From assembly GCA_038890875.1 (NCBI GenBank), contig JAWAFA010000001.1, forward strand, positions 170,996 to 234,995: a stretch of DNA of 64,000 nt, written 5' to 3'. Origin of the DNA: Candidatus Pacearchaeota archaeon (GTDB taxonomy: Archaea; Nanobdellota; Nanobdellia; Pacearchaeales; JAPDKA01). Positions 1 through 64,000 of this stretch are shown here, one piece after another. The notes beneath the pieces are model-generated. The model did no database searches and had not been told where the DNA came from. It worked only from the letters and a program-made list of their open reading frames with translations. The translations under genes were made by a program, and so were the position numbers. Numbering within the stretch: position 1 is the first letter of the stretch; each line of letters begins with the position of its first letter.

Positions 1-432
1 ATTTCTGCTGGACCTCCAACAGCGGCAGCTCCAGAAGTTATTCCTAGCGTGCCTTTTGCTGCCGAAGCACCGACTACAGCTATGGCTCAATATCCTGCTA
101 TTGACATTGAAACAATAGAAACAATGGCTGAAGAGATTATAAATGAAAAATGGGAAATGTTAAAAAGACGTGTTGGTGATATTGAAGATTTAAAAAAACA
201 AGTAGAGGTAAGAATTAGCAACATTGAAGAAAGAATAAAAAAAGTTGAGCTTAACCTTGACAAAATCTATTTGCTCATTTTAAAGCGGCAAGAAGAACAA
301 GTTAAAGAAATTGCTGCTGTTGGTAAAGAAGTTGACATGTTAAGCGAGGCTTTTAGCAAAATTTTAACTCCTTTGACAGAGAATATAAAAAAATTAGAAG
401 AGATAAGAAAAAGTTTAAGTAAAAAAAAGTAA
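1..432 (+). CDS. Coiled-coil hypothetical protein, 5'-partial
   Basis: Frame is open from base 1; Pro/Ala-rich stretch followed by heptad-rich helices. Confidence 0.6.
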   Translation: MSAGPPTAAAPEVIPSVPFAAEAPTTAMAQYPAIDIETIETMAEEIINEKWEMLKRRVGDIEDLKKQVEVRISNIEERIKKVELNLDKIYLLILKRQEEQVKEIAAVGKEVDMLSEAFSKILTPLTENIKKLEEIRKSLSKKK

Positions 433-437
433 TTCTT

Positions 438-977
438 TTATTCTTTACCTTCACCAAATAGTGCTTCTTCAACCGCTTTTGAAAAGCTCTTCTTTGGTGG
501 TTGTTCTCGAGAGAAAACAAGAATTAAGGCGATAGCAATGATTATTATTATGAGGGGACCTAAAAAATTAAAATATTGATAAAGCCATATCAGTCTAAAT
601 TCAAATGTTTTAAAAAGCAAGATAATTGCAATAAGTATTACAACAAAAACAAAGAATACTCCTGCTTTTTGCGTGATATCTTTATTCAACAAGCCAAAAA
701 GGATTACAACTGATAGCAAAACTATCAAGGCTATTGCCAGATTGCTGAAAAGCTTTGCCATAATATAGCTTATTTGATAGTTTGTTAGAGCAAAGAAAGC
801 AATAGCAAGTGCAACTACTACGCCTGCTGCAGGTGTTTTTCTAAAGACTTCAATTCTGACTAATATTGCATAGACGATAGAAAAAATAAGTAAAAATGGA
901 AGGAGCATTGTAAAAAAACCTACTTGCTGAGCTAAGTAAAAAAAATTATTAAAATCGAAGTATGGAATATATGCCAT
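438..977 (-). CDS. Multi-pass membrane protein (probable paralog of neighbour)
   Basis: About 5 hydrophobic segments; LLPFLLIFSIVYAIL resembles ILPFVFVWVLTYALM of the next ORF. Confidence 0.7.
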   Translation of the reverse strand: MAYIPYFDFNNFFYLAQQVGFFTMLLPFLLIFSIVYAILVRIEVFRKTPAAGVVVALAIAFFALTNYQISYIMAKLFSNLAIALIVLLSVVILFGLLNKDITQKAGVFFVFVVILIAIILLFKTFEFRLIWLYQYFNFLGPLIIIIIAIALILVFSREQPPKKSFSKAVEEALFGEGKE

Positions 978-991
978 TTCTCCTTTATTTT

Positions 992-1474
992 TTATTTTTC
1001 TCCTGTTTTGAAACCAACAACTATTGCAGCAACAACAACAATTATAATAAGAAAAATTAAAAATTGAATAAATTCTTTGGAAAGTAATTTTGAAATTTTT
1101 TCAAATACACCAAAGATGTTTAAGATAACAACAATGCCTGCCAAAGTTAAAATTCCAGCAACAATATATTTTAATTTACTTGTTCCTTCTTTTGCATAGA
1201 ATTCAATTCCAAGCATTCCAAAAAGGAGCATTAAACAAAATGCAATTATAACAAGCGTAGCCACAATCGGAACTATTACAGAGGTTATGTTAAGTAGTGT
1301 TGGGACACCGATAAAAAAGAAGGCAATTGCAAGTGAGATAAGTAAATGGGCCTGCTTATTCTTGAGCAAATTAATTTTTTCCATTAAAGCATAAGTCAAA
1401 ACCCAAACAAAAACAAATGGTAAGATTATGTTTGCTAAAAATTGAGCAAGTTCTATGGCCATTTTCTTATTCAA
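992..1474 (-). CDS. Multi-pass membrane protein (probable paralog of neighbour)
   Basis: About 5 TM segments; shared N-terminal motif with 438..977. Confidence 0.7.
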   Translation of the reverse strand: MNKKMAIELAQFLANIILPFVFVWVLTYALMEKINLLKNKQAHLLISLAIAFFFIGVPTLLNITSVIVPIVATLVIIAFCLMLLFGMLGIEFYAKEGTSKLKYIVAGILTLAGIVVILNIFGVFEKISKLLSKEFIQFLIFLIIIVVVAAIVVGFKTGEK

Positions 1475-1745
1475 ATTCTTCTTCTAGCTTTTCTTCCCCT
1501 CTTGGCGCTATTGACCTACTGATAACCATCACATCACCTATTGCTTTGACATAAGTATGCGGTACTATTACTCCTTTAGCTCCTCCAAGTTGCACTGCAA
1601 GAGTTGAGCTTTTCACTACTCTTATTTTCCACGATTCAATTTTATTTTCAACAATATTGAGCTCTTCAACTTCGCCGACATATTCACCAGCGTCAGTATA
1701 AACAGGAAGTCCAACTACTTCTGTAACACGTCTAAGCTTTAGCAT
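1467..1745 (-). CDS. PRC-barrel domain protein (CdpB-like)
   Basis: VVGLPVYTDAGEYVGEVEEL...IVPHTYVKAIGDVMVI is a PRC-barrel signature. Confidence 0.8.
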   Translation of the reverse strand: MLKLRRVTEVVGLPVYTDAGEYVGEVEELNIVENKIESWKIRVVKSSTLAVQLGGAKGVIVPHTYVKAIGDVMVISRSIAPRGEEKLEEEFE

Positions 1746-1880
1746 TTTATCTCTTTTTTGTAAAATTTATTTAAATTAAGTAAAAGAGGTTATTTAAATA
1801 TTTTTTGCTTACTTAGCATTATATTACAATTCACAAGCATATCGATGGAGAATTAATTTTCGTAGAAGAGCACCGTTAAA

Positions 1881-1888
1881 TTTATAAA
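1881..1888 (+). promoter_or_regulatory. Putative TATA box of the rRNA operon
   Basis: TTTATAAA about 125 nt upstream of the 16S, ahead of a structured leader. Confidence 0.5.
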
Positions 1889-2008
1889 TTATTTTATAGT
1901 GGATATATTAGATGGAAAAGCTCATATCATTAGATGAGTACCTTAGGCTTAAGGTATGATTTAGACTCATCTAGTGATAGGAGGTGATTCTCTTTTTGCC
2001 TTGCGATT

Positions 2009-3466
<1,458 letters not shown>

Positions 3467-3538
3467 ATCTCTAAAAATTAATATAAATCAAAAAAGATTA
3501 AAAAAAATTTAAATATCATTTTAAACAATAAAGAGGAT

Positions 3539-3610
3539 GGGCCTGTAGTTCAGTGGTAGAACGCCTCCCTTGCACGGAGGAGGTCTCGGGTTCGAATCCC
3601 GACAGGTCCA
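3539..3610 (+). tRNA. tRNA-Ala(TGC) in the 16S-23S spacer
   Basis: Cloverleaf GGGCCTG...CAGGTCC-A, anticodon loop CT-TGC-AC, GTTCGAATC T-loop. Confidence 0.95.
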
Positions 3611-3667
3611 TCTTCTTTTGTGAAGTTCATAAGTAAAGACTTATGAACGGATCGTCGATTTAGATGA

Positions 3668-3686
3668 GACAGCATAGTAAAGTAGT
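3668..3686 (+). other. 5' arm of 23S processing stem (pairs with 6485..6503)
   Basis: GACAGCATAGTAAAGTAGT is the exact reverse complement of ACTACTTTACTATGCTGTC. Confidence 0.8.
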
Positions 3687-3689
3687 TGT

Positions 3690-6482
3690 TAAAGCTGCTA
3701 GGTGGATGGCTTGGTTTGGCAGCAAGGGGACGTGGCAAGCTGCGAAAAGCTTGGGCGAGCTGCATGCAAGCTTCGAACCTAAGATATCCCCTAACCCTAG
3801 GAATTGAAACATCTTAGTACTAGGAGGAAAAGAAAATAATTAATGATGCCCTTAGTAGCAGCGAGCGAACAGGGCAAATGGCAAACCGAATCTTTATGCG
3901 ATGAGCATAAAGAGATGTGGGGTTAAAGCTCTGGGGTAAAGCCTAGCTTTTCTAGTCGAAATGCTTGGAAAAGCATGCCTTAGAGAGTGATAGCCTCGTA
4001 GACGAAGAAAAGAAGGCTTATTCCCAGTAAGCTGAATAGGGCTTCCTGGATTGGAAGTCTGAATTTGGCTCAACTAAGAGCCAACCATAAATATGCTGCC
4101 AAGTCCGATAGCGCACTATTAGTAGTGCGAACGAAAGTTGAAAAGAATCTTTGGCAGGAAGTGAAAAGATCTGAAACCTAGCAGTTATAGTTGGTTACGG
4201 CGCTTCGGCGTTGTAACGTACGTTTTGAAAAACGGACCAGGGAGTTATGGGATGTGGCGAGGTTAATCATAAAGAGAAGCCGTTGCGAAAGCGAGTCTGA
4301 AAAGGCTAAAGTCACATTCCATAGACCCGAAACCAAGCGATCTAATCGTGAACAAGGCGAAGGCTTGCTAACGCGAGCTGGAGGCCTGAACCGGTGTTGG
4401 GCTTACCACTCGGATGATTCACGATTAGGGGTGAAAAGCCTATCTAGCTTGGCGATGGCTGGTTCCCACTGAAATATACCTTAGTATAGTCTTATGTCAT
4501 GCTTGTTGATGGAGTAGAGCTACGGATTGGATGTTTAATACTTTTGGTATTAAGCATCCTGTCCAACTCCGAATCTATCAACAGCTTGGCATAGGAAACA
4601 GGGGTAGCGGGTAAGCTGCTATTCCGAGACGGGAACAACCGAGACATAGGTTAAGGTCCCAAAATGCGAGCTAAGTGTGACGTAAGGTGGTCTTTAGCCT
4701 AAGACAGTAGGGAGGTAGGCTCAGAAGCAGCCACCCTTTAAAGAAAGCGTAACAGCTCACCTACCGAGGCTAAAGGCACCGCAAATGGACGGGGCTAAGC
4801 TTGCTACCGAGACCTATGCCCTATCTCTTTTGAGGTAGTGGGGTAAGTGGGCGTGCTGTTTGGGCAGAAGTGTGCTCGTAAGAGCGCATGGACCGAGCAG
4901 CAATGAAAATCCTGGTTTTAGTAGGAGCAAACCTGCATGAAAAATGCAGGGGCCTTAAGGACAAGGGTTCCTTGGCAATGCAGATCAACCAAGGGTTAGT
5001 CGGAACCTAAGGCATATCCTAATCGAATATGCCGATGGGTGAGCGGTTAATAATCCGCACCGTGCATCATTGCTATGTGCCTTGCTAGGTTTTAGCTATT
5101 GTCGGTGTCTCCCGTAAGGGACATCCTATTGCCATAGGTTTGGGGAGTAGTATAATGCTGAGAACCAAACTAAAGCAATAGGCGAAAGCGATGAGAGGCT
5201 AAGACCTCGTAAAAAGGTAAGGCATGAATGATGCATGTCCGTACCGAGAACTGGTACAGGTGTCCTAGCTGAGAAGGCTAAGGCCTTAAGGGTTAAACCA
5301 AGTTAGGGAAATCGGCAAATTGGCCCCGTATCTTCGGTAGAAGGGGTGCCTACTCTTGTGCTTAGAATTGCTAGGTGCAGGAGTAGGTTGCAATGACAAG
5401 GATGGCCCGACTGTTTATCAAAAACGTAGCCAGCTGCAACGCAGAAATGCTTTGTATAGCTGGTGAGGCCTGTCCAGTGGTGGTGTCTGAAGCCCCTTTA
5501 CAAGGGGGTAAAGGCTCACCAAACGACGGGGGTAACTCTGACCCTCTTAAGGTAGCGTAATGCCTTGTCGTCTGAATGGCGACGTGCATGAATGGCTTAA
5601 CGAGGTTGTCGCTGTCCCAACTTGGAACCCTCTGAACCAACTATCCTGGTGAAAGGGCCAGGGACTCCTACTGGGAAGCAAAGACCTTGTGGACCTTTAC
5701 TGCAGCCTGCAGCTGTGCTTTTTTGAAAGATGCATAGTGTAGATGGGAGCTATTTGATGAGAAAGCTTTCGGGCTTTCTCTAAGCGTCAATGTAACACCA
5801 TCCATCTTTCAAAAGAGTGCTAACTCCGCGAGGAGGACAACTGTTGGTGGGCAGTTTAGCTGGGGTGGTTCCCTCTGAAAATATATCGGAGGGGCCCAAA
5901 GGTGAGCTCATCCACCTCGGAAAAGTGGAGTAGAGCGTAAAGGCAAAAGCTCACCTAACTGTATTCTAAGAAAAGAATGCAGTAGTGAAAGCTGGGCTTA
6001 TCGAACCCTGGTGCGCCTTTTAGTGGGGCCCCAGGATGACAGAAAAGGTACCCCAAGGATAACAGGCTCGTCGCGCCCGATAGTCCATATTGACGGCGCG
6101 GTTTGGTACATCGACGTCGGTTCTTCCTATCCTGGCTGTGCATAAGCAGCCAAGGGTGCCGGAGTTCACGCATTAAAAGGGATCGTGAGCTGGGTTAAGA
6201 ACGCCGTGAGGCAGTTTGTTTGATATCTAGTAGGAGTGCAATTGCCTGAGTGGAAGGAAGCTCTAGTACGAGAGGAACGAGCTTCCGAAGCTTCTGGTTT
6301 TGGGTTGTCCTCATAGGGCACGCCCAAAAGCCACGCTTTGCTGAATAAGAGCTGAAAGCATCTAAGCTCGAAGTCAGCCGCAAAAATAGGCAATTAAGGC
6401 CGCCATAGAAGATGGCGTTGATAGGGCTCAAGTGTACGTGCCAAGGCAACGAGGCACTCAGCTTTGAGCTACTAAAAGCCTC
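3690..6482 (+). rRNA. rrl: 23S rRNA (ends approximate)
   Basis: GAATTGAAACATCTTAGTA, CTCTTAAGGTAGC, GGATAACAGGCT, sarcin-ricin AGTACGAGAGGAAC; bounded by a 19-bp processing stem. Confidence 0.95.
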
Positions 6483-6564
6483 ACACTACTTTACTATGCT
6501 GTCCGATTATGTTAAATTTTACTCTTAACATAAACTTTTTTAAATTTCTAAATCTCTTTTCTTG

Positions 6565-8910
6565 ATGGAAAAGAATTATTATAACCCCCAGGAAATAGAA
6601 CCAAAAATTTTGGAATTTTGGGAAAAGGAAAAGATTTTTAAATGGGATCCTAAAAAAAAGGGAAAAATTTTTTCAATAGATACTCCACCACCAACCGTCT
6701 CTGGAAAAATGCATATTGGGCATGCCTTTAATTATACTAGTTTTGATGTTATTGCACGATTTAAAAAAATGCAAGGGTTTAATTTGTTTTTTCCTTTTGG
6801 AACTGATGATAATGGATTAGCAACAGAAAGATTAATTGAAAAGTTAAAGGGAATTAGAGCAAAAGAGATTGGAAGAGACAGATTTATAGATATATGTCTT
6901 AAAACTCTTAAAGAAATAACTCCTGAATTTATTGCTGATTGGAAGAGGATTGGTATGAGCTGCGACTTTGAACTTTTTTATTCTACAATAAACACCCATT
7001 GCAGGGCAATAAGTCAGAAGAGCTTTATTCAACTTTATAAAGCTGGAAGAGAATATAGAAAAGAAGCCCCTACGATCTGGTGTCCAGAATGCCAAACGGC
7101 AATCGCACAAGTTGAGTTAAAAGATAAGCAATTCGAATCAACATTTAATGATATTATTTTTAAAGTTGGTAATGAAAACATTATCATATCAACAACAAGG
7201 CCCGAGCTTTTGCCAAGTTGTGTTGCCATTTTTTATCATCCTTCTGATGAAAGGTACAGACATTTAAAAGGAAAAAAGGCGAAGGTTCCTTTATTTAATT
7301 TTGAAGTCCCTATTTTAGAAGACGAAAATGTGGATATAGCTAAAGGAACAGGAATTGTCATGTGCTGCACATTTGGCGATATTACTGACATCGAATGGTG
7401 GCGCAAGCATAATTTGCCTCTAAAAATAAGCATAAATAAAGAAGGCAAAATGATAGTTAAAGGTTATGAAGGATTAAGTATTAATGAAGCTAGGAAAAAG
7501 ATTATCGAAGATTTGAAGTTAGCTGGATTACTTGTAGGGCAGAAAAAAATTATGCATATAGTGAATGTTCATGAACGTTGTGATACTCCTATCGAATTTC
7601 TAGTTACAAAACAATGGTTTATTCGCTATCTTGATCTAAAGGAAATATTTCTTAAACTTGGTAAACAGCTTAGATGGCATCCTGAATTCATGCGGGTTAG
7701 ATATGAAAATTGGATTAGGGGGCTTAAATGGGATTGGTGTATCTCAAGGCAGCGTTATTTCGGTGTACCTTTCCCTGTTTGGTATTGCAAAAATTGTGAC
7801 AATGAAATACTTGCTAATGAAGATGAACTTCCTGTTGATCCTTTAATTGATAAACCGCCTGTAAAAGAATGCCCAAAATGCAAAAGTAAAGAATTTTTTC
7901 CAGAAACAGATGTCTTAGATACTTGGGCTACTTCTTCGCTAACTCCGATTATTGCGATTGAACTTGTTAACAAAAAATTACACAAAAAATTATTCCCCAT
8001 GGACTTAAGACCACAGGGGCAAGATATAGTAACATTCTGGCTTTTTAATACTGTAGTAAAAAGTTGGTTGCATTACAAAAAATTACCTTGGAGGAATGCT
8101 ATGATTACTGGTTATGTTTTAAGCTCTGAAGGAGAGAAAATGTCAAAAAGCAAAGGTAATATTATTGAACCACAAGAGCTCATAAAAAAATACTGTGCTG
8201 ATTCGTTAAGATATTGGGCGTCAAGTGTTAAGTTAGGGGAAGATTTAAATGTTGATGAAAAAGAATTTATTGCTGGCCAGAGGTTACTTACAAAACTTTG
8301 GAATGCTGCAAAATTTTTCAATTTTGCTTCAGATAAAAAACCAAAATCAATTAATAAAATTGACTATTGGCTGTTTTTAAAGTTAAATGAACTTATTGAC
8401 GAATGCACTAAGGCTTATGAAAACTACGATGTTTCTAAAGCAAGAAGTCTACTTCTAAATTTTTTTTGGCATACTTTTTGTGATGATTGGCTTGAGATAG
8501 CTAAAAATAGAATTTATAAACAAGATAACTCGGCATGCTTTACTCTTTATTTTGCTCTCTCTACAATAGTTAAACTCTTTTCTCCAATTTTACCTTTTAT
8601 AACTGAAGAGATCTATCAACTTTACATGAAAAAAATAGAAAAAAAGAAAAGCATAAACTTCTGCTCATGGCCAAAAAAAATTAAACTAAAAAAAGATAAA
8701 ACGATTATTTTTAATGGAGAAAAATTTATTGAAATCTTACACAAAGTAAGAAGTGTTAAAGCTGATGCCAAGAAATCATTAAAAGCAGAGATAATCTTAA
8801 GTCTTGAAAGTAAAGATTTTGAAATACTTAAAGATTACATTGATGATTTAAAAGCTGTGACAAATGCTAAAGAAATAATAAAGGATAAATTTAATGTAAA
8901 ATTTTTATAA
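6565..8910 (+). CDS. valS: Valyl-tRNA synthetase
   Basis: IDTPPPTVSG, HIGH, DWCISRQR, KMSKS. Confidence 0.95.
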   Translation: MEKNYYNPQEIEPKILEFWEKEKIFKWDPKKKGKIFSIDTPPPTVSGKMHIGHAFNYTSFDVIARFKKMQGFNLFFPFGTDDNGLATERLIEKLKGIRAKEIGRDRFIDICLKTLKEITPEFIADWKRIGMSCDFELFYSTINTHCRAISQKSFIQLYKAGREYRKEAPTIWCPECQTAIAQVELKDKQFESTFNDIIFKVGNENIIISTTRPELLPSCVAIFYHPSDERYRHLKGKKAKVPLFNFEVPILEDENVDIAKGTGIVMCCTFGDITDIEWWRKHNLPLKISINKEGKMIVKGYEGLSINEARKKIIEDLKLAGLLVGQKKIMHIVNVHERCDTPIEFLVTKQWFIRYLDLKEIFLKLGKQLRWHPEFMRVRYENWIRGLKWDWCISRQRYFGVPFPVWYCKNCDNEILANEDELPVDPLIDKPPVKECPKCKSKEFFPETDVLDTWATSSLTPIIAIELVNKKLHKKLFPMDLRPQGQDIVTFWLFNTVVKSWLHYKKLPWRNAMITGYVLSSEGEKMSKSKGNIIEPQELIKKYCADSLRYWASSVKLGEDLNVDEKEFIAGQRLLTKLWNAAKFFNFASDKKPKSINKIDYWLFLKLNELIDECTKAYENYDVSKARSLLLNFFWHTFCDDWLEIAKNRIYKQDNSACFTLYFALSTIVKLFSPILPFITEEIYQLYMKKIEKKKSINFCSWPKKIKLKKDKTIIFNGEKFIEILHKVRSVKADAKKSLKAEIILSLESKDFEILKDYIDDLKAVTNAKEIIKDKFNVKFL

Positions 8911-8925
8911 TTTAAAAGAATTTTC

Positions 8926-10005
8926 ATGGAAGAAAGATTATTCAAATTCAAAAAACTCGTTAAAGAGCTAGAAAGCTATAAAGGAAGGCACACTGAACTT
9001 ATTTCACTCTATATTCCTTCAGGTCACAATATTTTTAGTGTTGTCGATCAGATCAATCAAGAGAAAGCAATGGCTGAAAATGTTAAAAGTAAAACAACAA
9101 GGCTTAATGTAATTGCCGCACTTGAAGCAATTCTTAGAGAATTAAAATTCTATAAAAAAACACCGCCAAACGGGTTAGTTATTTTCGCTGGGAATGTAAG
9201 CAAAGAAGAGGGCAAGCAAGATATTAAAATATGGGCAATAGAACCACCGTATCAATTAAATCTTAAGCTTTATCACTGCGATCAAACTTTCTTTCTCAAA
9301 CCTCTCCAAGAAATGTTAGAAGAAAGAAAAGAGGTTGTTGGTTTGCTTGTTATCGATAAAAAGGAAGCTACTCTTGGCTTGCTCGAAGGAAAGCGAATTA
9401 AAAAGCTTCTTTATTTAACTAGTGGTGTTCCAAGTAAGATAAGAGCTGGTGGTCAAAGCGCTGCACGTTTTGAAAGACTTCGAGAAGAGGCTGCTCGTGA
9501 TTTTTACAGACGTGTTGCTGAACATTGTAAAGAGTTTTTTCTTGATAAAAAAATAAAAAGTATTATTCTTGGAGGGCCTGGCCCAACAAAAGAAGAATTT
9601 TTGAAAGAAGGGGAGCTTGCAACTGCAATAAAAGAAAAAATAATTGTTGTAAAGGATATTGGTTATGCTGATGAGCATGGACTAAAACTTCTTGTCGAAG
9701 AAAGCCAGGATGTTTTGGCAAAACTTGAGATAATGGAAGAAAAAAAAATTGTTAAAGAATTCTTTGCTGCTTTAATACAAGAGCAGGCCGTGCGTGGTTT
9801 GAATGAAGTAAAAAAGGCACTAGAGTACGGGGCAGCAGCAAAAGTTTTGATTAGTGAAGAATCCAATATTAATCTTGAAGAAATAGAGAATCTTGCCCAA
9901 AGCAGCGGTGCTGAGATAATTTACATCTCAACGCAAACTGAAGAAGGCTTGCAGTTCAAAAACATCGCTGAAATCGGAGCTATTTTAAGATTTAAATTTG
10001 AGTAA
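8926..10005 (+). CDS. prf1: Peptide chain release factor aRF1
   Basis: GRHTELISLYIP, NVKS, YHCD, GGQSAARF. Confidence 0.95.
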   Translation: MEERLFKFKKLVKELESYKGRHTELISLYIPSGHNIFSVVDQINQEKAMAENVKSKTTRLNVIAALEAILRELKFYKKTPPNGLVIFAGNVSKEEGKQDIKIWAIEPPYQLNLKLYHCDQTFFLKPLQEMLEERKEVVGLLVIDKKEATLGLLEGKRIKKLLYLTSGVPSKIRAGGQSAARFERLREEAARDFYRRVAEHCKEFFLDKKIKSIILGGPGPTKEEFLKEGELATAIKEKIIVVKDIGYADEHGLKLLVEESQDVLAKLEIMEEKKIVKEFFAALIQEQAVRGLNEVKKALEYGAAAKVLISEESNINLEEIENLAQSSGAEIIYISTQTEEGLQFKNIAEIGAILRFKFE

Positions 10006-10017
10006 AAATTATAAAAA

Positions 10018-10509
10018 ATGGAAGAAAACGAAAAAAGAATTGAGGCATTGCTTTTTATTGCTGGTCGATTTATTAGTGAGGCTGATATTGTTAGAATTAC
10101 TGGAGTGGATCCATTAACTCTTCGCGAAATAATCTTAAGAATAAAGGAGAGGTACAGAGATTCGGCCTTGACAATTAATGAAATTGAGGTTGATGGAATT
10201 AAACATTATAAAATGGAGGTTCATGATGAGTTTAAAGATCTCGCCATCAATCTTGCTAGCAAACAAGAGTTTAGCAAGGCTGAACAAGAAACTCTTGCAT
10301 TGATTGCTTATAAACAGCCAATAAAACAAAGTGTTATTGTAAAAATAAGAGGGAATAAGGCTTACGAACATATAAAAAAGTTTCTTGCTTATGGTCTTAT
10401 TAATGCCAAACCTTATGGACACACTCGAATATTAAACCTAACAGAAAAATTTTATGAATATTTTGATATAAAGAATGAAGGAGAAAAATCAGGAGGAATT
10501 GATAAATAA
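10018..10509 (+). CDS. scpB: SMC-Scp complex subunit ScpB
   Basis: IEALLF...ETLALIAYKQPI...IRG. Confidence 0.9.
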   Translation: MEENEKRIEALLFIAGRFISEADIVRITGVDPLTLREIILRIKERYRDSALTINEIEVDGIKHYKMEVHDEFKDLAINLASKQEFSKAEQETLALIAYKQPIKQSVIVKIRGNKAYEHIKKFLAYGLINAKPYGHTRILNLTEKFYEYFDIKNEGEKSGGIDK

Positions 10510-12046
10510 GGAAAAAATAATTTTAGTTCTTTTGTTCTTACTTGCCCTAACATTTTTTCTTTGGCTGCATTCAACACATATTGGATGGGACTTCCAAACT
10601 TATGTTCTAAATGCTAAATATTGGTTTGCTGATGGTGATTATTTCGAATGGGCAAGACCTCCACTTGTTCCTTTGCTTTTAGGCATTTTTTCTTTTTTTG
10701 GTTGGAAAGCTTCTGAGTATGTTTTTATAATTTTTGTTACTTTTCTACATTTTCTTTCATGTATAGTTTTTGCTAAGAGATTTAAAATAAATAAAGTGCT
10801 TTTTTATGCTATTTCTCTCTCACCTTTTGTTCTTATTACTGGCCTTTCTGAAGGCACAGAGCTATTGTCCTTAGCATTATTACAATTGTTTCTTGCCTTT
10901 ATAGAAACAAATTTTGCTTCTTTTTTTCTTGGTCTTGCTTTCCTAGCAAGATATCCTAACTTAATTTTTACTCCTTTGCTTTTATTTACATTGATTAGAG
11001 ACAGAAAAAAATTTTTGCCAAATATTTTTGTCTTTTTGCTTGTAATTTCACCATGGCTTCTCTTCAATTTCCTTACTACTGGAAATGCCTTTACGAGCAT
11101 TATGGATAGTTATGCTCTAAATATTAAGTTTAGAGGTTATATTAATCAACCATTTAACATAAAAGATTTTATTTTAATCACAAACTATCTTTTGCCTTTC
11201 TTTATTGCAGGGATAATTAGAAGAAAAGGAACAAAATTTAAAGCAGAAGATTGGCTAATGATTATGTTTTTTGTCCTAGCTTTATTTAGTTATTCAAGAA
11301 TACCAATAAAATTGACTCGATATTTATTTGTTGCTCTCTTACCAATCTTTTATCTTTCAAGTATAGCGATTGAAGAGGCAAAGAAAAAAAGCGTTATAGT
11401 TTTTGTCTTATTGTCATCAAGTTTATTCTTTTTTGTTTTATCATTGCTTATCTATATCAATCCTTTAAATTATTTCAAATATCTTCTTATTGCTATTTTA
11501 CCGATTTTGATTACTTCTTATTTTTTGAGTATAATCATAAAAAAAATCGGGCATGTTATAGTTTTCTTGTTACTCTTACTTCTATTAAGTTTTTCATTTG
11601 CTATTTTAATATACTTTACAGAAATTAAAAATCCAATAATGCAAGAAAAAAGTTATTTGGACGTTATCAATGAAACAAAAGATTTCTTGAATTGTGGTCT
11701 TTCATCAAATATCCATATTCAATTAAATTACTTTGGAATAAAAAGTGAGGGGGCTCCTCTTAAAAAAGAAATGATCAAAAAAAAGTTAGAAGATGGTTAT
11801 AGAATTTTATTTTTTAAAATTATTCCTGAGCCGGACTATATTAAGAATGAAACTTTTTTGCATCAATTTCCCATAATAAAAGAAGGCAAAAATTATGTTT
11901 TGCTTGGAGATAAAACAAGATGTGCATTAATAAGAAAAATCAATCAAACTTATCTTGAATCAATAAGTGAGCTTTATAGAGTTATTTATAATGAAAATTT
12001 TTCAATTTCTTTTTATGATTTATTTTTTACTAATAAAACTGCATAA
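10475..12046 (+). CDS. GT-C fold membrane glycosyltransferase (PMT/ArnT-like)
   Basis: Many TMs, WDFQTY, RPPLVP, LARYP, RYL motifs. Confidence 0.7.
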   Translation: MKEKNQEELINKEKIILVLLFLLALTFFLWLHSTHIGWDFQTYVLNAKYWFADGDYFEWARPPLVPLLLGIFSFFGWKASEYVFIIFVTFLHFLSCIVFAKRFKINKVLFYAISLSPFVLITGLSEGTELLSLALLQLFLAFIETNFASFFLGLAFLARYPNLIFTPLLLFTLIRDRKKFLPNIFVFLLVISPWLLFNFLTTGNAFTSIMDSYALNIKFRGYINQPFNIKDFILITNYLLPFFIAGIIRRKGTKFKAEDWLMIMFFVLALFSYSRIPIKLTRYLFVALLPIFYLSSIAIEEAKKKSVIVFVLLSSSLFFFVLSLLIYINPLNYFKYLLIAILPILITSYFLSIIIKKIGHVIVFLLLLLLLSFSFAILIYFTEIKNPIMQEKSYLDVINETKDFLNCGLSSNIHIQLNYFGIKSEGAPLKKEMIKKKLEDGYRILFFKIIPEPDYIKNETFLHQFPIIKEGKNYVLLGDKTRCALIRKINQTYLESISELYRVIYNENFSISFYDLFFTNKTA

Positions 12047-12089
12047 GATATTTAGAAAATAATTTAAACCTTATTCTGCGTTCATTGTT

Positions 12090-12434
12090 ATGGATACGCA
12101 AATTTATATTATCTTGCTCGTGCTATTTTGTGCTTTACTCGCTGCTTCAGGACAACTCTTTTTTAAATTAGCTTCTACTAAATTTTCGTTGAATCCTCTA
12201 ACATGGATAAAAAATCCTTTCTTTATAATTGGAGTAATATTTTATGCTATTTCTGCTGTTCTTTTTGTTTGGAGTTTGAAAAATGGAAATCTCTCCGTCT
12301 TATATCCAATCATCGCTACTAGTTATATATGGACAACAATCCTGGCAACAAAAGTGCTGCATGAACCATTTACTCCACTAAAATGGCTAGGAATAATGTT
12401 AATAATTTTAGGGATAATTATAATCACAAGATAA
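12090..12434 (+). CDS. EamA/SMR-type 4-TM transporter (ArnE/F-like)
   Basis: GQLFFK...LSVLYP...HEP...KWLG; next to glycosyltransferases. Confidence 0.75.
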   Translation: MDTQIYIILLVLFCALLAASGQLFFKLASTKFSLNPLTWIKNPFFIIGVIFYAISAVLFVWSLKNGNLSVLYPIIATSYIWTTILATKVLHEPFTPLKWLGIMLIILGIIIITR

Positions 12435-12437
12435 AAA

Positions 12438-13142
12438 ATGGATGAAAAAGAAAAAATTTCAATTATTATTCCTGTCTACAATGAAGAAAAAACAATTGCT
12501 AAAATAATTATGAAACTAATTAAGACAAAATTTCCTATTGAAAGAGAGATAATAATTGTTAATGATGGTTCTACTGATAGTACTGAAAAAATATTGAAAG
12601 AAACCATAAGACAAATAAAAGTTCGAGAAAAAATAAGAGTTATTTCTCGTAAGAATAATAAAGGAAAAGGGCATTCTATAAAAACTGGACTAAAATATGC
12701 TACAGGTAGTATTATTGGAATTCAAGATGCAGATTTAGAATATGATCCTAATGACTACCCTGGGCTTCTTGAACCAATTTTAAAAAAACAAGCAAAAGTC
12801 GTTTATGGCGTGAGAAGATTTAATAAAGAAAATAAAAAAAATCTTTTTTACTATGGAAACAAGTTTTTATCTTTAGTTACCTCATTACTTTACTTTTCAT
12901 GGATTAGAGATATGGAAACAGGTTATAAGGTATTTAGACGAGAAGTTCTTGATGAAATAAAATTGAACTCTAATGGATTTGATTTTGAACCTGAGGTAAC
13001 TGCAAAAATTTTGAAAAAATACAAAATCAAAGAGATTCCTATAAGTTATACTCCGCGATCAAAAAAAGAAGGTAAAAAAATAAAAATTAAAGACGGTATT
13101 ATTGCCTTCTTTACTTTAATTAAGTATAGGTTTGCAAATTAA
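12438..13142 (+). CDS. GT2 polyprenol-phosphate glycosyltransferase (DPM1-like)
   Basis: IIIPVYNE, VNDGSTD, QDADLEYDP, DMETGYK. Confidence 0.9.
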   Translation: MDEKEKISIIIPVYNEEKTIAKIIMKLIKTKFPIEREIIIVNDGSTDSTEKILKETIRQIKVREKIRVISRKNNKGKGHSIKTGLKYATGSIIGIQDADLEYDPNDYPGLLEPILKKQAKVVYGVRRFNKENKKNLFYYGNKFLSLVTSLLYFSWIRDMETGYKVFRREVLDEIKLNSNGFDFEPEVTAKILKKYKIKEIPISYTPRSKKEGKKIKIKDGIIAFFTLIKYRFAN

Positions 13143-13162
13143 GTTTGCAAATTAATTTAGTT

Positions 13163-13804
13163 TTATTTAATTAAGTCAGTTATACTCTTCTTTTCCTTAT
13201 ATCCTTCTAAAACAATGTCATTTATAACTATCGATGGAGCTTGTTTTATTCCATATTTTGCTCTTAAAAATCTTGATGCAGGATTTTCTGATTCTAAGCT
13301 AAAAGCAAAAATATAAACAGGGTTTCCTTTTTTCTTTTCATTATGTTCATAAGCAATAGTATCTAAAATCCTACCTTGGTCTTCTGAAAGAGAGGCATTC
13401 TGCTTGTTGGAATAAAAAAATAAAATAATATCGAAGTTCTCATTACATTTTTTCTTTATCTCTTCTAGGAGTAAGATCAACTTTATTTCTATAATCTCAT
13501 AAATTTCTTTTATCCTTAAAACTTCTTCATTTTCTTTACCTTTTTTTCTTTCTAAGGCAGTAAGCATTATACCTAACTCAACTTTTTCTTTCCATAAATC
13601 ATCATCATTTATCTGGCATATATCATTTAAGATAGCTTCTCTAACTTCAAGACCAATAATGTTATAAAATAATTTTTCTTCAGACTTCTTGAATTCTTCT
13701 AGCCTCAAACTTGCAACATAATTTCCTAGCAAAAACCCGAAGGAAAAAAGTACAATCGCTAAAACTAATGAGAAAAAAAGTATTTTTTTATCTTCTTTAT
13801 TCAT
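13163..13804 (-). CDS. Membrane-anchored protein with C-terminal thioredoxin-like fold
   Basis: N-terminal TM; ILFFYS...YGIKQAPSIVIND. Confidence 0.6.
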   Translation of the reverse strand: MNKEDKKILFFSLVLAIVLFSFGFLLGNYVASLRLEEFKKSEEKLFYNIIGLEVREAILNDICQINDDDLWKEKVELGIMLTALERKKGKENEEVLRIKEIYEIIEIKLILLLEEIKKKCNENFDIILFFYSNKQNASLSEDQGRILDTIAYEHNEKKKGNPVYIFAFSLESENPASRFLRAKYGIKQAPSIVINDIVLEGYKEKKSITDLIK

Positions 13805-13854
13805 TAAATAATAGAAACAGATAAAAATAAAAAGCTTTCGCAGACTTATTTTTT

Positions 13855-15105
13855 ATGAAATTTCCACCAGTTCCACCTCAGATTGTCTATTTCATCTTTT
13901 TCATAGGTTTTTTCATCGCATTTTTATTTATATTTTTAATTTTAAGGAAAAAAGAAAAAATTAATTATGAAGAAATTAAGGAAGATGTGAGCTTTCTTAT
14001 TCCTGCAAAAAATGCTCAGGAAACAATAAGAAAATGCATTTATAGCGTAATTAATCAAGATTATTCTGGCAAGATAAACATTGTTGTTGTTAATGATGGC
14101 TCTACTGATAATACAGAAAAAATTGTTAGAGAAATCTCAAAAGAAATAAAAAATAAAAAAAATAGAAAAATATTTTTACTTTGTCGAGAAAGCCAAGGAA
14201 GGAAAGCTTTTGCTGTTAATTATGGGCTTAAGTTTATATTCGAAAAAATAAAAACTCCTTATATCGCGATTCTTGATGCTGATTCTTTTATACATAAAAA
14301 CGCATTGAAAGATATGCTACCAAGGTTAAAAGAAAAAACAATGTGTGTTATTTCGCCAATAAGTGTATACAATAGGAATAATTTACTTACAAAATTACAA
14401 TTAATAGAATATACTATGTCTTATTTTTTTCGAGAACTTCTAGGAAAAATAGATTCTCTATGTATTGCTCCAGCATTTTCACTCTTTAGAACAGAATTCT
14501 TTCTTAAATATGGTATATACGATACCAATGCTATCACGGAAGATTTTGAAATTGCTCTTCGCATTAAGGCTAAAGGTTATAAGATAGCTATGTCAAATTT
14601 TAAAGTTTATACTATTGTTCCTGAAAAGCTAGGTTCTTTAAGAAAACAGCGCATAAGATGGGGGTATGGAGAAATTTATAACTTTTTTAAGTATAAACAT
14701 TTATTATTTTCTGGAAAGCATGGTATGTTTGGAATTTTCTTTATGCCAATAATATTTGGTCTTGGTTTAATATTGATTATGCTTGGTTTTTTTATTATGG
14801 TTTACCTTATTATAAGCTCTTTGAACAACTTAATTCATTATATTAGTATAGGATGGATTCCTAATCTCGATTTAAAAATAAATTTATTTTCACTAAGCCT
14901 CTTTTTTGCTGATTTAAAAATTATATTAATTATTATCTCTATAATAATAAGCTCTTTCTTCTTTATTTATGCTTATAAGTATAGAAAAGAAAAAATAAAT
15001 TTTTTACATTTTTTAATCTATATGTTTGTTTATTCTTTTTTCCTTGCCTATTTAAGGTTTGAAGGTATTTTGAGGTATATTTTAAAAATTAAGACAGAGT
15101 GGTAG
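13855..15105 (+). CDS. Processive GT2 polysaccharide synthase (IcaA/PgaC/CesA-like)
   Basis: NDGSTD, DAD, TED, QRIRW (QxxRW) and C-terminal TMs. Confidence 0.85.
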   Translation: MKFPPVPPQIVYFIFFIGFFIAFLFIFLILRKKEKINYEEIKEDVSFLIPAKNAQETIRKCIYSVINQDYSGKINIVVVNDGSTDNTEKIVREISKEIKNKKNRKIFLLCRESQGRKAFAVNYGLKFIFEKIKTPYIAILDADSFIHKNALKDMLPRLKEKTMCVISPISVYNRNNLLTKLQLIEYTMSYFFRELLGKIDSLCIAPAFSLFRTEFFLKYGIYDTNAITEDFEIALRIKAKGYKIAMSNFKVYTIVPEKLGSLRKQRIRWGYGEIYNFFKYKHLLFSGKHGMFGIFFMPIIFGLGLILIMLGFFIMVYLIISSLNNLIHYISIGWIPNLDLKINLFSLSLFFADLKIILIIISIIISSFFFIYAYKYRKEKINFLHFLIYMFVYSFFLAYLRFEGILRYILKIKTEW

Positions 15106-15151
15106 TAAAAGAAATAAAAAAAATTTATAAATAAAAAATATTTCTCTTTTC

Positions 15152-15646
15152 ATGGCTTTTGTGTGTGATAGCTGTGGTCTTGAAAGGCTTGATGAAGATA
15201 AACATGCTGTTATTGATGGAACAAGAATGAAAAATGTCTGTTCAAGATGTATTGAAAAGAGCCATGTTATTTTATCTCCTCTCAAAGAAGAAGAAGTAAA
15301 TAAAAGGCTTTTGCTTGCTTATAAACCACGTCGATTTGGCGAAAAATTGAAACTGACTTTGAAGCCAAAAACTGAAGAAGATGAGTTCAGAAGAAAAATA
15401 AGGATGATGAGAATAGAACAAGGGATAACTTTAGAACAACTTTCAGTCTTAATTGGAATAAATAAACGCGATCTTGAAAGTTTTGAAAAGGGTGTTAAAG
15501 AAGATCTTTATATAAGAAAAAAACTTATAGATTTTTTCAATCTTAATAAAGAACAAAAATTTACAACTCGTGCTGTTTCCACTAATACTACTGAGATTTT
15601 AAATGAAGATTATGATATAGAAAAAGAATTTGAAAATGGAAGTTAA
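15152..15646 (+). CDS. Zn-ribbon plus HTH protein (aMBF1-like)
   Basis: CDSC...VCSRC followed by Cro-type HTH (GITLEQLS...LESFEKG). Confidence 0.7.
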   Translation: MAFVCDSCGLERLDEDKHAVIDGTRMKNVCSRCIEKSHVILSPLKEEEVNKRLLLAYKPRRFGEKLKLTLKPKTEEDEFRRKIRMMRIEQGITLEQLSVLIGINKRDLESFEKGVKEDLYIRKKLIDFFNLNKEQKFTTRAVSTNTTEILNEDYDIEKEFENGS

Positions 15647-15899
15647 AATACTTAAAGAAGATAAAAATAGTTTGGAAATAGAAATTGATAATCTAACAAT
15701 TGCTGAGATAGTAAGAAAATATCTTTGGTTAGATAAAAATGTCTCCATTGCTGGTTGGAAAAGAGAACATCCAACGAAACCAATTGTTTTGGTATTAAAA
15801 ACGAAAGGAGATGCAAAGAGATCATTATTAAATACTATAGAAAAGATTAGAAAGGAGGGTGATGATATTAAAAAAGAGATAAAAAAAATAAAATTATAG
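15636..15899 (+). CDS. rpoL: RNA polymerase subunit Rpo11 (L)
   Basis: MEVKILKE...LEIEI...AGWKREHP. Confidence 0.85.
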   Translation: MEVKILKEDKNSLEIEIDNLTIAEIVRKYLWLDKNVSIAGWKREHPTKPIVLVLKTKGDAKRSLLNTIEKIRKEGDDIKKEIKKIKL

Positions 15900-15921
15900 A
15901 TAAACAAGCGAAAAAGTAAAA

Positions 15922-16038
15922 ATGAAGCGCTCGAGTAGAAGATGGAAAAAAAAGGGGCAAATGCGCTGGAAATGGCAAAGAAAAAGGCTTAGAGAAGAAA
16001 AACGAAGAAGAAAACAAAGAAAAGAGCGAGTAGCTTAA
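15922..16038 (+). CDS. rpl41e: Ribosomal protein eL41 (eS32), 38 aa; not in ORF track
   Basis: Manual translation MKRSSRRWKKKGQMRWKWQRKRLREEKRRRKQRKERVA fits the archaeal L41e pattern. Confidence 0.85.
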   Translation: MKRSSRRWKKKGQMRWKWQRKRLREEKRRRKQRKERVA

Positions 16039-16088
16039 TAGCTTAACATCTTCACAAATCTTTTAAACAAAATAAAATTTATATTTTA

Positions 16089-16162
16089 GGGGCGGTAGCT
16101 CAGCCCGGGAGAGCACTCGGCTGAAGACCGAGGTGTCGTGAGTTCAAATCTCACCCGCCCCA
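16089..16162 (+). tRNA. tRNA-Phe(GAA)
   Basis: GGGGCGG...CCGCCCC-A; anticodon arm CTCGG-CTGAAGA-CCGAG. Confidence 0.95.
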
Positions 16163-16166
16163 TGCT

Positions 16167-16499
16167 ATGAAAGCACAAAAAAGCTTTTTTGTTATTGCTA
16201 TTGCAATACTGTTATTGCTTGCTGGATGTAAAAAAGAAACTAAGAGTGAAAGCATTGATTCTTTGGTTGAGCAATGCTTACAAGCTTGTCAGCAAGCTTT
16301 AACGAACAATATCAGTTTAGAGCATGGTCCATGCTTGCTTGACCCAATCCCATTAAGTGATTATGTTTGTGATATAGCACATTGGCCGAGACAAGCTATT
16401 GATAATTCAAGAGAAAATCAATGTAATGCATGGTACAATAAAACAGCTACTCATTTTATTGAATTAACTCCTGAATGCAAATTCATAAGAGCTCTTTGA
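16167..16499 (+). CDS. Small Cys-rich lipoprotein-like secreted protein
   Basis: Signal peptide ending in LLAGC lipobox; 6 further Cys. Confidence 0.65.
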   Translation: MKAQKSFFVIAIAILLLLAGCKKETKSESIDSLVEQCLQACQQALTNNISLEHGPCLLDPIPLSDYVCDIAHWPRQAIDNSRENQCNAWYNKTATHFIELTPECKFIRAL

Positions 16500-16539
16500 A
16501 AAACTTTAAAAATAGCCAAAACATAAAAAGTAAAAGAGG

Positions 16540-17115
16540 ATGAGAAGCAAAAAAAGCGCGTTCGAAATGTCGATAACGACGATTGTTATTCTTGTCATAG
16601 CCATGATCATGCTTATCCTCGGTATAACTCTCGTTAGGAAAATTATGTGTGGGGGGATGAATATTGCTGAAGAAACATTACAAGGAGCAAAAAGTCAGAT
16701 AACCAAATTATTTTCAGAGCAAGTAGGAGAGATAAGATGTGCTGGCAGTGCCGGATCAACAATTGTAACAATAGTTCCAGATAGACCAAATGTTGTTGGA
16801 TGTTTATATTCTCCTGATATAACTACTACATATACATTAAACATTAAAGATGCTGACTTTAAGCCTAAACTTGGAGGAGGAAGTCCTCAAAAAGTTACTG
16901 ACCTTTGGTTCGTAACAAAAACAAATACAAAAACTGTAGTTGCAGGAAGTTCTGATGTTGGGGGGGTTATAGTAAGGCCTCCGAAAGGAACTCCTGCTGG
17001 TGATTTAATTGTTACAGTCGAAATAACGAAAAGCCCGTCGCAAGGAGAAAAATATACAGATACATTAACATTTGAAGTTAAAAGCCTTGGCTTCTTGAGA
17101 GAAACTGCTTGTTAA
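16540..17115 (+). CDS. Type IV pilin-like protein (class III signal peptide)
   Basis: MRSKKSA/FEMSITTIVILVIA, beta-rich C-terminus. Confidence 0.7.
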   Translation: MRSKKSAFEMSITTIVILVIAMIMLILGITLVRKIMCGGMNIAEETLQGAKSQITKLFSEQVGEIRCAGSAGSTIVTIVPDRPNVVGCLYSPDITTTYTLNIKDADFKPKLGGGSPQKVTDLWFVTKTNTKTVVAGSSDVGGVIVRPPKGTPAGDLIVTVEITKSPSQGEKYTDTLTFEVKSLGFLRETAC

Positions 17116-17156
17116 TGCTTTGATTAAATTTTTAACTTCTTAAATTTTCTTGAATA

Positions 17157-18596
17157 ATGCTAAAGCTCTATAACACGCTCAGCAAGAGGCTTGAAGTATT
17201 TAAGCCACTTAGAGATAAAGAAGTTAGAATATATAGTTGTGGTCCGACTGTCTATGATTACCCGCATATCGGCAATTATAGAGCTTTTGTTTTTGTTGAT
17301 TTGTTAAAGCGTTATTTGCTTTGGAAAGGTTATAAAGTCAAGCATGTGATGAACATAACTGATGTTGATGATAAAATAATAAAGAAAGTAAACGAGACAG
17401 GAAAAAAATTGCAAGAAATAACAAGATTTTATGAGGGTGAGTTTAAAAAAGGGATGAAAGAGCTAAATTGCATTTCTCCTTTTTATTGTAGAGCCACAGA
17501 GAATATTTCTGAAATGATAAAACTTATCCAAAAATTATTGAACAAAAAATTTGCTTATTTGAGTGATGATGGAATTTATTATAGTATTTCAAAATTTAAA
17601 AATTATGGTAAACTTTCAGGACTAAAGTTGGAAGGATTAAAAACCGGTGCGCGTGTTGCCGTTCAAGAGTATAGTAAAGAACAAGCGAGTGATTTTGTTT
17701 TATGGAAATTTTGGCATGAGGGGGATGGAGAAATATTTTGGGAGCCAGAGTTTATCATAGATGGAAAAAAAGTAAAAATAAAAGGTAGGCCTGGATGGCA
17801 TATAGAATGCAGTGCAATGTCAATGAAAAATCTTGGAGAAAGTTTTGACATACATACTGGTGGAACTGACTTAATTTTCCCACATCATGAAAATGAGATT
17901 GCACAAAGTGAAGCTGCAACAGGCAAAATTTTTGTCAAATACTGGCTTCATAATGCTCACTTGCTTGTTGAAGGCAAGAAGATGAGTAAAAGCTTAGGTA
18001 ATTATTATACTTTAAAAGACCTCATTGATAAGGGCTATAAAGGATATGAAATAAGATATGTATTAATAAACTGCCATTATAGAGAGCAATTAAATTTTAC
18101 ACTTAAAGAACTTGATTCTGCGAGAGAAACTATAAAGAAAATTGTTGAAAATATTGATAGAATAAAAAATTTAGCGAAGAGAGATTCAAAGATTGATATT
18201 GAAAAATTTATTGAGAAACATAAAAAAAATTTTGAAAAGGAAATGGATAATGATCTAAATGTACCAAAGGCGCTTAGTGTTTTTTTTGATTTTCTTACTG
18301 AAATAAACAAAAAAATTGATATGGGGGAAATAAGCAAAAAAGATTCAGAAAAATTGATTAAAACAATTTATAATTTCGATGAAGTTTTTGGTGTTGGCTT
18401 TAGAAAAATTCATGAGGAAATAAAAAAAATAAAAATTCCAGAAGAGATAAAAAAACTTGTAAAAGAAAGAGAAAAGGCAAGAAAAGCTAAAAACTTTAAA
18501 CTTGCAGACGAAATTAGAGAAAAAATAAGAAGTAAGGGGTGGTGGGTTGATGATACAGCTTATGGACCTAAAATAAAAAAATTAAATTCAAAATGA
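17157..18596 (+). CDS. cysS: Cysteinyl-tRNA synthetase
   Basis: CGPTVY, HIGN, GRPGWHIECSAM, FPHHENE, KMSKS. Confidence 0.97.
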   Translation: MLKLYNTLSKRLEVFKPLRDKEVRIYSCGPTVYDYPHIGNYRAFVFVDLLKRYLLWKGYKVKHVMNITDVDDKIIKKVNETGKKLQEITRFYEGEFKKGMKELNCISPFYCRATENISEMIKLIQKLLNKKFAYLSDDGIYYSISKFKNYGKLSGLKLEGLKTGARVAVQEYSKEQASDFVLWKFWHEGDGEIFWEPEFIIDGKKVKIKGRPGWHIECSAMSMKNLGESFDIHTGGTDLIFPHHENEIAQSEAATGKIFVKYWLHNAHLLVEGKKMSKSLGNYYTLKDLIDKGYKGYEIRYVLINCHYREQLNFTLKELDSARETIKKIVENIDRIKNLAKRDSKIDIEKFIEKHKKNFEKEMDNDLNVPKALSVFFDFLTEINKKIDMGEISKKDSEKLIKTIYNFDEVFGVGFRKIHEEIKKIKIPEEIKKLVKEREKARKAKNFKLADEIREKIRSKGWWVDDTAYGPKIKKLNSK

Positions 18597-19267
18597 TTTG
18601 CCCGGCTTGCAAAAAAAATAGTTTAACTTTTGACATTGGAGCAATAACAGGAAAGTATGTATGCAATAACTGTGGTTATAGAGGTGTTCTTGCTTTAGAA
18701 AAAATTAAATTTAGATATTTTTTTACAAGCTCTGGCCTACTAGTGCTAGTTGGAAAAAATGCTGAGCAGAATGAAGAACTAATAAAAAAATTTACCTCGC
18801 CTAATGAAATAGTGCTGCATACAGCAACTCCTGGGAGTCCTTTTTGTGTGTTAAAAGGTGAAGCAAAAGCAAAAGATATTATGGAGGCTGCGATTTTTTG
18901 TTCTTGCTTTAGCCAAGATTGGAAACGCGGAAAGAAAATTTCTGAAGTTCACGCATTCTATGCAAGCTCAATTTATAAAGAAAAAGGAATGCCTCTTGGA
19001 ACATTTGGCGTTAAAGAAGTAATAAAAAAAATAAAAGTAAGAAATGAGCTTTATATTAATATAAAAGGTAACATTATCGATATATTCGTTTATAAAACAG
19101 GAAAAAATATTGGAAAACTCTTTCCTGGAGGAAATTTAAAGCGAGAGGACATTATTGAAAAACTAAAAAATTATGCAAAATCTAAGAACCTTAAATTAGG
19201 CAGATTAATGATGCCATTCAGTAATATAAAACTAAAATTAAAGATGAGAATTAAAAAAGAAAAATGA
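18593..19267 (+). CDS. Zn-ribbon plus NFACT-R (DUF814) RNA-binding protein
   Basis: CPAC/CNNC; FRYFFTSSG...GKNAEQNE...LHT...GSPF. Confidence 0.75.
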   Translation: MICPACKKNSLTFDIGAITGKYVCNNCGYRGVLALEKIKFRYFFTSSGLLVLVGKNAEQNEELIKKFTSPNEIVLHTATPGSPFCVLKGEAKAKDIMEAAIFCSCFSQDWKRGKKISEVHAFYASSIYKEKGMPLGTFGVKEVIKKIKVRNELYINIKGNIIDIFVYKTGKNIGKLFPGGNLKREDIIEKLKNYAKSKNLKLGRLMMPFSNIKLKLKMRIKKEK

Positions 19268-19509
19268 AATCGAAAATAGCCAAAATACAAATAGGCAAAG
19301 CAGGAATAACTCCTGGAATGCTGGAGAATATAACAAAAAGCTTTAAAACTAGGCAATTGGTTAAGATTAATATTTTAAAAGGTTATTCCAGAGATAGAAA
19401 AAAAATAAAAAGTGAAGCAGAGTTTATCTGCAGAGAGCTTGAAAGTAAAACTGGTAAAAAGTATAGGGCAAGTATCATTGGCTTTACAATAATAATAAAG
19501 AAAAAATAA
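19264..19509 (+). CDS. CRM/YhbY RNA-binding protein
   Basis: IQIGKAGIT...LVKINIL...IGFT; precedes rps19e. Confidence 0.8.
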   Translation: MKSKIAKIQIGKAGITPGMLENITKSFKTRQLVKINILKGYSRDRKKIKSEAEFICRELESKTGKKYRASIIGFTIIIKKK

Positions 19510-19515
19510 ATAAAA

Positions 19516-19956
19516 ATGGAAAAAACAAAAGTACTTGATGTTAAGTCAGATTTATTTATTAATGAATTGGCAAAAAAGCTTATGACAATAAAAGAAATAG
19601 AAATGCCTAGGTGGGCAATGTTTGTAAAAACTAGCGCCGGGGCTGAGAGACCACCAATGCAAAATGATTGGTGGTATAAAAGAGTAGCTAGTATATTAAG
19701 AAAAAGTTATTTAAAAGGAATTGTTGGCGTATCGAGGCTAAGAAGGGCTTATAAAAGAAAAAAGAAAATTAAAGTATGGCCAGCAAGACCTTATCTTGCT
19801 AGTGGAAAAATAATTAGGGTTATATTTCAAAAACTTGAAGATGCAGGTCTAATGGAAAAAGTTGAAAAACCAAAAAAAGGGCGTGTTTTAACAAAAAAAG
19901 GACTTGAGTTATTAGAAAAAACTGCTGGAGAATTAGCAAAAACAAAAGAAAAATGA
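19516..19956 (+). CDS. rps19e: Ribosomal protein eS19
   Basis: PRWAMFVKT...DWWYKRVASILRK. Confidence 0.95.
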   Translation: MEKTKVLDVKSDLFINELAKKLMTIKEIEMPRWAMFVKTSAGAERPPMQNDWWYKRVASILRKSYLKGIVGVSRLRRAYKRKKKIKVWPARPYLASGKIIRVIFQKLEDAGLMEKVEKPKKGRVLTKKGLELLEKTAGELAKTKEK

Positions 19957-20183
19957 GTCGGCAAAAAAGTTATCAATTAAAAATAAGGCTAACAAAGCTT
20001 AGTAAAAGAACACGCTGGGCTCCTATATTTTCCATTTTAAGAAGATATGGATTAGGAAAAAGAGTGCATCCAAGTGCACTAACAAGAATAAAGAGGCAAT
20101 GGCGAAGAAGAAAGATAGAAAAAAAATTAAAAAGATTTAAACCACGAAAAATAAAAAGTGGAAAAATAGAAAAGAAGTACTAA
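19953..20183 (+). CDS. rpl39e: Ribosomal protein eL39 with basic C-terminal extension
   Basis: MSRQKS...K.RL.K...P...RQWRR; sits before rpl31e. Confidence 0.75.
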   Translation: MSRQKSYQLKIRLTKLSKRTRWAPIFSILRRYGLGKRVHPSALTRIKRQWRRRKIEKKLKRFKPRKIKSGKIEKKY

Positions 20184-20188
20184 TTAAA

Positions 20189-20575
20189 ATGGAAGAGAGA
20201 ATTTACACTATAAACCTATTCAAAGGATGGAAGAAGGTACCATATTGGAAAAGGGCTAAAAAGAGTGTAAACGTCATTAGAAATTTTATAGTAAGAAATA
20301 TGCATGCTAGTGTTAATAATATTAAACTTGATACTTGGCTTAATGCAGAGCTCTGGAAGAAAAGCTCTTCAAATCCTCCCCGAAGAATTCGTGTTAAAGC
20401 TACAAAAGATGAAAAAGGAATTGTTAAGGTTGAACTTTTTGAGAAGCCGAAAAAGCTTCTTAAGTTAGAAAGAAAAAAGGCTAAAAAAGCTGAAAAGGAG
20501 AGAAAAGTTAAGGAAAAGAAAGAAGAAGAGAAAGAAGAAAAAAAGACAAAAGAAGAAAAGAAAGAAGGAGAATAA
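20189..20575 (+). CDS. rpl31e: Ribosomal protein eL31
   Basis: ERIYTINL...KRAKK...LNAELW...PPRRIRV. Confidence 0.93.
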   Translation: MEERIYTINLFKGWKKVPYWKRAKKSVNVIRNFIVRNMHASVNNIKLDTWLNAELWKKSSSNPPRRIRVKATKDEKGIVKVELFEKPKKLLKLERKKAKKAEKERKVKEKKEEEKEEKKTKEEKKEGE

Positions 20576-20582
20576 AAAAGAA

Positions 20583-21356
20583 ATGGAAAATAATGAGATT
20601 GGAGGAGTTGTTTTTATTGATAAACCTTATGGCATTACTAGTCATTACACAAGTGAGATTGTAAAAAAAATTTTAAATGCTAAAAAAGCTGGCCATACTG
20701 GAACTCTTGATCCAAAGGTTACGGGGCTTTTAATTGTTCTTGTCAATAAAGCTACAAGACTTGCTTGGCTCCTTGGGCTAGACAAAAGTTATGTTGGAAT
20801 AGGAAAATTGCATAAGGATGTAAGTTTAAAAAAACTTCGTGAAAATGCAAAGAACTTTGTTGGCAAAATAGAACAGCTTCCTCCAAGACGTTCAAGGGTT
20901 GTAAGAAAGATTAGACAAAGAGAGGTTTACGAATTCAAAATTATTGAAAAAAAAGGAAAATTTTTTCTTTTCAGAGTTAAATGCCAAGCTGGAACTTATG
21001 TAAGAAAGCTTATTCATGATTTTGGTCAGTCTATCGGCGGAGCACATATGCTAGAGCTAAGACGAATTGCTATTGGACCTTTTAAAGAAGATTTGGCAAT
21101 AACTCTCTACGAACTTCAAAAAAAGAAAGAAATTATTCCTATTGAAAAAGTATTTGTAAAATTATATCGGAAAATAAATTTGAGTAAAAAAGAAGCAAAA
21201 AGGTTTAGTAATGGTGCTCCAATCTACATAAAAAAGAAAAGAATAAAAAAATTAAATGAACAATTTATCTTAATCTTTTATAAAAAAAATATTATCGGAG
21301 TTGGAAAAATTTTTGATAATCAAATCAAACCTAAAATAGTATTGGCAAAAGTATAA
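20583..21356 (+). CDS. cbf5: Pseudouridine synthase Cbf5/TruB
   Basis: IDKP, KAGHTGTLDPKVTG, GTYVRKL, C-terminal PUA remnant. Confidence 0.92.
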   Translation: MENNEIGGVVFIDKPYGITSHYTSEIVKKILNAKKAGHTGTLDPKVTGLLIVLVNKATRLAWLLGLDKSYVGIGKLHKDVSLKKLRENAKNFVGKIEQLPPRRSRVVRKIRQREVYEFKIIEKKGKFFLFRVKCQAGTYVRKLIHDFGQSIGGAHMLELRRIAIGPFKEDLAITLYELQKKKEIIPIEKVFVKLYRKINLSKKEAKRFSNGAPIYIKKKRIKKLNEQFILIFYKKNIIGVGKIFDNQIKPKIVLAKV

Positions 21357-21382
21357 AATAAAAAAGAAAAAAAGAAATTTAA

Positions 21383-21532
21383 TTAAAATTCTTCTTCATC
21401 ATATGGGCTCTCTTCTTCATCACTCTCTTCCTCTTCTTCCTCTTCTTCCTCTTCTAAGTCAAAATCACTACTATCATCTTCTTCTTCCTCTTCGTCAAAA
21501 AGATCTTCTTCATCAAAATCTTTTTTTGCCAT
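21383..21532 (-). CDS. Hyper-acidic 49-aa peptide; not in ORF track
   Basis: MAKKDFDEEDLFDEEEEEDDSSDFDLE(10)SDEEESPYDEEEF; TTTAAA 28 nt upstream of ATG. Confidence 0.7.
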   Translation of the reverse strand: MAKKDFDEEDLFDEEEEEDDSSDFDLEEEEEEEEEESDEEESPYDEEEF

Positions 21533-21667
21533 AACTTCTGCTTATTTGATGGTTTTTAAATTTTTTGTTTTTCAAAAAGCATCTAAAATAATGAAACTTA
21601 CAAATAAAAAATAAAAAATGAATAAAAACAAAAATTGAAAAGTTTTCGATTTATTCATCTATCATAT

Positions 21668-21934
21668 CTATTCGCTTTCGTCTTCTTCAAGACTTTCTTC
21701 AGTTTCTTCAGCCTCTTCAACTTCTTCTGTTTCAGTTTTTGCCTCTTTAGTTTGCTTTTCTTCTCTTGGCTTTATTCCTCTCTCTTCAAAAAAACATTGC
21801 TTACATAACACTCGCATACCTTCTCTTGGCTTAAATGGTACTTCTCCAGGTTTGTTACATTTCGAGCAGGTTATTTTATACATTTGTCTTGGCCCAAAGT
21901 TTCGACGAAAGCCTTTTCTTCTCTCAAATGCCAT
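21668..21934 (-). CDS. CxxC-x17-CxxC zinc-finger protein with acidic tail
   Basis: RQMYKITCSKC...VPFKP...VLCKQCF. Confidence 0.85.
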   Translation of the reverse strand: MAFERRKGFRRNFGPRQMYKITCSKCNKPGEVPFKPREGMRVLCKQCFFEERGIKPREEKQTKEAKTETEEVEEAEETEESLEEDESE

Positions 21935-22054
21935 TTTTAACTTTTTTATTTATTCTTTTCTAGAATTCTTTAAGAAAGAAATCCTAAAGAATTCTTTCCT
22001 CTATATTGCAAGAGCCTTTATAAATCTATTTAAATCTGTTTACTGATTTTTATT

Positions 22055-22837
22055 ATGCAAAAAGTAAGGCTTGTCTCTGAATTTTTAAAAACAATCAGCC
22101 CAACAATGACAAAAGATGAAATTTGCAAAAGAACACTGACTTTTTTATTTGAAAAGCTAAAACTTAGTTGTAGGCTTAATGATTTAAAGCTTGGTGATGA
22201 AAATGGAAAAAAGGAATTAATTAAGTTTGCTGAAAATTATTTAGTTGTTTATTTAAGGAGAAAAACAAATCTTGAGTTTATTAGAATAATGCTTGAGATT
22301 GCTGAGCGCTATATTGCTTATTCTGAGCTCTTTCAATCATCTAAAAAATTTGCGACAACTGATAGATTAACAGGGCTCTTCAATAAGGCATATTTCATGG
22401 GAATTTTAAAAAACATGAAAGCGCGAAAAGAAAATTTTTGGCTTGCTATGCTCGACCTAGATAATTTTAAAAAATTTAATGATAGCTTTGGCCATCAGCA
22501 AGGCGATATACTATTAAAACAAGTTGGGGAAATAATAAGGACTGAACTTAAGCATGGCGAATTTGCTTGCCGTTATGGTGGAGAGGAATTTTGTATAGTA
22601 TTAAAAAGCAATGCTTATGCTCGAACTGAAGCCTTGAGAAAAAGAATTGCAATAATAAATGGAATTGTTACTGCTTCGATTGGATTAACAAAATCTTCAA
22701 ACGAAAGTTTTTATGAACTAATTAAGAGGGCTGACAAGTTAATGTATAAAGCGAAGAAGAGTGGAAAAAATAAAATTATCTATGATAGGTATGAAGGGAG
22801 TATTCTTTCGAAGCTAATTAATCTCTTCAGTAGTTAA
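22055..22837 (+). CDS. GGDEF-domain protein (diguanylate cyclase-like)
   Basis: TDRLTGLFN, DLDNFKKFNDSFGHQQGD, RYGGEEF, TASIG, ADKLMYKAKKSGKN. Confidence 0.92.
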   Translation: MQKVRLVSEFLKTISPTMTKDEICKRTLTFLFEKLKLSCRLNDLKLGDENGKKELIKFAENYLVVYLRRKTNLEFIRIMLEIAERYIAYSELFQSSKKFATTDRLTGLFNKAYFMGILKNMKARKENFWLAMLDLDNFKKFNDSFGHQQGDILLKQVGEIIRTELKHGEFACRYGGEEFCIVLKSNAYARTEALRKRIAIINGIVTASIGLTKSSNESFYELIKRADKLMYKAKKSGKNKIIYDRYEGSILSKLINLFSS

Positions 22838-23375
22838 AATTTAATTGCTCATATCTTTTTTTTCTACTTTCTAAAATTGAATTAATTAAATCGTAAAGAT
22901 TCTCTTTTGTTTTTCTCATCTCTCCTGCAAGTAACTTATACATAACGTCGTGTATTTCATCACTAACCTGTTTAGTGCATGACATTCGAGAAAAAATAGA
23001 AAAAATTTCACTATATTTTATTTTATAAAGTGATGCTTTATTTTCAAACAATGCAGTGGCATTCCCGTCATTATATGCACATTCCTTGGAGCAATAGCCA
23101 AATGCTGTTGAAATAGAAATATCTGTAATTTTTCCATAGTAGCCTAAATAAGTCGCAATGCTCAATAACCTTATTGGCTTATCTTTACAAACGATGCAAT
23201 TAATTTTACTTTCAAAGTTATCGAGAGCAAGGATTATTTCATCCATTCGATCTAACCAGTTCTTAGGTAATTTTGTAGCATTTTTTCTAAGCCATACAAA
23301 CATTGGATAATCATTAACTGCAAGTTGTTCAAGTGACATTCCTTTAGATTTACCTGACTTAAAAACAAAGATCAT
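22827..23375 (-). CDS. Hypothetical protein (possible Zn binding)
   Basis: 182-aa ORF with CIVC and CSKEC; TATA 28 nt upstream. Confidence 0.6.
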   Translation of the reverse strand: MIFVFKSGKSKGMSLEQLAVNDYPMFVWLRKNATKLPKNWLDRMDEIILALDNFESKINCIVCKDKPIRLLSIATYLGYYGKITDISISTAFGYCSKECAYNDGNATALFENKASLYKIKYSEIFSIFSRMSCTKQVSDEIHDVMYKLLAGEMRKTKENLYDLINSILESRKKRYEQLNFNY

Positions 23376-23433
23376 AATATATAAAGGGCTAAAAGTTTAT
23401 AAATTTTACTTTTTTTAAGTAATAAAAATTAAA

Positions 23434-24249
23434 TTATAGCTCATCTAGAGGATTCTTAATTTTCTTTAACTCTTCTGTACTCACATGTGTATAGATTTGA
23501 GTTGTATTAAGATTTTCGTGGCCAAGGAGAGTTTGGATTAGCCTTATGTCGGTGCCAGCTTCGAGCAAATGAGTAGCATAACTATGCCTTAGTGTATGAG
23601 GGGTTATTTTTTTATTAAGCTGTGCTTTCTTGGCTGCCTGCTGGACTATTTTTTGTATGTTGCGGGTAGTTAATGGTTTTTCCTTAGAAAAGAGGTAAAT
23701 GTTTTCAGGATGTTCTTTAAGGTACTCCCTCAAATCGCTACAAAGCTTTTCTGATAATACAAACATTCTATCCTTTTTTCCTTTTCCCTTTCTAACAATT
23801 CCTGTTTTTTCTTCAAGGTTTATATCTATTTTTTTCAAATTAACAAGCTCTGATACGCGTAAGCCAGTTGAATAAAGAAATTGAATAATAAGCCTTGATT
23901 TTCTAGTCTCCGCATTTTCGATTAATCTTTTAACCTCTTCTCTTGTTAAAACATTTGGTAGTGTCTTTTCTTTTTTTGGCCTTTCAATGCCTGCTGTAAG
24001 GTCCTTACCTAATATTTTTGTGCTTGCAAATTTTATAGCTGCTAATGCAAGAATTGCTGAGCTTGTTGCCTTGTCAGACATTACAGCCAAAAATCGTTTT
24101 ACATCATCCTGTGTTAATGCTTCAGGATCTTTTTTTGCCATTTCTAAAATTTTTGAATTGAAATACTTATAGTTCCTAATTGTTAGTTCTGACTTCTTTG
24201 TTAGCCTTAGTTCTGTTTCAAGCTTTTCAAGGAATTCTTCTTTTTGCAT
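23434..24249 (-). CDS. xerA: Tyrosine recombinase XerA
   Basis: TGLRVSEL, GKGKKDR, HTLRHSYATHLL, LLGH, TTQIYTH (full R-K-H-R-H-Y set). Confidence 0.9.
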   Translation of the reverse strand: MQKEEFLEKLETELRLTKKSELTIRNYKYFNSKILEMAKKDPEALTQDDVKRFLAVMSDKATSSAILALAAIKFASTKILGKDLTAGIERPKKEKTLPNVLTREEVKRLIENAETRKSRLIIQFLYSTGLRVSELVNLKKIDINLEEKTGIVRKGKGKKDRMFVLSEKLCSDLREYLKEHPENIYLFSKEKPLTTRNIQKIVQQAAKKAQLNKKITPHTLRHSYATHLLEAGTDIRLIQTLLGHENLNTTQIYTHVSTEELKKIKNPLDEL

Positions 24250-24295
24250 TTATGAACTAAAACGAACTTATTTATAAATTTTATTGAAATTCATT

Positions 24296-24323
24296 GGTTC
24301 GCTTAATGCATCTTGTGCGAAAT
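24296..24323. other. dif-like Xer recombination site
   Basis: GGTTCGCTTAA-TGCATC-TTGTGCGAAAT: 11-6-11 imperfect inverted repeat, 21/28 identical to E. coli dif. Confidence 0.75.
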
Positions 24324-24987
24324 TTTCAGGTTTTTTTACAGCTTCTTGCTGGTTGCTGCCTCTTTGCATGCTCGCCGCACATTGCTTGCAAAAACTTTTA
24401 AGCAAGAACTAAAAGTTTTAGCCAATTTTTAGTTTTAGTTTAGAAAGTCTTGAGTCTTGAAGTGCATGCTTTTGGCAAAAAGCGTTTAAAATTTTTGTTA
24501 CTAAATCTTACAAATTTTTACAAATTATTATATTATTATATTTAGGAAGTTTAAGCTGCAAAAAGGAAGAAGGAAAAAGATTGTATTATAGAACATTGTA
24601 AAATTTTAATCAAAAAATTAAAAGTTTAGCGATATGTATCTAATTTGAAATTATATAACTAGCGCTTGATGCTATTTTATTTTTTGTCGAATTTCTGCAT
24701 ATAGATTAATATTGCCCTATTATAGAAATAATCTCTATGAAGGTAACATTTTTCTTACACATGCTTATGCCTCTCCAGCAATTTTTGCTATTCTTGCCGC
24801 TTTCTCTTTTCATTTTTTTGAAAGTACTATTGAATTACATCATCAATTATCATATACTCTTAGCCAAGAATAACCAAGTTCTCTAGCTTTTTCTGCTGCA
24901 GCTTTTGCTGCAGCTTCGAACTCATATATAAGTCCAGTTTTTCTATGCCAATTTAAATATTTTTATTTTTGTTTATAATTGTAAAGA

Positions 24988-25011
24988 TATCTAAACACCT
25001 GTTTAAACAGC
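24988..25011. promoter_or_regulatory. Two TGTTTAAACA-type boxes just upstream of the TATA of 25045..25686
   Basis: TATCTAAACA-CC-TGTTTAAACA-GC, same unit and 12-bp spacing as the intragenic array; TATA at 25016. Confidence 0.6.
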
Positions 25012-25044
25012 AAGATTTATAAACAAAAGCAATCTTTGATTTTT

Positions 25045-25686
25045 ATGCTGTTTGGTTTCTTTAGAAAAAGAAAAATTGAGAATGAAATTGAACGTTTGAA
25101 GAGCATTATGAAAGATTCTTTTTTAAATGTAAAAGATGACTTAAATAAAATTTCACACTGGATAAGTTATTTGAATGAAAAAGATAAAGAACTCGACGTA
25201 AAAATTGAAAAAGTAGAAATGAAAATTGATGAAATTAGTAAAGAATTAACTGAGTTGAAAGAATTTTTAGCTCTTTATTCTGGGGTGTTTAAACAGCTGT
25301 TTAAACACCAAACAGGTGTTGAAGGTGTTCAAACACCTGTTCAAACAGGTGTTCAAACAGCTCTAAATAGAAAAAGTTCAAAAAATATCGTGCTACAAAG
25401 TTTAACTTTGATGGAAAGAGCAATCTTGTGGGTATTGTTAAACACTGATATGAAGCTAAGTTGTGAAGACATTGCAAGAGTGCTTGGAAAAAATGAAAAT
25501 ACTGTAAGGGGGCAGTTAAATAATCTTAAAACAAAATGGCCTAGTTTAGTAGGAGAAATAATTGAAAAAAATGGAAAGAAAAGATATTATGTTGAAGAGA
25601 AAACAAAAGAGCTCCTTCTAAAAGAAATAAAAATGAAGGCTAAGACTAATAAAAAGAAAGAAGAGAGAGAAAAAAGTTCATATTAA
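25045..25686 (+). CDS. Coiled-coil / repeat linker / winged-helix protein A
   Basis: N-terminal coiled coil, QTGVQTPVQTGVQT linker, C-terminal LTLMERAILWVLL...LSCEDIARVLGKNENTVRGQLNNL wHTH. Confidence 0.8.
   Translation: MLFGFFRKRKIENEIERLKSIMKDSFLNVKDDLNKISHWISYLNEKDKELDVKIEKVEMKIDEISKELTELKEFLALYSGVFKQLFKHQTGVEGVQTPVQTGVQTALNRKSSKNIVLQSLTLMERAILWVLLNTDMKLSCEDIARVLGKNENTVRGQLNNLKTKWPSLVGEIIEKNGKKRYYVEEKTKELLLKEIKMKAKTNKKKEEREKSSY
25284..25361. repeat. Intragenic array of TGTTYAAACA boxes (12-bp period), including a perfect 26-bp palindrome
   Basis: GGTGTTTAAACAGCTGTTTAAACACC (25284-25309); TGTTCAAACA at 25326, 25338, 25350. Confidence 0.9.
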
Positions 25687-25701
25687 GTGTAAATTCTTGT
25701 T

Positions 25702-25936
25702 AAAAAATTAAAAAGTGAGGGTTAGTTATTAAATGAAGCAAAAAAGACAAAAGAGAGTTAAAAAGGTATTAAAAAGTGTTAAAAGTGCTTAAAAAATAAC
25801 AAAAAATTAAAAAGTGAGAGTTAGCAAACAATAAATTAGCAAAAATAAGAATTAATAAAGGATAAAGCAAGAGCAAAAGTAAAGCAACTAAAGCTAAAAC
25901 GAACTTTTAAAAATAAAAAACATAGAAGTGAGAGTT
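25702..25936 (+). repeat. Intergenic direct repeats AAGTGAGRGTT
   Basis: 24-bp copies at 25702-25725 and 25801-25824 (23/24 identical); 11-bp core again at 25926-25936. Confidence 0.75.
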
Positions 25937-25993
25937 TATCAAAAGAAATTTTAGTAAAAGCTTTTTTTCGGTTAACAGAAAAGGTTAGGAAGT

Positions 25994-26770
25994 TTATGGA
26001 TTAACAAGTCTTTCAAGTGCTTCCAAGCTTGATATTTTTAATATCTCGTTGGGGATCGAAAGAAAAACTTCCTTGCCATGATAAGTTTCTTTTTGGATTG
26101 GAATGCCTTTAATAATGAGTCTATTAACAAGGTCACGTACTGAACTCGGCGCTAAGCCAGTTTTTTCAGCAAGACTTTTATAGCTTATCTTCAATCCGTT
26201 TTGTTGCAGAGAATAAATAAGTGCAAATATCTCGAATTCTTTTTTTGTTAAAGCTTTAAAACGCTTTATTAAGATCTGTTTATAGTTATTGACTATATGT
26301 TCAATTTTTTCAAGCTCACCTTTGTTTTCTTTTTCTTGTTGGAATAGATTTTGAGTTAAGGTTCTTGGTTGGACTTGTTGAGCTGGTTGTATTTGCATGC
26401 CTTGGAATGTTTTTGATGTTTTTGACTGTAAAAAGTTCGTTTTAATGTGACGTAGGATTGACGTAGATGTGTTGGAGATGTGTTGGAGATGTGTTGGAAC
26501 CCCTTTATTTCCTATGGAATTCTTGAAATAAGTCTTATCTCCTTCATTTTTTTCTTTATTTTCCACAGGAAAAAAGGGTGTGTTGGAAATGTGTTGGAAA
26601 TGTGTTGGAACCATTTTCCATTTTTCTTGTATATTTTTTACATCTTCAAGCTCTTTTTTTATAACTTCTAAATCTTTCCTTAACGCAAGAAGTTCATTGA
26701 AAATGAAATTAATATCTTGTTTTACAATTGCAAAAGTTCTCCTTATTACTTCTTCATCTTTTTTTTCCAT
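25994..26770 (-). CDS. Coiled-coil / repeat linker / winged-helix protein B (paralog of A)
   Basis: TFAIVKQDINFI resembles SFLNVKDDLNKI of protein A; C-terminal LTKKEFEIF...ISYKSLAEKTGLAPSSVRDLVNRL wHTH. Confidence 0.8.
   Translation of the reverse strand: MEKKDEEVIRRTFAIVKQDINFIFNELLALRKDLEVIKKELEDVKNIQEKWKMVPTHFQHISNTPFFPVENKEKNEGDKTYFKNSIGNKGVPTHLQHISNTSTSILRHIKTNFLQSKTSKTFQGMQIQPAQQVQPRTLTQNLFQQEKENKGELEKIEHIVNNYKQILIKRFKALTKKEFEIFALIYSLQQNGLKISYKSLAEKTGLAPSSVRDLVNRLIIKGIPIQKETYHGKEVFLSIPNEILKISSLEALERLVNP
26465..26497 (+). repeat. 3 x 11-bp tandem repeat AGATGTGTTGG (intragenic)
   Basis: Three perfect copies. Confidence 0.95.
26499..26519 (-). promoter_or_regulatory. ORB-like element inside gene B
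   Basis: Minus strand TTCCATAGGAAATAAAGGGGT; shares GAAATAAAGGGGT exactly with the oriC ORB at 37424. Confidence 0.75.
26561..26581 (+). promoter_or_regulatory. Second, inverted ORB-like element inside gene B
   Basis: TTCCACAGGAAAAAAGGGTGT, 17/21 identical to the element at 26499-26519. Confidence 0.65.
26579..26610 (+). repeat. 3 x 11-bp tandem repeat TGTGTTGGAAA (intragenic)
   Basis: Copies at 26579, 26590, 26601. Confidence 0.95.
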
Positions 26771-26800
26771 CTTAGCATAGGGAATTTTATTTTATAAAAT

Positions 26801-27070
26801 TTACTTTTCATTTCTCTCTTGTAGGCTTTTATAGGCAAGATACGCCTTATCAGATAATGTCCACTTTATTTTTCGCAAGAAGTTTGTATTAACCCTTTTT
26901 ACAAGCCCATCCTTCTCAAGCTCGAAAAGGATTTTTTTAATAAATTCTTCATCACGAGCAAGCTCAGAGGCTATATTAGAAGTAAATAAGACGCTTGGCA
27001 TTTTCTCAAACAACAGTGCAAGAATGCTTTCTTTAATTTTCTTAATCTTGGCTTGGCTTATTGCCGGCAT
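26801..27070 (-). CDS. Small winged-helix protein C
   Basis: ILALLFE...LFTSNIASELARDEEFIKKILFELEKDGLV...WTLS wHTH pattern. Confidence 0.75.
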   Translation of the reverse strand: MPAISQAKIKKIKESILALLFEKMPSVLFTSNIASELARDEEFIKKILFELEKDGLVKRVNTNFLRKIKWTLSDKAYLAYKSLQERNEK

Positions 27071-27127
27071 AGTTTAGAATAAAGAAAAGTAGTTTAAAAA
27101 TTTATATAGGTTTGATCACATAAAATG

Positions 27128-27448
27128 TTAATTATATTTTTTATTCCACCATATTTTCATTGTTTCTTTTTCTATTGAATATTCATTTCTAGCCAGGCCT
27201 TTACTATCATAATATTCATGAAGAAGCTCATGCAAGATGGTAATTTCTTGCTCTTCTTTTGGTAAGCCTTTTTCTATGTATATCTTATTATTTTCATAAT
27301 CAATAAACCCATAAATCGATCTTGCTGAATATTTCTTAAATTCCTTTTTTCTCTTCATTGACACTAATTCTATATCAAATTCTTCTAAAATTTTCATTAA
27401 AAAACTATGATCATTCAAGATTTTTTTCAGCTTCTTACTAAATCTCAT
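27128..27448 (-). CDS. HExxH zincin-like protein (ImmA/IrrE-like)
   Basis: GFIDYENNKIYI...ITILHELLH...E. Confidence 0.65.
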   Translation of the reverse strand: MRFSKKLKKILNDHSFLMKILEEFDIELVSMKRKKEFKKYSARSIYGFIDYENNKIYIEKGLPKEEQEITILHELLHEYYDSKGLARNEYSIEKETMKIWWNKKYN

Positions 27449-27513
27449 GAAAAAAATAAACTTTGTTGCTTTATAAAATTTTAATAAATAAAGTATAGTG
27501 CCTCTTATTGAGA

Positions 27514-28110
27514 CTAAGAGCTAGGCCCGATCTTTTTTGGCAAATACATCTTTATTTTGTCATTTTCTTTTAAAAAATCTAAAATTTTCTCTGTCCTAAT
27601 TGTAAGAGTATAGTTAGGTATAAGAGAATACCTCTTCTCGTTAAAATCATATTTGTATATCTCTTGATGCAAAATTACCCATTGATACCCTATATGTTCT
27701 TTTGTCAACGTTGGTTCATAACGCCTTAAAACAACAATCTTAAAGAGGTGAGATACTATCTCATTAAATTTACTTTTTGTTATTATCTTACCTAATGGCT
27801 CAACTAAATTAATATTTTCTCCACTAAGTCCTGTTTCTTCACTTATTTCGCGCAATATGCTCCTAAATATATTTTCAGAATGGTGCTCTTCTGTATTAAG
27901 ATTTCTTTCTAGTGCCCTTCTTCCACCAACAATTTCCCATTTTAAATTTATTTCAGGATTTTTTCTGCTTCGTTCATAGCTATTCTTCAAAAGCAACAAT
28001 TCCCCACAAAGTTCATTGTTTACATTGTATTGGAATATTATTAAGCCCCTAACCTCTTCATTTTTGATTTCACCTACTTTCTCAATATTTTTATAACCTA
28101 TTATTTCCAT
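27514..28110 (-). CDS. NUDIX hydrolase
   Basis: WEIVGG...ILREISEETGL, EHIGYQW; start revised to MEIIG to avoid overlap. Confidence 0.75.
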   Translation of the reverse strand: MEIIGYKNIEKVGEIKNEEVRGLIIFQYNVNNELCGELLLLKNSYERSRKNPEINLKWEIVGGRRALERNLNTEEHHSENIFRSILREISEETGLSGENINLVEPLGKIITKSKFNEIVSHLFKIVVLRRYEPTLTKEHIGYQWVILHQEIYKYDFNEKRYSLIPNYTLTIRTEKILDFLKENDKIKMYLPKKIGPSS

Positions 28111-28204
28111 TATGGCTGAAAAAAATTTATATATGTTAAGGATAAGAAGTTTTAGTAATTTAAAAAGTTTAGAGGCATTGCTTCGTAGTAATATATTGGG
28201 AAAA

Positions 28205-30835
28205 ATGGTAGGCATAAAACTTATTGAAAAACCAAATAGCAAAGAAGAGCTACTTAGCATACTTCATCCTCTCGTTAAGGAGTGGTTTTTTTCAACTTTT
28301 AAAGAGTTTAGTTTGCCTCAACTTTACGGAGTTTTACCAATATGGAACAGGCAAAACATACTTATAAGTGCTCCAACAGGAGGAACAAAAACATTAACAG
28401 CTTTCTTAGCAATAATAAATTATTTAATAACTCTCGCTGAAAAACAAAAACTGGAAGATAGGGTTTACTGCATTTATATTAGCCCTCTTAGAGCTCTAAA
28501 TAATGATATCTATATTAACCTTAAGATACCTCTTCACGAAATAAAGGAAATAGCTAAAAAGAAAGGGATAAAACTTAGTGAGATTAATGTTGGTTTAAGA
28601 ACAAGTGATACTAGTATTGATGAAAAGGCAAAACAGCTTAAAAGACCACCACACATACTTGTTACAACTCCTGAAAGTTTGGCGATAATCCTAACAAGTA
28701 AAAAATTTGTAAAACATCTAACTGCTGTTGAGTTTTGTATTATTGATGAGGTTCATGCTTTAGCAAACAACAAAAGAGGAGTTGATCTCAGTTTAAGTCT
28801 TGAAAGACTTTACCATATTTCAACAATTGAACCAGTTAGAATAGGTTTAAGTGCAACTATTGCCCCTCTTGAAGAAGTTGCTAAGTTTCTTGTTGGTTAT
28901 AAATATGAAGAAGGAAAATACGAGCTAAGAGATTGTCTCATAGCTGATGTAAGATTTGACAAAAAAATAAATATTGATGTTCTTGCTACAAGCTTTTTTG
29001 AAGATTATGAAAAGCAGAGCAAGGAACTTTATAGCTTAATAGATAATCTTATTCAATCTCATAAGAGTACATTAATTTTTACTAATACAAGGAGTGGAAC
29101 AGAACGAGTAATAAACCATTTAAAAGAGATGTTTAATAGTTATGAAAATAATATTGGGGCACACCACTCTAGTTTAAGCCGTGCACATAGATTCGCGATT
29201 GAGAACATGCTAAGAGAAGGTAAGCTAAAAGCTGTTGTCTCATCAACAAGCCTTGAACTTGGTATAGATATTGGCTATATTGACCTAGTTCTCTTGCTTG
29301 GAAGTCCAAAAAGTGTAGCTCGAGCTTTACAAAGGATTGGAAGGAGCGGGCATAAATTGCATGAAAAAGCTAAAGGTCGTTTTATCGTTCTTGATAGAGA
29401 TGATCTCGTCGAGTGTACTATTATGGCAAAATGCATTAAAGAAAAAAGTATTGACAATGTTGATATACCAAAAAACTGTTTGGATGTGTTATGCCAGCAT
29501 GTTTATGGTGAGGCTATCAATAAAGTATGGTATATTGATGATTTTTATAATCTTGTAAGACAGAGCTATTGCTATAATACTTTAAAAAAAGAAGATCTTT
29601 ACAATGTTATTGCATATTTAAGTGGGGAATATTTTGGCTTGGAAAAAAAAGGTATTTATGCAAAAATATGGTTTGATGAAAAAACACGTGAGTTTGGAAG
29701 ACGCTCAAAACTTGCGCGAATGATTTATATGACAAACATTGGCACAATTCCTGAAGAAAGTTATGTAGACGTAATTATCTCCTTACCAAACCAAAGAAAA
29801 GGAGAAAAAATAGGGGTTATTGATGAAGCTTTTCTAGAGAGATTGAAACAAGGTGATGTTTTTGTTTTAGGGGGGCAAAAATATATGTTCCTCTATTCAA
29901 GAGGAATGAAAGCTTATGTAAATGCATCAGTTCAAAGACCACCAACAATTCCAAGTTGGTTCTCTGAACAGCTTCCTCTAAGCTTTGATTTAGCCTTAGC
30001 AATACAGCGATTTAGAAAACTTGTGGAAGAAAAACTAAAAATGAGCAAGCAAGAATGTATAAAATTTATTCAGGATTATTGTTATTGTAGCGAGCAGATT
30101 GCTAAACTCATCTATGATTATTTTTATGAGCAATATTATTTTAGTGAAATACCTCATGAAAAAAAACTAGTTATCGAGCTTTACAAGGTTGCTGATGGTA
30201 AAAAATATTGGATATTTCATAGCCTTTATGGCAGACGTGTTAACGATGCTTTGAGCAGGGCTCTAGCTTTCCTTGTTGCTAAATTAGGTAAACGTGACGT
30301 AGAGATAGGAATAAATGATAATGGTTTTTATATTGCAAGCTATGATAAACTACAAGTTGAACAAGCTTTTAACGCCCTTATAAAAAATTGGGAAAAGCTC
30401 GAGCTAATTCTTGAAGAAGCTATTGAAAAAACAGAAACTTTCAAAAGAAAGTTTAGGCATAATGCTGTTAGAAGCTTTTTGATTTTGAAAAGTTATAAAG
30501 GAAAGAATAAATCAATAGGCAAGCAACAACTTCAATCTGAACTACTCTATAATACAATAAAAGCTATAAATCCAAATTTTCCTGCGATTTGCGAAACTCG
30601 AAGAGAAGTACTAAATGATTTTATGGATGTTAAAAATGCAAAGAAAATTCTTGCTTGGCTTGAAGAAGGAAAAATAAAAATAAAAAGAATTGAAACTGGC
30701 CTTCCAAGTCCATTCGCTCTTAATATTGTTGCTCTTGGCTATCTTGATTTGTTAAAAATAGAGGATAGAATAGAGTTTCTGCGAAGAATTCATGAAAAAA
30801 TTTTAGAAAAGATAGGCACAAAAGTACAAAGTTAA
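28205..30835 (+). CDS. lhr: Lhr-family SF2 helicase
   Basis: APTGGTKT, DEVH, GLSAT, HHSSL, SLELGIDIG, QRIGRSGH, GTIP; start likely MVGIK. Confidence 0.92.
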   Translation: MVGIKLIEKPNSKEELLSILHPLVKEWFFSTFKEFSLPQLYGVLPIWNRQNILISAPTGGTKTLTAFLAIINYLITLAEKQKLEDRVYCIYISPLRALNNDIYINLKIPLHEIKEIAKKKGIKLSEINVGLRTSDTSIDEKAKQLKRPPHILVTTPESLAIILTSKKFVKHLTAVEFCIIDEVHALANNKRGVDLSLSLERLYHISTIEPVRIGLSATIAPLEEVAKFLVGYKYEEGKYELRDCLIADVRFDKKINIDVLATSFFEDYEKQSKELYSLIDNLIQSHKSTLIFTNTRSGTERVINHLKEMFNSYENNIGAHHSSLSRAHRFAIENMLREGKLKAVVSSTSLELGIDIGYIDLVLLLGSPKSVARALQRIGRSGHKLHEKAKGRFIVLDRDDLVECTIMAKCIKEKSIDNVDIPKNCLDVLCQHVYGEAINKVWYIDDFYNLVRQSYCYNTLKKEDLYNVIAYLSGEYFGLEKKGIYAKIWFDEKTREFGRRSKLARMIYMTNIGTIPEESYVDVIISLPNQRKGEKIGVIDEAFLERLKQGDVFVLGGQKYMFLYSRGMKAYVNASVQRPPTIPSWFSEQLPLSFDLALAIQRFRKLVEEKLKMSKQECIKFIQDYCYCSEQIAKLIYDYFYEQYYFSEIPHEKKLVIELYKVADGKKYWIFHSLYGRRVNDALSRALAFLVAKLGKRDVEIGINDNGFYIASYDKLQVEQAFNALIKNWEKLELILEEAIEKTETFKRKFRHNAVRSFLILKSYKGKNKSIGKQQLQSELLYNTIKAINPNFPAICETRREVLNDFMDVKNAKKILAWLEEGKIKIKRIETGLPSPFALNIVALGYLDLLKIEDRIEFLRRIHEKILEKIGTKVQS

Positions 30836-31767
30836 AGTTTTTTCCAATCAAGCTTAGCTCCTTCACCTTTACTTAAATATTGATATGCTTGTAAGGCAGC
30901 AATTGCACCCTGGCCAGCAGAGATTACGGCTTGCTTAAATTCTGTATTGGTGCAATCACCAGCAGCAAAAACTCCTTCTCTTGATGTTTGACATAAGCTA
31001 TCGATAACAATTTGTCCCTTACTATCTAATTCAACGAAGCCTTTAAGCCAATCACTTGCCATAACAAAACCAAGTTCAAGAAAAACTCCATCAACATTAA
31101 GCTCTTGCTGTTTTTTACTCTGTGTATTTTCAATAACAATGCTTTCAACTTTTTCTTTTCCTTGAAATTTAATAATAATACTGTTTGTTAAAATAATAAC
31201 ATTTTTTTTCTCTTTTAATTTTTTCAGGCTTAGCTCATCTGCTCTAAAGCTCTCTCTTCTATGAATCAAATAAACTTTTTTTGCTATCTGTGAAAGCTCT
31301 AAAGCTGCATCAACCGCACTATTGCCTCCACCAACAACAGCCACAATCTTATTTTTATAAAGAGGAGCGTCACATGTTACACAAATACTAACTCCTCTTC
31401 CTAAAAACTTTTCTTCTCCTACCCCGAGCTTTGCCGGCGTTTTACCAAAGGCGAGAATAACTGCCTTTGCTTCTACTTTTTTTCCATTATTTAACTTTAA
31501 AATAAAAAATTGGTTTTTTCTTTCAATGTTAATAACTTCAGCAAAAAGAAATTCTGTACCAAGCTCTGCTACTTTATCTAAAATTTTTTTTATTAATTCA
31601 CTTCCTTTTATGGCTCCAAAACCAGGATAATTCTCAATACTTTCTGTTATGTTTGTCTGTCCACCTATTTCAGGGGTTATGATTATAACATCTAACTGTT
31701 TTCTTTTAGCAAAGATGGCTGCAGTTAAGCCTGCAATGCCTCCACCAACAATTGCTAGATCGTGCAT
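30832..31767 (-). CDS. trxB: Thioredoxin reductase
   Basis: GGGIAG, CVTCD, GGGNSA, GVFAAGD. Confidence 0.92.
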   Translation of the reverse strand: MHDLAIVGGGIAGLTAAIFAKRKQLDVIIITPEIGGQTNITESIENYPGFGAIKGSELIKKILDKVAELGTEFLFAEVINIERKNQFFILKLNNGKKVEAKAVILAFGKTPAKLGVGEEKFLGRGVSICVTCDAPLYKNKIVAVVGGGNSAVDAALELSQIAKKVYLIHRRESFRADELSLKKLKEKKNVIILTNSIIIKFQGKEKVESIVIENTQSKKQQELNVDGVFLELGFVMASDWLKGFVELDSKGQIVIDSLCQTSREGVFAAGDCTNTEFKQAVISAGQGAIAALQAYQYLSKGEGAKLDWKKL

Positions 31768-31905
31768 AAGATATTAGGTTGGACTATTTATAAATTTGAT
31801 TTCTTTTTTCTCCTCTTGTTTTTATCTTTTTTTTTTTATTTTGCTATTTCTACCACTTTAAAGTTGATAAAGAAAAAAATTTAAAAATTAAAAATATTAT
31901 ATTTT

Positions 31906-32331
31906 ATGGATTGGCTAAGCTTAGGTCTACTTGGAATTTTTATAGCAGTTTTTCTTTCTTATTCATTTCTTCCTATATCAAGTGAGCTAAGTATAATTCC
32001 TGCTGTTAAAATGGTTAATCCTTGGCTTCTCTTTCTTATAGCAATTATTGCTGCAACTCTTGGAAGTCTACTTAATTATTATATTGGTTATAAAGGAATA
32101 AGAAAGCTTATGCCTAAAAAACATAAATTAAAAAAAGCTGAAAAGTTTTTTTCAAAATATGGCCTTTTTGCTGTAATCTTGCTTTCTTGGTTGCCATATA
32201 TTGGTGATCCACTCATTATAGTTGCTGGAACTTTTCGTATGCCCTTGCTCAGATTTTTATTCGCTTCAACAATAGCTAAAGGTTGGTATCTTACTTTGCT
32301 TATTTTTTTTGGTTTAATGCTTTTTGCCTAA
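31906..32331 (+). CDS. YqaA/DedA (VTT) membrane protein
   Basis: LPISSE, LGSLLNYYIG, SWLPYIGDP. Confidence 0.85.
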   Translation: MDWLSLGLLGIFIAVFLSYSFLPISSELSIIPAVKMVNPWLLFLIAIIAATLGSLLNYYIGYKGIRKLMPKKHKLKKAEKFFSKYGLFAVILLSWLPYIGDPLIIVAGTFRMPLLRFLFASTIAKGWYLTLLIFFGLMLFA

Positions 32332-32345
32332 TAAAAAAGAAAAAA

Positions 32346-33068
32346 ATGAATGAAAAAAGAAAATTTAAATTAGAAGAAGATATCTATTTAATAGATAAGG
32401 CTCTGTGGTTAGAAAAACAGAGGCTCCTCTGTATTGCTGATTTGCATATTGGCTATGAAGAATACCTCAATGAGCAAGGAATAGCTTTCCCAAGGCAACA
32501 GTTTAAAATTATAAAAGAAGAGGTTTCATCTCTTTTGAATTTAAAACCAAAGACTGTTTTAATTAATGGTGATTTAAAACATGAATTTGGCAGGATAAGC
32601 AAACAAGAATGGAGAGAAACAAATGAAATTCTTGATTTAATTCTTTCAAAAGCAAAACTTGTGCTAGTAAAAGGTAATCATGATACAATTATAGAACCGA
32701 TAGCAAGAAAAAAAGATATTAAAATTGTAGAGCACTATTTTACTAATAAATTTTGTTTTATGCATGGCCATCAATTTGAATTAAAACTTTCTATTTTAGA
32801 CGAAAATATTAAATGGCTTATTCTCGCTCACCTTCACCCAATTATAAATTTGAGAGAAGGAATAAAAAATGAAAAATATAAATGTTGGCTTGTTGGAAAA
32901 TGGAAAGGCAAAAAGATAATTATAATGCCTAGCTTCTTGCCATATGTTAGTGGCGCGCATGCAGATGAATATTCTCTTAATATAAATTTCAATAATTTTG
33001 ATGTTTTCGCTATTGGTGATAAAATTTATCCTTTAGGTAAATTTAAACAGTTAATAAAAAATTTTTAA
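32346..33068 (+). CDS. Metallophosphoesterase (Lhr-associated MPE/PdeM-like)
   Basis: ADLHIG, NGDLKH, GNHD, HGH, HLHP, MPSF. Confidence 0.85.
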   Translation: MNEKRKFKLEEDIYLIDKALWLEKQRLLCIADLHIGYEEYLNEQGIAFPRQQFKIIKEEVSSLLNLKPKTVLINGDLKHEFGRISKQEWRETNEILDLILSKAKLVLVKGNHDTIIEPIARKKDIKIVEHYFTNKFCFMHGHQFELKLSILDENIKWLILAHLHPIINLREGIKNEKYKCWLVGKWKGKKIIIMPSFLPYVSGAHADEYSLNINFNNFDVFAIGDKIYPLGKFKQLIKNF

Positions 33069-33090
33069 AGTTATGCTCAATTAATAAAGT

Positions 33091-33390
33091 ATGAAAAAAA
33101 CAGAAGAAAGAAGGGAAGCTGTAAAAAGAATAGAAGAATCAAAAAAACTTTTAGATGAAATAAGAAAACTGATGGGTAAATTCGACTGGACGGTTAACAA
33201 AAAAACACTTAAAAAAGTTAAGGAAAGCTACTCTCTGAAAAGTTGGGAAAATATAAAAGAAAAAGCAGAAAAGTACTTTCATGAAATAGATCAGTACCTA
33301 ACTCCCGAAATATCAAAAATAGATCCTGGTTATTACAAATTACTAGCAAAAACTAAGGAGAGCTTATATAAAATAATAGTATATGAATAA
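33091..33390 (+). CDS. Hypothetical protein
   Basis: 99-aa ORF with TTTAAA 27 nt upstream. Confidence 0.55.
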   Translation: MKKTEERREAVKRIEESKKLLDEIRKLMGKFDWTVNKKTLKKVKESYSLKSWENIKEKAEKYFHEIDQYLTPEISKIDPGYYKLLAKTKESLYKIIVYE

Positions 33391-33404
33391 TTTATATTAA
33401 TAAA

Positions 33405-33902
33405 TTATAAGAGAGAAATAGAGACGCCTAACAGATCTTTTTCGAAAACATAGCAACAATAATCTATAATTTTATTTTTATTGAATTCGTTAATAAAATA
33501 ATCTCTATGGGCATCACCAATATGGATTATGCTCACAGGATTAGGGCATAGCTTTGTATACTTCTTGAATGCTTTTTCGAAGTTATCATAAAATGGTTTA
33601 TGATAGCCTAATAAAAAATAATCAAGTTGAGGCAATATCCCAAAAATTTTAATTTTTTCATTATTACAATCATATTTTTTTTTCTTTAACACATTAAGAA
33701 TTTCAAAGTATTCTTTGCCTTCTGCAGACTCTCTAAATTTATTTAAAAAAATATCATCAATATCTTCATTCGGTCTAAATAATTCAGTAAAAAACACTAT
33801 ATGTTTGTTTTGATTAGAATTTATTATTTCTTCAATTTTAATTGAAATTTCTTTTTGTATCTCTTTACAAGAATGGTTTGTATCACATAATAAGTATATC
33901 AT
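33405..33902 (-). CDS. Hypothetical protein
   Basis: 165-aa ORF; DTNH...TE...HIGDAH hints at a metal site. Confidence 0.55.
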   Translation of the reverse strand: MIYLLCDTNHSCKEIQKEISIKIEEIINSNQNKHIVFFTELFRPNEDIDDIFLNKFRESAEGKEYFEILNVLKKKKYDCNNEKIKIFGILPQLDYFLLGYHKPFYDNFEKAFKKYTKLCPNPVSIIHIGDAHRDYFINEFNKNKIIDYCCYVFEKDLLGVSISLL

Positions 33903-34000
33903 AATTAAATATGTTAGAGTTATTTAAAAATTTTACTTTTTACTATTTTAAAATAAAGACAGTAACAAAAAATTTATAAATTTCTAAAAAAAATTACTCT

Positions 34001-34699
34001 ATGATAAGTAGAAGAAACTTAATAAAAGATTTAGGGTTGATAACATTGACGTTTTTATTGCCAACCATCTCTTATGCGCAAACACAGACAACAAAAGCTA
34101 AAGCAGAGAATTTAATTAAAAGCTTCAACAAATTACTAGATAATGATTTTTCTATGAACTTAAAGAGACTACTAGCTGAAAATTGCTTTCCATCGGTTAA
34201 CTGTATAAAATGTGAGGTGGAATATGAAAATAATAAAAAAGAACAGGGAATTATTAATAAGTTATTTCCTGAATTGAAAGAACTTTTAAAAACAGATGAC
34301 AACTATTCAGTAAACTATTTCAAATCGATAGAGATAGGAATAAACATCAAAAACAAAAAAGTTACATTTATATTGCCAAAAGAAGCTGCACCTATAAACA
34401 AAAAAGAAATTTTTACTCTTGAAAACATTATAAAAAATCTTTTTTATTATGATTCAGAAAAAATATTTAACGATGGAAAAGATGCTGATGTTAATTGTGT
34501 AAAAGGCTTAGAATCTGTAAAATGTTATTTTACTTATGAAGTCTTAGGAAAAAAGGGGCAGTTTATTAGTAGCTATACTCCAAAAATAAATGAAATAGAG
34601 GAGTATTATCCAATGATTTTATTTGAGATTAAAATAAATAAAAAACATAGAAAAATCGAAAAAAGGGGAGAACAAGTAATTTTAACAGGGGCTGATTAA
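34001..34699 (+). CDS. Secreted protein with twin-arginine-like signal
   Basis: MISRRNLIK, hydrophobic h-region, SYA cleavage site. Confidence 0.6.
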   Translation: MISRRNLIKDLGLITLTFLLPTISYAQTQTTKAKAENLIKSFNKLLDNDFSMNLKRLLAENCFPSVNCIKCEVEYENNKKEQGIINKLFPELKELLKTDDNYSVNYFKSIEIGINIKNKKVTFILPKEAAPINKKEIFTLENIIKNLFYYDSEKIFNDGKDADVNCVKGLESVKCYFTYEVLGKKGQFISSYTPKINEIEEYYPMILFEIKINKKHRKIEKRGEQVILTGAD

Positions 34700-34746
34700 T
34701 TTTCTATTTAGATTAAAAATTTAAAGATAAAAACCTTTATAAAAGA

Positions 34747-34828
34747 GCCGGCGTGGCGGAATGGTAACGCGCTCGCCTCGAAAGCGAGTGCCCGAAAGGG
34801 CTTCTAGGTTCGAATCCTAGCGCCGGCG
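34747..34828 (+). tRNA. tRNA-Ser(CGA)
   Basis: GCCGGCG...CGCCGGC-G, anticodon arm CTCGC-CTCGAAA-GCGAG, long variable arm. Confidence 0.95.
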
Positions 34829-34839
34829 TTTTTTTGTTT

Positions 34840-35259
34840 TTATTTAATCTTTTCAAGAGTTATTGCTGGGCAAACTTTTGTCACCCCCTTTATTTTTTTA
34901 AGGCTTTTTATAAAGTTTAAAAGCTCAGTTGATTTTTCAAACCAGCATTCTGCAAGTAACATATGATCCCCACTTGAAGCATAAAGGCTAGTAATTTCTT
35001 TTAAGCGTGAAAGTTTTTCTGTTACTGCTAAATAATATTCTGGCCTTGTATCTAACCCTATAAGTGCGTGAACTAATCCGGCCTTCTTTATATCAAGTTC
35101 AACAGTATATTTTTTTATAATACCTTTAGCTTCTAAAGATCTTATTCTTTTTCTAATAGCTGTCTCACTAACATCAAAGAGCTTAGCTAGTTTAGTGTAA
35201 GAAATTCTAGCATTTTCTTTTAACAACTGCAAAATTTTTAAGTTTGAAATTCGAACCAT
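34840..35259 (-). CDS. Lrp/AsnC transcriptional regulator
   Basis: ILQLLKENARISYTKLA...SETAIRKRIRSLE...GII; SGDHML. Confidence 0.92.
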   Translation of the reverse strand: MVRISNLKILQLLKENARISYTKLAKLFDVSETAIRKRIRSLEAKGIIKKYTVELDIKKAGLVHALIGLDTRPEYYLAVTEKLSRLKEITSLYASSGDHMLLAECWFEKSTELLNFIKSLKKIKGVTKVCPAITLEKIK

Positions 35260-35339
35260 AAAGTTTAAATACTGAACACTTTATAAATTTTATTATAAAG
35301 GATTATAAAGCCTAAATAAAACAAAAAGCAAGCTTTGAA

Positions 35340-35903
35340 ATGATAAAGATAAATGAACAGATTCCAGATTTTGAACTCGAAGCTTTCCAAAATAATGAAG
35401 TAAAAAAAATAAAGCTTTCAGATTATAGAGGAAAGTGGCTTATCTTAATATTCTATCCAGCTGACTTTACATTTATCTGTCCAACAGAACTGGAAGAAGC
35501 TGCTAATTATTATGATGAGTTTAAAAAAGCTGGAGCAGAGATTATTAGTGTTAGTACTGATACGGTTTTTGTACATAAAGCTTGGCATGATAACTCGCCA
35601 TCAATTAAAAAAATAAAATTCCCGATGGTTGCAGATCCTACAGGTAAACTTTGTAGGGCTTTTGGTACTTATATAGAAGATCAAGGCTTGTCTTTACGAG
35701 GTAGTTTTATTATAGACCCTGACGGTATTTTAAAAGCTTTTGAAATGCATGATAATAGCATAGGCAGGAGTGCTGAAGAATTGTTAAGAAAACTAAAAGC
35801 TGCTCAATATGTAAGAGAACATAAGGGAGAGGTTTGTCCTGCTAGCTGGAAGCCTGGTAAAAAAACTTTAAAACCAAGCTTAGAGCTTGTTGGCAAGATA
35901 TAG
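35340..35903 (+). CDS. ahpC: 2-Cys peroxiredoxin AhpC
   Basis: FYPADFTFICPTE, GEVCPASW. Confidence 0.95.
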   Translation: MIKINEQIPDFELEAFQNNEVKKIKLSDYRGKWLILIFYPADFTFICPTELEEAANYYDEFKKAGAEIISVSTDTVFVHKAWHDNSPSIKKIKFPMVADPTGKLCRAFGTYIEDQGLSLRGSFIIDPDGILKAFEMHDNSIGRSAEELLRKLKAAQYVREHKGEVCPASWKPGKKTLKPSLELVGKI

Positions 35904-35928
35904 ATAAATAGTATGCATAAAAATTAAA

Positions 35929-36549
35929 ATGGTATATGAAGCTAAAAAATATGAAGCTAAAAATTTTGAAAATTTGATTGGACTTGCTGGTTTTAGTGAG
36001 CAACTTTTAAAAAATCATTTTGCATTATATCAAGGTTACGTAAATAATATTAATAAATTATTAGATATACTTTCTACAATGATCAAAGAAGGAAAAACAA
36101 ATACTCCTGAATACGCTGAACTTAAAAGAAGATTAGGATGGGAATGGAATGGTATGAGGCTACATGAGCTTTATTTTGAAAACATGGATAAAACTCAAAA
36201 AAAATTAAACCAAACTAGTAAATTATATAAGGCAATCTCTTTGAGCTTTGGATCTTATGAAAATTGGGAAAATGATTTCAAAGCTTTGGGTGCAATTCGA
36301 GGAATAGGCTGGGTTGTCTTGTATTATGATCCTGTTGAAGATAGGCTTATAAATGCATGGATAAATGAACATGACGTTGGGCATTTATCAGGAGCTATTC
36401 CTTTATTAGTGATGGATGTTTTTGAACATGCTTATATGCTTGATTACCAATTAAAAAGAGTTGATTACATCGAAGCATTTTTTAAAGCAATTAATTGGCC
36501 TATTGTTGAAAAGAGATTTGACAAAGCAAAAAAGATGTTTATAAGTTAA
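35929..36549 (+). CDS. sod: Fe/Mn superoxide dismutase family protein
   Basis: H..LYQGYV, NG..LHELYF, DVFEHAY. Confidence 0.9.
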   Translation: MVYEAKKYEAKNFENLIGLAGFSEQLLKNHFALYQGYVNNINKLLDILSTMIKEGKTNTPEYAELKRRLGWEWNGMRLHELYFENMDKTQKKLNQTSKLYKAISLSFGSYENWENDFKALGAIRGIGWVVLYYDPVEDRLINAWINEHDVGHLSGAIPLLVMDVFEHAYMLDYQLKRVDYIEAFFKAINWPIVEKRFDKAKKMFIS

Positions 36550-36575
36550 GAAATGCTAAGCAAGTTATTTTAATA

Positions 36576-36953
36576 TTATTTTATTCTTGGCATCGGGATA
36601 TGTAAAGGTAAATTGAGCTGATCTTCAATAAGAAGTGCTTTAAGATTGCTTTTTGTTAACACAAAGTTATAGATAATTTTTGCAAGTTCTTTTTCTTTTT
36701 TCCAATTTTTTAAAATTTCGTTTGCACGTTCTTTCTCTTCTAAATAAGTTAGATAGCCAGAGATTGATATTTTTGCTTCTTTTTCATAGTTGACTTCAAA
36801 ATCAAATGGAAAAATCAATATTTTTTTGTCTTCTAACTTTGTATCTGATTCTTCAGGGTCTTTCAAAGTTAGAGTTACAGAAACTTTTTTAGTTTTGATT
36901 ACTTTTTCCCTATTTGCACTAATTTTATTAAAATAGATATTCAAAATTGGCAT
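36576..36953 (-). CDS. Conserved archaeal hypothetical protein
   Basis: 125-aa ORF ending in LNLPLHIPMPRIK. Confidence 0.6.
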   Translation of the reverse strand: MPILNIYFNKISANREKVIKTKKVSVTLTLKDPEESDTKLEDKKILIFPFDFEVNYEKEAKISISGYLTYLEEKERANEILKNWKKEKELAKIIYNFVLTKSNLKALLIEDQLNLPLHIPMPRIK

Positions 36954-37040
36954 TCTTATTTAGATTAGCGTGGTTTTTAAATTTGTCGCATGTATTAAAT
37001 AATGTACTAAATATTAAGTCCTAAATACTAAGTTTTAATG

Positions 37041-37298
37041 TTATAACAAATCTTCTTCATTAACAACAACAAAATCACTTATAGCCATTACAGAGCTCCA
37101 AGAAATAAGAAGTTCTTTGTTTTTAGTCTGTTCAAGATTTAAAGTTAGAGCATAAGATGTTGGAGATGCCAAGACTATTTGAATAATCTCACCTGTTCTT
37201 GTCTCAAAAATTAAATCTTTAATTGTTCCAAGTTTCTTACCTTCTTTTGTAACAACAAGTTTGTTCAAAATTTCTTCAGGTTTTACCTTCCCAACCAT
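37041..37298 (-). CDS. PRC-barrel domain protein (CdpB-like)
   Basis: ILNKLVVTKEGKKLGTIKDLIFETRTGEI...ISWSSVMAISDFVVV. Confidence 0.85.
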   Translation of the reverse strand: MVGKVKPEEILNKLVVTKEGKKLGTIKDLIFETRTGEIIQIVLASPTSYALTLNLEQTKNKELLISWSSVMAISDFVVVNEEDLL

Positions 37299-37423
37299 GA
37301 AATTTTTATTTAAGTTTTATTTATAAAGTTTTCTATGTTTTAATTTAGATTATTTTTTTATTTATTTTTTTATTTTAATTTAATTTTTTTTGATTTAATT
37401 TTATTTTATCACTTAACCATCTT

Positions 37424-37580
37424 ACCCCTTTATTTCAAGTAGAAAGTTTTATAAATAAAAAATTTAACCTGTGGTTTTTCAAAAAATAATTTAAAAGTTT
37501 AATTATACTATTATATATATTTTTTATAACATATTAACGAAAATAAATAATAAAAAACTATCTACTTGAAATCTAAGGGT
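37424..37580. other. Replication origin oriC: inverted ORBs flanking an AT-rich DUE
   Basis: ORB (minus) TTTCTACTTGAAATAAAGGGGT 37424-37445; ORB (plus) TATCTACTTGAAATCTAAGGGT 37559-37580; directly upstream of cdc6. Confidence 0.85.
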
Positions 37581-37728
37581 TTTTCTTATTTCTTTTGGAA
37601 AGAAATACTTCTTCGTATATAATAAAAATAACGACAATAACTAACAATAACCTCCATAAGAAATAGACCTCTCTAACTGTTATATTTAATTTCAACAAAA
37701 TTTAAAAATAAAAGAAAGATTTTTTTTG

Positions 37729-38922
37729 ATGGCATTAAACATAGATAAAATTTTTGATAATGTTATAAGAAAAAGCATTTTTAAAAACAAAGCAGTTTTG
37801 CAATCAGACCACACTCCAGAAATAATTCCTCATCGTGAAAATCAAATAAAACAAGTAGCAAAGATTCTTTCTTGTTCTTTACGACTAGAAAAGCCAAGCA
37901 ATCTTTTTATTTACGGTAAAACTGGGACTGGGAAAACACTTGTTGTAAGGTATGTTATTAATGAAATGTTGAAAAAAACACAAGAACTTAATATTCCTGT
38001 AAAATTAGTTTATACTAACTGTAAATTAAAAAAAATTTCAGATACTGAATACAGAATCCTCGCAGAAATTATTAATTTATTAGGTGGTAAAGTGCCAGCT
38101 ACAGGCCTTCCTACAGATACTATCTATAGAAAATTTGTCGAATTAACAGACGAAAAGCAACAGCTTGTCATAATTGTTCTTGATGAAATTGATGAAGCTG
38201 TAAAAAAAATTGGTGATGCTTTCTTATATAATCTTACTAGATTAAATTCTGAACTAGTAAACTCTCAAATAAGCCTTGTTGGAATAAGTAATGATTTAAC
38301 ATTTATTGACTCACTTGATCCACGAGTTAAATCAAGTTTAAGCGAAGAAGAACTTGTTTTTCCTCCTTATAACGCCTTGCAACTTCAAGATATATTGAAA
38401 GAAAGAGCAAAAAACTCATTTAAAAAGAATGTTGTAAGTCAAGGAGTAATCGAAAAAATTGCAGCTATTGCTGCTAAAGAGCATGGTGATGCAAGACGAG
38501 CTATTGATCTTTTGCGAATAGCTGGTGAACTTGCAGAAAGAGAAGGTAAAGAAAAATTAACTTTAGAATTTGTTAATAAAGCAATTGAAAAAATGGAAAA
38601 AGATAAAATTATTGATCTTGTTGAAACACAGCCAAAACATCACCAACTTATCTTGCTTTCAATAATTGAGTTTAGTGAAAAAACAAAAGAGAAATTTTAT
38701 ACCGGGGATATTTACAATAAGTATGTTGAATTGGCAAGAGAACTTAAACTTGAACCATTAACACAGAGAAGAGTAAGTGATATTGTTGCTGAGCTTGACA
38801 TGCTTGGTCTTATTAATGCCCAAGTAATAAGTAAAGGGAGGTATGGGCGAACAAGAGAAATAAGGATGAATTTACCACAATCATTAATTTCTAAAATTAA
38901 AACAATAATCAACCAAAGCTAA
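37729..38922 (+). CDS. cdc6: Orc1/Cdc6 replication initiator
   Basis: GKTGTGKT, VLDEID, FPPYNALQL, GDARRAIDLL, C-terminal WH GRYGRT. Confidence 0.96.
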   Translation: MALNIDKIFDNVIRKSIFKNKAVLQSDHTPEIIPHRENQIKQVAKILSCSLRLEKPSNLFIYGKTGTGKTLVVRYVINEMLKKTQELNIPVKLVYTNCKLKKISDTEYRILAEIINLLGGKVPATGLPTDTIYRKFVELTDEKQQLVIIVLDEIDEAVKKIGDAFLYNLTRLNSELVNSQISLVGISNDLTFIDSLDPRVKSSLSEEELVFPPYNALQLQDILKERAKNSFKKNVVSQGVIEKIAAIAAKEHGDARRAIDLLRIAGELAEREGKEKLTLEFVNKAIEKMEKDKIIDLVETQPKHHQLILLSIIEFSEKTKEKFYTGDIYNKYVELARELKLEPLTQRRVSDIVAELDMLGLINAQVISKGRYGRTREIRMNLPQSLISKIKTIINQS

Positions 38923-38947
38923 AAATAAGCTAAAAAATTAAAATAAG

Positions 38948-40486
38948 ATGAATTTATCAAATATTTTTTTGAAGAAAGGTTTTTTACTACAACCAGACTT
39001 GATTAATTTTATTACTCAAGAAGAAACAGAGTTAATTATTGAGATATTGCAAGCTATTAATGCTCCAAAGATAATTTCTCTTAAATTTTTTTATGATAAT
39101 AAAACAAAAATAGTTTCAATGCTTAACTCTTTTCTAGAATTAAAAAAATTTGACCCTAGTATTATTCTCAACTTAAAAAAAAAATTAGAAGAAGAAAAAG
39201 AGAAAAAAGAGCTAATTAATGAGGTGGAAAGTGAAATAAATAAAAGTGAAGAAGAAAAGAGAATAGAGGAAAAAAAATTTTATTATAATGGTAATTTGTT
39301 TAAACCAAAAAAGATTGAAGTAAAGGATTTTCTCTCTTTTTTTAAAAGTAGGTATGAATGGTTTAAAGATTTTCTAAAAGATAGGAAGGAGTTAGTTAAT
39401 TTGACATCTATTGATAAATTACCAACAAATAACCAAAATGTTTCAATAATAGGGATGGTTATGGAAAAACGAGAAACAAAAAATAAAAATGTTATTCTTG
39501 AACTTGAAGATGGAAAAGGAATAGTTAAAGTACTTATAAATAAAAATAGAACTGTTTATGAAAAAACACATAGCATAGTCGAAGATGAAGTTATCGGTAT
39601 TAAAGGTTTTGGTAATAAAGAGATAATCTTTGCTTCAGAGATAGTCTTTCCAGAAATAGTCAATTTAAATAATAAAAAATGCTTTCTTGATAAAAACGCC
39701 CTTTTTCTCGCCGATATTCATATAGGAAGTGATAAATTTTTGGAAAGTAATTTTAAAAAAGCGATTAAGTGGATAAATGGAGAAGATGGAAATGAAAGGC
39801 AAAGAGACAAAGCGAAAAAAATAAGCCACATTTTTTTTGTTGGCGATATTGTTGATGGTGTTGGCATATACCCTGGTCAAGAAAATGAGCTATTAATAAA
39901 AGATATCATTGAGCAATATAAGTATGCTTATGAACTTTTCGATGAAATTAGGAAAGATATTAAGTTAGTATTTATTCCAGGAAATCACGATGCAGCTAGG
40001 ATAACAGAACCACAAGTTTTTAATATGTTTTCCAAACCACTACAAAAATTAGAAAATGCTGAGTTTTTACCAAACCCAACCTTTTATAATCTTTATGGTT
40101 ATAATGTTTTACTCTACCACGGCGCAAGCTTTGATTATTATGCAAATAAAGTTTATAGCTTAAAAGCAGCTAAAGCTTATGAAAATCCAGAAGAATTATT
40201 AAAATTTTTTCTTCAAAAACGACATTTAGCGCCAACACACGGCTCAACAGTCTATTCTCCAACTGATGAAGATTTTTTTATTATTAAAAAAGTTCCTGAT
40301 GTGTTTGTCACAGCTCATATTCATAAAACAGGAGCAACTCATTATAAAAACATAATTCTTATCTCTACCTCTTGTTGGCAATCACGAACACCTTACCAAG
40401 AAAAATTTGGGCATATCCCTGACCCATGTAAAATACCCCTCTTTAACACCAAAACAAAAGGAGTCCATATTTTAGATTTTAATTAA
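38948..40486 (+). CDS. DNA polymerase D small subunit DP1
   Basis: OB fold then DIHIGS, GDIVDG, PGNHD, YHG, RHLAP, HIH. Confidence 0.93.
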   Translation: MNLSNIFLKKGFLLQPDLINFITQEETELIIEILQAINAPKIISLKFFYDNKTKIVSMLNSFLELKKFDPSIILNLKKKLEEEKEKKELINEVESEINKSEEEKRIEEKKFYYNGNLFKPKKIEVKDFLSFFKSRYEWFKDFLKDRKELVNLTSIDKLPTNNQNVSIIGMVMEKRETKNKNVILELEDGKGIVKVLINKNRTVYEKTHSIVEDEVIGIKGFGNKEIIFASEIVFPEIVNLNNKKCFLDKNALFLADIHIGSDKFLESNFKKAIKWINGEDGNERQRDKAKKISHIFFVGDIVDGVGIYPGQENELLIKDIIEQYKYAYELFDEIRKDIKLVFIPGNHDAARITEPQVFNMFSKPLQKLENAEFLPNPTFYNLYGYNVLLYHGASFDYYANKVYSLKAAKAYENPEELLKFFLQKRHLAPTHGSTVYSPTDEDFFIIKKVPDVFVTAHIHKTGATHYKNIILISTSCWQSRTPYQEKFGHIPDPCKIPLFNTKTKGVHILDFN

Positions 40487-40487
40487 A

Positions 40488-41198
40488 ATGAAACCTTGCT
40501 TAAAAAGTTTAGAAAATTTAGAAAAAAAAGTAGTAGCTATTTTTGATGGAGATGGTACTCTGTGGCGTTTTGATGGAGAATTTGGAAGTTCTTGGGATAT
40601 TCCCAAGCAAGTATTAAGTGACAAAGAAAGAGAAATTTGGGAGAGAAGAAGTAAAATTTTCCATTCAAAATTTGAAGAAAGGGCAAATTTTTACGAATAC
40701 TTTCTCAAAGCACAGATTAAGTTATTAAATGGAAAAGAAGAAATAAAAAATTTTTCTATTCCATATATAGAAGGCGCAAAAGAAATTGTTAATTTTTTTA
40801 AAGAGAAAGGAGTCGAAGTTTTTTTGATAAGTGCTGGATTTTATAGCGTGATCAAAAAAGCAGCTGAAGAATTAAAGATAAAGTTCATTTCAAATGAAAT
40901 CGAAATAAAAAATGGTATTTATACAAAAAATACTAATTCGTATGTGACTCCTTTTAACAAAAATGAGATAATAAAAAAATTGGTAAATAATACCACTTTC
41001 TTAATCTTATTTTTTGACATTTATGACTTTAGTATTATAAATAATAACTTTAATAATGAAAATATAAAAATATTAATTTACAATGATAGCTCTTCTGGCG
41101 AAAAAGAAAAAGCTTTTTCACTATATAAAGAGAAAAAATGCGATTTTATTGCCAGCAATTTTTTTCAAGCAATTAAAGTAATTAAAGATAAAATATAA
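40488..41198 (+). CDS. HAD-superfamily hydrolase (SerB-like)
   Basis: IFDGDGTL, ISAGF; motif IV degenerate. Confidence 0.7.
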   Translation: MKPCLKSLENLEKKVVAIFDGDGTLWRFDGEFGSSWDIPKQVLSDKEREIWERRSKIFHSKFEERANFYEYFLKAQIKLLNGKEEIKNFSIPYIEGAKEIVNFFKEKGVEVFLISAGFYSVIKKAAEELKIKFISNEIEIKNGIYTKNTNSYVTPFNKNEIIKKLVNNTTFLILFFDIYDFSIINNNFNNENIKILIYNDSSSGEKEKAFSLYKEKKCDFIASNFFQAIKVIKDKI

Positions 41199-41203
41199 TA
41201 AAT

Positions 41204-44200
41204 ATGAAAATAAATTTCAAAAAATATTTTAACGATATCTTAGAAAAAACAAGAATAGCTTATGCTATTGCTGAAAATGCAAGAAAGAAAGGTTTTGATC
41301 CTATAAAAAAAGTTGAGATACCTCTAACAGCAGGGCTTGCTGAAAGAGCGACAGGAATTGTTTCAATTTTACACCCTCAAGTTAAAGATGAAAAAATAGA
41401 AAGAAGAATAAGGGAACTAGAGCTCGAATATGGCTTTCTTGAGCTTGGAACAGCATTAAAAATTGCCGAAGAAATAGCTAGTCAAAAATTTTGTCGTTTT
41501 TCGTCTAATTTAGAAGCAATTGAAGCAGGAGTTAGACTAGGTATTGCTTATTTAACTTTAGGCATTGTTTCAAGCCCCATTGAAGGATTTATCAGGCTCG
41601 AAATAAGAAAAACGAGCAACAATGAAGATTATCTCGCAGCTTTTTTTGCTGGGCCAATTAGAAGTGCTGGTGGAACTGTTGCAGCTCAATCATTAATCAT
41701 AATTGACTACTTAAGACAAATTTTTGGTTATGCAAAATATGACCCACAAAGTACAGAGGTAAAACGCGCCATCACAGAGATATATGATTATCATGAACGT
41801 ATAACTAACTTGCAGTATCTACCTTCTGAAAAAGAGATAGAACTTATTGTTAGTAACCTACCAATTCAAATAGAAGGAGAAGCAAGTGAAGAGATAGAAG
41901 TTAGTAATTATAAAGATTTACCAAGGGTATCAACTAACAGGATTAGAAGTGGTTTTTGCTTAGTGCTAGCTGAAGGAGTAGCAGCAAAGGCACCAAAATT
42001 AATTAAAGCTATTAAAAAGTTGAAGGAAAAAGGGATAAATATCGAAGGATTTGATTTTTTGACAAAACTTGAGAGAATAAAAACTGAAAAAGAAAAAGAG
42101 AAAGAAAATAAAGGAAAAGAAGTTAGTGAAACTTTAATTGCGCCTTCTTCTATTTACATTAAAGATATGGTTGCTGGCAGGCCAATTTTAAGTTACCCTT
42201 CAACTTTTGGGGGATTTAGATTGCGCTATGGTAGAACAAGAACAAGCGGTTATAGTGCAATGGCAGTTAATCCAGCACTAACATACTGCATTGATTTTCT
42301 TGCCATTGGCACACAATTAAGAACAGAAAGGCCAGGAAAATCTTGTAGCTTGGCAACCTGTGAAGTTATTGATGGACCAATTGTAAAACTTGATGATGGA
42401 AGTGTAATAAAAATAAATAATGTTGAGCAAGCATTGAAATATAGAGATAAGATAAAAGAGATAATCTATCTTGGAGATCTTCTTATTAGCTTTGGTGATT
42501 TCTTTAATAGAAACCATTTACTAATGCCGGCAGGTTATGTTGAAGAATGGTGGTTTTCAGAATTTAAAGACTTTATCGAAGAAATAACAACAAGTAATAA
42601 AAATATAGAAGAGGTGAATGAAGCACAGCGAGAATTAAATAATTTGAAAGACTATAATTACTTTAACTTAAGCCTCGAAAAGGCAATTGAGCTTTCTCTT
42701 AAATATAACCTCCCTCTATATCCAAAATATATTTTTTATTGGTCACAAATAAATTTAGAGCAACTTAAAGAATTATTGAAATGGCTTAAGAATTCTTATT
42801 TTAGTCCTGAAGGAAATTTGATTCTTTCATATTCAAAAACTAGAAGAGCAGAGTTAGAAATAGCAAAAAGAGCTTTAGAAATTGCTGGAGTAGAACATAG
42901 TGTTAGTATTGAAAATGTGATAATAAAAAAAGATGAGGCTAAAGCATTGTTACTTAATATCGGCATTTTGCATGCTAAAGAAATTAATGAGAATATTGAT
43001 AAAATAAATTCTTCAATAAAAGAAAGAAGTATAGACTTATTAAATAGGTTAAGTGAAGAAGAGAAAAAAGGAAAGAAAAGTGTTCTAGATTTTATAAATA
43101 CTATCTCTGATTTTAAGATCCGAGATAAAGCTGGAACTTTTATAGGAGCAAGAATGGGGAGGCCAGAGAAAGCTAAACCAAGAGTCTTAACAGGACAGCC
43201 AAATGTTCTTTTTCCTGTTGGTGATGAAGGTGGTCGTTTGCGAAGCTTTGATAGTGCAAAAGAAAAAGGGTTTATTAAAGCAGAATTTCCAATATTTTAT
43301 TGCAATAAATGCAAGTCAGAAACAATTTATTTTGTGTGTGAAAAATGTAATAATGAAACAGAGAAACGTTATTATTGTAATGAATGTAATAAAACATACT
43401 CAACAAATATATGTAAAGCACATGGACTTTTAAAACTTTACAAAAAAGCAAGAATAGATATTAATTATTATTTTGATAAAGCTATTGAGAAGCTAGGTTT
43501 GAGTAAGTTAGAAATTCCAGATGTTATAAAAGGAGTAAAGGGAACAAGCTCAGAGAATCATATTACCGAACATTTAGCTAAAGGAATCTTGCGGTCAATA
43601 TATAATCTACATGTTAATAAGGACGGGACTATTCGTTATGATGCTACAGAACTTCCAATAACTCATTTCAAACCAAGAGAGATTGGAACTAGCATAGAAA
43701 AGTTAAAGGAACTTGGCTATACTCATGATTGTTACGGAAATCCTTTAGTTAATGATGATCAACTCTTAATTCTAATGCCTCAAGACATAATATTACCAAG
43801 CACAAGCGAGAGTAAGGATGAAAGTGCGGATAGCTTCCTTTTGCGAGTTTCTAAATTTATAGATTCTTTACTAGTCCGATTTTATAACACAAAACCATTT
43901 TATAATGCTGAAAAAAAAGAAGATTTAATTGGGCAATTAGTAATTTGTATTGCTCCTCATAATGCTGCCGGAACAATAGCAAGAATAATTGGTTTTAGTG
44001 ATACACAAACATTCTTAGCAAGCCCTTTTTTACATGCAGCCATGCGTCGTGACTGTGATGGTGATGAAGCAGGGTTTATGTTATTACTCGATGCCTTAAT
44101 AAATTTCTCATTTGCTTATCTCCCTTCTCATAGAGGAGCAACTCAAGACGTACCAGTAATCATCAACTCAATAATAAGGCAAAATGAGGTTGACGATATG

Positions 44201-44797
44201 GTTTTTGATATGGAAAATACACAATTATTCCCTAAAGAATTTTATTATGCAACTCTTGAATATAAAAGCCCCCTTGAGTTAAAAATACCTCAAGTTAAAA
44301 ACAATCTTTCAGTAGCCGATGCATTCATAATTAACTTTACACATCCAACTCAAATTATAAGCGCAGGTAATAAATGTTCGGCTTATAAAAGTCTCGCAAC
44401 AATGAAAGAGAAAGTTGAAAAACAGATGGATGTTGGCATAAAAATCAGAGCAGTTGATGCAAGTGATTTAGCAATGTTAATAATAACAAAGCATTTTATT
44501 CGTGATATAAGGGGTAATTTGCGAAAGTTTTCCTCTCAGCAATTTCGTTGCTCAAAGTGCAATGCTAAATATAGGCGGCCACCTCTTGCAGGAAAATGCT
44601 TGGAATGTGGTGGCCCAATTATTTTTACAATCGCTGAAGGTACAATAAGAAAATATCTCGAGCCAGCTTTAGCTTTAGCACAAAAATACAATGTTAAAGA
44701 TTATGTAAAACAAAACTTAAAATTAGTTGAATTAAATATTAATGAATTGTTTGGCAAAGAGCAAATACAACAAAAAGATCTAAAGAAGTGGTTATAA
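41204..44797 (+). CDS. polC: DNA polymerase D large subunit DP2
   Basis: GPIRSAGGT, GFRLRYGR, RMGRPEK, RRDCDGDE, Zn fingers; no intein evident. Confidence 0.96.
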   Translation: MKINFKKYFNDILEKTRIAYAIAENARKKGFDPIKKVEIPLTAGLAERATGIVSILHPQVKDEKIERRIRELELEYGFLELGTALKIAEEIASQKFCRFSSNLEAIEAGVRLGIAYLTLGIVSSPIEGFIRLEIRKTSNNEDYLAAFFAGPIRSAGGTVAAQSLIIIDYLRQIFGYAKYDPQSTEVKRAITEIYDYHERITNLQYLPSEKEIELIVSNLPIQIEGEASEEIEVSNYKDLPRVSTNRIRSGFCLVLAEGVAAKAPKLIKAIKKLKEKGINIEGFDFLTKLERIKTEKEKEKENKGKEVSETLIAPSSIYIKDMVAGRPILSYPSTFGGFRLRYGRTRTSGYSAMAVNPALTYCIDFLAIGTQLRTERPGKSCSLATCEVIDGPIVKLDDGSVIKINNVEQALKYRDKIKEIIYLGDLLISFGDFFNRNHLLMPAGYVEEWWFSEFKDFIEEITTSNKNIEEVNEAQRELNNLKDYNYFNLSLEKAIELSLKYNLPLYPKYIFYWSQINLEQLKELLKWLKNSYFSPEGNLILSYSKTRRAELEIAKRALEIAGVEHSVSIENVIIKKDEAKALLLNIGILHAKEINENIDKINSSIKERSIDLLNRLSEEEKKGKKSVLDFINTISDFKIRDKAGTFIGARMGRPEKAKPRVLTGQPNVLFPVGDEGGRLRSFDSAKEKGFIKAEFPIFYCNKCKSETIYFVCEKCNNETEKRYYCNECNKTYSTNICKAHGLLKLYKKARIDINYYFDKAIEKLGLSKLEIPDVIKGVKGTSSENHITEHLAKGILRSIYNLHVNKDGTIRYDATELPITHFKPREIGTSIEKLKELGYTHDCYGNPLVNDDQLLILMPQDIILPSTSESKDESADSFLLRVSKFIDSLLVRFYNTKPFYNAEKKEDLIGQLVICIAPHNAAGTIARIIGFSDTQTFLASPFLHAAMRRDCDGDEAGFMLLLDALINFSFAYLPSHRGATQDVPVIINSIIRQNEVDDMVFDMENTQLFPKEFYYATLEYKSPLELKIPQVKNNLSVADAFIINFTHPTQIISAGNKCSAYKSLATMKEKVEKQMDVGIKIRAVDASDLAMLIITKHFIRDIRGNLRKFSSQQFRCSKCNAKYRRPPLAGKCLECGGPIIFTIAEGTIRKYLEPALALAQKYNVKDYVKQNLKLVELNINELFGKEQIQQKDLKKWL

Positions 44798-44823
44798 ATA
44801 ATAAATAACAAAAAATTAAATAA

Positions 44824-46002
44824 TCAAAAATAGTACCCTAGCACTGGTAACACGAGGCAGCCCATCAAATGCACTCGTCGCATTTCTTTTAGGTTAGGAA
44901 TAAGGCCTATAAAAAATCCCGTTGCCAAAACAATTAAGCTCCAAATATGAGAAACTATAATATTAATACTAATAATAAAAACAATAACTAAAAAGCAGAG
45001 CTTTTGATAGCTAATTCTATTTATGTATTTACAAATAAATTTTGTTAAACCGAGGCAAATAAAAACACTTAAACATGAAGCAATAAATGCAACAATAATT
45101 AAAAGCAGCAATTGGTTGAAATTTATTCCTCCGAGAATTTGGTTAACAACAACAGCTGCTCCACTTCGTGGCTTTTGTATCAAATAAGCATTGACAAAGC
45201 TGAAAAGCATGACAATTGTATTAATACTACCAACAAGAATTAGAAATTCTTTTGTATTTAATTTTCCTAATAAATCACTACCAATTATCGCTGCTTGCCC
45301 AGGACCAATTGCTGGATAAAGAGAAACAAAAGAGCTTGAAACAATTCCGGCGGCAAGTGGCCTTATCTTCTCCCGTGTTTTTAAAGTAAGCTCTCTTTGA
45401 TGTTGCTTTACAAGCTTCGTTTTATTTTTTATGCTTAACACAAGTAAAGGTAAGCCGAAAAGACCAGTAAAAAGAGGTAGCAGTGGTTGTGATATTGCTT
45501 TAAAATTAAGAGTAAAAACTCCAAGTAAACCAGAAAACAAGAATACAATAAAAGCTAGAGCTTTTCGCTTTTCCTTGAGAATGAGAAAAAGTGAGAATAT
45601 AAGTAGGATAAGTGGCACAGAAAGCTTAATAAGAGGCCAAGTTTTTGGCAAAAAAATGATAAGTAAAGGAATAATAAGAAGTGCGACGAGAAAACCATAA
45701 AAAGAACCAATTAATGTTAACTTTACAGCATAAAAACCAAAACCTTTTAATAATAGTCTATGGCCAGGAAGTAAGGCCATCGCACTATCTTCTGCTGGAG
45801 CCCCAAGAAAAATACTTGGAATAAAATCAAGAAAAGTATGAGTTATCGCCATCGCAACAAGAAAGCAAGAAACAAGCAAAGGATTTTGAAAGGTAAATGT
45901 TAAAGCAACAGCAGATATTAAGTTAACATGAATCCCTGGAATTATGCCAGTTATAATTCCAGCAAATACTCCAATAATAGTTGCCAAAAAAAATTCTAGC
46001 AT
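44824..46002 (-). CDS. TctA-family tripartite tricarboxylate transporter-like membrane protein
   Basis: GIIPGIH, IPSIFLGAP, LPGH, PRSG. Confidence 0.8.
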   Translation of the reverse strand: MLEFFLATIIGVFAGIITGIIPGIHVNLISAVALTFTFQNPLLVSCFLVAMAITHTFLDFIPSIFLGAPAEDSAMALLPGHRLLLKGFGFYAVKLTLIGSFYGFLVALLIIPLLIIFLPKTWPLIKLSVPLILLIFSLFLILKEKRKALAFIVFLFSGLLGVFTLNFKAISQPLLPLFTGLFGLPLLVLSIKNKTKLVKQHQRELTLKTREKIRPLAAGIVSSSFVSLYPAIGPGQAAIIGSDLLGKLNTKEFLILVGSINTIVMLFSFVNAYLIQKPRSGAAVVVNQILGGINFNQLLLLIIVAFIASCLSVFICLGLTKFICKYINRISYQKLCFLVIVFIISINIIVSHIWSLIVLATGFFIGLIPNLKEMRRVHLMGCLVLPVLGYYF

Positions 46003-46030
46003 AGTAACTTTAAGTTATTAGTTTATTGTT

Positions 46031-46357
46031 TTATTTTTCAATAACTTTCTCAGCTTCTATTTCTTTATTTCCCTTGTACAATTTTATTCTTCCAACTATT
46101 TCAACACTCTTATTTAATTCTAAATTTTTTATTTCATTATAACTGACAACCACTATACAACTAGAATCGCAAATTTGAAACAAAGTTAGTTTATCATAAT
46201 TTCTAATCCAATCAACCTTTCCTTCAACAACAACCCAATCATCAATGTTTTTTTCATTAATTTCATTTATACTTACTTTTTTAGGAGTTAGATTAGAACT
46301 TAAAATAAAGAGAAGAAAAAGCCCCACAATGCTGCCAACCAAAGCAATTTTTATCAT
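46031..46357 (-). CDS. Membrane-anchored OB-fold protein
   Basis: N-terminal TM; VVVEGKV...VEIVGRI.LYKG..EI. Confidence 0.7.
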   Translation of the reverse strand: MIKIALVGSIVGLFLLFILSSNLTPKKVSINEINEKNIDDWVVVEGKVDWIRNYDKLTLFQICDSSCIVVVSYNEIKNLELNKSVEIVGRIKLYKGNKEIEAEKVIEK

Positions 46358-46366
46358 TTTCTATAA

Positions 46367-47134
46367 CTATAACTTTAAGCTAAAAAAATCAATTGCATTA
46401 GCATCAGTAATTTCTTCAACCTTACTTATTTCTATTTTCTTAATTTTAGCAATACTTTCACAAGGAATATTCACATTAAGTGGCGTACCAAACTCTTGTC
46501 CAGGCTGAGCAAACCAGGGCGAGTCAGTTTCAAGTAAAATTTTGTTAAGTGGCATATCTCGAGTAATTTTCTTTATATCTTTAGATTTTATTATCCCTGG
46601 TCCAACCGAAATATACCACCCATTATCAATTATTTTAGATAAATTTTTTTTATCATTAAACAAATGCATTAAAACTTTATCCACCATACTCTCGCGTTCT
46701 AGAATTTCAATAACTTTTGAAGTTGCATCACGTGAATGTATTACTAAAGGTTTATCAATTTTTTTTGCCAGATGAATCAATTTTAAGAAAAGTTCTTCTT
46801 GTTTTTCTTTAATTTTTTCAATTTCATTTTCTTTAATAAAATGCCAATCAAGCCCAGTCTCACCAATTGCAACAATGTTCTCTCTATTTTTTTCAATTTT
46901 TTTAATGAAATTACTAATCTCTTCTTCACTAATGTTAGCATAATGTGGATGGATTCCAACAGTACAAAAAATAAACTTTGGATATCTTTTAATAAGATCT
47001 AATGTTAGATTAAAATCTTTTGGATGTGAACAACAAGTAACTATTGCTTTTAACTTGCTTTTCCATTTTTCAATTAACTTTTCACGTTCGTTATTAAATT
47101 CTCGCTGTTCAAGATGACAATGACAATCAATCAT
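46367..47134 (-). CDS. tatD: TatD-family nuclease
   Basis: IDCHCH, GIHP, IGETGLD, HSR, LETDSP. Confidence 0.93.
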   Translation of the reverse strand: MIDCHCHLEQREFNNEREKLIEKWKSKLKAIVTCCSHPKDFNLTLDLIKRYPKFIFCTVGIHPHYANISEEEISNFIKKIEKNRENIVAIGETGLDWHFIKENEIEKIKEKQEELFLKLIHLAKKIDKPLVIHSRDATSKVIEILERESMVDKVLMHLFNDKKNLSKIIDNGWYISVGPGIIKSKDIKKITRDMPLNKILLETDSPWFAQPGQEFGTPLNVNIPCESIAKIKKIEISKVEEITDANAIDFFSLKL

Positions 47135-47166
47135 AAAATATTTATTTTGTATATTTTTAAAATTGT

Positions 47167-47547
47167 ATGGAAAAGTTAATTGCCCTTTTTTTGATTTTAT
47201 TATCTATCATTTATGCAAAATTTTTTTTGCAACATGAATGTAAAGAGGAAGTTAAAAATTTTAAAAAACTGTTAAAAAAAGTTAAAATTAGTTTACCACT
47301 TTTTAACATCATTATTCTTTTTCTTTTCTTACTGTCTAATCTTTTATTTCTTCTTGTGATAAAAAAAATATTTTTACTTCCCTTTCTTTTTATAATTTTT
47401 TTAGCAATTGTCGCTGAATTAGCGAAAAACAATGCTCGTTATATCTTCCTTCTTTATGAGTTAATAATTATCTTTCTTTCTGAATATTTATTATTTCTTA
47501 GCCTTTTATTTATAATTTTTAATTTAATCTATCTTTCTCTCAATTAA
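47167..47547 (+). CDS. Hypothetical membrane protein
   Basis: Hydrophobic ORF filling the gap between tatD and argS. Confidence 0.45.
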   Translation: MEKLIALFLILLSIIYAKFFLQHECKEEVKNFKKLLKKVKISLPLFNIIILFLFLLSNLLFLLVIKKIFLLPFLFIIFLAIVAELAKNNARYIFLLYELIIIFLSEYLLFLSLLFIIFNLIYLSLN

Positions 47548-49167
47548 TCAAATTTTTTCTAGCTTATTCAACCCGAGAATTTCAAAGCATTTTTCAATAA
47601 CCTTTATCCCTAGCAAAAGGATGACAACTCTTTTCTTTCTCTCATTTTTTTCCGCTTTAATAATACTACATTGCTCATAAAAATCATTAAAAATTTTACA
47701 TGTTTGATATAAGTATCGAGCAATTAAGCTTATATCAAAATTTTTGATAGCTTTGTTAAGAGTAAAGCCAAAATTGAATAATTGATGCAAAAGCAAAGAT
47801 TCATAATTGTTAAGAGAATCTATTCGTAAACTTTTTATTTCCTTTTTACTGATTTTTTCTTTTATTTTTAATTTTCTTACTATACTTTTTGCCCGTGCGA
47901 GACTATAATTTAAATAAATAGCTGTGTCCCCCTCAAGTCTTAACGCCTGTTGCAAGTCAAAAATAACATTTTTCTCATAATCAATTTTAGCAATAGTGTA
48001 ACGAACAACATTTGAGGCGAGTTGCTTAAGCTCAGCTTCACTTAACTTCGATTTTCTTTTTTCTGCTTCTTCTTTCAGTTTTTTATAAACTTCTTCAAGA
48101 AAATCTTCGAGCAAAACAAGATTTCCAGCACGAGTAGACATCTTAGCCGGCCCAGCAGGAGTTAACAAAAGCACCATACTATAATGCAACACTTTCGGTG
48201 CATTATAGCCAAGCTTTTTCAATATAAAAGTAAGCTGTTGAAAGTATAGCTTTTGATCTTCACCAAGCACTATGATATTATTAGGAGCTCTCTTGAGTCT
48301 CCAGATTGTATAAGCAATATCACGAGTTAAATAAAGAGTGGTACCATCTGGCCTTGTTAAAGCAACAAAAGGAGTTTTCATCCCTTGTTCAAGCCCGCTT
48401 CCTCGTAAATCAAAAACGATTTTACCTTCTTCATCTTTTAGAGCGAGACCCTTTTTTTGCATCTCATTAACAAGTCTTTTTGCTTCTTCGAGAAAATCAG
48501 ACTCATAATCAAAATAATCAAAGTTTATATTTATTTTCTTAAGAATTGCCTTTTGTCCTTTAACTGCCTTCTCAACTATTTTCTTAACTTTTTTCAAACT
48601 TTCAATATCATTATTTTCTATTTTTTCCAATAATTGGAGAACTTTCTTCTCAAACTCCTTGTCATGCTCAATTCTTTCTGCAGAAGCTTGATAAAGCCTT
48701 AGTATTTTATCAAAATTTTCATTACCTTTACAGACTAAAGCAAGCATTGCAACTTGCTTGCCTATATCATTAACATAGTAATGTCTTTCAACATTATAGA
48801 AGAAGCTAAGTAACCTGGCAACAGAATCTCCGATAATAGCATTTCTTGCTCTACCAATATGAGGACTTGCATTAGGATTTATACTTGTATGCTCAACTAA
48901 AAATTTTTCTTTTTTTCTTTTCTCAAAATTTTTCAAAGTTTCATAAATAAAAGAGAATTTTTTATTATCTTTAAGCCAGATATTTAAATAACCTCCAATT
49001 AACTCAATTTTTTTAACAAATCCAAGCCCTATTATTTCTTGCTTTATTTTATCAATTTCAGAACTAGGTTTTCCAAAACAAGCTATACTAATATCACCAA
49101 ACTCCGGCTTCGGAACTTCAAAGATTAACTTGTATTTCTCACATATCTTATCTATATCCATAAGCAT
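47548..49167 (-). CDS. argS: Arginyl-tRNA synthetase
   Basis: EHTSINP, HIGR, YLTRDIAY, KMSTRAG, FNDFYE. Confidence 0.93.
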   Translation of the reverse strand: MLMDIDKICEKYKLIFEVPKPEFGDISIACFGKPSSEIDKIKQEIIGLGFVKKIELIGGYLNIWLKDNKKFSFIYETLKNFEKRKKEKFLVEHTSINPNASPHIGRARNAIIGDSVARLLSFFYNVERHYYVNDIGKQVAMLALVCKGNENFDKILRLYQASAERIEHDKEFEKKVLQLLEKIENNDIESLKKVKKIVEKAVKGQKAILKKININFDYFDYESDFLEEAKRLVNEMQKKGLALKDEEGKIVFDLRGSGLEQGMKTPFVALTRPDGTTLYLTRDIAYTIWRLKRAPNNIIVLGEDQKLYFQQLTFILKKLGYNAPKVLHYSMVLLLTPAGPAKMSTRAGNLVLLEDFLEEVYKKLKEEAEKRKSKLSEAELKQLASNVVRYTIAKIDYEKNVIFDLQQALRLEGDTAIYLNYSLARAKSIVRKLKIKEKISKKEIKSLRIDSLNNYESLLLHQLFNFGFTLNKAIKNFDISLIARYLYQTCKIFNDFYEQCSIIKAEKNERKKRVVILLLGIKVIEKCFEILGLNKLEKI

Positions 49168-49216
49168 AAAAAAATAATTTGAAAGAATTTAAATATTTTA
49201 TAAACAAAATAATGAA

Positions 49217-49570
49217 ATGAAAAAAAACAAAAAACTAATCTTTGATACAAATTGGATCATTAATTGTGCTAAATATAAATATTATGAGTTATTTTTTAAT
49301 TTAATTAATAAATATGAATGCTTTGTACTTGATAGAACAATTCGCGAACTAGAAAAAGCAGGAATCTATAAACCACAGGTAAAATTCTTGCTTGAGCAAC
49401 TTGAAAAAAAAGCAAAAATAATAAAAGCCAAGAGATATGTCGATAAAGAAATCTTAAAACTTGCGAAGGAAAAAGCAGTCGAAGCTGTTGCGACCTTTGA
49501 TAAAGAACTAATAAAAAAGTTAAAAAAAGCAAATGAAATGATTGAGATTATAAAATCAAAAAGTGAGTAA
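49217..49570 (+). CDS. PIN-domain protein (Fcf1/Utp24-like)
   Basis: LIFDTN...REL...VD...VATFDKEL; upstream of rpoE1. Confidence 0.8.
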   Translation: MKKNKKLIFDTNWIINCAKYKYYELFFNLINKYECFVLDRTIRELEKAGIYKPQVKFLLEQLEKKAKIIKAKRYVDKEILKLAKEKAVEAVATFDKELIKKLKKANEMIEIIKSKSE

Positions 49571-50150
49571 AATGCCAATTACAAGTGTTATGAGATACTG
49601 GCCAGTTCCTGATAGCTATTCTAAAGATATACCTCGACAAGGACCTGGATCATTTGCAGAAAATAGACAAGATAGGATACATAGTGGTGTTGATATTTAT
49701 GCTCCAGAAGGAGCAAAAGTTGTTGCTATTGAAAACGGATTAGTTATTGCACAAGGAATTTTTACTTCTCCTAAATTAAACCCTTATTGGAACAAAACTT
49801 ATTATGTAGCAATAAAAACAAACTCTAATTTTATTAACAAATTTTGCGAGTTAAAAGATGTGGTAGTTGAGGTAGGTGATAATGTGAAAGGAGGACAGCT
49901 AATAGGGCATATTGGTGTTGTTTTAAACTTTAGAAAAATAAATGAAGATTCTCCTTTGTACATCCAAAAGTTAAAAGCAGCCAACATAGCTAGCATGCTT
50001 CACTTTGAATTATATTTGAATGAGCTAGTGAATTCAGAAAACTATTTTAGTGGTAATTGGCTTAACTATTCTAAAATGCCAAAGAATTTATTGGATCCTA
50101 CAAGATATTTGTTATCATGTAGGGCTAGTGTACTTGAAAGAAAAATTTAA
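49563..50150 (+). CDS. M23-family peptidase-like protein
   Basis: HSGVDIYAPEG.KVVA, V.VGD.V.GGQLIG, LHFEL, LDP. Confidence 0.8.
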   Translation: MSKMPITSVMRYWPVPDSYSKDIPRQGPGSFAENRQDRIHSGVDIYAPEGAKVVAIENGLVIAQGIFTSPKLNPYWNKTYYVAIKTNSNFINKFCELKDVVVEVGDNVKGGQLIGHIGVVLNFRKINEDSPLYIQKLKAANIASMLHFELYLNELVNSENYFSGNWLNYSKMPKNLLDPTRYLLSCRASVLERKI

Positions 50151-50174
50151 AAGTACTATTTTTTTAAAAATGGA

Positions 50175-50753
50175 ATGTTCTACATAACTGAGATTAATGA
50201 TTATGTAAGAGTAGCCCCGGAGAATTTTGGTTTGCAGTTAAAAGAAGCCGTGATAAAAGAGTTGGAAGAAGTTTACCAAGATTATATTGATGAAGAAATT
50301 GGAGCAGTAATTAAGGTTATCGATGTTATAAGTGTAAGGGAGGGGGTCATTATACCTGAAGATGGAGCAATCTATTATGATTCAACCTTCAGGCTACTCG
50401 TCTTTAAGCCAGCTCTCAACGAAATTGTTTATGGTAAAATCGAGCAAATTACAAACTTCGGTGCTTTTGTGAATCTTGGAGTAATTCAGGCATTAGTTCA
50501 TATTAGTCAGACAATGGAAGATCAAGTAAGCTTTAGCAAGACTAATAGCCTGCTTGGAAAAAATACAAAGAAAAACTTAAAGAAGGGCGATCTGTGCTTG
50601 GCAAGAATAGTTGCTATAAGCTACAAAACAATTCCCCCAAAGATAGGCTTAACAATGCGCCAGCCTGGTCTTGGAAAACTCGAATGGATTGAGAAAGAAA
50701 AAAAGAAAGTTAAAAAAGAGAAAGCTAAACCTAAGAAGGAAAGCAAAGAATAA
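50175..50753 (+). CDS. rpoE1: RNA polymerase subunit Rpo7 (E')
   Basis: VRVAPE.FG, FGAFV, HISQ, KIGLTMRQPGLGK. Confidence 0.95.
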   Translation: MFYITEINDYVRVAPENFGLQLKEAVIKELEEVYQDYIDEEIGAVIKVIDVISVREGVIIPEDGAIYYDSTFRLLVFKPALNEIVYGKIEQITNFGAFVNLGVIQALVHISQTMEDQVSFSKTNSLLGKNTKKNLKKGDLCLARIVAISYKTIPPKIGLTMRQPGLGKLEWIEKEKKKVKKEKAKPKKESKE

Positions 50754-50778
50754 AAAGTTAAATAAAAGTAAGCAAAAA

Positions 50779-50958
50779 ATGAAAAAAGCATGTAAGAAGT
50801 GCAAAAAAGTTTATGATAATCTTGAAGTATGCCCAGAATGTAATGAAAAATTGATACAATCATGGAAAGGATTGCTTATCATTACTGATCCTGAAAGCGA
50901 AATTGCTAAAAAATTAGGAATAAAAAACCCAGGAAAATATGCAATACTTATAAGATAA
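50779..50958 (+). CDS. spt4: Transcription elongation factor Spt4 (RpoE'')
   Basis: ACKKC...CPEC...WKG...DPESEIAKKLGI..PGKYA; start revised. Confidence 0.92.
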   Translation: MKKACKKCKKVYDNLEVCPECNEKLIQSWKGLLIITDPESEIAKKLGIKNPGKYAILIR

Positions 50959-50967
50959 TCACTAAAA

Positions 50968-51276
50968 ATGGAAATTATAAAAAAAGAAATAAGGCGTAAC
51001 CCCTTACTTCATCGAGATGAAATTTATTTACTTATTAAATCAAAAACTACTCCCAGTGAAAAAGAAGTTCAGGAAATTATAAAAAGCAATTTTGCTGTTC
51101 CCGAACAAAATATTGAAGTAAATAAAATTGAGACAAGATTTGGATCACATGAAGTAGTAGTTTATGCTAATATTTATGAAAGTAAAGAATTAGCTAATAA
51201 ATTTAAAAAGGCAAAAAAGAAGAAAGAAAAGAAAGAAGGCGAGAATGTAAAGCAAACAGAAGAAAAGAAGAAATAG
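50968..51276 (+). CDS. rps24e: Ribosomal protein eS24
   Basis: NPLLHRDEI, TPS, TRFG, ANIYES. Confidence 0.9.
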   Translation: MEIIKKEIRRNPLLHRDEIYLLIKSKTTPSEKEVQEIIKSNFAVPEQNIEVNKIETRFGSHEVVVYANIYESKELANKFKKAKKKKEKKEGENVKQTEEKKK

Positions 51277-51304
51277 GAAAAAGAAAAAGTATAAAAAATA
51301 AAGA

Positions 51305-51484
51305 ATGGCTGAAAAAAAAGGCAAAAAAAAGAAAAAAAACAAAACCCCGAGCAAGAGGTGGGAGTATTATGGAGAAAAAAATAAAGCTAGGTTTTGTCCA
51401 AGATGTGGCCCAGGAATATTTCTTGCAAAACACAAAGATAGGTTATACTGCGGGAAATGCCATTATACAGAATTTATTAAATAA
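51305..51484 (+). CDS. rps27ae: Ribosomal protein eS31 (S27ae); not in ORF track
   Basis: Manual translation ...[28 protein letters not shown]. Confidence 0.93.
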
Positions 51485-51507
51485 TCATTGAATTATTATT
51501 TTTAAAA

Positions 51508-51556
51508 CCCTGCCAGAGGTTTAAGCACGAAAAGACCTGCCTAACCTCTGGTGGGG
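51508..51556 (+). other. GC-rich intergenic stem-loop (possible ncRNA or 3' UTR element)
   Basis: CCCTGCCAGAGGTT pairs with AACCTCTGGTGGGG (14 bp, 2 G-U pairs). Confidence 0.5.
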
Positions 51557-51708
51557 AAAAAGAGGTGATATTATTATAAAGTAACTACTATTTAAAAATC
51601 TTTCGGTACTTTAAAGTGATTAAAAAAAATTATTAAAAATAAAGAAAAAATCAGAAAAAATATTTTCGACTATAGAAATGCTTTTAAATTAATCATTTAT
51701 GTTTTATA

Positions 51709-52332
51709 ATGCAAATAAAAGAGGAGATTTTTAGAAAACTTGACACTTTTTTAGGCGATGAAAAAAAGATAGAATTTCTTGAAAATTTGCTAAAAAAAGA
51801 ACTAGATAACGAAACAAAAAAATTCATTATGCTAAAAATAGCTGAGCTATATGAAAAAAAGAATCTTTATAATAGCTCTTTACATTATTTGCTAAGTGCA
51901 GCTACTTTAGCTGATAAATGGTCGGAAAAAATTCCTTTGCTAATGAAAATTACCCAAATCTATATTAAACTTTTTGATTTTATTAATGCAGAAGATTATT
52001 TTAAACAAGCCATCGAAATTTCTAACCTTAATGATATTGAAAGACTTAGGCAAGAATATATTAATTATTATTTAAAAGAAGCAAAGTTTTATGAGCAAAA
52101 AAATCGCTATAGGAAAGCGATAAAATTTTATGAATTTCTTGCTAATAAAGGAATTGAAAGGTATGAGATGTTAAATAAAGTTGCTGATCTTTATGAGCTA
52201 GCTGCTATGCCTGTTGAGGCTGGAAGGATAAGAAGGCAAATTCAGTTTGAGCTTGAAAGCAGACAAGAGAAAGCAGAAGAACAGAAAAGGAAAGCACTTA
52301 TTGAAGAAAGTAGAGCAGAAAGACTTGTTTAA
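51709..52332 (+). CDS. TPR-like helical repeat protein
   Basis: IAELYEKK...AEDYFKQA...KAIKFYE helical repeats. Confidence 0.65.
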   Translation: MQIKEEIFRKLDTFLGDEKKIEFLENLLKKELDNETKKFIMLKIAELYEKKNLYNSSLHYLLSAATLADKWSEKIPLLMKITQIYIKLFDFINAEDYFKQAIEISNLNDIERLRQEYINYYLKEAKFYEQKNRYRKAIKFYEFLANKGIERYEMLNKVADLYELAAMPVEAGRIRRQIQFELESRQEKAEEQKRKALIEESRAERLV

Positions 52333-52383
52333 TTTTTCTCTTTTCAAAAGAAAAATTTAAATGCTGTGATTTTTTATTTTAAA

Positions 52384-55365
52384 ATGAAAATCGAGGACTT
52401 GCAAAAAATTCAGTTTGAGCAAGAAGAAATACTAAAAGAAAATAAAGTTTATGATAAACTTTTTTCTCGAGAAGGTAAGAAATTTTATTTTCTTGAAGGA
52501 CCACCTTATGCAAATGATATCCCTCATATAGGTCATTTAAAAAATGCTGTAATAAAAGACGTGTTAATTAGATCTAAGTTTATGCAAGGCTTTTCTGTTT
52601 TTTTCAAACCAGGTTTTGATACTCATGGCTTGCCTATAGAGAATACAGTTGAAAAAAAACTTGGTTTAAAAAGTAAAAAAGATATTGAAGCTCTTGGCAT
52701 AGACAATTTTATAAAAATATGCAAAGAAAATGCAACACTTAATAAAGATCTTTTTATGTTAGTCTACAAATACGCCGGAGTTCTCTTTCATTTAAAACAA
52801 CCATATTTAACCTATGAAAATTATTATATAGAAAGTGCTTGGTGGACATTCAAGAGACTATGGGAAAAAGGTTTTGTTTATAAAAGCAAGAAGCCAGTAC
52901 ATTTTTGTAGTCATTGTCAAACCTCTCTTGCTGGCTATGAGGTTACAGATAGCTACACGACTTTACGCGACCCAAGTATCTTTATACTTTTCAAATCAAA
53001 AGAAAAAATTAAAGATAAAGAAGCTTATTTTCTTGTCTGGACAACAACACCCTGGACACTTATAAGTAATGTAGCTCTTGCTATCCGCGAAGATGCTGAT
53101 TATGCCTTAGTTCAACTTACTGATGGGAGAAACATCATTCTCGCAGAATCTAGGTTAGAAATTTTAAATGAACTTGGTTATGCTTATACACTAGTTGATA
53201 AAATAAAAGGAAAAGAGTTAATTGGCTTAAATTATGAATCGCTATTAGATTTACCTGTACAACAACAACTAGAGAAAGAAAAAAGCCAAAATCAAAAAAT
53301 ACATACCTTAATTGCAAGTATAGGGATGTTAAAAGAAAGAGTTGCGAGCAAGACGGCTGTGAAAAAAGCAATTGAAACCAAAGAGCTTTATGAAGATTTT
53401 GTAAATTTAAATGAAGGAACAGGTATTGTCCATACTGCTGGTGGGCATGGTAAAACTGACTTCGAGATTAGCATGTACTATGGCTTACCTTGTGTTAGCC
53501 CTTTAGATGATGAATGTAGATTTAATGCTGATGCTGGATGGTTGGAAGGGATTTATGTTAAAGATGCCGATGCAAAGATTATATCCTATCTCGAAGAAAA
53601 TAACAAATTACTCCATGCAACATATATCACCCATACCTATCCTGTTTGCTGGCGTTGCAAAACCCCCCTTATTATAAGACTAAGTGAGCAATATTTCCTT
53701 AATATAAAACCAATCAAACAAAAAATGATTTCAGAGACTGAAAAAGTCGAATGGCTTCCTGAATTTGTAAAAGAAAGAATGTTAAACTGGGTTATCAACG
53801 CCGAAGATTGGAATATAAGCAGACAGCGCTATTGGGGAATTCCTATACCACTGTGGGAGTGCAAGTGTGGAGAGATTAAAGTTATTGCATCATTAAAAGA
53901 GTTGAAAGAGGAGGTAAAGAAAGGAAGAAAAGCTTTGCCAGACAACTTCGATTTGCATAATGCTCTAAAAATAAAACTTACATGTGATGCTTGTGGCGGC
54001 GAAATGATAAAAATACCCTATATCTTTGATGTCTGGTTTGATTCTAGTGTTGCTCCTTGGGCCTCGCTTGGTTATCCTTATTATGACGAGGATCTATTTG
54101 ATAAGCTATGGCCTGTTGATAGAATTAATGAAGGCCAGGATCAGATTAGGGGTTGGTTTTATGTATTACTCTTCTCAGGTATAGCTTGCTTTTCTACATC
54201 TCCTTATAAAACAGTAAGCATGATTGGTTGGGTAGTTGACGAAAAAGGAGAAAAAATGTCTAAGAGTAAGGGAAATGTTATTTATGCTAAAGATGCTATC
54301 CAACAATTAGGAGCAGACCTTTTAAGATTTTATCTCCTCTATGACTCCCCTCCTTATGAAATTCATTCTATTAATCTAAAAAATGCAAGTAAAGAACCAC
54401 TAAAATTTTTCAATACATTGTACAATCTTTATAATTTTTATTCACAAATCGGTCCTGCAGAAAGATCAAATTATGAAAAGATTGATCTTTGGATAATCTC
54501 AAGACTTCACAGGTTGATTAGAGATTATACTCAGGCTATAGAAAATTTTGAACTTAATTCTGCTTTAAGAAAACTTTATGATTTTGTTCTTAATGATCTT
54601 AGCAGAGTTTATCTTAAGATTATTAGGGAGAATGCAGAGAAGAAAAAAATACTTTTGAGAGAGATATTAGAAAATGTTTGTAAATTAACCAGTATTGTAA
54701 GCCCATTTTTTTCTGATTGGCTTTGGCAAAAATTGAAAAAGGATACTAGTAGTGAGAGCATTATATTAGAAAAATGGCCAAAATATAATGAGGCAAGCAT
54801 AGATAATGAACTTGAGGAAAATTTTGCTATTGTCGATAAAATAACTGAATATACTTTCTCATTACGAGCAGAGAACCAAATTAATTTAAGATGGCCTTTA
54901 ACCAATTTATTTATCTTTACCGATGATGAAAAGATTGCTAGTGCTGTAAAAAGATTTGAAAGTATTTTGAAGAGTCAGACAAATGTTAAAAGCATCGTTT
55001 TAGCAAGAGTAAAAGATGTTACGAAAAATGCGAGAGAAATTGCCAAAGGCTTGTTTATTGCTTTAAGCTTAGAGTTAAGCAATGAACTTCTTGCAGAAGG
55101 CTTTGCTAGGGAGATAACAAGACATATCCAAGAGGCAAGAAAGCGGCTCGGGCTTGTTAAAGAAAATGAAATCGAACTCGAGATAATAGTCGATAAAGAG
55201 CTTGAAGAATTATTAAAAAAGTATAAACAAGTAAACTATATAAAAGAAAAAGTAAATGCTACGAGCTTTTATATTGGCCAAGATCAAAAAAATGAAAAAG
55301 TCTTGCATGAAGAAAATTTTGGAGTAAGAGAGAAAATTATCACGATAAGGATAAATAAAAAATAA
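52384..55365 (+). CDS. ileS: Isoleucyl-tRNA synthetase
   Basis: EGPPYAN, HIGH, WTTTPWTL, WNISRQRYWG, DQIRGWF, KMSKS. Confidence 0.96.
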   Translation: MKIEDLQKIQFEQEEILKENKVYDKLFSREGKKFYFLEGPPYANDIPHIGHLKNAVIKDVLIRSKFMQGFSVFFKPGFDTHGLPIENTVEKKLGLKSKKDIEALGIDNFIKICKENATLNKDLFMLVYKYAGVLFHLKQPYLTYENYYIESAWWTFKRLWEKGFVYKSKKPVHFCSHCQTSLAGYEVTDSYTTLRDPSIFILFKSKEKIKDKEAYFLVWTTTPWTLISNVALAIREDADYALVQLTDGRNIILAESRLEILNELGYAYTLVDKIKGKELIGLNYESLLDLPVQQQLEKEKSQNQKIHTLIASIGMLKERVASKTAVKKAIETKELYEDFVNLNEGTGIVHTAGGHGKTDFEISMYYGLPCVSPLDDECRFNADAGWLEGIYVKDADAKIISYLEENNKLLHATYITHTYPVCWRCKTPLIIRLSEQYFLNIKPIKQKMISETEKVEWLPEFVKERMLNWVINAEDWNISRQRYWGIPIPLWECKCGEIKVIASLKELKEEVKKGRKALPDNFDLHNALKIKLTCDACGGEMIKIPYIFDVWFDSSVAPWASLGYPYYDEDLFDKLWPVDRINEGQDQIRGWFYVLLFSGIACFSTSPYKTVSMIGWVVDEKGEKMSKSKGNVIYAKDAIQQLGADLLRFYLLYDSPPYEIHSINLKNASKEPLKFFNTLYNLYNFYSQIGPAERSNYEKIDLWIISRLHRLIRDYTQAIENFELNSALRKLYDFVLNDLSRVYLKIIRENAEKKKILLREILENVCKLTSIVSPFFSDWLWQKLKKDTSSESIILEKWPKYNEASIDNELEENFAIVDKITEYTFSLRAENQINLRWPLTNLFIFTDDEKIASAVKRFESILKSQTNVKSIVLARVKDVTKNAREIAKGLFIALSLELSNELLAEGFAREITRHIQEARKRLGLVKENEIELEIIVDKELEELLKKYKQVNYIKEKVNATSFYIGQDQKNEKVLHEENFGVREKIITIRINKK

Positions 55366-55382
55366 AATAAATAAAAAATAAA

Positions 55383-56273
55383 TTAAAGTAAAACTTGCCC
55401 AGAGTTTCTTGTTAAAATATCACCAAAGCCAAAGCCTGCAGCATAAAAGCTATGCACCAAAATTTCTTTCAAGCTTTCAGTGAGGCTTTTTGGCCTTTTT
55501 ATTTCAACTAGCTCAACACTTTTATTTAAACTTTGCTCAATTTCTTCCTTAACTTCATCAAAGCTCTTTACTCCATCTATCAAACCCTGTTCAACAGCTT
55601 CATCGGCAAGAAAGAATTCACCAGTAGCAAGGTTTTTTATTTCATCAAAACTTTTGTTTCTATTTGCCGCAACTTCACTAACAAAAATGTTGTAAATTTT
55701 TTCGAGTTTTTTCTCGAGAATTACCCTCTCTTCCTCGTCCAAACGCTTTAATGGATTTCCAATTTCTTTATATTCCCCTAGAGCAAACTCGCGATAAGTT
55801 ATATTATACCTCTCAAGTAAGCCTGCAAACTCAAGATAACTTGCGGTTACACCAATACTTCCAATTAAGGAAAACTTGTCAGCATAGATTTTATCAGCAG
55901 CACTTGCAACAAGATAGGCTCCACTAAGTGCGTTATCAGCATAGGCAAAGACACTTTTATTTGTTTTTTCTTTATATTTTTTTATTGCATTAGCAATTCT
56001 AAGACTTGAGCTTGCCGAGCCTCCGCCAGAATTAATATAAAGTAATATTCCGTCGTAGTCATTATTTTTAGTATCTTCTATTGCCTTTAGAATGTCTTGT
56101 GCTGAAGTTTGTCTAAAGTGAAGCCCATCATCAACAATTAGCCCTTCAATCATTATTAGTGCTATTCTCGCTTTACTTTCATGAGGTTTTATACTAACTA
56201 ATATAGTGATTACTAGTGTAATAACAATCAAGGCAGTCACAATTGCAACAATTTTTCTTTTTTTGTTTTTCAT
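55383..56273 (-). CDS. sppA: Signal peptide peptidase SppA (S49)
   Basis: INSGGGS, SGAYLVASAAD, GSIGV; start revised to MKNKK because the longer ORF overlaps the tRNA. Confidence 0.9.
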   Translation of the reverse strand: MKNKKRKIVAIVTALIVITLVITILVSIKPHESKARIALIMIEGLIVDDGLHFRQTSAQDILKAIEDTKNNDYDGILLYINSGGGSASSSLRIANAIKKYKEKTNKSVFAYADNALSGAYLVASAADKIYADKFSLIGSIGVTASYLEFAGLLERYNITYREFALGEYKEIGNPLKRLDEEERVILEKKLEKIYNIFVSEVAANRNKSFDEIKNLATGEFFLADEAVEQGLIDGVKSFDEVKEEIEQSLNKSVELVEIKRPKSLTESLKEILVHSFYAAGFGFGDILTRNSGQVLL

Positions 56274-56278
56274 GGGGA

Positions 56279-56360
56279 CGCCGGGGGTGGGACTCGAACC
56301 CACAAGTCCTTGCGGACGCAGGATTAGCAATCCTGTGCCATACCATTAGGCGACCCCGGC
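56279..56360 (-). tRNA. tRNA-Ser(GCT)
   Basis: Reverse complement GCCGGGG...CCCCGGC-G; anticodon arm CAGGA-TTGCTAA-TCCTG; variable arm. Confidence 0.95.
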
Positions 56361-56466
56361 ATAAAAATAAAAACGCGATTTTGTTTTTAAGTTTTTGTTT
56401 TTATGAGCCTTATGAGCCTCTTTGCTCTTTTCTTTTAATTTTTAAAGTCGGCAATTCTATTATTTA

Positions 56467-57036
56467 ATGCGCGAAATTGTTTATTTTAGTAGGAAAGCAT
56501 GGACAACTGGAAATTTTAAAGACTTAATGAAAGCTGGTAGAATGGATATAGCTTGCCATGCTGTAATAATGAGTTTTTTTATTAGTAATGCAAGAAGACA
56601 AGATGTAGTGCTTCATTTATTTTTTTATGGTCCTCCAGACCCTCCGAAGCATTTAGAAATAAGAAGTGGCGCACCACTAAGCAAAAAAGATATTGCCAGA
56701 ATTATCAAAATAATGTTATTTAAATATAAACAAGGTAAGCGTGTAGAAGCATTACGTGATTGTTTTATTGAGAAAAAAAATTTGTTAAGTTTTATCGAAG
56801 AAAAGATTAAAGAAGGAAAGAAAATTTATTTATGTGATAAAAGAGGAGAAGATATAAGAAAAGTAGAGATAGAAAAAGAAGGCATATTTATTATTGGTGA
56901 CCATCAGGGATTACCACTAAAAGAAAAAAAACGTATTACCCAGATTGCGACAAAACTTTCACTTGGCAAGATAACTTATCTTGCAAGTCAAGCAATAACA
57001 ATCTTACAAAATGAGCTTGATCGAAGAGAGATCTGA
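56467..57036 (+). CDS. trmY: tRNA (pseudouridine54-N1)-methyltransferase TrmY (SPOUT)
   Basis: AGRMDI, GPPDPP, FIIGDHQG, SLG...YLASQ.I. Confidence 0.85.
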   Translation: MREIVYFSRKAWTTGNFKDLMKAGRMDIACHAVIMSFFISNARRQDVVLHLFFYGPPDPPKHLEIRSGAPLSKKDIARIIKIMLFKYKQGKRVEALRDCFIEKKNLLSFIEEKIKEGKKIYLCDKRGEDIRKVEIEKEGIFIIGDHQGLPLKEKKRITQIATKLSLGKITYLASQAITILQNELDRREI

Positions 57037-57079
57037 TTTTATTTGCATAAATTTTTAATATAATAAAACTTGTTTTTTT

Positions 57080-58558
57080 ATGGCAAGGCTTGATGAGATA
57101 AAAAAAGAGAGGTTAAAGAAAATAGAAGAATTAAGAAAGTTAGGGATTAATCCTTATCCTTACTCCTACGCAAAGAAAAACAATTGTGAAGAGATTATAA
57201 AGAAATTTTCAAAAATTAAAGCTGGAGAAGAGACAAAGATAAATGTTAATCTTGCTGGTAGAATAATCAATCTAAGGCAACTTGGGAAAATTGCATTTGC
57301 CAACTTACAAGATGATAGTGGTAGATTACAAATAGTTTTAAGAGAAGATATACTAAAAAATAAGTTTGATTTTTTTAAAAAATATATAGATACTGGTGAT
57401 TTTTTAGGTATTGAAGGAAGAGTTATAAAAACGAAAACAGGTGAGTTAAGTGTATTAGCAAACAAATTTGAAATTCTTTCAAAGGCCATCTTACCTTTAC
57501 CAGAAAAATGGCATGGTTTGAAAAATATTGAAGAGCGCTATCGAATGCGTTATGTTGACCTTATTGTTAACCGAGAAACAAAAAAAATTTTTGTGACAAG
57601 AACAAAAATCATAAATGCTATTCGTGAATTTCTTAATTCGGAAGGCTTTGTTGAAGTTGAAACTCCGTCACTTCAGCTAGTTTATGGAGGTGCCGAAGCT
57701 CGGCCTTTTATAACAGAACTTCATGATTTACATATGAAAGTATATCTTTCAATTTCTCCAGAGCTTTATTTGAAACGCCTTCTTATTGGTGATTTTGAAA
57801 AAGTTTATACGATATGTAAAAACTTCAGAAATGAAGGCATAGACAGAACACATAATCCAGAATTTACAATGTTGGAATGTTATCAAGCATATGCAGATTA
57901 TAATGATATGACTAAACTCTATGAAGAGATATGGAGCTATGTTTTGGACAAACTTGAGAAAGGCAAAGAGATAGAATACCAAGGACAAAAAATAAACTTC
58001 AAAAGATGGCAAAGAGTTACTATGTATGAAGGGCTAAAAAAATATGCTCAAATAGATGTAAAAAAAGCTTCGACGAAAGAATTACTTGAAAAAGCTAAGG
58101 CTTTAGTTCTTGATGTCGACGAAAAAACACCACGTGGTTTAATTATAGCAGAACTTGCAAAAAAGCTTGTTGAACCAAAACTTATTCAACCAACTCATTT
58201 TGTTGACCATCCAAAAGAAACAACACCACTCTGCAAATTAAAACGAGACGATCCAGAACTAATCGAAAGAAACGAACCATTTATTGCAGGCATGGAAGTG
58301 GGAAACATTTATTCTGAGCTTAATGATCCGGAGTTACAGAGAAAATATTTTGAAGAACAGGCAGAGTTTTTGAAGAAGAAAGGTTTAGCCCATCCTTACG
58401 ATAAGGACTTTCTAAACGCACTAAGTTATGGCATGCCACCTGCAGGAGGTTTAGGGCTTGGTATTGATAGAATGGTTATGATTTTAACAAACCAACATTC
58501 AATTCAAGATGTTATTTTGTTTCCTTTTATGAAGTTGCAGGAGGAGCAAAGAAGATAA
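57080..58558 (+). CDS. lysS: Lysyl-tRNA synthetase, class II
   Basis: OB domain, RYRMRYVDL, FRNEGID.THNPEFT, YGMPPAGGLGLGIDR. Confidence 0.96.
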   Translation: MARLDEIKKERLKKIEELRKLGINPYPYSYAKKNNCEEIIKKFSKIKAGEETKINVNLAGRIINLRQLGKIAFANLQDDSGRLQIVLREDILKNKFDFFKKYIDTGDFLGIEGRVIKTKTGELSVLANKFEILSKAILPLPEKWHGLKNIEERYRMRYVDLIVNRETKKIFVTRTKIINAIREFLNSEGFVEVETPSLQLVYGGAEARPFITELHDLHMKVYLSISPELYLKRLLIGDFEKVYTICKNFRNEGIDRTHNPEFTMLECYQAYADYNDMTKLYEEIWSYVLDKLEKGKEIEYQGQKINFKRWQRVTMYEGLKKYAQIDVKKASTKELLEKAKALVLDVDEKTPRGLIIAELAKKLVEPKLIQPTHFVDHPKETTPLCKLKRDDPELIERNEPFIAGMEVGNIYSELNDPELQRKYFEEQAEFLKKKGLAHPYDKDFLNALSYGMPPAGGLGLGIDRMVMILTNQHSIQDVILFPFMKLQEEQRR

Positions 58559-58626
58559 TTAAATTTTGTTATAACTATAAAGTTAGAAAAACGAAAGATT
58601 TTTAAACTTTTATTAAATAATAATTT

Positions 58627-59226
58627 ATGACAAAAAATAAATTAGCATTAGCATTTCTTTCTTTAGCCTTAACTTTATCTTCATGTACAGAATCAAAAAA
58701 CAAAAAAAATGAAATACAGCCAATCAATAAAAAGGTACAAACTAAAATAATAGACGATGAAACAATGAAAAAAATACCTAAGCTTAATCCACCGATTTTG
58801 GCGTCCTGCCTTAGCTGTGATTGTGCTGCTGGGTATAGTAATGATAAAAGTTATCCTTTGCTAACACAAATAAGTAAGGACATGTATGAAGCCTGTTTCC
58901 TTTTAGCTGAGAAAAAATACGAAGAAGCATTAGGGATGGTTAATAAAGTAATTAAAGAAGCTTATGAAGAATATCGACATGAAAGAGTTCGTTGGTCATG
59001 GCATGTTCTTTTTTTATACAAAGCTAAAGCGGATATAGCTATTGAGATGGGTAGATGTGATATTTTAAATGAAGCTGTTAAAAGTATGAAGTCTACATTC
59101 AAAGAATACCCTCCTTATTATAACATATTTGATACAAATAAAGCGCGCAGGCAAGAAGAAATAATCAAAAAGTTGGATAGCTTAGCCGAAGCATGTGCAC
59201 AAAGGGAGAAAATTAAACAGAGATAG
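58627..59226 (+). CDS. Lipoprotein-like hypothetical protein
   Basis: Signal peptide ending in LSSC; helical C-terminus. Confidence 0.55.
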   Translation: MTKNKLALAFLSLALTLSSCTESKNKKNEIQPINKKVQTKIIDDETMKKIPKLNPPILASCLSCDCAAGYSNDKSYPLLTQISKDMYEACFLLAEKKYEEALGMVNKVIKEAYEEYRHERVRWSWHVLFLYKAKADIAIEMGRCDILNEAVKSMKSTFKEYPPYYNIFDTNKARRQEEIIKKLDSLAEACAQREKIKQR

Positions 59227-60379
59227 CATTTTTAATTTCCTTTAAGTTGCTAGCAGCTATATCTAAAATTTGTAAATTTTTACCTTTTATCATCGTGTTT
59301 TTTTTACTCCATTCTAAATCTACCTTATTGCTTTCAGTCCAAGAAGCTAAAGTCTTTTTTAGTTTTTCAAATTCTTTAGCCTCAGCTTTTGGATATGATA
59401 TAACCTCTACATTTTCCGTCTCTATAGAACACTCATAATTTGGATCATTAGCGTTTGTTAAGGTTGCATATGTTTTACCGTCTTTAATTTTAATAGCACT
59501 TCTTTCAGCAAACTTTGTTTCTTTAGAAGGTGTTACACAGCCTAATTCAAGTTCCCCAAAAAGATTTATAATAATATACCAAACTATAGGAAATCCAAAT
59601 TTTAGATATGGTTTGCCTACAGACTCTCTTTCTCCGATTTCTTCAAATCTTTTATAGTATCCTCCTTCACTCTCTCCACCAAAATAATCAATAATTCTAA
59701 TTGCATAATCTCCTCTTAAGATATGCTTCTTATGATTAAACTCTGGATGATAGGTCGCTTTTCCGATTACAGTCTCAACTTCTCTTATCTCTTTTCCATT
59801 ATCATAACTTGCTATCTTACCTTTGATTTCAGCAGTACCATCTTTATTAAATTCTATCTTTGCTTTTTTAAGTTTTAGTGCTCTTGTTTCTAACTCTCTA
59901 TCTAAAATTAATCCAGCATAGCACTCTTGTTGACAATTTATTACTCCCTTAACAAAACTTAATTTGTCATAATCTAAAATTAATTGATCAGTTAGTCCTA
60001 CCTTCTTATTTAAAAGATTGCTGTAGCATATGTTAAAGTACTTTTCTAAAACAGTTGTCAAAAACATGTTGTCATTATTCCTGTTAGTTTTTAACTTCTC
60101 TATCACTTCTAATAAAGAATGATAATTAAGGTCTTGTCCTTTGTAATAAACATCTTCACCATTTATGCCTACTTCCAAAAAAGCTAAAGAAGATCCATCT
60201 TTTGATAAACTATAATTTTTCATTAAGTTTATTAAATTATCATTTATTTCTTGGAATGTAACGTAAGGGCATACTTCACCTTCATAAAAAATAGCTTTAG
60301 GCTTAGGCATTCCATTTGCAAATACTATAAAAGAAAGAACATACAATATTATCATAAATAAAAACAATGTTTTTTTCAT
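59213..60379 (-). CDS. Secreted hypothetical protein
   Basis: Sec-type signal MKKTLFLF...IVFA. Confidence 0.6.
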   Translation of the reverse strand: MKKTLFLFMIILYVLSFIVFANGMPKPKAIFYEGEVCPYVTFQEINDNLINLMKNYSLSKDGSSLAFLEVGINGEDVYYKGQDLNYHSLLEVIEKLKTNRNNDNMFLTTVLEKYFNICYSNLLNKKVGLTDQLILDYDKLSFVKGVINCQQECYAGLILDRELETRALKLKKAKIEFNKDGTAEIKGKIASYDNGKEIREVETVIGKATYHPEFNHKKHILRGDYAIRIIDYFGGESEGGYYKRFEEIGERESVGKPYLKFGFPIVWYIIINLFGELELGCVTPSKETKFAERSAIKIKDGKTYATLTNANDPNYECSIETENVEVISYPKAEAKEFEKLKKTLASWTESNKVDLEWSKKNTMIKGKNLQILDIAASNLKEIKNAISV

Positions 60380-60380
60380 T

Positions 60381-61130
60381 TTATCTTAAATCTGTCACAA
60401 ACCTCCATATTAACTTTTTATTATTTAATTCTTGGTTAGTATCAAGTAAAAACCAAATGTGTGGCTTAATAAAAATTTTTTCTGTTACAGGTACGATTGT
60501 TACATTTGCATTATATTTTGCAATTAAATAATCCATACATTCAACACAAAGATAACCAGGCATTTGTCCTGTCTCATTTTTATACTCTTCAACCAATGCT
60601 GCACTTAAATTTAAAAATTTTAATAAATCAATACCAACCGAAAATTCAGCATCAGTTATGCTACTTGCTTTTTCTCTCTCTAACTTTATTCTCTTAATAC
60701 TTACTTGAATCTCTCCCTCTCTTAAGTAACTACTAACATCAAAACCAGAGGCTTTTATTCTTGGCATGATTAAGCATGTTTGAGCATTTTCAGTTATCCA
60801 GGCGTCAATTTGTTTTTCAATCTCTCGTTTATGAGGTACAAGAATTTTTTCATCCCTTAAATAAAAAGCCGCTTTTTCGTCAAGAAAGTTGATACTTTCA
60901 TTTGGTAAAACATAATATCCAGATTGTTTTGCAATTAATGGTAAGCCCTCTTTTTCAAGCCTTTCTTTCACACATTGGGTGATATAATTTTTTGCCTCAT
61001 TTAACTCAGCTTCACTCATTTTTGTTTTTTTTATTGAAGAATAAACAAAATATGCAAGTAAAGAGACAATAATTATTGAAATAGCAACTATAACAAAAAC
61101 AGTAATTTGTGTTTTCCTTCCTCTTTTCAT
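60381..61130 (-). CDS. Pilin-like surface protein (class III signal peptide-like)
   Basis: MKRGRKT/QITVFVIVAISIII. Confidence 0.65.
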   Translation of the reverse strand: MKRGRKTQITVFVIVAISIIIVSLLAYFVYSSIKKTKMSEAELNEAKNYITQCVKERLEKEGLPLIAKQSGYYVLPNESINFLDEKAAFYLRDEKILVPHKREIEKQIDAWITENAQTCLIMPRIKASGFDVSSYLREGEIQVSIKRIKLEREKASSITDAEFSVGIDLLKFLNLSAALVEEYKNETGQMPGYLCVECMDYLIAKYNANVTIVPVTEKIFIKPHIWFLLDTNQELNNKKLIWRFVTDLR

Positions 61131-61178
61131 ACAATTTTTATGAGTTAAAGTATTTAAACTTTTTTTTCTTTTTTTTGT

Positions 61179-61346
61179 ATGGCATTGATAGTAAAAAACA
61201 ACCTAAAAAAAGTACTTCCAGAAGGTATGCGTCTTGCAAGTGATTTTGCAATAGCCTTAGAAAAAAAAGTTGAAGAAATAATTAAGCAAGCAGCAGAACG
61301 AGCAAAAGCGAATCATCGAACAACAGTGATGGTTCATGACTTATAA
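61179..61346 (+). CDS. Small histone-fold protein, 55 aa; not in ORF track
   Basis: MALIVKNNLKKVLPEGMRLASDFAIALEKKVEEIIKQAAERAKANHRTTVMVHDL; R-T-T-V-x-x-x-D-L signature; TTTAAA 26 nt upstream. Confidence 0.88.
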   Translation: MALIVKNNLKKVLPEGMRLASDFAIALEKKVEEIIKQAAERAKANHRTTVMVHDL

Positions 61347-61348
61347 AA

Positions 61349-61702
61349 ATGAGGAAAGGATATAAAGCTGAGTGGGAACTTTTTCATTTACTTTGGCAAA
61401 AAGGCTATGCAGTTGCAAGAGTTGCAGGAAGCGGAAGCAGTAGCAAGCCAGCTTGCGATTTAATTGCAGGAAATGGTAAGGAAAAGCTGGCTATAGAGGT
61501 TAAAGCAACGAGAAATGAGAGAAAGTATATAAGCAAGGAACAAGCAGAAGAATTATTTAATTTTGCAAAAATATTTGGTTTAAAACCAGTTATTTTTATA
61601 AAATTTTTTAGAAGTGGATGGTATATTTTTACTCCTGAGCAACTAGAAAAAACTAGTAAATCATTTATTGCTGATTTAAAAAAAGGAGTTTTATTAAAAT
61701 GA
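61349..61702 (+). CDS. hjc: Holliday junction resolvase Hjc
   Basis: KG..AEWEL, RVAGSG, DLIAG, IEVK. Confidence 0.92.
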   Translation: MRKGYKAEWELFHLLWQKGYAVARVAGSGSSSKPACDLIAGNGKEKLAIEVKATRNERKYISKEQAEELFNFAKIFGLKPVIFIKFFRSGWYIFTPEQLEKTSKSFIADLKKGVLLK

Positions 61703-62712
61703 AAGAAGCGCTCTTTTGGGAGCCATTGAAAGATAAAGAAAAAACTATTAAATGTAAACTTTGCCCACATAATTGCCTTATTGTTAAAGATAGTTACGGT
61801 AAATGCCGAGTTAGAAAAAACATCAATGGTAAACTTTACAGTATGGTTTATGCTAGGCCATGTAGTATAGCTACAGATCCTATTGAGAAAAAACCTCTTT
61901 ATCATTTTTTGCCAGGACAAAAGACTTTGAGTATAGCAACTTTTGGTTGTAATCTTTTCTGCCTGCATTGTCAAAATTATGAAATAAGCCATGAATTTGT
62001 TGAGAGCGAAATTACAAAACTTAAGCTTGTTGAGCCAGAAAAAGTAGTAGAGAAAGCTAAAGAGCTTGGAATAAAAGTAATTTCTTATACTTATACAGAA
62101 CCAACAATTTTTTATGAATATATGTATGATGTGGCTAAACTAGCAAAAAAAGCAAGAATAAAAAATATTATTGTTAGTAATGGTTATATTCAAGAAGAAC
62201 CGTTAAAGAAATTATTAAAGTTTTTAGACGGAGCAAATATCGATTTAAAATCTATTAATAATGAATTCTATTTAAAAGTTTGTAAAGCAAAACTTGAGCC
62301 AGTGCTTAAATGTTTAAAGATAATTTCAAAAAATAAATGCTGGCTAGAGATAACAAATCTTATTATCCCTAGCCTAAATGATAAAGATGAAGAAATAGAA
62401 GTACTTATTGATTTTGTTGCAGGCTTGGGAAAAAATATACCACTACATTTCACAGCTTTTTTTCCGCATTATAAACTTCTTGATAAACCATCAACACCAG
62501 AATTTATTTTATTAAAAGCAAGAGAAAAGGCACTAAAAAAGTTAAATCATGTTTATGCTGGGAACATAATGAATGTTGAAGCTAATACAACATATTGTAC
62601 CAAATGCAAAAAATCATTAATAAAACGTTTTGGTTTTGATGTTATTGAAAATAATGTAAAAAAAGGAAAATGTGCATTTTGCAAAACAAAAATTGCTGGA
62701 GTTTTCAGTTAA
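61699..62712 (+). CDS. AmmeMemoRadiSam-type radical SAM enzyme
   Basis: CKLCPHNC, DPIEKKPLYHF, GCNLFCLHCQN, YTYTEP. Confidence 0.9.
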   Translation: MKEALFWEPLKDKEKTIKCKLCPHNCLIVKDSYGKCRVRKNINGKLYSMVYARPCSIATDPIEKKPLYHFLPGQKTLSIATFGCNLFCLHCQNYEISHEFVESEITKLKLVEPEKVVEKAKELGIKVISYTYTEPTIFYEYMYDVAKLAKKARIKNIIVSNGYIQEEPLKKLLKFLDGANIDLKSINNEFYLKVCKAKLEPVLKCLKIISKNKCWLEITNLIIPSLNDKDEEIEVLIDFVAGLGKNIPLHFTAFFPHYKLLDKPSTPEFILLKAREKALKKLNHVYAGNIMNVEANTTYCTKCKKSLIKRFGFDVIENNVKKGKCAFCKTKIAGVFS

Positions 62713-64000
62713 AAATTTTAGCAATAGTTGTAGCAATTGCCATCTTCTTTTTTATTTCTATGCACGAAACCTTCGCAGTAATTATTAGTGAAGTCATGCC
62801 ACATACAAATAATTCTTGGCAAGATGAATGGATAGAACTTTATAATCCAAGCGAAGAAATAATAAATTTAACAGGATGGATAATCGGTGATTTGAGTAGT
62901 AATGATACAATAACGAATTTGATTATTCATAATAAAAGTTTTGCTCTTATAGTTGATATTAATACAATCAATAATACGGGATGTGCGGCTTTCAATATTT
63001 CAGATAATAGTTGTTTTGCCTTACTTACTATTGGTAATGGCTTAAATGACGATAATGAAAGTATCTTTCTTTATGATTTAACTAAAACACTTATTGCGGA
63101 TTTCTCTTGGAATGTTAATATAAAGTCAAGTGGTAATTCTTTTTCTTTTGTTAATGGTACTTGGCAACAATGTGAACCAACTCCTGCTTCGATTAACTGT
63201 CAAAATCAAGCAAACATGACAACAAATATAACAAACCTATCAAAGATAATCGTTAATTATCCCGAAGCCGTTTATAATAATGGAACAGAATTTTTGATTA
63301 ATCTAACATTTTTAAATTTCGATAGTGGAGTTTATAACCTGAAAGTTTCTTTAACTGACCTTGAAGGTAAGGAGATTGCAGAAATTTGGAATGCTACTGA
63401 TTGGAAATCAAGCTTTTATTGGATTAAACCAGCATTTACTTTAAATACAAGCAATTTTTCCTACTCATTAAGAGCAAGGATAATGGATAATTATGAAGGA
63501 AACTCTTCTCTGAAAATTAAACTTAATCATACTAATACCTCAAAAATATATGAATCAGAACCATCTAGCATTACAATTATTAAGGGAGTTTACAAAAATG
63601 AAGAGGAAGAGGAGGAACTTGAGCTTAGCTTATCTGAAGAAATAAATTGCAGTATAAATTTTACTGTCGAAGTTAAAACAAAAAATTTTGCTGACGGACT
63701 TTATGATGTGAAAATTGATATTCTTGGAGATGGTCAAAGGGTAGGCAAAGTTTGGAATGGCAGTAAATGGCTTTCTACTTTTAGTTATGTTAAAAAAGTC
63801 TTAGAGGTTAAAAATGGTGAAGGAAGAGCAAGCCTTATTTTCAAGATAGAAAATTTTTCCGGTGAAATTATGCTTATGCCAAAGTTAAGAAAAACAGGCA
63901 CATCAACAACTTTTAACTTTGATGAAGTTTATGCCATTGTTATTTGCGAGGAAAAAAATAGAGTTAGAAGTGAGACAAGTAAGGAAAGTATTGATAAGTT
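62670..64000 (+). CDS. Secreted lamin-tail-domain (LTD) surface protein, 3'-partial; not in ORF track
   Basis: Signal peptide then VIISEVMP...EWIELYNP...INLTGWII.D...GLND..E...PTP; many N-x-S/T sites; appears open to the window end. Confidence 0.8.
   Translation, partial: MCILQNKNCWSFQLKILAIVVAIAIFFFISMHETFAVIISEVMPHTNNSWQDEWIELYNPSEEIINLTGWIIGDLSSNDTITNLIIHNKSFALIVDINTINNTGCAAFNISDNSCFALLTIGNGLNDDNESIFLYDLTKTLIADFSWNVNIKSSGNSFSFVNGTWQQCEPTPASINCQNQANMTTNITNLSKIIVNYPEAVYNNGTEFLINLTFLNFDSGVYNLKVSLTDLEGKEIAEIWNATDWKSSFYWIKPAFTLNTSNFSYSLRARIMDNYEGNSSLKIKLNHTNTSKIYESEPSSITIIKGVYKNEEEEEELELSLSEEINCSINFTVEVKTKNFADGLYDVKIDILGDGQRVGKVWNGSKWLSTFSYVKKVLEVKNGEGRASLIFKIENFSGEIMLMPKLRKTGTSTTFNFDEVYAIVICEEKNRVRSETSKESIDK

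Follow-up and report, generated by a model that had tools for sequence, protein, structure and literature searches.

Conserved DNA motifs within winged-helix genes beside the replication origin of a Pacearchaeota archaeon

Introduction

Near the replication origin of a Candidatus Pacearchaeota archaeon, the recombinase gene xerA, a dif-like site and three winged-helix genes, here called A, B and C, stand together with several families of repeated DNA motifs. What is such a block for, and what are its motifs doing inside genes? The original prediction, made from the window (the whole stretch of 64,000 nucleotides that was analyzed), was a centromere-like or origin-like hub coupling replication initiation, dimer resolution and segregation. 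We confirmed each feature that it had listed, namely xerA, the dif-like site, the three winged-helix genes and the motif families, and found that across the 612-kb genome all motif families of the xerA-dif-A-B-C locus are confined to that locus.

Results

The locus is part of a conserved origin-proximal neighbourhood

The window contains a canonical oriC (37300-37725), AT-rich DNA with an origin recognition box (ORB) on the minus strand (37423-37445) and an ORB-like element on the plus strand (37559-37585). It is followed on the plus strand by orc1/cdc6 (37726-38922), which is single copy in the genome, and by the gene for the PolD small subunit (38948-40486). On the other side, two minus-strand genes (36576-37298), c3 (125 aa, no family) and c4 (85 aa, a PRC barrel), adjoin oriC, and in most relatives these two lie directly between C and oriC. 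When neighbourhoods were compared among relatives, the winged-helix genes proved to be syntenic: the order A> <B <C is kept in 28/29 and 38/40 loci of the order, and it is also found in other families of the class. C (26801-27070, minus strand) encodes an 89-aa winged-helix protein and lies 30 bp ahead of B, which shares its strand. It has a weak match to Pfam HTH_69 (21.9 bits, under the cut-off of 27) and adjoins B in 29/29 and 39/40 loci.

The B family was matched in 189 of the 201 genomes of the order, and thus the patchy distribution that had been named beforehand as evidence against a core system was not seen. B lies 1,422-14,931 bp from orc1 (median 5,230) in all 89 genomes that carry both on one contig; in each of these orc1 lies to the C side, and in 88 it is divergent. 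Here and in the motif counts below, the genomes are related and so are not independent samples. In the window the distance is 10,968 bp, in keeping with the predicted 11-13 kb from oriC. Ribosomal-protein genes upstream are also conserved, a sign of high general synteny, so the linkage to orc1 may be partly inertia. The distance from B to oriC varies tenfold, so oriC does not include the ORB in B as a fixed structural element. We conclude that the block belongs, as one arm, to an ancient neighbourhood around the origin, xerA - dif - A> <B <C - (c3 - c4) - oriC - orc1>, and that this neighbourhood is core to the order of Nanobdellota-type archaea with small genomes.

An integrated plasmid or virus remnant, made up of an integrase, its att site, repressors and an M78 peptidase, would also place a tyrosine recombinase beside its site and an M78/IrrE-like ORF next to C. 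The conservation of the B family at the same origin-proximal place speaks against such a remnant, as does a composition similar to that of the flanks. Moreover, the M78-like gene is not kept beside C in relatives, and the recombinase scores as a XerA equivalog. The neighbours of the block encode a GGDEF protein, an unknown ORF, the M78-like protein, a NUDIX protein and an Lhr helicase; as the original prediction had stated, no ParA, transposase or virion gene is among them. No relatives were found in the phage, plasmid or viral-contig collections searched. We regard a remnant as scarcely credible.

xerA and a dif-like site beside the module

The gene xerA (23434-24249, minus strand) matches Pfam Phage_integrase at 9e-47 and NCBIfam NF040815 (recomb_XerA_Arch) with 248.9 bits against a cut-off of 220. 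It encodes the sole tyrosine recombinase of the genome, being the only PF00589 match. The dif-like site (24296-24323), 48 bp upstream of the xerA ATG, is an 11-6-11 imperfect inverted repeat with the core GTTCGCTTAA-TGCATC-TTGTGCGAAA, and it is unique in the genome at up to two mismatches to the pattern of the order. Homologous sites in relatives adjoin xerA or stand upstream of A, and dif/xerA are often on the A side of the module. A further element, AAAACGAACTT (24259-24269, plus strand), resembles the outer part of a dif arm and recurs in the A/B spacer (25896-25906) and within B (26433-26443, minus strand). These are its three copies in the genome, all within the locus, and it is weakly conserved in relatives, with 14 exact matches in 41 loci.

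With dif and xerA adjoining the module, and with SMC and ScpB encoded in the genome, the block could be a chromosome-domain boundary at which array-bound winged-helix proteins stall Smc-ScpAB by dif, as TrmBL2 does in Thermococcus kodakarensis at a boundary that contains dif. In several euryarchaea, dif-proximal boundaries need a winged-helix nucleoid protein rather than XerA, according to the passages on these boundaries in PMC11840125. However, xerA is adjacent to the module in 16/40 loci, and about 16-20/41 have a detectable dif-like site, compared with a near-universal A-B-C triad. In addition, none of A, B and C is a TrmBL2 homolog; the match of C to Pfam TrmB is far below its cut-off. 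A boundary role is improbable in our estimate.

Gene A carries a repeated box in its linker-coding part and upstream

Gene A (25036/25045-25686, plus strand, with the ATG at 25045 agreeing with the family alignment) matched no Pfam or NCBIfam family at its cut-off. From the alignment and an AlphaFold2 model (pLDDT 86), the protein is predicted to have a coiled coil (residues 3-85), a linker modelled as disordered (86-114), a MarR-like winged helix (115-182) and a basic C-terminal helix. Its N-terminus is conserved in the family alignment as a hydrophobic-basic MFGWFxxKK. The top Foldseek matches were MepR/MarR and SmtB, and the modelled winged helix resembles those of MarR and ArsR repressors.

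Five 12-bp units of a motif that we call Box A, SWGTTYAAACAS, form an array (25285-25360) that encodes the disordered linker, VFKQLFK...VQTPVQTGVQT. An operator-like copy upstream of A (24992-25010) consists of the palindrome CTGTTTAAACAG (24999-25010) and a half box. It is complementary to the internal boxes at 17 of 18 positions and abuts a TATA-like element, TTTATAAA (25017-25024), which was assigned by eye. Among relatives, Box A occurs inside A in 37/39 loci and at most 400 bp upstream of A in 31/39, and its density per kb is 5.3 inside A and 4.2 upstream, compared with 0.20 elsewhere. The synonymous sites of its codons are frozen (Val GTY in 103/104, Gln CAA in 101/104 and Thr ACA in 102/104), and Gly is GGT in 25/31 cases against a background of 21%.

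A GTGAG repeat fills the 3' part of A and the A/B spacer, always on the same strand (97 to 0). The A-rich spacer holds three plus-strand copies of AAGTGAGRGTT, starting at 25713, 25812 and 25926 (span 25713-25936), which are the only exact copies in the genome. The GTGAG motif is on the sense strand of A in 40/40 A-bearing loci listed, or 39 in the count without L064. Because it is strictly one-stranded, it suits a role at the RNA level as well as oriented DNA sites. The spacer itself ranges from 48 to 727 bp across loci, and its length is not conserved.

Gene B shares the ORB motif with the orc1-adjacent region

Gene B (25994-26770, minus strand) matches Pfam HTH_24 with 25.2 bits against a cut-off of 21.9. 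Its product is predicted to have helices at residues 3-51 and 141-172, a disordered segment between them (52-140) and a winged helix at 176-238; in the AlphaFold2 model (pLDDT 77.5) the linker is also disordered. The original prediction that A and B share architecture and similarity was borne out by profile comparison of the two families (hhalign 98.5%, E 2.7e-15, 167 columns), while pairwise BLASTP was not significant (E 0.14). Judged by these profiles, A and B are remote paralogs, each with a predicted coiled coil, disordered linker and winged helix.

The linker-coding part of B contains two perfect 11-bp arrays. The first, TGTGTTGGAGA x3 (26468-26500), is read in all three frames as THLQHISNT, and the second, TGTGTTGGAAA x3 (26579-26611), encodes VPTHFQHISNT. 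Contigs from four other runs cover parts of the arrays without an indel, at low depth. ORB-a, ATTCCATAGGAAATAAAGGGGTT (26498-26520), is on the minus strand, which is the coding strand of B; at 34 bits it is the best match genome-wide, and it encodes the near-invariant S-x-G-N-x-G-V motif of the B family. Its inverted partner ORB-b (26560-26582, plus strand) scores 20.1 bits and is separated from it by 39 bp of AT-rich DNA.

All 41 B genes examined have a canonical ORB in the linker-coding part, a GAAAY-NNN-GGGG element with a TTCCA dyad before it. The codons are fixed as GGA AAT nnn GGG GTT CCA ACA, although GGG makes up 18% of background Gly codons. A second ORB copy was found by regex in 6/41 loci, and two PWM matches of at least 13 bits within B in 13/41; in 3 loci the second copy sits in another reading frame. 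A PWM built from the B sites alone gave 4 matches genome-wide, two in B and one at oriC. On 640 kb of loci it gave 99 matches, of which 54 fell within B, another 40 beyond c4 toward orc1, and 5 at other places, compared with 0-3 in shuffled sequence. The reverse PWM, trained on oriC sites that were themselves chosen with the B PWM, matched B in 41/41 loci. The ORB core also agrees with the Pyrococcus ORBs printed in PMC1904270, and a PWM scan of the genome's own PolD small-subunit gene gave no ORB match. The ORBs in B and those adjacent to orc1 represent one motif.

The motifs are conserved as DNA

The repeats might have no function as DNA and be by-products of low-complexity linkers, slippage or AT-rich codon bias, or they might be contingency (phase-variation) repeats. 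The length of the B linker varies widely, many B genes contain tetranucleotide-like (ACAG)n runs, and slippage of 11-bp units would shift the reading frame. However, the motifs are also present in non-coding DNA (Box A upstream of A, GTGAG in the spacer, ORBs at oriC), they recur across different reading frames, and rare codons are fixed; these three points argue strongly against the absence of a DNA-level function. The indel-free coverage by the other runs points weakly the same way. We consider such an absence highly improbable. In relatives, the motif families are kept at synonymous positions of codons and across two or more reading frames, and we conclude that the linker-coding DNA of A and B, the 3' part of A and the A/B spacer are packed with elements conserved as DNA and not as protein.

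With ORBs inside B, the block could be part of the origin proper or a second origin, with initiation or MCM loading at the inverted pair in B and with A, B and C as accessory initiators whose genes hold their origin, comparable to lambda O/ori. An ORB(-)...ORB(+) pair with an AT-rich gap, in the orientation seen at oriC, is present in the window and in 6/41 loci overall, and consensus sequences show that the B-internal ORBs fit the dyad better than the orc1-adjacent ones. Nevertheless, B holds one ORB or a direct pair in most loci, the AT-rich gap is only 39 bp, and the length of the A/B spacer is not conserved. GC skew gave no signal for or against a second origin. We judge it quite unlikely that replication starts here.

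Discussion

Taken together, these results favour the origin-like part of the original prediction: the ORBs in B match the orc1-adjacent motif, orc1 is linked in every same-contig genome, and dif/xerA are often on the A side. For the centromere-like part, A, B and C would coat the arrays and hold or move the newly replicated origin region, as bacterial RacA/ram or ParB/parS do, with dif/XerA in the same domain. Dense motif arrays found only at this locus, a few kb from oriC, are consistent with this idea, and a coiled coil joined to a DNA-binding domain suits bridging. The conserved hydrophobic-basic N-terminus of A and the PRC-barrel gene in the conserved neighbourhood can be added, and the only ParA-type match of the genome is a weak CbiA match (34.8 bits) to a frame of 448 aa at a distance of 75 kb. 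In contrast, the block lacks a motor or partner protein, the arrays are short (3-7 boxes), and a MarR-like winged helix with a palindromic operator at its own promoter is typical of autoregulators. A centromere-like or tethering hub is, in our view, unlikely.

We instead propose, tentatively and with slightly less than even confidence, an origin-flanking accessory locus whose genes double as putative binding sites, for Orc1/Cdc6 on B and for A on its own boxes. The single Orc1/Cdc6 would bind the ORB or ORBs inside B, which would make B an accessory initiator site flanking oriC. Bound Orc1/Cdc6 may act as a roadblock and so control transcription through B, on a putative operon that in most relatives would begin inside oriC. 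The B ORBs may also take up initiator just after origin firing, as proposed for datA and the Haloarcula oriC2 ORB cluster; one or two ORBs per B gene are few for titration. A, dimerised by its coiled coil, would bind Box A at its promoter and within its gene and so autoregulate in the manner of lac O1-O2 looping, although the binder of Box A could instead be B or C. Unconstrained linker codons would offer a place to house such sites, as ori-lambda is housed in the gene O linker. The net effect would be to tie the levels of three origin-associated DNA-binding proteins to initiator occupancy and, if the reading is true, to couple the regulators A, B and C to initiation.

Parts of this arrangement resemble known systems. 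The haloarchaeal oapABC/arvABC genes (small GTPase, DUF2073 and DUF2072), tied to vesicle formation in the passages on them in PMC10927574, are likewise a three-gene cluster conserved beside the main origin; the proteins are unrelated, and those passages describe no embedded DNA motifs. Archaeal XerA/dif systems, as outlined in the dif sections of PMC2958812 and PMC11840125, share a single XerA-type recombinase and a unique 28-bp 11-6-11 site with a TAA-N6-TT(A/G) centre. The same sections place a dif-like site also upstream of the xerA operon in Haloferax and Halobacterium, whereas Thermococcales dif is in the termination region, away from xerA. The site described here neighbours xerA and lies within roughly 3-15 kb of orc1.

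The original prediction also stated that no description of this combination was known to it, but an intragenic ORB cluster beside the origin has a precedent in Thermococcales. In the portion of Matsunaga et al. 2007 (PMC1904270) on dp1, a second cluster of ORB and mini-ORB repeats inside that gene flanks oriC, is conserved among related genomes and, in Pyrococcus, is bound by Cdc6/Orc1 in vivo, with its function given as unknown. The likeness lies in ORBs within a protein-coding gene flanking oriC and conserved among relatives. The host gene differs, being a polymerase subunit downstream of cdc6 there and a winged-helix gene on the other side of oriC here, where the ORB also falls in the segment for a disordered linker and sets the "conserved" peptide motif of the family. 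For Haloarcula hispanica, the relevant part of PMC4010727 describes an ORB cluster downstream of oriC2-cdc6E and proposes that it restrains initiation in a datA-like titration model. The extra initiator-binding sites near but outside the origin core are alike, those here being predicted; the Haloarcula cluster comprises many ORBs, with no description there as coding, whereas here 1-2 ORBs lie in an ORF with further motif families around them.

MarR/ArsR autoregulators resemble A in its winged-helix fold and in the palindromic box abutting the TATA-like element of its own gene. Unlike MarR, A and B have no MarR dimerisation helices; in their place stand an extended N-terminal coiled coil and a disordered linker, and operator-like copies also lie inside the A ORF.

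The phage lambda origin lies inside gene O, in the interdomain linker, and Bacillus subtilis has parS inside spo0J; in both, the protein has been shown experimentally to bind its own intragenic sites. Lambda ori inside gene O and the intragenic ORB cluster of Thermococcales are arrangements of the same kinds that were already known. The common feature with lambda ori and spo0J parS is that cis sites of a replication or segregation system lie in the coding DNA of that system's DNA-binding protein. The difference is that the intragenic ORB here would be the site of another protein, Orc1/Cdc6, and that the binding of A to Box A is putative.

Gene content and placement of the locus

The source genome comprises 612 kb in 5 contigs (90.7% complete, about 32% G+C), and the window also contains an rRNA operon and housekeeping genes. 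ORF and Pfam/NCBIfam scans upheld the four genes of the original prediction, xerA (23434-24249, minus strand) and the winged-helix genes A (25045-25686, plus strand), B (25994-26770, minus strand) and C (26801-27070, minus strand), and its repeat positions were exact when we re-examined the sequence. The xerA product matched the NCBIfam XerA equivalog NF040815 at 248.9 bits (cut-off 220) and PF00589 at 159 bits, contains HTLRH, GH and the tyrosine of IYTHV in its translation, and is the sole tyrosine recombinase of the genome. The product of B matched Pfam HTH_24 at 25.2 bits (cut-off 21.9), and the HTH hits of A and C were sub-threshold only, with every Pfam HTH model below its gathering cut-off. 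As predicted, no ParA, transposase or virion gene is adjacent: the neighbors are GGDEF, unknown, M78-like, NUDIX and Lhr helicase ORFs. Searches of the window and the locus with Rfam found no family within the block, and a tRNA search found none there.

The orc1/cdc6 gene (37726-38922), present in single copy in the genome, precedes the gene for the PolD small subunit. The DNA preceding orc1 is AT-rich and carries inverted elements that resemble origin recognition boxes (ORBs). Together, these features place the block 10-14 kb from oriC, in agreement with the 11-13 kb proposed before. GC skew of contig C1 (minimum at 135 kb, maximum at 330 kb, orc1 at 209 kb) was uninformative.

Several nearby genes deserve mention in their own right. 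A GGDEF (diguanylate cyclase) domain protein is encoded at 22055-22837 on the plus strand (PF00990, 5.5e-34) of this 0.6-Mb DPANN-type archaeon, and is 54% identical to its counterpart in a genome of the same genus (L033); c-di-GMP signaling genes are unusual among archaea. Between it and xerA lies a 182-aa Cys-containing ORF without a family (22827-23375, minus strand), whose conservation does not extend beyond the genus. A small M78/IrrE-like ORF with sub-threshold Pfam hits (27128-27448, minus strand) is directly upstream of C and is not kept beside C in relatives. Farther away, at 10018-12046 on the plus strand, a ScpB gene (PF04079, 3e-32) overlaps the next ORF, whose 523-aa product has no Pfam family and could be a divergent partner such as a kleisin.

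A winged-helix gene triad is linked to orc1 across the order

A profile of B matched 189 of the 201 sampled genomes of the order Pacearchaeales, and 73 of the 76 of high quality. Among 29 loci of ±1.5 kb, A was convergent to B in 28, and C lay upstream of B in the same orientation in every one; in 40 loci of 16 kb, drawn partly from the same genomes, A and C were each present in 39, and xerA was upstream of A and divergent from it in 16. Clustering of all ORFs gave a consensus order of ribosomal-protein genes, c6 (xerA), A pointing right, B, C, c3 and the PRC-barrel gene c4 pointing left, oriC, and then orc1 and the PolD small-subunit gene pointing right. In some families, that of the window included, C and c3 are separated by an insert that contains the Lhr helicase gene among others.

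A search for orc1 matched 192 of the 201 genomes. Among the matches listed, B and orc1 were found together in 111 genomes, on one contig in 89 and on split contigs in 22. In all 89 same-contig genomes among these listed matches, the two genes lay 1,422-14,931 bp apart (median 5,230) with orc1 on the C side, and in 88 it was divergent; these are relatives rather than independent samples, in a region whose synteny is high in general. The original prediction hinged on synteny in relatives, and the arrangement of A, convergent B and upstream C is kept across the order and recurs in other families of the class. The number of genomes with B and the constant origin-near placement in the listed same-contig genomes contradict an integrated mobile element, and a composition that is not foreign speaks against a remnant of one. 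Searching phage, plasmid and viral-contig collections turned up no relatives. We conclude that A, B and C are a core origin-linked triad of winged-helix genes to which XerA and its dif-like site are often attached.

In the window, c3 (125 aa, no family) and c4 (an 85-aa PRC-barrel protein) occupy 36576-37298 on the minus strand, and in most relatives they lie between the triad and oriC. A promoter within oriC probably drives both of them together with C and B, divergently from orc1. Members of the PRC-barrel family have been linked to archaeal cell division.

The signature motif of B coincides with an origin recognition box

The near-invariant peptide of the B family, S-x-G-N-x-G-V-P-T, is always encoded as GGA AAT nnn GGG GTT CCA ACA, and TTCCA-NN-GGAAAT-NNN-GGGGTT occurs on the coding strand of 41 of 41 B genes. 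The element, a TTCC...GAA dyad followed by a G-run, matches the ORBs beside the lineage's own orc1, and the 'TTCC' and 'GAA' core motifs are also features of the Pyrococcus ORB sequences given in PMC1904270. The GAAAT is retained despite a Gly-to-Arg change in two loci (L061 and L064), and three loci have a second ORB copy in another reading frame.

With a weight matrix trained on the B sites alone, only four sites in the whole genome reached at least 12 bits: two in B (26498-26520, minus strand, 34 bits, and its inverted partner at 26560-26582, 20 bits), a third at oriC (37423-37445) and a fourth outside both. Across the 41 loci (640 kb), 99 hits reached at least 13 bits, against 0-3 in block-shuffled sequence with the same matrix. 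Of the 99, 54 lay in B, 40 in the c4-orc1 interval, where most formed inverted pairs, and 5 outside both. The matrix built from orc1-side sites, which had been preselected with the B-trained matrix, gave a hit in B at each of the 41 loci. Among 14 outgroup loci that have B, the ORB was within the gene in 13. Judged by sequence match to the lineage's own standard, the B element is an ORB. These sites could make the locus a true origin component; the ORB of B sits in an ORF, 1.4-15 kb from orc1, and not in an intergenic origin flanking an unwinding element.

B also contains two perfect 3 x 11 bp arrays. In this genus the arrays prolong the ORB flank, each unit being a degenerate half-ORB when read from the other strand (GGAAAT-GTG-TTGG). 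Their place is taken in other lineages by repeats of (ACAG)n-like type or of 12 bp.

Two further motif families are embedded in and around A

The 12-bp palindromic element of gene A, Box A, forms an array of five boxes at 25285-25360 (SWGTTYAAACAS), and a further palindromic copy (24999-25010) lies beside a TATA-like element 21-28 nt before the ATG of A. Using the core TGTTYRAACA with at most one mismatch, we found Box A inside the gene (about +230 to +330) in 37 of 39 loci and in the 400 bp preceding A in 31 of the 39, at densities of 5.3 per kb inside A, 4.2 upstream and 0.20 in the rest of the loci. The upstream copy in the window is clearly non-coding; the upstream regions of relatives may in part overlap small ORFs. 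A variant, GACCAAACA, occurs in one locus (L062), and at least two boxes are retained in 11 of 16 A genes outside the order.

Codon choice in the VQT-x units that the boxes encode (n=104) is nearly fixed. Valine is GTT or GTC in 103 of 104 (GTA plus GTG make up 34-48% of the background), glutamine is CAA in 101 of 104 (background 61-65%), and threonine is ACA in 102 of 104 (background 51%). Glycine is GGT in 25 of 31 (background 21%) and never GGA (background 47%). The FKQ-FK stretch of the A linker is encoded by further boxes.

The second family, AAGTGAGRGTT (the GTGAG repeat), has three copies in the A/B spacer. Allowing one mismatch, we counted 97 hits on the sense strand of A between the A start and the B stop (36 kb in all), none on the opposite strand there, and 23 in the other 593 kb on both strands. 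Each of the 39 loci counted has 1-4 copies, a count that omits L064, where a contig end cuts A; in a separate listing, all 40 A-bearing loci have copies. Within the ORF, 28 copies read K-V-R-V-K and 16, in a different frame, read K-S-E-G-L; 50 copies are in the spacer. In this genus both in-ORF copies are lost, and two or three lie in the spacer instead. From its strand bias, the motif may act either as DNA or in the mRNA of A. Its A-run may provide oligo-T terminators for B; the in-ORF copies offer T4 only.

The non-coding Box A copy, the use of multiple frames and the fixed codons contradict an origin of the motifs as purely protein-level or slippage products. Taken together, sequence conservation shows no fewer than three nucleic-acid elements, an ORB among them, in the linker-coding DNA, the 3' part of A and the spacer. 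The locus offers a clear example, across the order, of coding DNA in dual use: the 'invariant' S-x-G-N-x-G-V-P-T is an ORB in translation, accompanied by two further motif families read in several frames.

Contig pieces from four sequencing runs were identical where they covered the locus, with no indels listed and parts uncovered; they do not support phase variation, and they test it only weakly. Among sequencing runs, none of RNA was listed with the locus, and six with matching DNA contigs were, from two studies, one of which may be the source.

A dif-like site adjoins xerA near the origin

A dif-like site with two imperfect inverted arms of about 11 bp and a 6-bp spacer (24296-24323) lies 48 bp from the ATG of xerA. 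In the DNA separating xerA from A, a search for inverted repeats of the form 11-N-11 returned one recurring sequence class. The dif pattern of the order matched the genome once at up to two mismatches, at 24297-24322, making the site single copy; by eye, its arms have four mismatches. At up to three mismatches the pattern occurred in 16 of 41 loci, always on the A-upstream side, either adjoining xerA or, in loci with xerA at another place, 0.8-1.5 kb upstream of A; the site also adjoins xerA in 5 outgroup loci. It shares the TAA-N6-TT(A/G) center, the most conserved feature of archaeal dif according to PMC11840125. In Haloferax and Halobacterium, the same paper reports a site of this kind upstream of the operon that contains xerA. 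In Thermococcales, by contrast, dif is in the terminus region and away from xerA (PMC2958812), whereas the site described here is origin-proximal. Some 13.4 kb separate it from orc1, and the genome measures at least 612 kb, which is not a termination-region placement. A rival reading would make the locus a dif-associated SMC boundary of the TrmBL2 type (PMC11840125). A dif site beside the origin bears on dimer resolution in archaea that lack FtsK.

The only three genome copies of AAAACGAACTT (24259-24269, 25896-25906 and 26433-26443) are all in the locus. The copy between the xerA ATG and dif resembles the outer dif arm, and by this resemblance the copies may be XerA half-sites; the sequence is weakly conserved in relatives.

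A and B belong to one family of winged-helix proteins

The likeness between A and B in the original prediction was not significant in pairwise BLASTP, but family profiles aligned by hhalign at 98.5% (E 2.7e-15, 167 columns), from the N-terminal FxxVKxDI helix through the winged helix. By this profile match, A and B are paralogs within one uncharacterized family. A single-sequence search found no further paralogs of either in their own genome. AlphaFold2 with family alignments predicted for A a helix (3-85), a disordered segment (86-114), a winged helix (115-182) and a C-terminal helix (pLDDT 86), and for B a helix (3-51), a disordered segment (52-140), a helix (141-172) and a winged helix (176-238; pLDDT 77.5). 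All intragenic repeats fall in the segments encoding the disordered parts. In Foldseek the DNA-binding part of A resembles MepR/MarR and SmtB/ArsR repressors. Matches to A in the ESM Atlas were confined to Nanobdellota clusters, either unnamed or labeled 'HTH type 11', the nearest named relative of the B protein is annotated Candidatus Pacearchaeota archaeon, and the B profile retrieved only a GCN4 coiled-coil chimera from PDB sequences. A prediction of the A and B complex, run without controls, scored 0.00 and speaks neither for nor against a complex.

The N-terminus of A, MFGWFxxKK (family alignment residues 1-10), precedes the coiled coil and is conserved, with hydrophobic-aromatic residues followed by basic ones; such a tip may bind membrane or a partner. 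A homologs in genomes of other families were matched across in-frame TGA/TAG (G445:C1:609380-609994, G350:C1:338811-339425 and G381:C1:240907-241497), which could mean that the gene is decaying or that these lineages read stop codons differently.

The locus could alternatively be a centromere or tether. Each motif family was restricted to this locus in a genome-wide scan; Pfam/NCBIfam searches gave no hit to the ParB, SegB or RacA families for A, B or C, the block has no ParA-type gene, and the sole match in the genome-wide search is weak, to CbiA, at a distance of 75 kb.

A possible link between initiator and protein supply

From the motif placement, Orc1/Cdc6 would bind inside B, and A would bind Box A at its own promoter and within its own ORF. 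Together, these two interactions would couple initiator occupancy to the supply of DNA-binding proteins associated with the origin, buffer the initiator, or both. Precedents are on record for the ORBs: Cdc6 binds intragenic ORBs in dp1 of Thermococcales (PMC1904270), and ORB clusters flanking origins have been proposed to titrate Cdc6 (PMC4010727).

A broader and rather unlikely reading is a chromosome-maintenance center, a single domain of about 5-15 kb in which Orc1 would bind the ORBs at oriC and in B, A, B and C would coat their own genes through Box A, GTGAG and the 11-bp arrays, the hydrophobic N-terminus of A and the neighboring PRC-barrel protein would tether the domain to the envelope or division machinery, and XerA would resolve dimers at dif there. 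If so, organisms without ParABS, SegAB and FtsK would physically couple initiation and dimer resolution with the anchoring or segregation of the origin, and coding sequences would serve as the centromere. Three uncharacterized, near-universal, origin-linked DNA-binding proteins of a major uncultured archaeal lineage are candidates for replication or cell-cycle control, and the defined DNA-protein pairings are testable in vitro with recombinant proteins, free of culture.

Comparison with known systems

In keeping with the claim that this combination has no description, a full-text literature search covering main texts found none of the module. Haloarchaeal oapABC was rejected as a homolog of the triad, its proteins being unrelated (PMC10927574), and Sulfolobus UBP/ucm has a different fold. 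The A-B-C triad, an ORB dictating a family signature motif, the two further embedded motif families and the origin-side dif appear to be undescribed. They are assembled with components of known kinds, namely the ORB, XerA/dif and a MarR-like winged helix, and intragenic ORBs are already on record.

Follow-up and report, generated by a model that had tools for sequence, protein, structure and literature searches.

The stretch of DNA analysed here, hereafter the window, comprises 64,000 nucleotides (C1:170996–234995) of an archaeal genome designated G000, which consists of 611,820 bp in five contigs, has a GC content of 32% and is 90.66% complete. An archaeal rRNA operon is present in the window, and four DNA sequencing runs gave only short contigs that were identical to it, with zero variants or indels. 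Three of its genes form a conserved cluster: gene A (25045–25686, forward strand), gene B (25994–26770, reverse strand) and gene C (26801–27070, reverse strand). Gene A encodes a protein of 213 amino acids from an ATG start that agrees with its orthologs. It is single-copy and was present in 57 of 61 relatives and in 28 of 29 high-quality genomes, and a protein search returned 920 homologues at E ≤ 0.001. The ortholog samples included 30 loci for codon counts and exact 10-mers, 56 distinct genomes for half-boxes and 61 relatives for gene presence; because these orthologs are related to one another, p-values computed from them overstate significance.

Protein A was modelled with AlphaFold2 from an alignment of 64 sequences (mean pLDDT of the model 78.9), with four predicted parts: an N-terminal helix (residues 2–86), a disordered linker (approximately residues 80–112), a winged helix-turn-helix domain (residues 112–182, encoded by 25378–25590 on the forward strand) and a C-terminal helix (residues 185–212). 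The pLDDT is below 50 at residues 80–112 and above 90 at residues 121–190. Foldseek matched the C-terminal domain to MepR, ZitR, MarR, SlyA and AbfR2, with ten matches at E ≤ 0.001; the matches to the first four of these regulators had E values from 1.6e-4 to 3e-3. A profile search against the PDB returned coiled-coil noise together with the Lrs14-like regulator 6cmv (E = 0.0024, residues 99–194). The Pfam scan yielded 16 weak families, none of them at its cut-off (HrcA_DNA-bdg scored 18.9 versus a cut-off of 21) and none of them MarR (PF01047/PF12802). The NCBIfam search gave nothing useful, and the ESM Atlas contained only unnamed HTH clusters of Nanobdellota. As modelled, protein A is a coiled coil followed by a disordered linker and a MarR/Lrs14-like winged helix, and it belongs to a family without a name.

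Within the recognition helix (residues ~151–164), T153, R155, G156, Q157 and N159 are invariant. Despite its predicted disorder, the linker is also invariant or nearly so at K87, Q89, T90, V92, V95–T97 and V99–Q104. A preceding reading of this DNA, made from the letters and their open reading frames and hereafter called the sequence-only reading, had envisaged homologs with different linker repeats; instead, few parts of the protein are as well conserved across the order as this repeat (QTGV/VQT). The N-terminus, which is of the MGFLWFGKK type, looks amphipathic.

The linker-coding DNA of gene A carries an array of TGTTYAAACA boxes (25284–25361, no strand assigned). Such an array with a 12-bp period had been claimed before, and we confirmed it as five exact units, at 25286, 25298, 25326, 25338 and 25350, plus one degenerate unit. 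Equally well founded was the claim of a perfect 26-bp palindrome, which spans 25284–25309 and has gap-free 13-nt arms with 100% complementarity. Two TGTTTAAACA units within this palindrome encode FKQ/FKH. The degenerate unit occupies 25310–25323, between the palindrome and the units in the VQT frame, which are three copies of TGTTCAAACA (25326, 25338 and 25350). Tandem Repeats Finder assigned the 12-bp period to 25323–25360.

A further copy lies in front of the gene, as a promoter-proximal box pair at 24988–25011 (non-coding, no strand assigned). It consists of a unit matching at 8 of 10 positions (24988–24997), a CC spacer, a perfect TGTTTAAACA (25000–25009) and a final GC, and keeps the 12-bp register. 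The sequence-only reading had described it as a two-unit copy abutting the BRE/TATA; its non-coding position beside that element stands, but its second unit is the imperfect one just mentioned. Six base pairs separate the end of the pair from TTTATAAA at 25016. The BRE/TATA-like element AAGATTTATAAA (25013–25028, forward strand) matches AAAGATTTAWAAA, which is conserved among orthologs ~29 nt before the ATG. The arms of a perfect 12-nt inverted repeat stand on either side of the promoter box: the left arm TTTTGTTTATAA (24967–24978, no strand assigned) has a TGTTT half-box inside it, and the right arm (25017–25028) overlaps the TATA element. Over the whole window, TGTTYAAACA gave nine strand matches at six places, compared with 0.89 ± 1.19 expected, and none of 100 shuffles reached nine.

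In the genome at large the motif is not frequent, a point that the sequence-only reading had proposed to settle by a genome-wide count. The 10-mer TGTTYAAACA was found at seven places in the 611,820 bp, six of them at gene A. The palindromic TGTTTAAACA was found at three places, all at the gene A locus, to which the 17-mer AAACA-SS-TGTTYAAACA is exclusive. With one mismatch permitted, the 10-mer matched 150 places genome-wide, and at this tolerance G000 had no second cluster of more than two units. Restriction-site avoidance was considered as a cause of the rarity and rejected (GTTTAAAC, 18 observed versus 24 expected). In five other genomes, clusters occurred only at gene A and scattered matches stayed at the control level.

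A GTDB-wide scan for two adjacent units returned at least 122 loci. Among the 122 listed, 94 lie inside an A-like ORF and one lies upstream of such an ORF; the remaining 27, which include loci from bacteria and Aenigmatarchaeota, have no A-like ORF within the ≤1.4 kb examined. On viral contigs, two adjacent units were matched 11 times, and all of the loci examined there lacked an A-like ORF. As candidates for a regulon of further box pairs, we considered G017:C2:77172–77303, G027:C31:1361–1381 and G027:C40, which are located at MFKQ-type gene starts and were judged unconvincing. No box is present at the Lhr gene start in G000. Within its genome, the motif is near-unique to gene A.

Codon usage was compared between 86 xVQT units, taken from 30 orthologous loci, and the background of the same genes. 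Gln was encoded by CAA in all 86 units (background 143/244) and Thr by ACA in 84 of them (background 139/245). Val was GTT or GTC in 80 of 86 units and GTA in none, compared with 71 GTA among 325 background codons. The codon before VQT ended in T in 83 of 86 cases, versus 490 of 1457 in the background, and this third base was kept while the residue itself varied among Gly, Ala, Pro, Arg and Val. As the residue is variable and its codon is NNT, x maps onto the array's two-base spacer. GTTCAAACA was kept in genomes spanning 18% to 40% GC.

The box is moreover read in two frames, as TG-TTT-AAA-CA, giving FKQ/FKH, and as T-GTT-CAA-ACA, giving VQT. In some lineages SKQ replaces FKQ, the T/C variant of the box turning Phe into Ser. 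The TGTCCAAACA variant tends to co-occur in both frames, so that GTC in the VQT frame goes with TCC for TTT; the T/C variants of the two frames correlate with rho = 0.68 (n = 26 loci, phylogeny ignored). These near-fixed synonymous sites, the use of two frames and the arrays in non-coding DNA bear out the earlier statement that the motif is not a by-product of the QTGV peptide repeat.

According to the contrary explanation, a conserved peptide repeat (FKQ...VQTxVQT) combined with an AT-rich codon preference would have produced the array, slippage or gene conversion would have homogenised it, and the upstream copies would be non-functional spill-over duplications. The peptide motif is indeed strongly conserved, these genomes use GTT, CAA and ACA often, and the upstream stretch of locus L005 resembles a ~38-nt copy of its own coding segment. 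Synonymous choice, however, is far tighter than background across families at 40–50% protein identity, the box recurs in a second frame (and in three frames in clade 2, described below), and the spacer codon changes its amino acid and retains its third base T. Upstream arrays, in turn, are enriched 17- to 59-fold, occupy many positions and have a 10-bp spacing of their own. In the window, the upstream copy has other spacers than any intragenic stretch and hence is no direct copy. The peptide explanation is already largely refuted, and we regard it as very unlikely.

Selection could also act on RNA, if the boxes formed a stable structure or a protein-binding element in the A mRNA that controls translation or stability. 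The 101-nt linker-coding stretch folds at −36.2 kcal/mol, compared with −19.6 ± 3.1 kcal/mol for shuffled sequences (z = −5.4; none of 200 shuffles was as good), but a strong fold is an automatic consequence of tandem palindromes. The upstream arrays precede the TATA box and hence lie outside the mRNA, and their spacing tracks the DNA helical repeat of 10 bp. In addition, T-to-C changes in the TGTTT half of TGTCCAAACA lineages are uncompensated in the AAACA half, so that pairing is not conserved, which also speaks against selection for a hairpin or cruciform. An RNA-level element thus appears highly improbable. Taken together, the sequence comparisons make it very probable that the array is a selected DNA element.

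Boxes upstream of gene A were also found in other genomes. The upstream 250 nt of the 30 loci contained 11 exact 10-mers in 7.5 kb (9 of 30 loci; 1.47 per kb), compared with 2 in 79.9 kb of other flanks (0.025 per kb). In the 56 genomes, the half-box S-TGTTT-R (sense) reached 7.9 per kb upstream versus 0.47 per kb elsewhere, and 170 of 253 extragenic half-boxes fell within −300 to −1. The commonest spacing in non-coding DNA was 10 bp (33 of 105 intervals), which is about one helical turn, while in coding sequence it was 12 bp (43 of 121), with none at 10 bp and most at multiples of 3. As in the window, several of the ortholog upstream arrays adjoin the BRE/TATA.

Promoter boxes are not universal, however. 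At least two upstream half-boxes were found in 24 of 56 loci and fewer than two in about 32, and promoter boxes were absent from the same-genus genome L002, the closest relative, and from all ten clade-2 loci. Promoter autoregulation, which the sequence-only reading had drawn from the paired arrays, therefore does not hold as the conserved core, and the intragenic array is the core feature. Co-variation of promoter and intragenic boxes, which had been named as a check on the same reading, was seen in part (rho = 0.55, n = 22): loci L005, L013 and L047 agree with it, and L044 and L046 disagree. Promoter occupancy would be a lineage-specific addition, not the core function.

Two clades of A differ both in the box and in the predicted recognition helix. 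In clade 1, the helix STIRGQxNNIK is found with TGTYCAAACA boxes, at 11 of 11 loci sampled from other orders and in the order of this genome. Ten of these 11 loci carry three to six copies of a TGTCCAAA-type 8-mer, and L253 has two TGTCCAAACA units in its linker sequence. In clade 2, a sister clade, the helix TVRRHxND is found with CGTTCA[AT] boxes at 10 of 10 loci from five families of another order. These boxes take the forms CGTTCAAT and GTTCATGAAC, of which GTTCATGAAC is a palindrome. Of the CGTTCA[AT] matches in clade 2, 74 were in coding sequence and 2 in flanks other than the upstream 300 nt, which had none, and the intragenic box is read in all three frames. Helix and box thus switch jointly between the clades, which is suggestive and favours binding of A to its own boxes, although a single evolutionary event of this kind is weak as statistics.

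Genes A and B are convergent, and the region between them (25687–25993, no strand assigned) contains locus-specific motifs that are conserved across the order, with AAAGTGAGRGTT at 25712 and 25811 and TAAAACGAACTT at 25895. Gene B is a conserved neighbour with an architecture like that of A, although BLAST detected no homology between the two proteins. Gene C, the third member of the cluster, encodes an 89-aa winged-helix protein. The coding DNA of gene B has an ORB-like element at 26496–26519 and perfect 11-bp tandem arrays at 26465–26498 and 26579–26610. This element, TTCCA-NN-GGAAAT-NNN-GGGGTTCC, is near-invariant in coding DNA (51 of 56 loci), and its leading T is retained regardless of the preceding amino acid. 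It is followed by lineage-specific tandem repeats of ~11 bp, which are read in three frames. In L067, a distant B-like gene, the coding sequence contains the whole module, and so does the DNA upstream of it. ORB-like elements of the type found in B also lie upstream of orc1 in 10 of 15 genomes, and in G000 GAAATNAAGGGG occurs in two places only, in gene B and upstream of orc1.

The only full orc1/cdc6 match of the genome is the gene at 37726–38922 (forward strand), which in the window starts 12.1 kb downstream from gene A and precedes the gene for the PolD small subunit. Directly before orc1, an AT-rich region (37299–37725, no strand assigned) contains an inverted pair of ORB-like elements at ~37425 and 37568 and is the probable replication origin, 11.6 kb beyond the stop codon of gene A. 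By coordinates, A is followed on the same strand by orc1, 2.3–16.1 kb downstream, in all 42 genomes that have both genes on one contig, with varying distances and intervening genes; the two genes are on separate contigs in 13 genomes, and orc1 was not found in 2. The arrangement recurs in three of five genomes from other orders, one of them belonging to clade 2, and in the other two the only Orc-like gene falls below the threshold and lies 69–77 kb away. Cumulative GC skew of contig C1 was noisy and pointed to no origin, with a minimum at 140 kb and a maximum at 335 kb, neither of them at the A locus. In many relatives A is preceded by a small membrane-protein gene, which in G000 is found at another place (C1:410301); here the neighbourhood upstream of A is rearranged, and an integrase/Xer-like gene is adjacent.

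The A boxes could be genuine docking sites for another factor (Orc1/Cdc6, B or C) within an extended origin-region architecture, with A merely hosting them in a sequence-tolerant linker. Gene B lies 0.3–0.5 kb away with its ORB-like element (TTCCA-NN-GGAAAT-NNN-GGGG), the same type of element stands upstream of orc1 in the window as in other genomes, and the linkage to orc1 is conserved. Furthermore, a CAAACAG half-box occurs within the B repeats of some lineages, and, in Pyrococcus, ORB/mini-ORB clusters internal to dp1 bind Cdc6/Orc1 (PMC1904270). The A boxes, on the other hand, do not match the ORB-like element and were absent from all 15 orc1-upstream regions examined, and also from that of the window. 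Each paralogue has a distinct motif in its own linker, and the box type tracks the recognition helix of A, neither of which is expected under a shared third-party binder. We consider binding by such a third party unlikely.

The reading towards which we lean, with little more than even confidence, is that the boxes are an origin-proximal docking array at the DNA level, most likely for A itself, which would function as a nucleoprotein landmark and entail autoregulation as a consequence. The TGTTYAAACA units (core CAAACA, S-TGT flanks) would form a putative protein-docking array within the linker-coding DNA of A. Its binder would most likely be A, acting as a coiled-coil oligomer with MarR/Lrs14-like winged helices, and several A molecules may coat the intragenic array. 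In lineages with upstream boxes, A would also coat promoter-proximal sites. In this genome, with the upstream pair next to the BRE/TATA and a half-box inside the TATA element, occupancy should repress transcription of A itself, and this might occur by promoter block, by an intragenic roadblock, or by both.

If A regulated no gene but its own, its use to the cell would be hard to see, and an account that stops at autoregulation leaves part of the function out. Because the intragenic array is universal and the gene is kept 2–16 kb upstream of orc1, the functional product may be the complex of A with its array itself, serving as a unique nucleoprotein landmark near the origin, and autoregulation would be a by-product. 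We infer all three steps of this proposal, namely A as the binder, repression on binding and a role at the level of the chromosome. A broader picture, which we hold to be rather doubtful, would make the A-B-C cluster a chromosome-maintenance centre of Pacearchaeota-like DPANN archaea. A and B would then be paralogous, each with a docking array in its linker-coding DNA, made up of the A boxes in gene A and of the ORB-like element and 11-bp repeats in gene B, and the genes would themselves act in cis, as an origin-proximal centromere or an accessory origin. A would organise or tether the locus without ParABS, and the DNA sites would dictate the amino acids of the linker.

We found no paper on the A family or on intragenic arrays in DPANN archaea. 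For the organisation, segregation and replication of the chromosome in these ultra-small archaea, the locus offers a testable candidate, as it combines a near-universal, single-copy putative DNA-binding protein with a defined array, linkage to orc1 and, next door in gene B, an ORB-like element. Dual coding is seen here in a clean natural form: a putative protein-binding DNA array constrains protein sequence across an order, and one box serves two reading frames, with the box of sister clade 2 serving three.

Several features are shared with ParB-parS, including short palindromic sites at one origin-proximal locus, very few copies per genome and a position in or beside the gene of the putative binder. 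In Bacillus subtilis, one parS lies inside spo0J. The outer arms of the A box, TGTT...AAACA, happen to coincide with those of parS, whose consensus is given as TGTTNCACGTGAAACA in PMC7022226, which also describes bacterial parS sites as mostly origin-proximal. Unlike parS, which is a 16-bp palindrome, the A box is a 10-mer without the CACGTG core, and A boxes form a tandem array with 10–12 bp spacing rather than single 16-mers. In contrast to ParB, protein A has no ParB_N/CTPase domain in the Pfam scan. PF02195 (ParB_N) had no match in the 90.66%-complete genome, and no P-loop ATPase was found between 19 and 41 kb of the window; the only CbiA-family ATPase match in the genome lies at C1:120398, 75 kb away. 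The proposal of parS/centromere-type sites thus holds for the origin-proximal, near-unique locus, but A is not ParB, its sites are not 16-bp parS sites and there is no adjacent ParA.

In Thermococcales, the ORB/mini-ORB clusters that bind Cdc6/Orc1 in Pyrococcus lie inside the dp1 coding sequence, and TTCC and GAA are conserved in the Pyrococcus mini-ORB TTCCAGTGGAACT (PMC1904270). The dp1 clusters resemble the A array in being origin-proximal repeats in a coding gene, conserved across an order and the sole such cluster in the genome, and they differ from it in that they are bound by the initiator rather than by what their host gene encodes, and that their motif is unrelated to the A box. A boxes have neither the TTCC nor the GGAA arm of the ORB dyad (TTCC...GAA, usually followed by a G-run). 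It is the element in gene B, not the A box, that shows this dyad and resembles the Pyrococcus mini-ORB.

The C-terminal fold of the A model resembles MarR/Lrs14 regulators (MepR, 3eco/4lll; ZitR, 5yhz; AbfR2, 6cmv) with Foldseek E values of 1.6e-4 to 1e-3. As in self-regulating members of this group, a putative operator palindrome overlaps A's own BRE/TATA in this genome. Protein A differs from them in the 85-residue N-terminal helix and disordered linker that precede the domain, and its main array is in coding sequence.

Iteron plasmids encode winged-helix Rep initiators that bind tandem iterons, with inverted half-iterons at the rep promoter for autorepression. The A locus likewise combines a predicted winged helix, tandem sites at roughly helical spacing, a promoter-proximal inverted copy and a gene near both its sites and the origin. 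In contrast to iteron Rep, A is a chromosomal single-copy core gene, its units measure 10–12 bp versus 17–22 bp, and its sites are in coding sequence. This comparison concerns the layout of gene and sites, and here the start of replication is not placed at the A array.

Protein A had no sequence match to Sso10a/Sul10a in the Pfam and PDB profile searches. The domain order of Sso10a/Sul10a is the reverse of that in A. As described in PMC4941522, these archaeal DNA-binding proteins of Sulfolobales have a winged helix and a long helix that dimerises as a coiled coil, much as predicted for A, but they are abundant chromatin proteins without a unique site array. The A system belongs to none of the ParB/parS, dp1 ORB-repeat and iteron/Rep systems. 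By analogy, it most resembles a centromere or operator whose sites lie in the gene of their own putative binder.

Gene A encodes a coiled-coil, linker and winged-helix protein. Its divergent neighbour is a Xer/integrase-like gene (23434–24249), with a TAAAACGAACTT motif at its start, and the ~800 nt separating the two genes (24250–25044) contain no convincing gene, an uncommon gap in a genome of 612 kb. Querying Rfam returned no family match for this stretch. At several orthologous loci (L015, L021 and L026), 1.1–1.5 kb upstream of A likewise lack any ORF of 70 amino acids or more.

Intragenic arrays were also found in clade 2, the sister clade of A homologues from another order (L234–L242 and L244), where they consist of CGTTCAAT/GTTCATGAAC units with a period of 8–10 nt and are read in three frames as VQS, FNR, RSI and FMN. 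None of these clade 2 loci carries upstream copies of the array units, and their recognition helix, TVRRHxND, differs from the STIRGQxNNIK helix of clade 1 and of the order of the window's genome.

Pairs of A boxes (TGTTYAAACA) or similar units were observed away from gene A as well. On one DPANN contig (L155, CAYVFP010000002.1), a perfect A-box pair lies just before the start of a Xer-like recombinase gene, 3.4 kb from the A gene of the same genome. Four Aenigmatarchaeota contigs (L128, L152, L163 and L179) contain two adjacent TGTTTAAACA units, located either at gene starts reading MFKHMFKH or right after a TATA-like box. The DNA available around these TGTTTAAACA pairs contains no A-like ORF, and the pairs may reflect chance or a separate phenomenon.

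The spacer between the convergent genes A and B (25687–25993) is unusually long, ranging from 170 to 815 nt among 29 loci, and contains motifs conserved across the order. Both occurrences of AAAGTGAGRGTT in the window's genome fall within this spacer. TAAAACGAACTT occurs three times in that genome, at 24258, 25895 and 26433, the last copy being inside the coding sequence of gene B. Additionally, a ATTCGGTTAAACGA-like motif adjoins the gene B stop codon. Gene C, an 89-residue winged helix in the 26801–27448 region, adjoins B in most loci, and this arrangement is conserved. In the window it is followed by a small M78/ImmA-like metallopeptidase ORF (27128–27448), whose weak Pfam matches are below the cut-off. 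The same archaeal genome also encodes a GGDEF (diguanylate cyclase) domain protein at 22055–22837 (E = 5.5e-34).

Within the coding DNA of gene B, on the minus strand, lies an element resembling archaeal Orc1-binding elements (ORB-like; TTCCATAGGAAATAAAGGGGTTCC, 26496–26519), followed by three perfect 11-bp tandem repeats of TCCAACACATC in the 26465–26519 region; a second 11-bp array occupies 26579–26610 of the coding DNA. Because 11 is not a multiple of 3, 33 nt of repeat are read in all three frames, giving the peptide VPTHLQHISNT. The ORB-like element was found in 51 of 56 orthologous loci. In another order, a ~50-nt module comprising an ORB-like element and CAACAATCTT repeats (L067, G154:C24) is present in two near-identical copies, one non-coding and upstream of a B-like gene (about −130 to −50) and the other inside the coding sequence of that gene (about +215 to +290).

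The very AT-rich DNA upstream of orc1 (37299–37725), a gene directly followed by that for the PolD small subunit, contains an inverted pair of CTACTTGAAATAAAGGGG-type ORB-like elements at about 37425 and 37568, and is the probable replication origin. In 10 of 15 genomes, elements matching the ORB-like element of gene B lie upstream of orc1.

Follow-up and report, generated by a model that had tools for sequence, protein, structure and literature searches.

Gene B, a coiled-coil/winged-helix gene on the minus strand of the source genome, carries within its linker-coding part an origin-like cassette whose core, judged from the sequences compared, is probably a genuine ORB kept by selection at the DNA level. 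We read it as an auxiliary Orc1/Cdc6 site beside oriC, probably accompanied by repeats cognate to the B protein itself, and give this reading a probability of about 0.6. We infer binding by Orc1/Cdc6 and by B, as well as any effect on replication, from the evidence laid out below. All coordinates (Table 1) refer to the window, the whole stretch of 64,000 nucleotides that was analysed.

The B protein opens with a coiled-coil helix (residues 2-52), which a linker (about 53-137) joins to a second long helix, and it ends in a MarR-like winged helix (176-256). It matches the Pfam family HTH_24 (1.2e-5), and NCBIfam holds no family for it. Its AlphaFold2 model falls below a pLDDT of 50 at residues 59-79 and 95-126, and on this prediction the linker is disordered. 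When the model was used in a fold search, the nearest structures were MarR-family proteins and generic winged helices, and no link to Orc, Cdt1 or WhiP was found there. Homologues of B occur in 38 of 41 relatives and in 125 of the 151 genomes of a second order. Next to it and convergent with it, tail to tail, lies a paralogue (A) of the same build, the N-terminal part of which is matched by the B profile (5.2e-6). The whole cassette lies within the B ORF and encodes residues ~52-100, that is, a part of the low-confidence linker between the two predicted domains; since the linker is predicted to be disordered, the peptide would be free to follow the DNA.

Table 1. Features of the B cassette and of the cdc6-adjacent origin (window coordinates).
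Feature	Position	Strand	Description
Paralogue A	25036..25686	plus	same build as B; convergent with B, tail to tail
Gene B	25994..26770	minus	ORF of 258 aa, coiled-coil/winged-helix
Left array	26465..26497		AGATGTGTTGG x3, exact, 3 x 11 bp; coding strand CCAACACATCT x3; translated PTHLQHISNTS
ORB1	26499..26519	minus	TTCCATAGGAAATAAAGGGGT; exact pattern match; translated (N)SIGNKGV
Spacer between ORB1 and ORB2	26520..26560		41 bp, coding (KEKNEGDKTYFKN), 78% A+T
ORB2	26561..26581	plus	TTCCACAGGAAAAAAGGGTGT; inverted second copy; minus-strand translation PFFPVEN
Right array	26579..26611		3 x 11 bp, TGTGTTGGAAA; third unit ends C; translated VPTHFQHISNT
oriC core	37424..37581		minus-strand ORB 37424-37444; 116-bp spacer, 88.8% A+T; plus-strand ORB-like element from 37561
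Orc1/Cdc6 gene	37726..38922	plus	only one in genome (single Cdc6_C match); NCBIfam ORC1-type replication protein, 2.3e-150
dp1	38948..40486		downstream of cdc6; PolD subunit (NCBIfam)
dp2	41204..44797		after dp1; PolD subunit (NCBIfam)

The elements that the first-pass annotation had described in the cassette are all present where it placed them, except that the right array has C and not A as the last base of its third unit, leaving 32 of the 33 bases in agreement, and that the spacer is less AT-rich than had been implied. Its A+T content compares with 68% for gene B as a whole, and as 10.6% of the 41-nt windows of the gene are equally A+T-rich or richer, it is only modestly AT-rich. Both ORBs carry the dyad core TTCCA-N2-GGAAA(T), an exact match to the mini-ORB, followed on its 3′ side by a G-string that reads GGGGT in ORB1 and a weaker GGGTGT in ORB2. 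The left array directly follows the G-string of ORB1, and both arrays are oriented by the coding strand rather than by the polarity of the ORB that each one flanks. The 13-nt core corresponds to the Pyrococcus mini-ORB, whose binding by Cdc6 is documented by gel shift and ChIP in PMC1904270, and the oligonucleotides given there for the Pyrococcus ORB and mini-ORB agree with the dyad core as well.

A chance origin of the ORB motifs is excluded. When the 21-mer was searched at up to three mismatches, three matches were found in the window against 0.14 expected, and none of 100 shuffles reached three. Over the genome (611,820 bp), the ORB pattern (14 specified bases, at most two mismatches) has only three matches, two of them in B, which are the two best, and one at the cdc6 origin; with three matches in the whole genome, ORB-like sites of this quality are not common. 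A search against Rfam gave two sub-threshold chance matches, neither of them at the cassette. Two other readings of the region were considered and dropped: a PIP-box (PCNA-binding) in the conserved K-P-Y-F stretch upstream of the ORB, where by eye the hydrophobic position is not kept, and an internal Shine-Dalgarno/start signal at GGGGT, which is not followed by a start codon.

Codon usage under the ORB speaks strongly for selection on the DNA. In a set of 38 B ORFs retrieved by protein search, codon choice beneath ORB1 is almost invariant (TCC 33/33, GGA 33/34, AAT 31/33 and GGG 35/36), whereas other conserved serine and glycine columns of the same proteins rarely use the same codons (TCC 6/46, GGG 4/26), and codon entropy averages 0.37 bits within the ORB block versus 1.34 bits elsewhere. 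Thus the ORB is kept at synonymous positions, as the first-pass annotation had proposed should be looked for in homologues. The information profile follows the ORB and not the codon phase: variation falls at the dyad centre and in the 3-nt spacer, as one would expect for an ORB, instead of recurring at every third base, and the ORB core carries near-maximal information in sets of 20 and 16 orthologues. Moreover, the motif lies only in frame +2 in three genes of a first set (L073, L075, L076) and in four of a second set (L172, L203, L208, L212), where the peptide becomes V-P-Q-E-x-x-G-S and the DNA is unchanged. In one gene (L198) the motif is on the antisense strand only; all other primary copies are on the sense strand. 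The peptide SIGNKGV had been described as simply the ORB read as codons, and both the fixed codons and the copies in other frames or on the other strand bear this out. As far as aligned sequences can tell, the main ORB (26499-26519) is conserved as DNA and not as peptide, independently of the reading frame.

The motif is also widespread. An ORB-like motif is present in 62 of 64 B ORFs of the first set and in all 90 B genes taken by protein profile from the second order. Of 121 genomes of the source order, 110 contain the ORB pattern, whereas a reversed-pattern control gave no match. One locus (L018) has a two-mismatch copy in an open frame. Loci L022-L051 were selected by the DNA pattern itself and so cannot be counted for presence. 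The number of ORBs is usually one: 49 of the 62 ORB-bearing genes of the first set have a single copy, seven a tandem pair and six an inverted pair, and 88 of 90 genes of the second set have a single copy. Where two tandem ORBs occur they are 43 bp apart, the additional copy lying upstream and in frame +2 in seven genes; a few genes have convergent pairs. The upstream inverted second ORB is restricted to three of the four genomes (L001, L002 and L012) of family f1, to which the source genome belongs. It is lacking in the fourth (L003), and the ORB2 peptide is absent from P0003 and P0004. The inverted pair with its 41-bp spacer is therefore not the conserved feature: as far as these sequences go, the pair is limited to family f1, and what is general is the short repeat tract that follows the ORB. 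Because the pair is not conserved across the order, the order-wide evidence points to an initiator-binding site and not to a complete origin.

The canonical oriC lies 11 kb from the cassette, immediately upstream of cdc6. ORB1 and the cdc6-side ORB (37424-37444) have 13 consecutive bases in common as well as their outward orientation, exactly as the first-pass annotation had noted. The same motif was found about 100 bp upstream of cdc6 in five of five genomes checked, as second matches, and a loose pattern recovered a minus-strand ORB followed by plus-strand ORBs, forming inverted ORB-like pairs, in 20 of 20 cdc6-upstream regions of relatives. At oriC these intergenic copies occur in both orientations, and in other orders the ORB matches are intergenic and AT-rich. 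Gene B is almost always a few kilobases from the origin next to cdc6, with transcription heading away from that origin. By hand comparison of coordinate tables, from which both linkage counts come, B and cdc6 lie on one contig in 29 genomes of the source order, all divergent and 1.5-14 kb apart, and in 74 genomes of the second order, 70 of which are divergent at 4.5-23.5 kb; the distance is 1.5-23.5 kb in 99 of the 103 genomes with both genes on one contig. Cumulative GC skew along contig C1 is noisy, with a minimum at ~135 kb and a maximum at ~330 kb, and has no peak at B (197.5 kb) or cdc6 (208.5 kb); given this noise and the distance of the extremes from both genes, it cannot place an origin. 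A predicted complex of Cdc6 with B scored 0.00, which gives no verdict and cannot be taken as evidence on binding either way.

There is a precedent for intragenic ORBs. In Thermococcales, a Cdc6-bound ORB cluster lies inside dp1, the gene for the small subunit of PolD; it is conserved across the order, is bound by Cdc6 according to ChIP and gel shift, and is interpreted by the authors as another cluster at which the initiator binds (Matsunaga et al. 2007, PMC1904270). The ORB in B resembles this cluster in being intragenic, beside oriC and cdc6 and conserved across an order, and the cdc6-dp1-dp2 gene order is present here as well. It differs in its host, a winged-helix gene on the other side of oriC at a distance of 1.5-23.5 kb, and none of the three ORB matches of the source genome lies inside dp1, which thus has no full ORB. 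The B site also differs in falling in a region predicted to encode a disordered linker, in usually consisting of a single full ORB with its G-string, followed by lineage-specific short tandem repeats, and in that its binding by Cdc6 is a prediction. Under the auxiliary-site reading, the single Orc1/Cdc6 protein would bind the ORB with fixed polarity and B dimers would bind the short tandem repeats that abut it (11-bp units in the source genome), so that an initiator-containing complex would form on the flank of oriC. Such a complex would have the role of an auxiliary or regulatory cluster for initiator binding, comparable to that of the Thermococcales dp1 gene, and not that of a free-standing origin. 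In family f1 the second, inverted ORB would turn the site into a miniature origin-like module, repeating the asymmetry of oriC with GGGG on the left and GGTG on the right.

Nearly all B genes have a short tandem repeat after the ORB, the left array being its local form. The units depend on the lineage (GACA, CCAACACAT, CATT, CACT and TCAACAAT types), are mostly not multiples of three in length (4, 8, 10, 11 or 16 nt), and are stable in type within groups of the same B helix type that span several families. The recognition helix of B differs between lineages (RDY, RDL, RTY, RSY and RNY), whereas the ORB does not, and the repeats therefore fit better than the ORB as the target of B. We compared the two traits in a profile alignment of 147 of 150 rows, leaving out the three loci (L080, L081 and L198) without a sense-strand ORB. 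The RTY helix and the CATT repeat occurred together in 20 rows, with four rows having only the helix, four only the repeat and 119 neither; the corresponding counts were 43, 14, 4 and 86 for RD with GACA, and 4, 0, 0 and 143 for SG.RSY with CAC[TG]. About 7.7 independent contrasts run in the same direction and about 0.2 in the opposite one. The raw association is strong, but the link is not significant in any single test, each having one to three independent pairs on supported branches; four of the six trait pairs were chosen post hoc, and the tree is built from 94 columns. The co-variation of flanking repeats and helix that had been anticipated is thus borne out as a trend, in which the repeat unit appears to track the helix type, while the independent contrasts are too few for significance, and we regard the sequence evidence as suggestive.

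The same repeats could instead be by-products of slippage during replication, tolerated in a disordered linker and perhaps amounting to a phase-variable frameshift switch, with the ORB as the only functional element. We consider this the least unlikely of the alternatives, although still doubtful. It accounts for units that are mostly not multiples of three and that differ between lineages, for the location of the repeats in a linker predicted to be disordered and for their coding-strand orientation. Against it stand the stability of unit type within helix-type groups and the conservation of the peptide PTHFQHISNT on both sides of the ORB in P0002-P0004, relatives with 46-62% protein identity. 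Furthermore, none of the B ORFs examined (64 and 90) is interrupted between the two domains, and no indels or variants were seen at the repeats in contigs of four runs, although contigs hide rare length variants. The three copies per array, which had been taken as a sign of selection on the DNA since they keep the frame, instead show selection on the reading frame. The A+C-rich composition of the units may come in part from the need to avoid stop codons in all three frames, and this, like the coding-strand orientation of the arrays, counts against the auxiliary-site reading.

A more ambitious version of B binding, which we hold to be a little less probable again, is that gene B forms a self-sufficient module of the replicator type on a cellular chromosome and is conserved in both orders sampled from the class. 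B would bind co-evolving iterons in its own linker-coding DNA beside an ORB bound by Orc1/Cdc6, and the composite would be a second, B-dependent initiation, licensing or anchoring site, with paralogue A and its in-gene palindromes as partner; it would be the cellular archaeal counterpart of lambda O/ori. The lambda ori lies inside the gene of the initiator O, where the iterons of the origin occupy the linker-coding part between two domains. The B locus is similar in that replication-related repeats, which would be bound by the encoded protein, are found in the linker-coding part of a DNA-binding protein's own gene, beside an A+T-richer stretch. However, the initiator motif in B belongs to Orc1/Cdc6 and not to B, which is MarR-like and without a known replication role, and both origin activity and B binding are putative. 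In Bacillus subtilis, a parS site inside spo0J/parB is a single palindrome for ParB, likewise an origin-proximal site in the coding sequence of a DNA-binding protein, as is putatively the case in B; unlike the B locus, it has no initiator box, and ParB has no homology to B.

It is improbable, in our estimation, that the cassette is a free-standing second origin inside B, at which Orc1/Cdc6 on two inverted ORBs would load MCM across the 41-bp spacer. Canonical archaeal origins consist of inverted ORBs around an AT-rich unwinding element next to cdc6 (PMC12141716, PMC4010727), and the cassette resembles them in its ORB sequence, its outward G-strings and, in the source genome, its inverted pair. 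Indeed, its layout mimics that of the local oriC (a minus-strand GGGG ORB, a spacer and a plus-strand ORB of GGTG type), and the two best ORB matches of the genome are both found here. However, the spacer is short (41 bp against 116 bp at oriC), coding and only modestly AT-rich, unlike the strongly AT-rich, non-coding unwinding element expected of an origin (78% against 88.8% A+T). The pair is not conserved outside family f1 and even there is missing from one genome; elsewhere a single ORB, tandem copies or convergent pairs are found. The canonical origin is only 11 kb away, beside the only cdc6 gene, and GC skew does not turn at B. In Sulfolobus, an origin requires both of its inverted ORBs to be active, as described in PMC12141716, and by that standard the single ORB of most B genes also weighs against the auxiliary-site reading.

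Less probable still is that the ORB in B is an operator of B or of another winged-helix protein, each paralogue having its own site in its linker DNA, with B competing or cooperating with Orc1/Cdc6 at ORBs. Paralogue A does carry a repeat in the same place, TGTTCAAACA three times (at 25326, 25338 and 25350), and this repeat is conserved at the DNA level in 17 homologues, where it reads T GTY CAA ACA (CAA 45/45, ACA 42/45, preceding third base T 43/45). A dyad such as the ORB core is the typical target of MarR-like dimers. Nevertheless, this motif, asymmetric G-string included, also marks the cdc6-adjacent origin and matches experimentally defined Cdc6 sites, and it stays constant while the recognition helix of B varies. 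As for an action of the element as RNA or peptide, whether an mRNA structure or signal or an S-I-G-N-x-G-V-P motif with an unusual codon preference, the sense-strand position of all but one primary copy and a dyad that could form a 4-bp hairpin would agree with it, but it is very improbable and largely refuted by the frame-shifted copies, which change the peptide, and by the antisense-only copy, added to which are the intergenic oriC copies in both orientations, the lack of an Rfam family match and the predicted disorder of the region.

To our knowledge, the replication origins of DPANN archaea are essentially uncharacterised, and we found no paper that joins DPANN lineages with ORBs. The locus provides a sharply defined and testable candidate initiator-binding site in about 150 genomes of two orders, and it ties a widespread pair of "hypothetical/MarR-like" genes, A and B, to the neighbourhood of the origin. 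The site is kept under two overlapping codes, one for protein and one for DNA, and is a clean natural case in which selection on the DNA overrides the choice of codons and even the frame in which they are read. The pairing of helix type with repeat unit could provide a winged-helix family with a natural table of specificities. Should B and Orc1/Cdc6 occupy the site together, it would represent an accessory layer of origin control, or of the organisation of the origin region, in archaea with minimal genomes.

An integrase gene is located at 23434..24249. It prompted us to consider a dif/Xer site, an idea that we rejected as the same motif marks cdc6-upstream origins. Six public runs from two hot-spring metagenome studies contain matching sequence, none of those listed being an RNA run; one of them may be the source, and one contig of run X2 covers positions 25266-27200 without differences.

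The cassette described in the first-pass annotation, two origin recognition boxes (ORBs, the type of site bound by archaeal Orc1/Cdc6) between two arrays of 11-bp repeats inside the coiled-coil/winged-helix gene B, was confirmed, apart from one terminal base of the right array (table). The origin interpretation attached to it is partly supported. The B product combines a long N-terminal helix with a MarR-like winged helix at the C terminus; the stretch between them is disordered (model pLDDT below 50 at residues 59-79 and 95-126), and since the cassette encodes residues ~52-100, it lies within the linker.

Coordinates of the cassette, its host gene and related features in the window
Feature	Position	Strand	Remarks
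Direct repeats between A and B	25696, 25795, 25909		spacings 99 and 114 bp
Gene B, single ORF spanning the whole cassette	25994..26770	minus	258 aa
Left array, 3 copies of AGATGTGTTGG	26465-26497		
ORB1, TTCCATAGGAAATAAAGGGGT	26499-26519	minus	
ORB-ORB spacer	between ORB1 and ORB2		41 bp
ORB2, TTCCACAGGAAAAAAGGGTGT	26561-26581	plus	
Right array, 3 x 11 bp	26579-26611		final unit: C in place of terminal A
ORB-like elements upstream of cdc6, intergenic	37424, 37561	minus, plus	88.8% A+T between them
Orc1/Cdc6 gene (cdc6), sole copy in the genome	37726..38922		

B homologues occur in 38 of 41 related genomes, and among the loci retrieved by B protein search the string T TCC AnA GGA AAT nnn GGG GTT CCA is nearly invariant as DNA. 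In a codon set of 38 B ORFs, all collected through searches with a protein or a profile (20 from the order of the window genome, hereafter the order, and 18 from other orders), the ORB codons are nearly fixed (TCC 33/33, GGA 33/34, AAT 31/33, GGG 35/36), whereas at conserved serine and glycine columns outside the ORB the same proteins use TCC in 6 of 46 cases and GGG in 4 of 26. Codon entropy averages 0.37 bits across the ORB block and 1.34 bits elsewhere. Outside the order, the third base of the valine codon following GGGG is free, and this is the very position at which the ORB stops. The information profile, high at TCCA, GGAAAT and GGGGT and low in the centre of the dyad and in the 3-nt spacer, has no three-base rhythm. 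The synonymous sites thus speak strongly for selection at the DNA level, as had been proposed; the other argument made for it, that three copies of each repeat preserve the frame, fails, as copy number shows selection on frame only.

At the level of sequence, the strongest evidence for selection of ORB1 as DNA is that the element changes reading frame and strand. In the B genes L073, L075, L076, L172, L203, L208 and L212 the sole ORB lies in frame +2 and translates as V-P-Q-E-x-x-G-S, and in L198 (G299:C6:105601-107958), one of the 90 B genes of the second sampled order, it is antisense to the gene. With its ORB inverted, the L198 gene is still intact. An extra tandem ORB lies 43 bp upstream, in frame +2, in 7 B genes. 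Family f9 (L029, L031, L032, L040-L043) has tandem direct ORB pairs separated by exactly 43 bp, about four helical turns, with the upstream copy in frame +2.

At up to two mismatches, the ORB was found in 62 of 64 B ORFs, the two lacking it being L080 and the truncated L081; loci picked by the ORB pattern itself (L022-L051) carry no weight as evidence of presence. It occurs in 90/90 B ORFs of the second order, picked by protein profile from a set in which 4 genomes duplicate genomes of the first. The 21-mer pattern has matches with at most one mismatch in 110 of the 121 genomes of the order, mostly one per genome, and the reversed pattern had none in any genome of the same search. In all 37 relatives having a B gene that includes the linker region, a match lies inside B (coordinates compared by hand); in G028, where B is cut by a contig end, there is none. 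A second match, where present, precedes the single cdc6 by ~100 bp in 5/5 genomes checked. In other orders of the class, matches at the 12 loci fetched were intergenic or at gene ends, mostly AT-rich.

Matches of ORB quality, which the first-pass annotation would have taken as refuting if common genome-wide, are rare: in the window genome (611,820 bp in 5 contigs, 32% G+C) there are three at up to two mismatches, two in B and one at the cdc6-adjacent origin (oriC). The source name of a 62%-identical homologue places this genome in the Pacearchaeota. With a loose pattern, all 20 cdc6-upstream regions fetched showed a minus-strand ORB-like element with plus-strand ones 110-450 bp further on. A GGGG-type string belongs to the left element and GGTG-type strings to those on the right, and their dyads are more degenerate than that of the copy in B. 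Judged by sequence, the element in B is the same motif as the origin motif. In Pyrococcus (PMC1904270), the mini-ORB is identical to the core of the in-B ORB, and the ORBs, for which Cdc6 binding was demonstrated by gel shift and ChIP, resemble the full element. The neighbourhood at 37300-44797 is that of a canonical origin, in which inverted ORB-like elements, set in AT-rich intergenic DNA, are followed by cdc6, dp1, a HAD-family phosphatase gene and dp2. The order cdc6-dp1-dp2 is shared with Thermococcales; unlike in that group, no full ORB was found inside dp1 of the window genome.

B and cdc6 lie on one contig in 29 genomes of the order, always divergent and 1.5-14 kb apart (hand comparison), and on separate contigs in 7. 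In the second order, 74 genomes have both genes on one contig, divergent at 4.5-23.5 kb in 70 of them (hand count), the exceptions being G253, G273, G229 and G376. This linkage makes B a stable member of the origin neighbourhood. The polarity of the in-B ORB is normally that of the cdc6-distal ORB of oriC. One second-order genome, G292 (4% contamination), has two B matches. One of them resembles the window's order (6e-75) far more than its neighbours do, and it may sit on a contaminant contig.

In nearly all B genes the ORB G-string is immediately followed by a short tandem repeat, often with related units upstream, and the periods are mostly 4, 8, 11, 12 or 16 nt. Self-identity reached 0.8 or more in 12 of 66 ORB-adjacent windows, versus 0 of 264 control windows from the winged-helix-coding part; 4 of the 66 (L026, L027, L056, L059) are intergenic ORBs in chance long open frames. 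Units vary by lineage: the window genome has CCAACACATCT, most of the order has CAACAGACAG[A/T] or (CAGA)n, and the second order has (CATT)n, (AATC)n, (CAAA)n, (CACT)n or TCAACAATC-type units. The arrays to either side of the ORBs have an A+C-rich coding strand, and their orientation tracks the gene and not ORB polarity. Since PTHFQHISNT is retained to the left and right of the ORB in relatives whose protein identity is 46-62%, and since unit type goes with the type of recognition helix, we argue from these sequences that the repeats are not simply leftovers of slippage.

The helix-repeat counts (both / helix only / repeat only / neither) are 20/4/4/119 for RTY and CATT, 43/14/4/86 for RD and GACA, 8/0/5/134 for RHY or SSIRGY and CAAA, 14/6/3/124 for RN or T.RG and TCAACA, and 4/0/0/143 for SG.RSY and CAC[TG]. 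On a tree built from 94 columns of the domain, its helix being masked, each trait gave only 1-3 independent contrasts on supported branches; summed over six traits, ~7.7 were in the same direction, ~0.2 in the opposite one and ~4 without difference. As for the proposed covariation of repeats and helix, unit type tracks helix type, but no single test is significant. Because contrasts are few, the tests are mutually dependent and 4 of the 6 trait definitions were set after viewing the data, binding of the repeats by their cognate B is no more than plausible, at roughly even odds.

The inverted pair that gave the cassette its origin-like appearance is present in the window genome and is not general: an upstream inverted second ORB was found only in L001, L002 and L012, that is, in 3 of the 4 genomes of the window genome's family. 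As this copy is family-limited and the spacer between ORB1 and ORB2 is coding and only modestly AT-rich, the look of a complete origin is best read as a local elaboration. An independent origin in this family is possible, its one support being the ORB layout. A convergent downstream copy occurs in L010, L014 and L028, where the G-strings of the two ORBs face each other, a geometry opposite to that of the window's pair; in L028 (G054:C1) they are ~37 bp apart with a (CAGA)n-type repeat between.

Lambda O/ori and spo0J/parS are functional analogies to such an in-gene cassette. From motif identity, Orc1/Cdc6 would bind the in-gene ORB, and B, dimerized through its coiled coil, may bind the adjoining repeats, as covariation and the MarR-like fold suggest. 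The complex would form an auxiliary initiator-binding cluster on the flank of oriC, with a putative role in looping or cooperative loading, initiator titration, or organisation of the origin region. The B protein would tolerate any peptide dictated by the ORB and repeat DNA, since this DNA encodes a disordered linker. The closest precedent comes from Thermococcales, whose dp1 holds an ORB cluster bound by Cdc6 (PMC1904270). What is new here is that the host gene of the intragenic ORB encodes a DNA-binding protein, that the arrangement extends over ~150 genomes in two orders, that the ORB is preserved across reading frames and strand, and that it is coupled to a repeat tract tracking helix type. 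A literature search, supplements excluded, found no paper linking these lineages with ORBs.

The paralogue A (25036..25686, plus strand), a syntenic neighbour of B in most loci, has a similar build, with a short hydrophobic N-terminus, coiled coil, linker and winged helix. Its linker harbors at 25326-25359 a repeat, nnT GTY CAA ACA (1-4 copies, 12-bp period), conserved at the DNA level: in 17 homologues the codons are CAA in 45/45 (59% elsewhere), ACA in 42/45 and GTY in 45/45, and the codon ahead of GTY ends in T in 43/45 despite a varying amino acid. Of the 4 genomic occurrences of TGTTCAAACA, 3 lie in this repeat. Between the 3′ ends of the convergent A and B (25696-25936) are three direct repeats of ~24-28 nt, of AAAAAATTAAAAAGTGAGRGTTAG type (families D2 and D11). 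A XerC/D-type tyrosine recombinase gene (23434..24249, minus strand; Phage_integrase 9e-47) lies 1.7 kb from B. A NUDIX-domain ORF (27514..28260, minus strand) and an Lhr-type helicase ORF (28112..30835, plus strand) are listed with a head-to-head overlap of ~150 bp; for one of them the actual start codon probably lies more internally.
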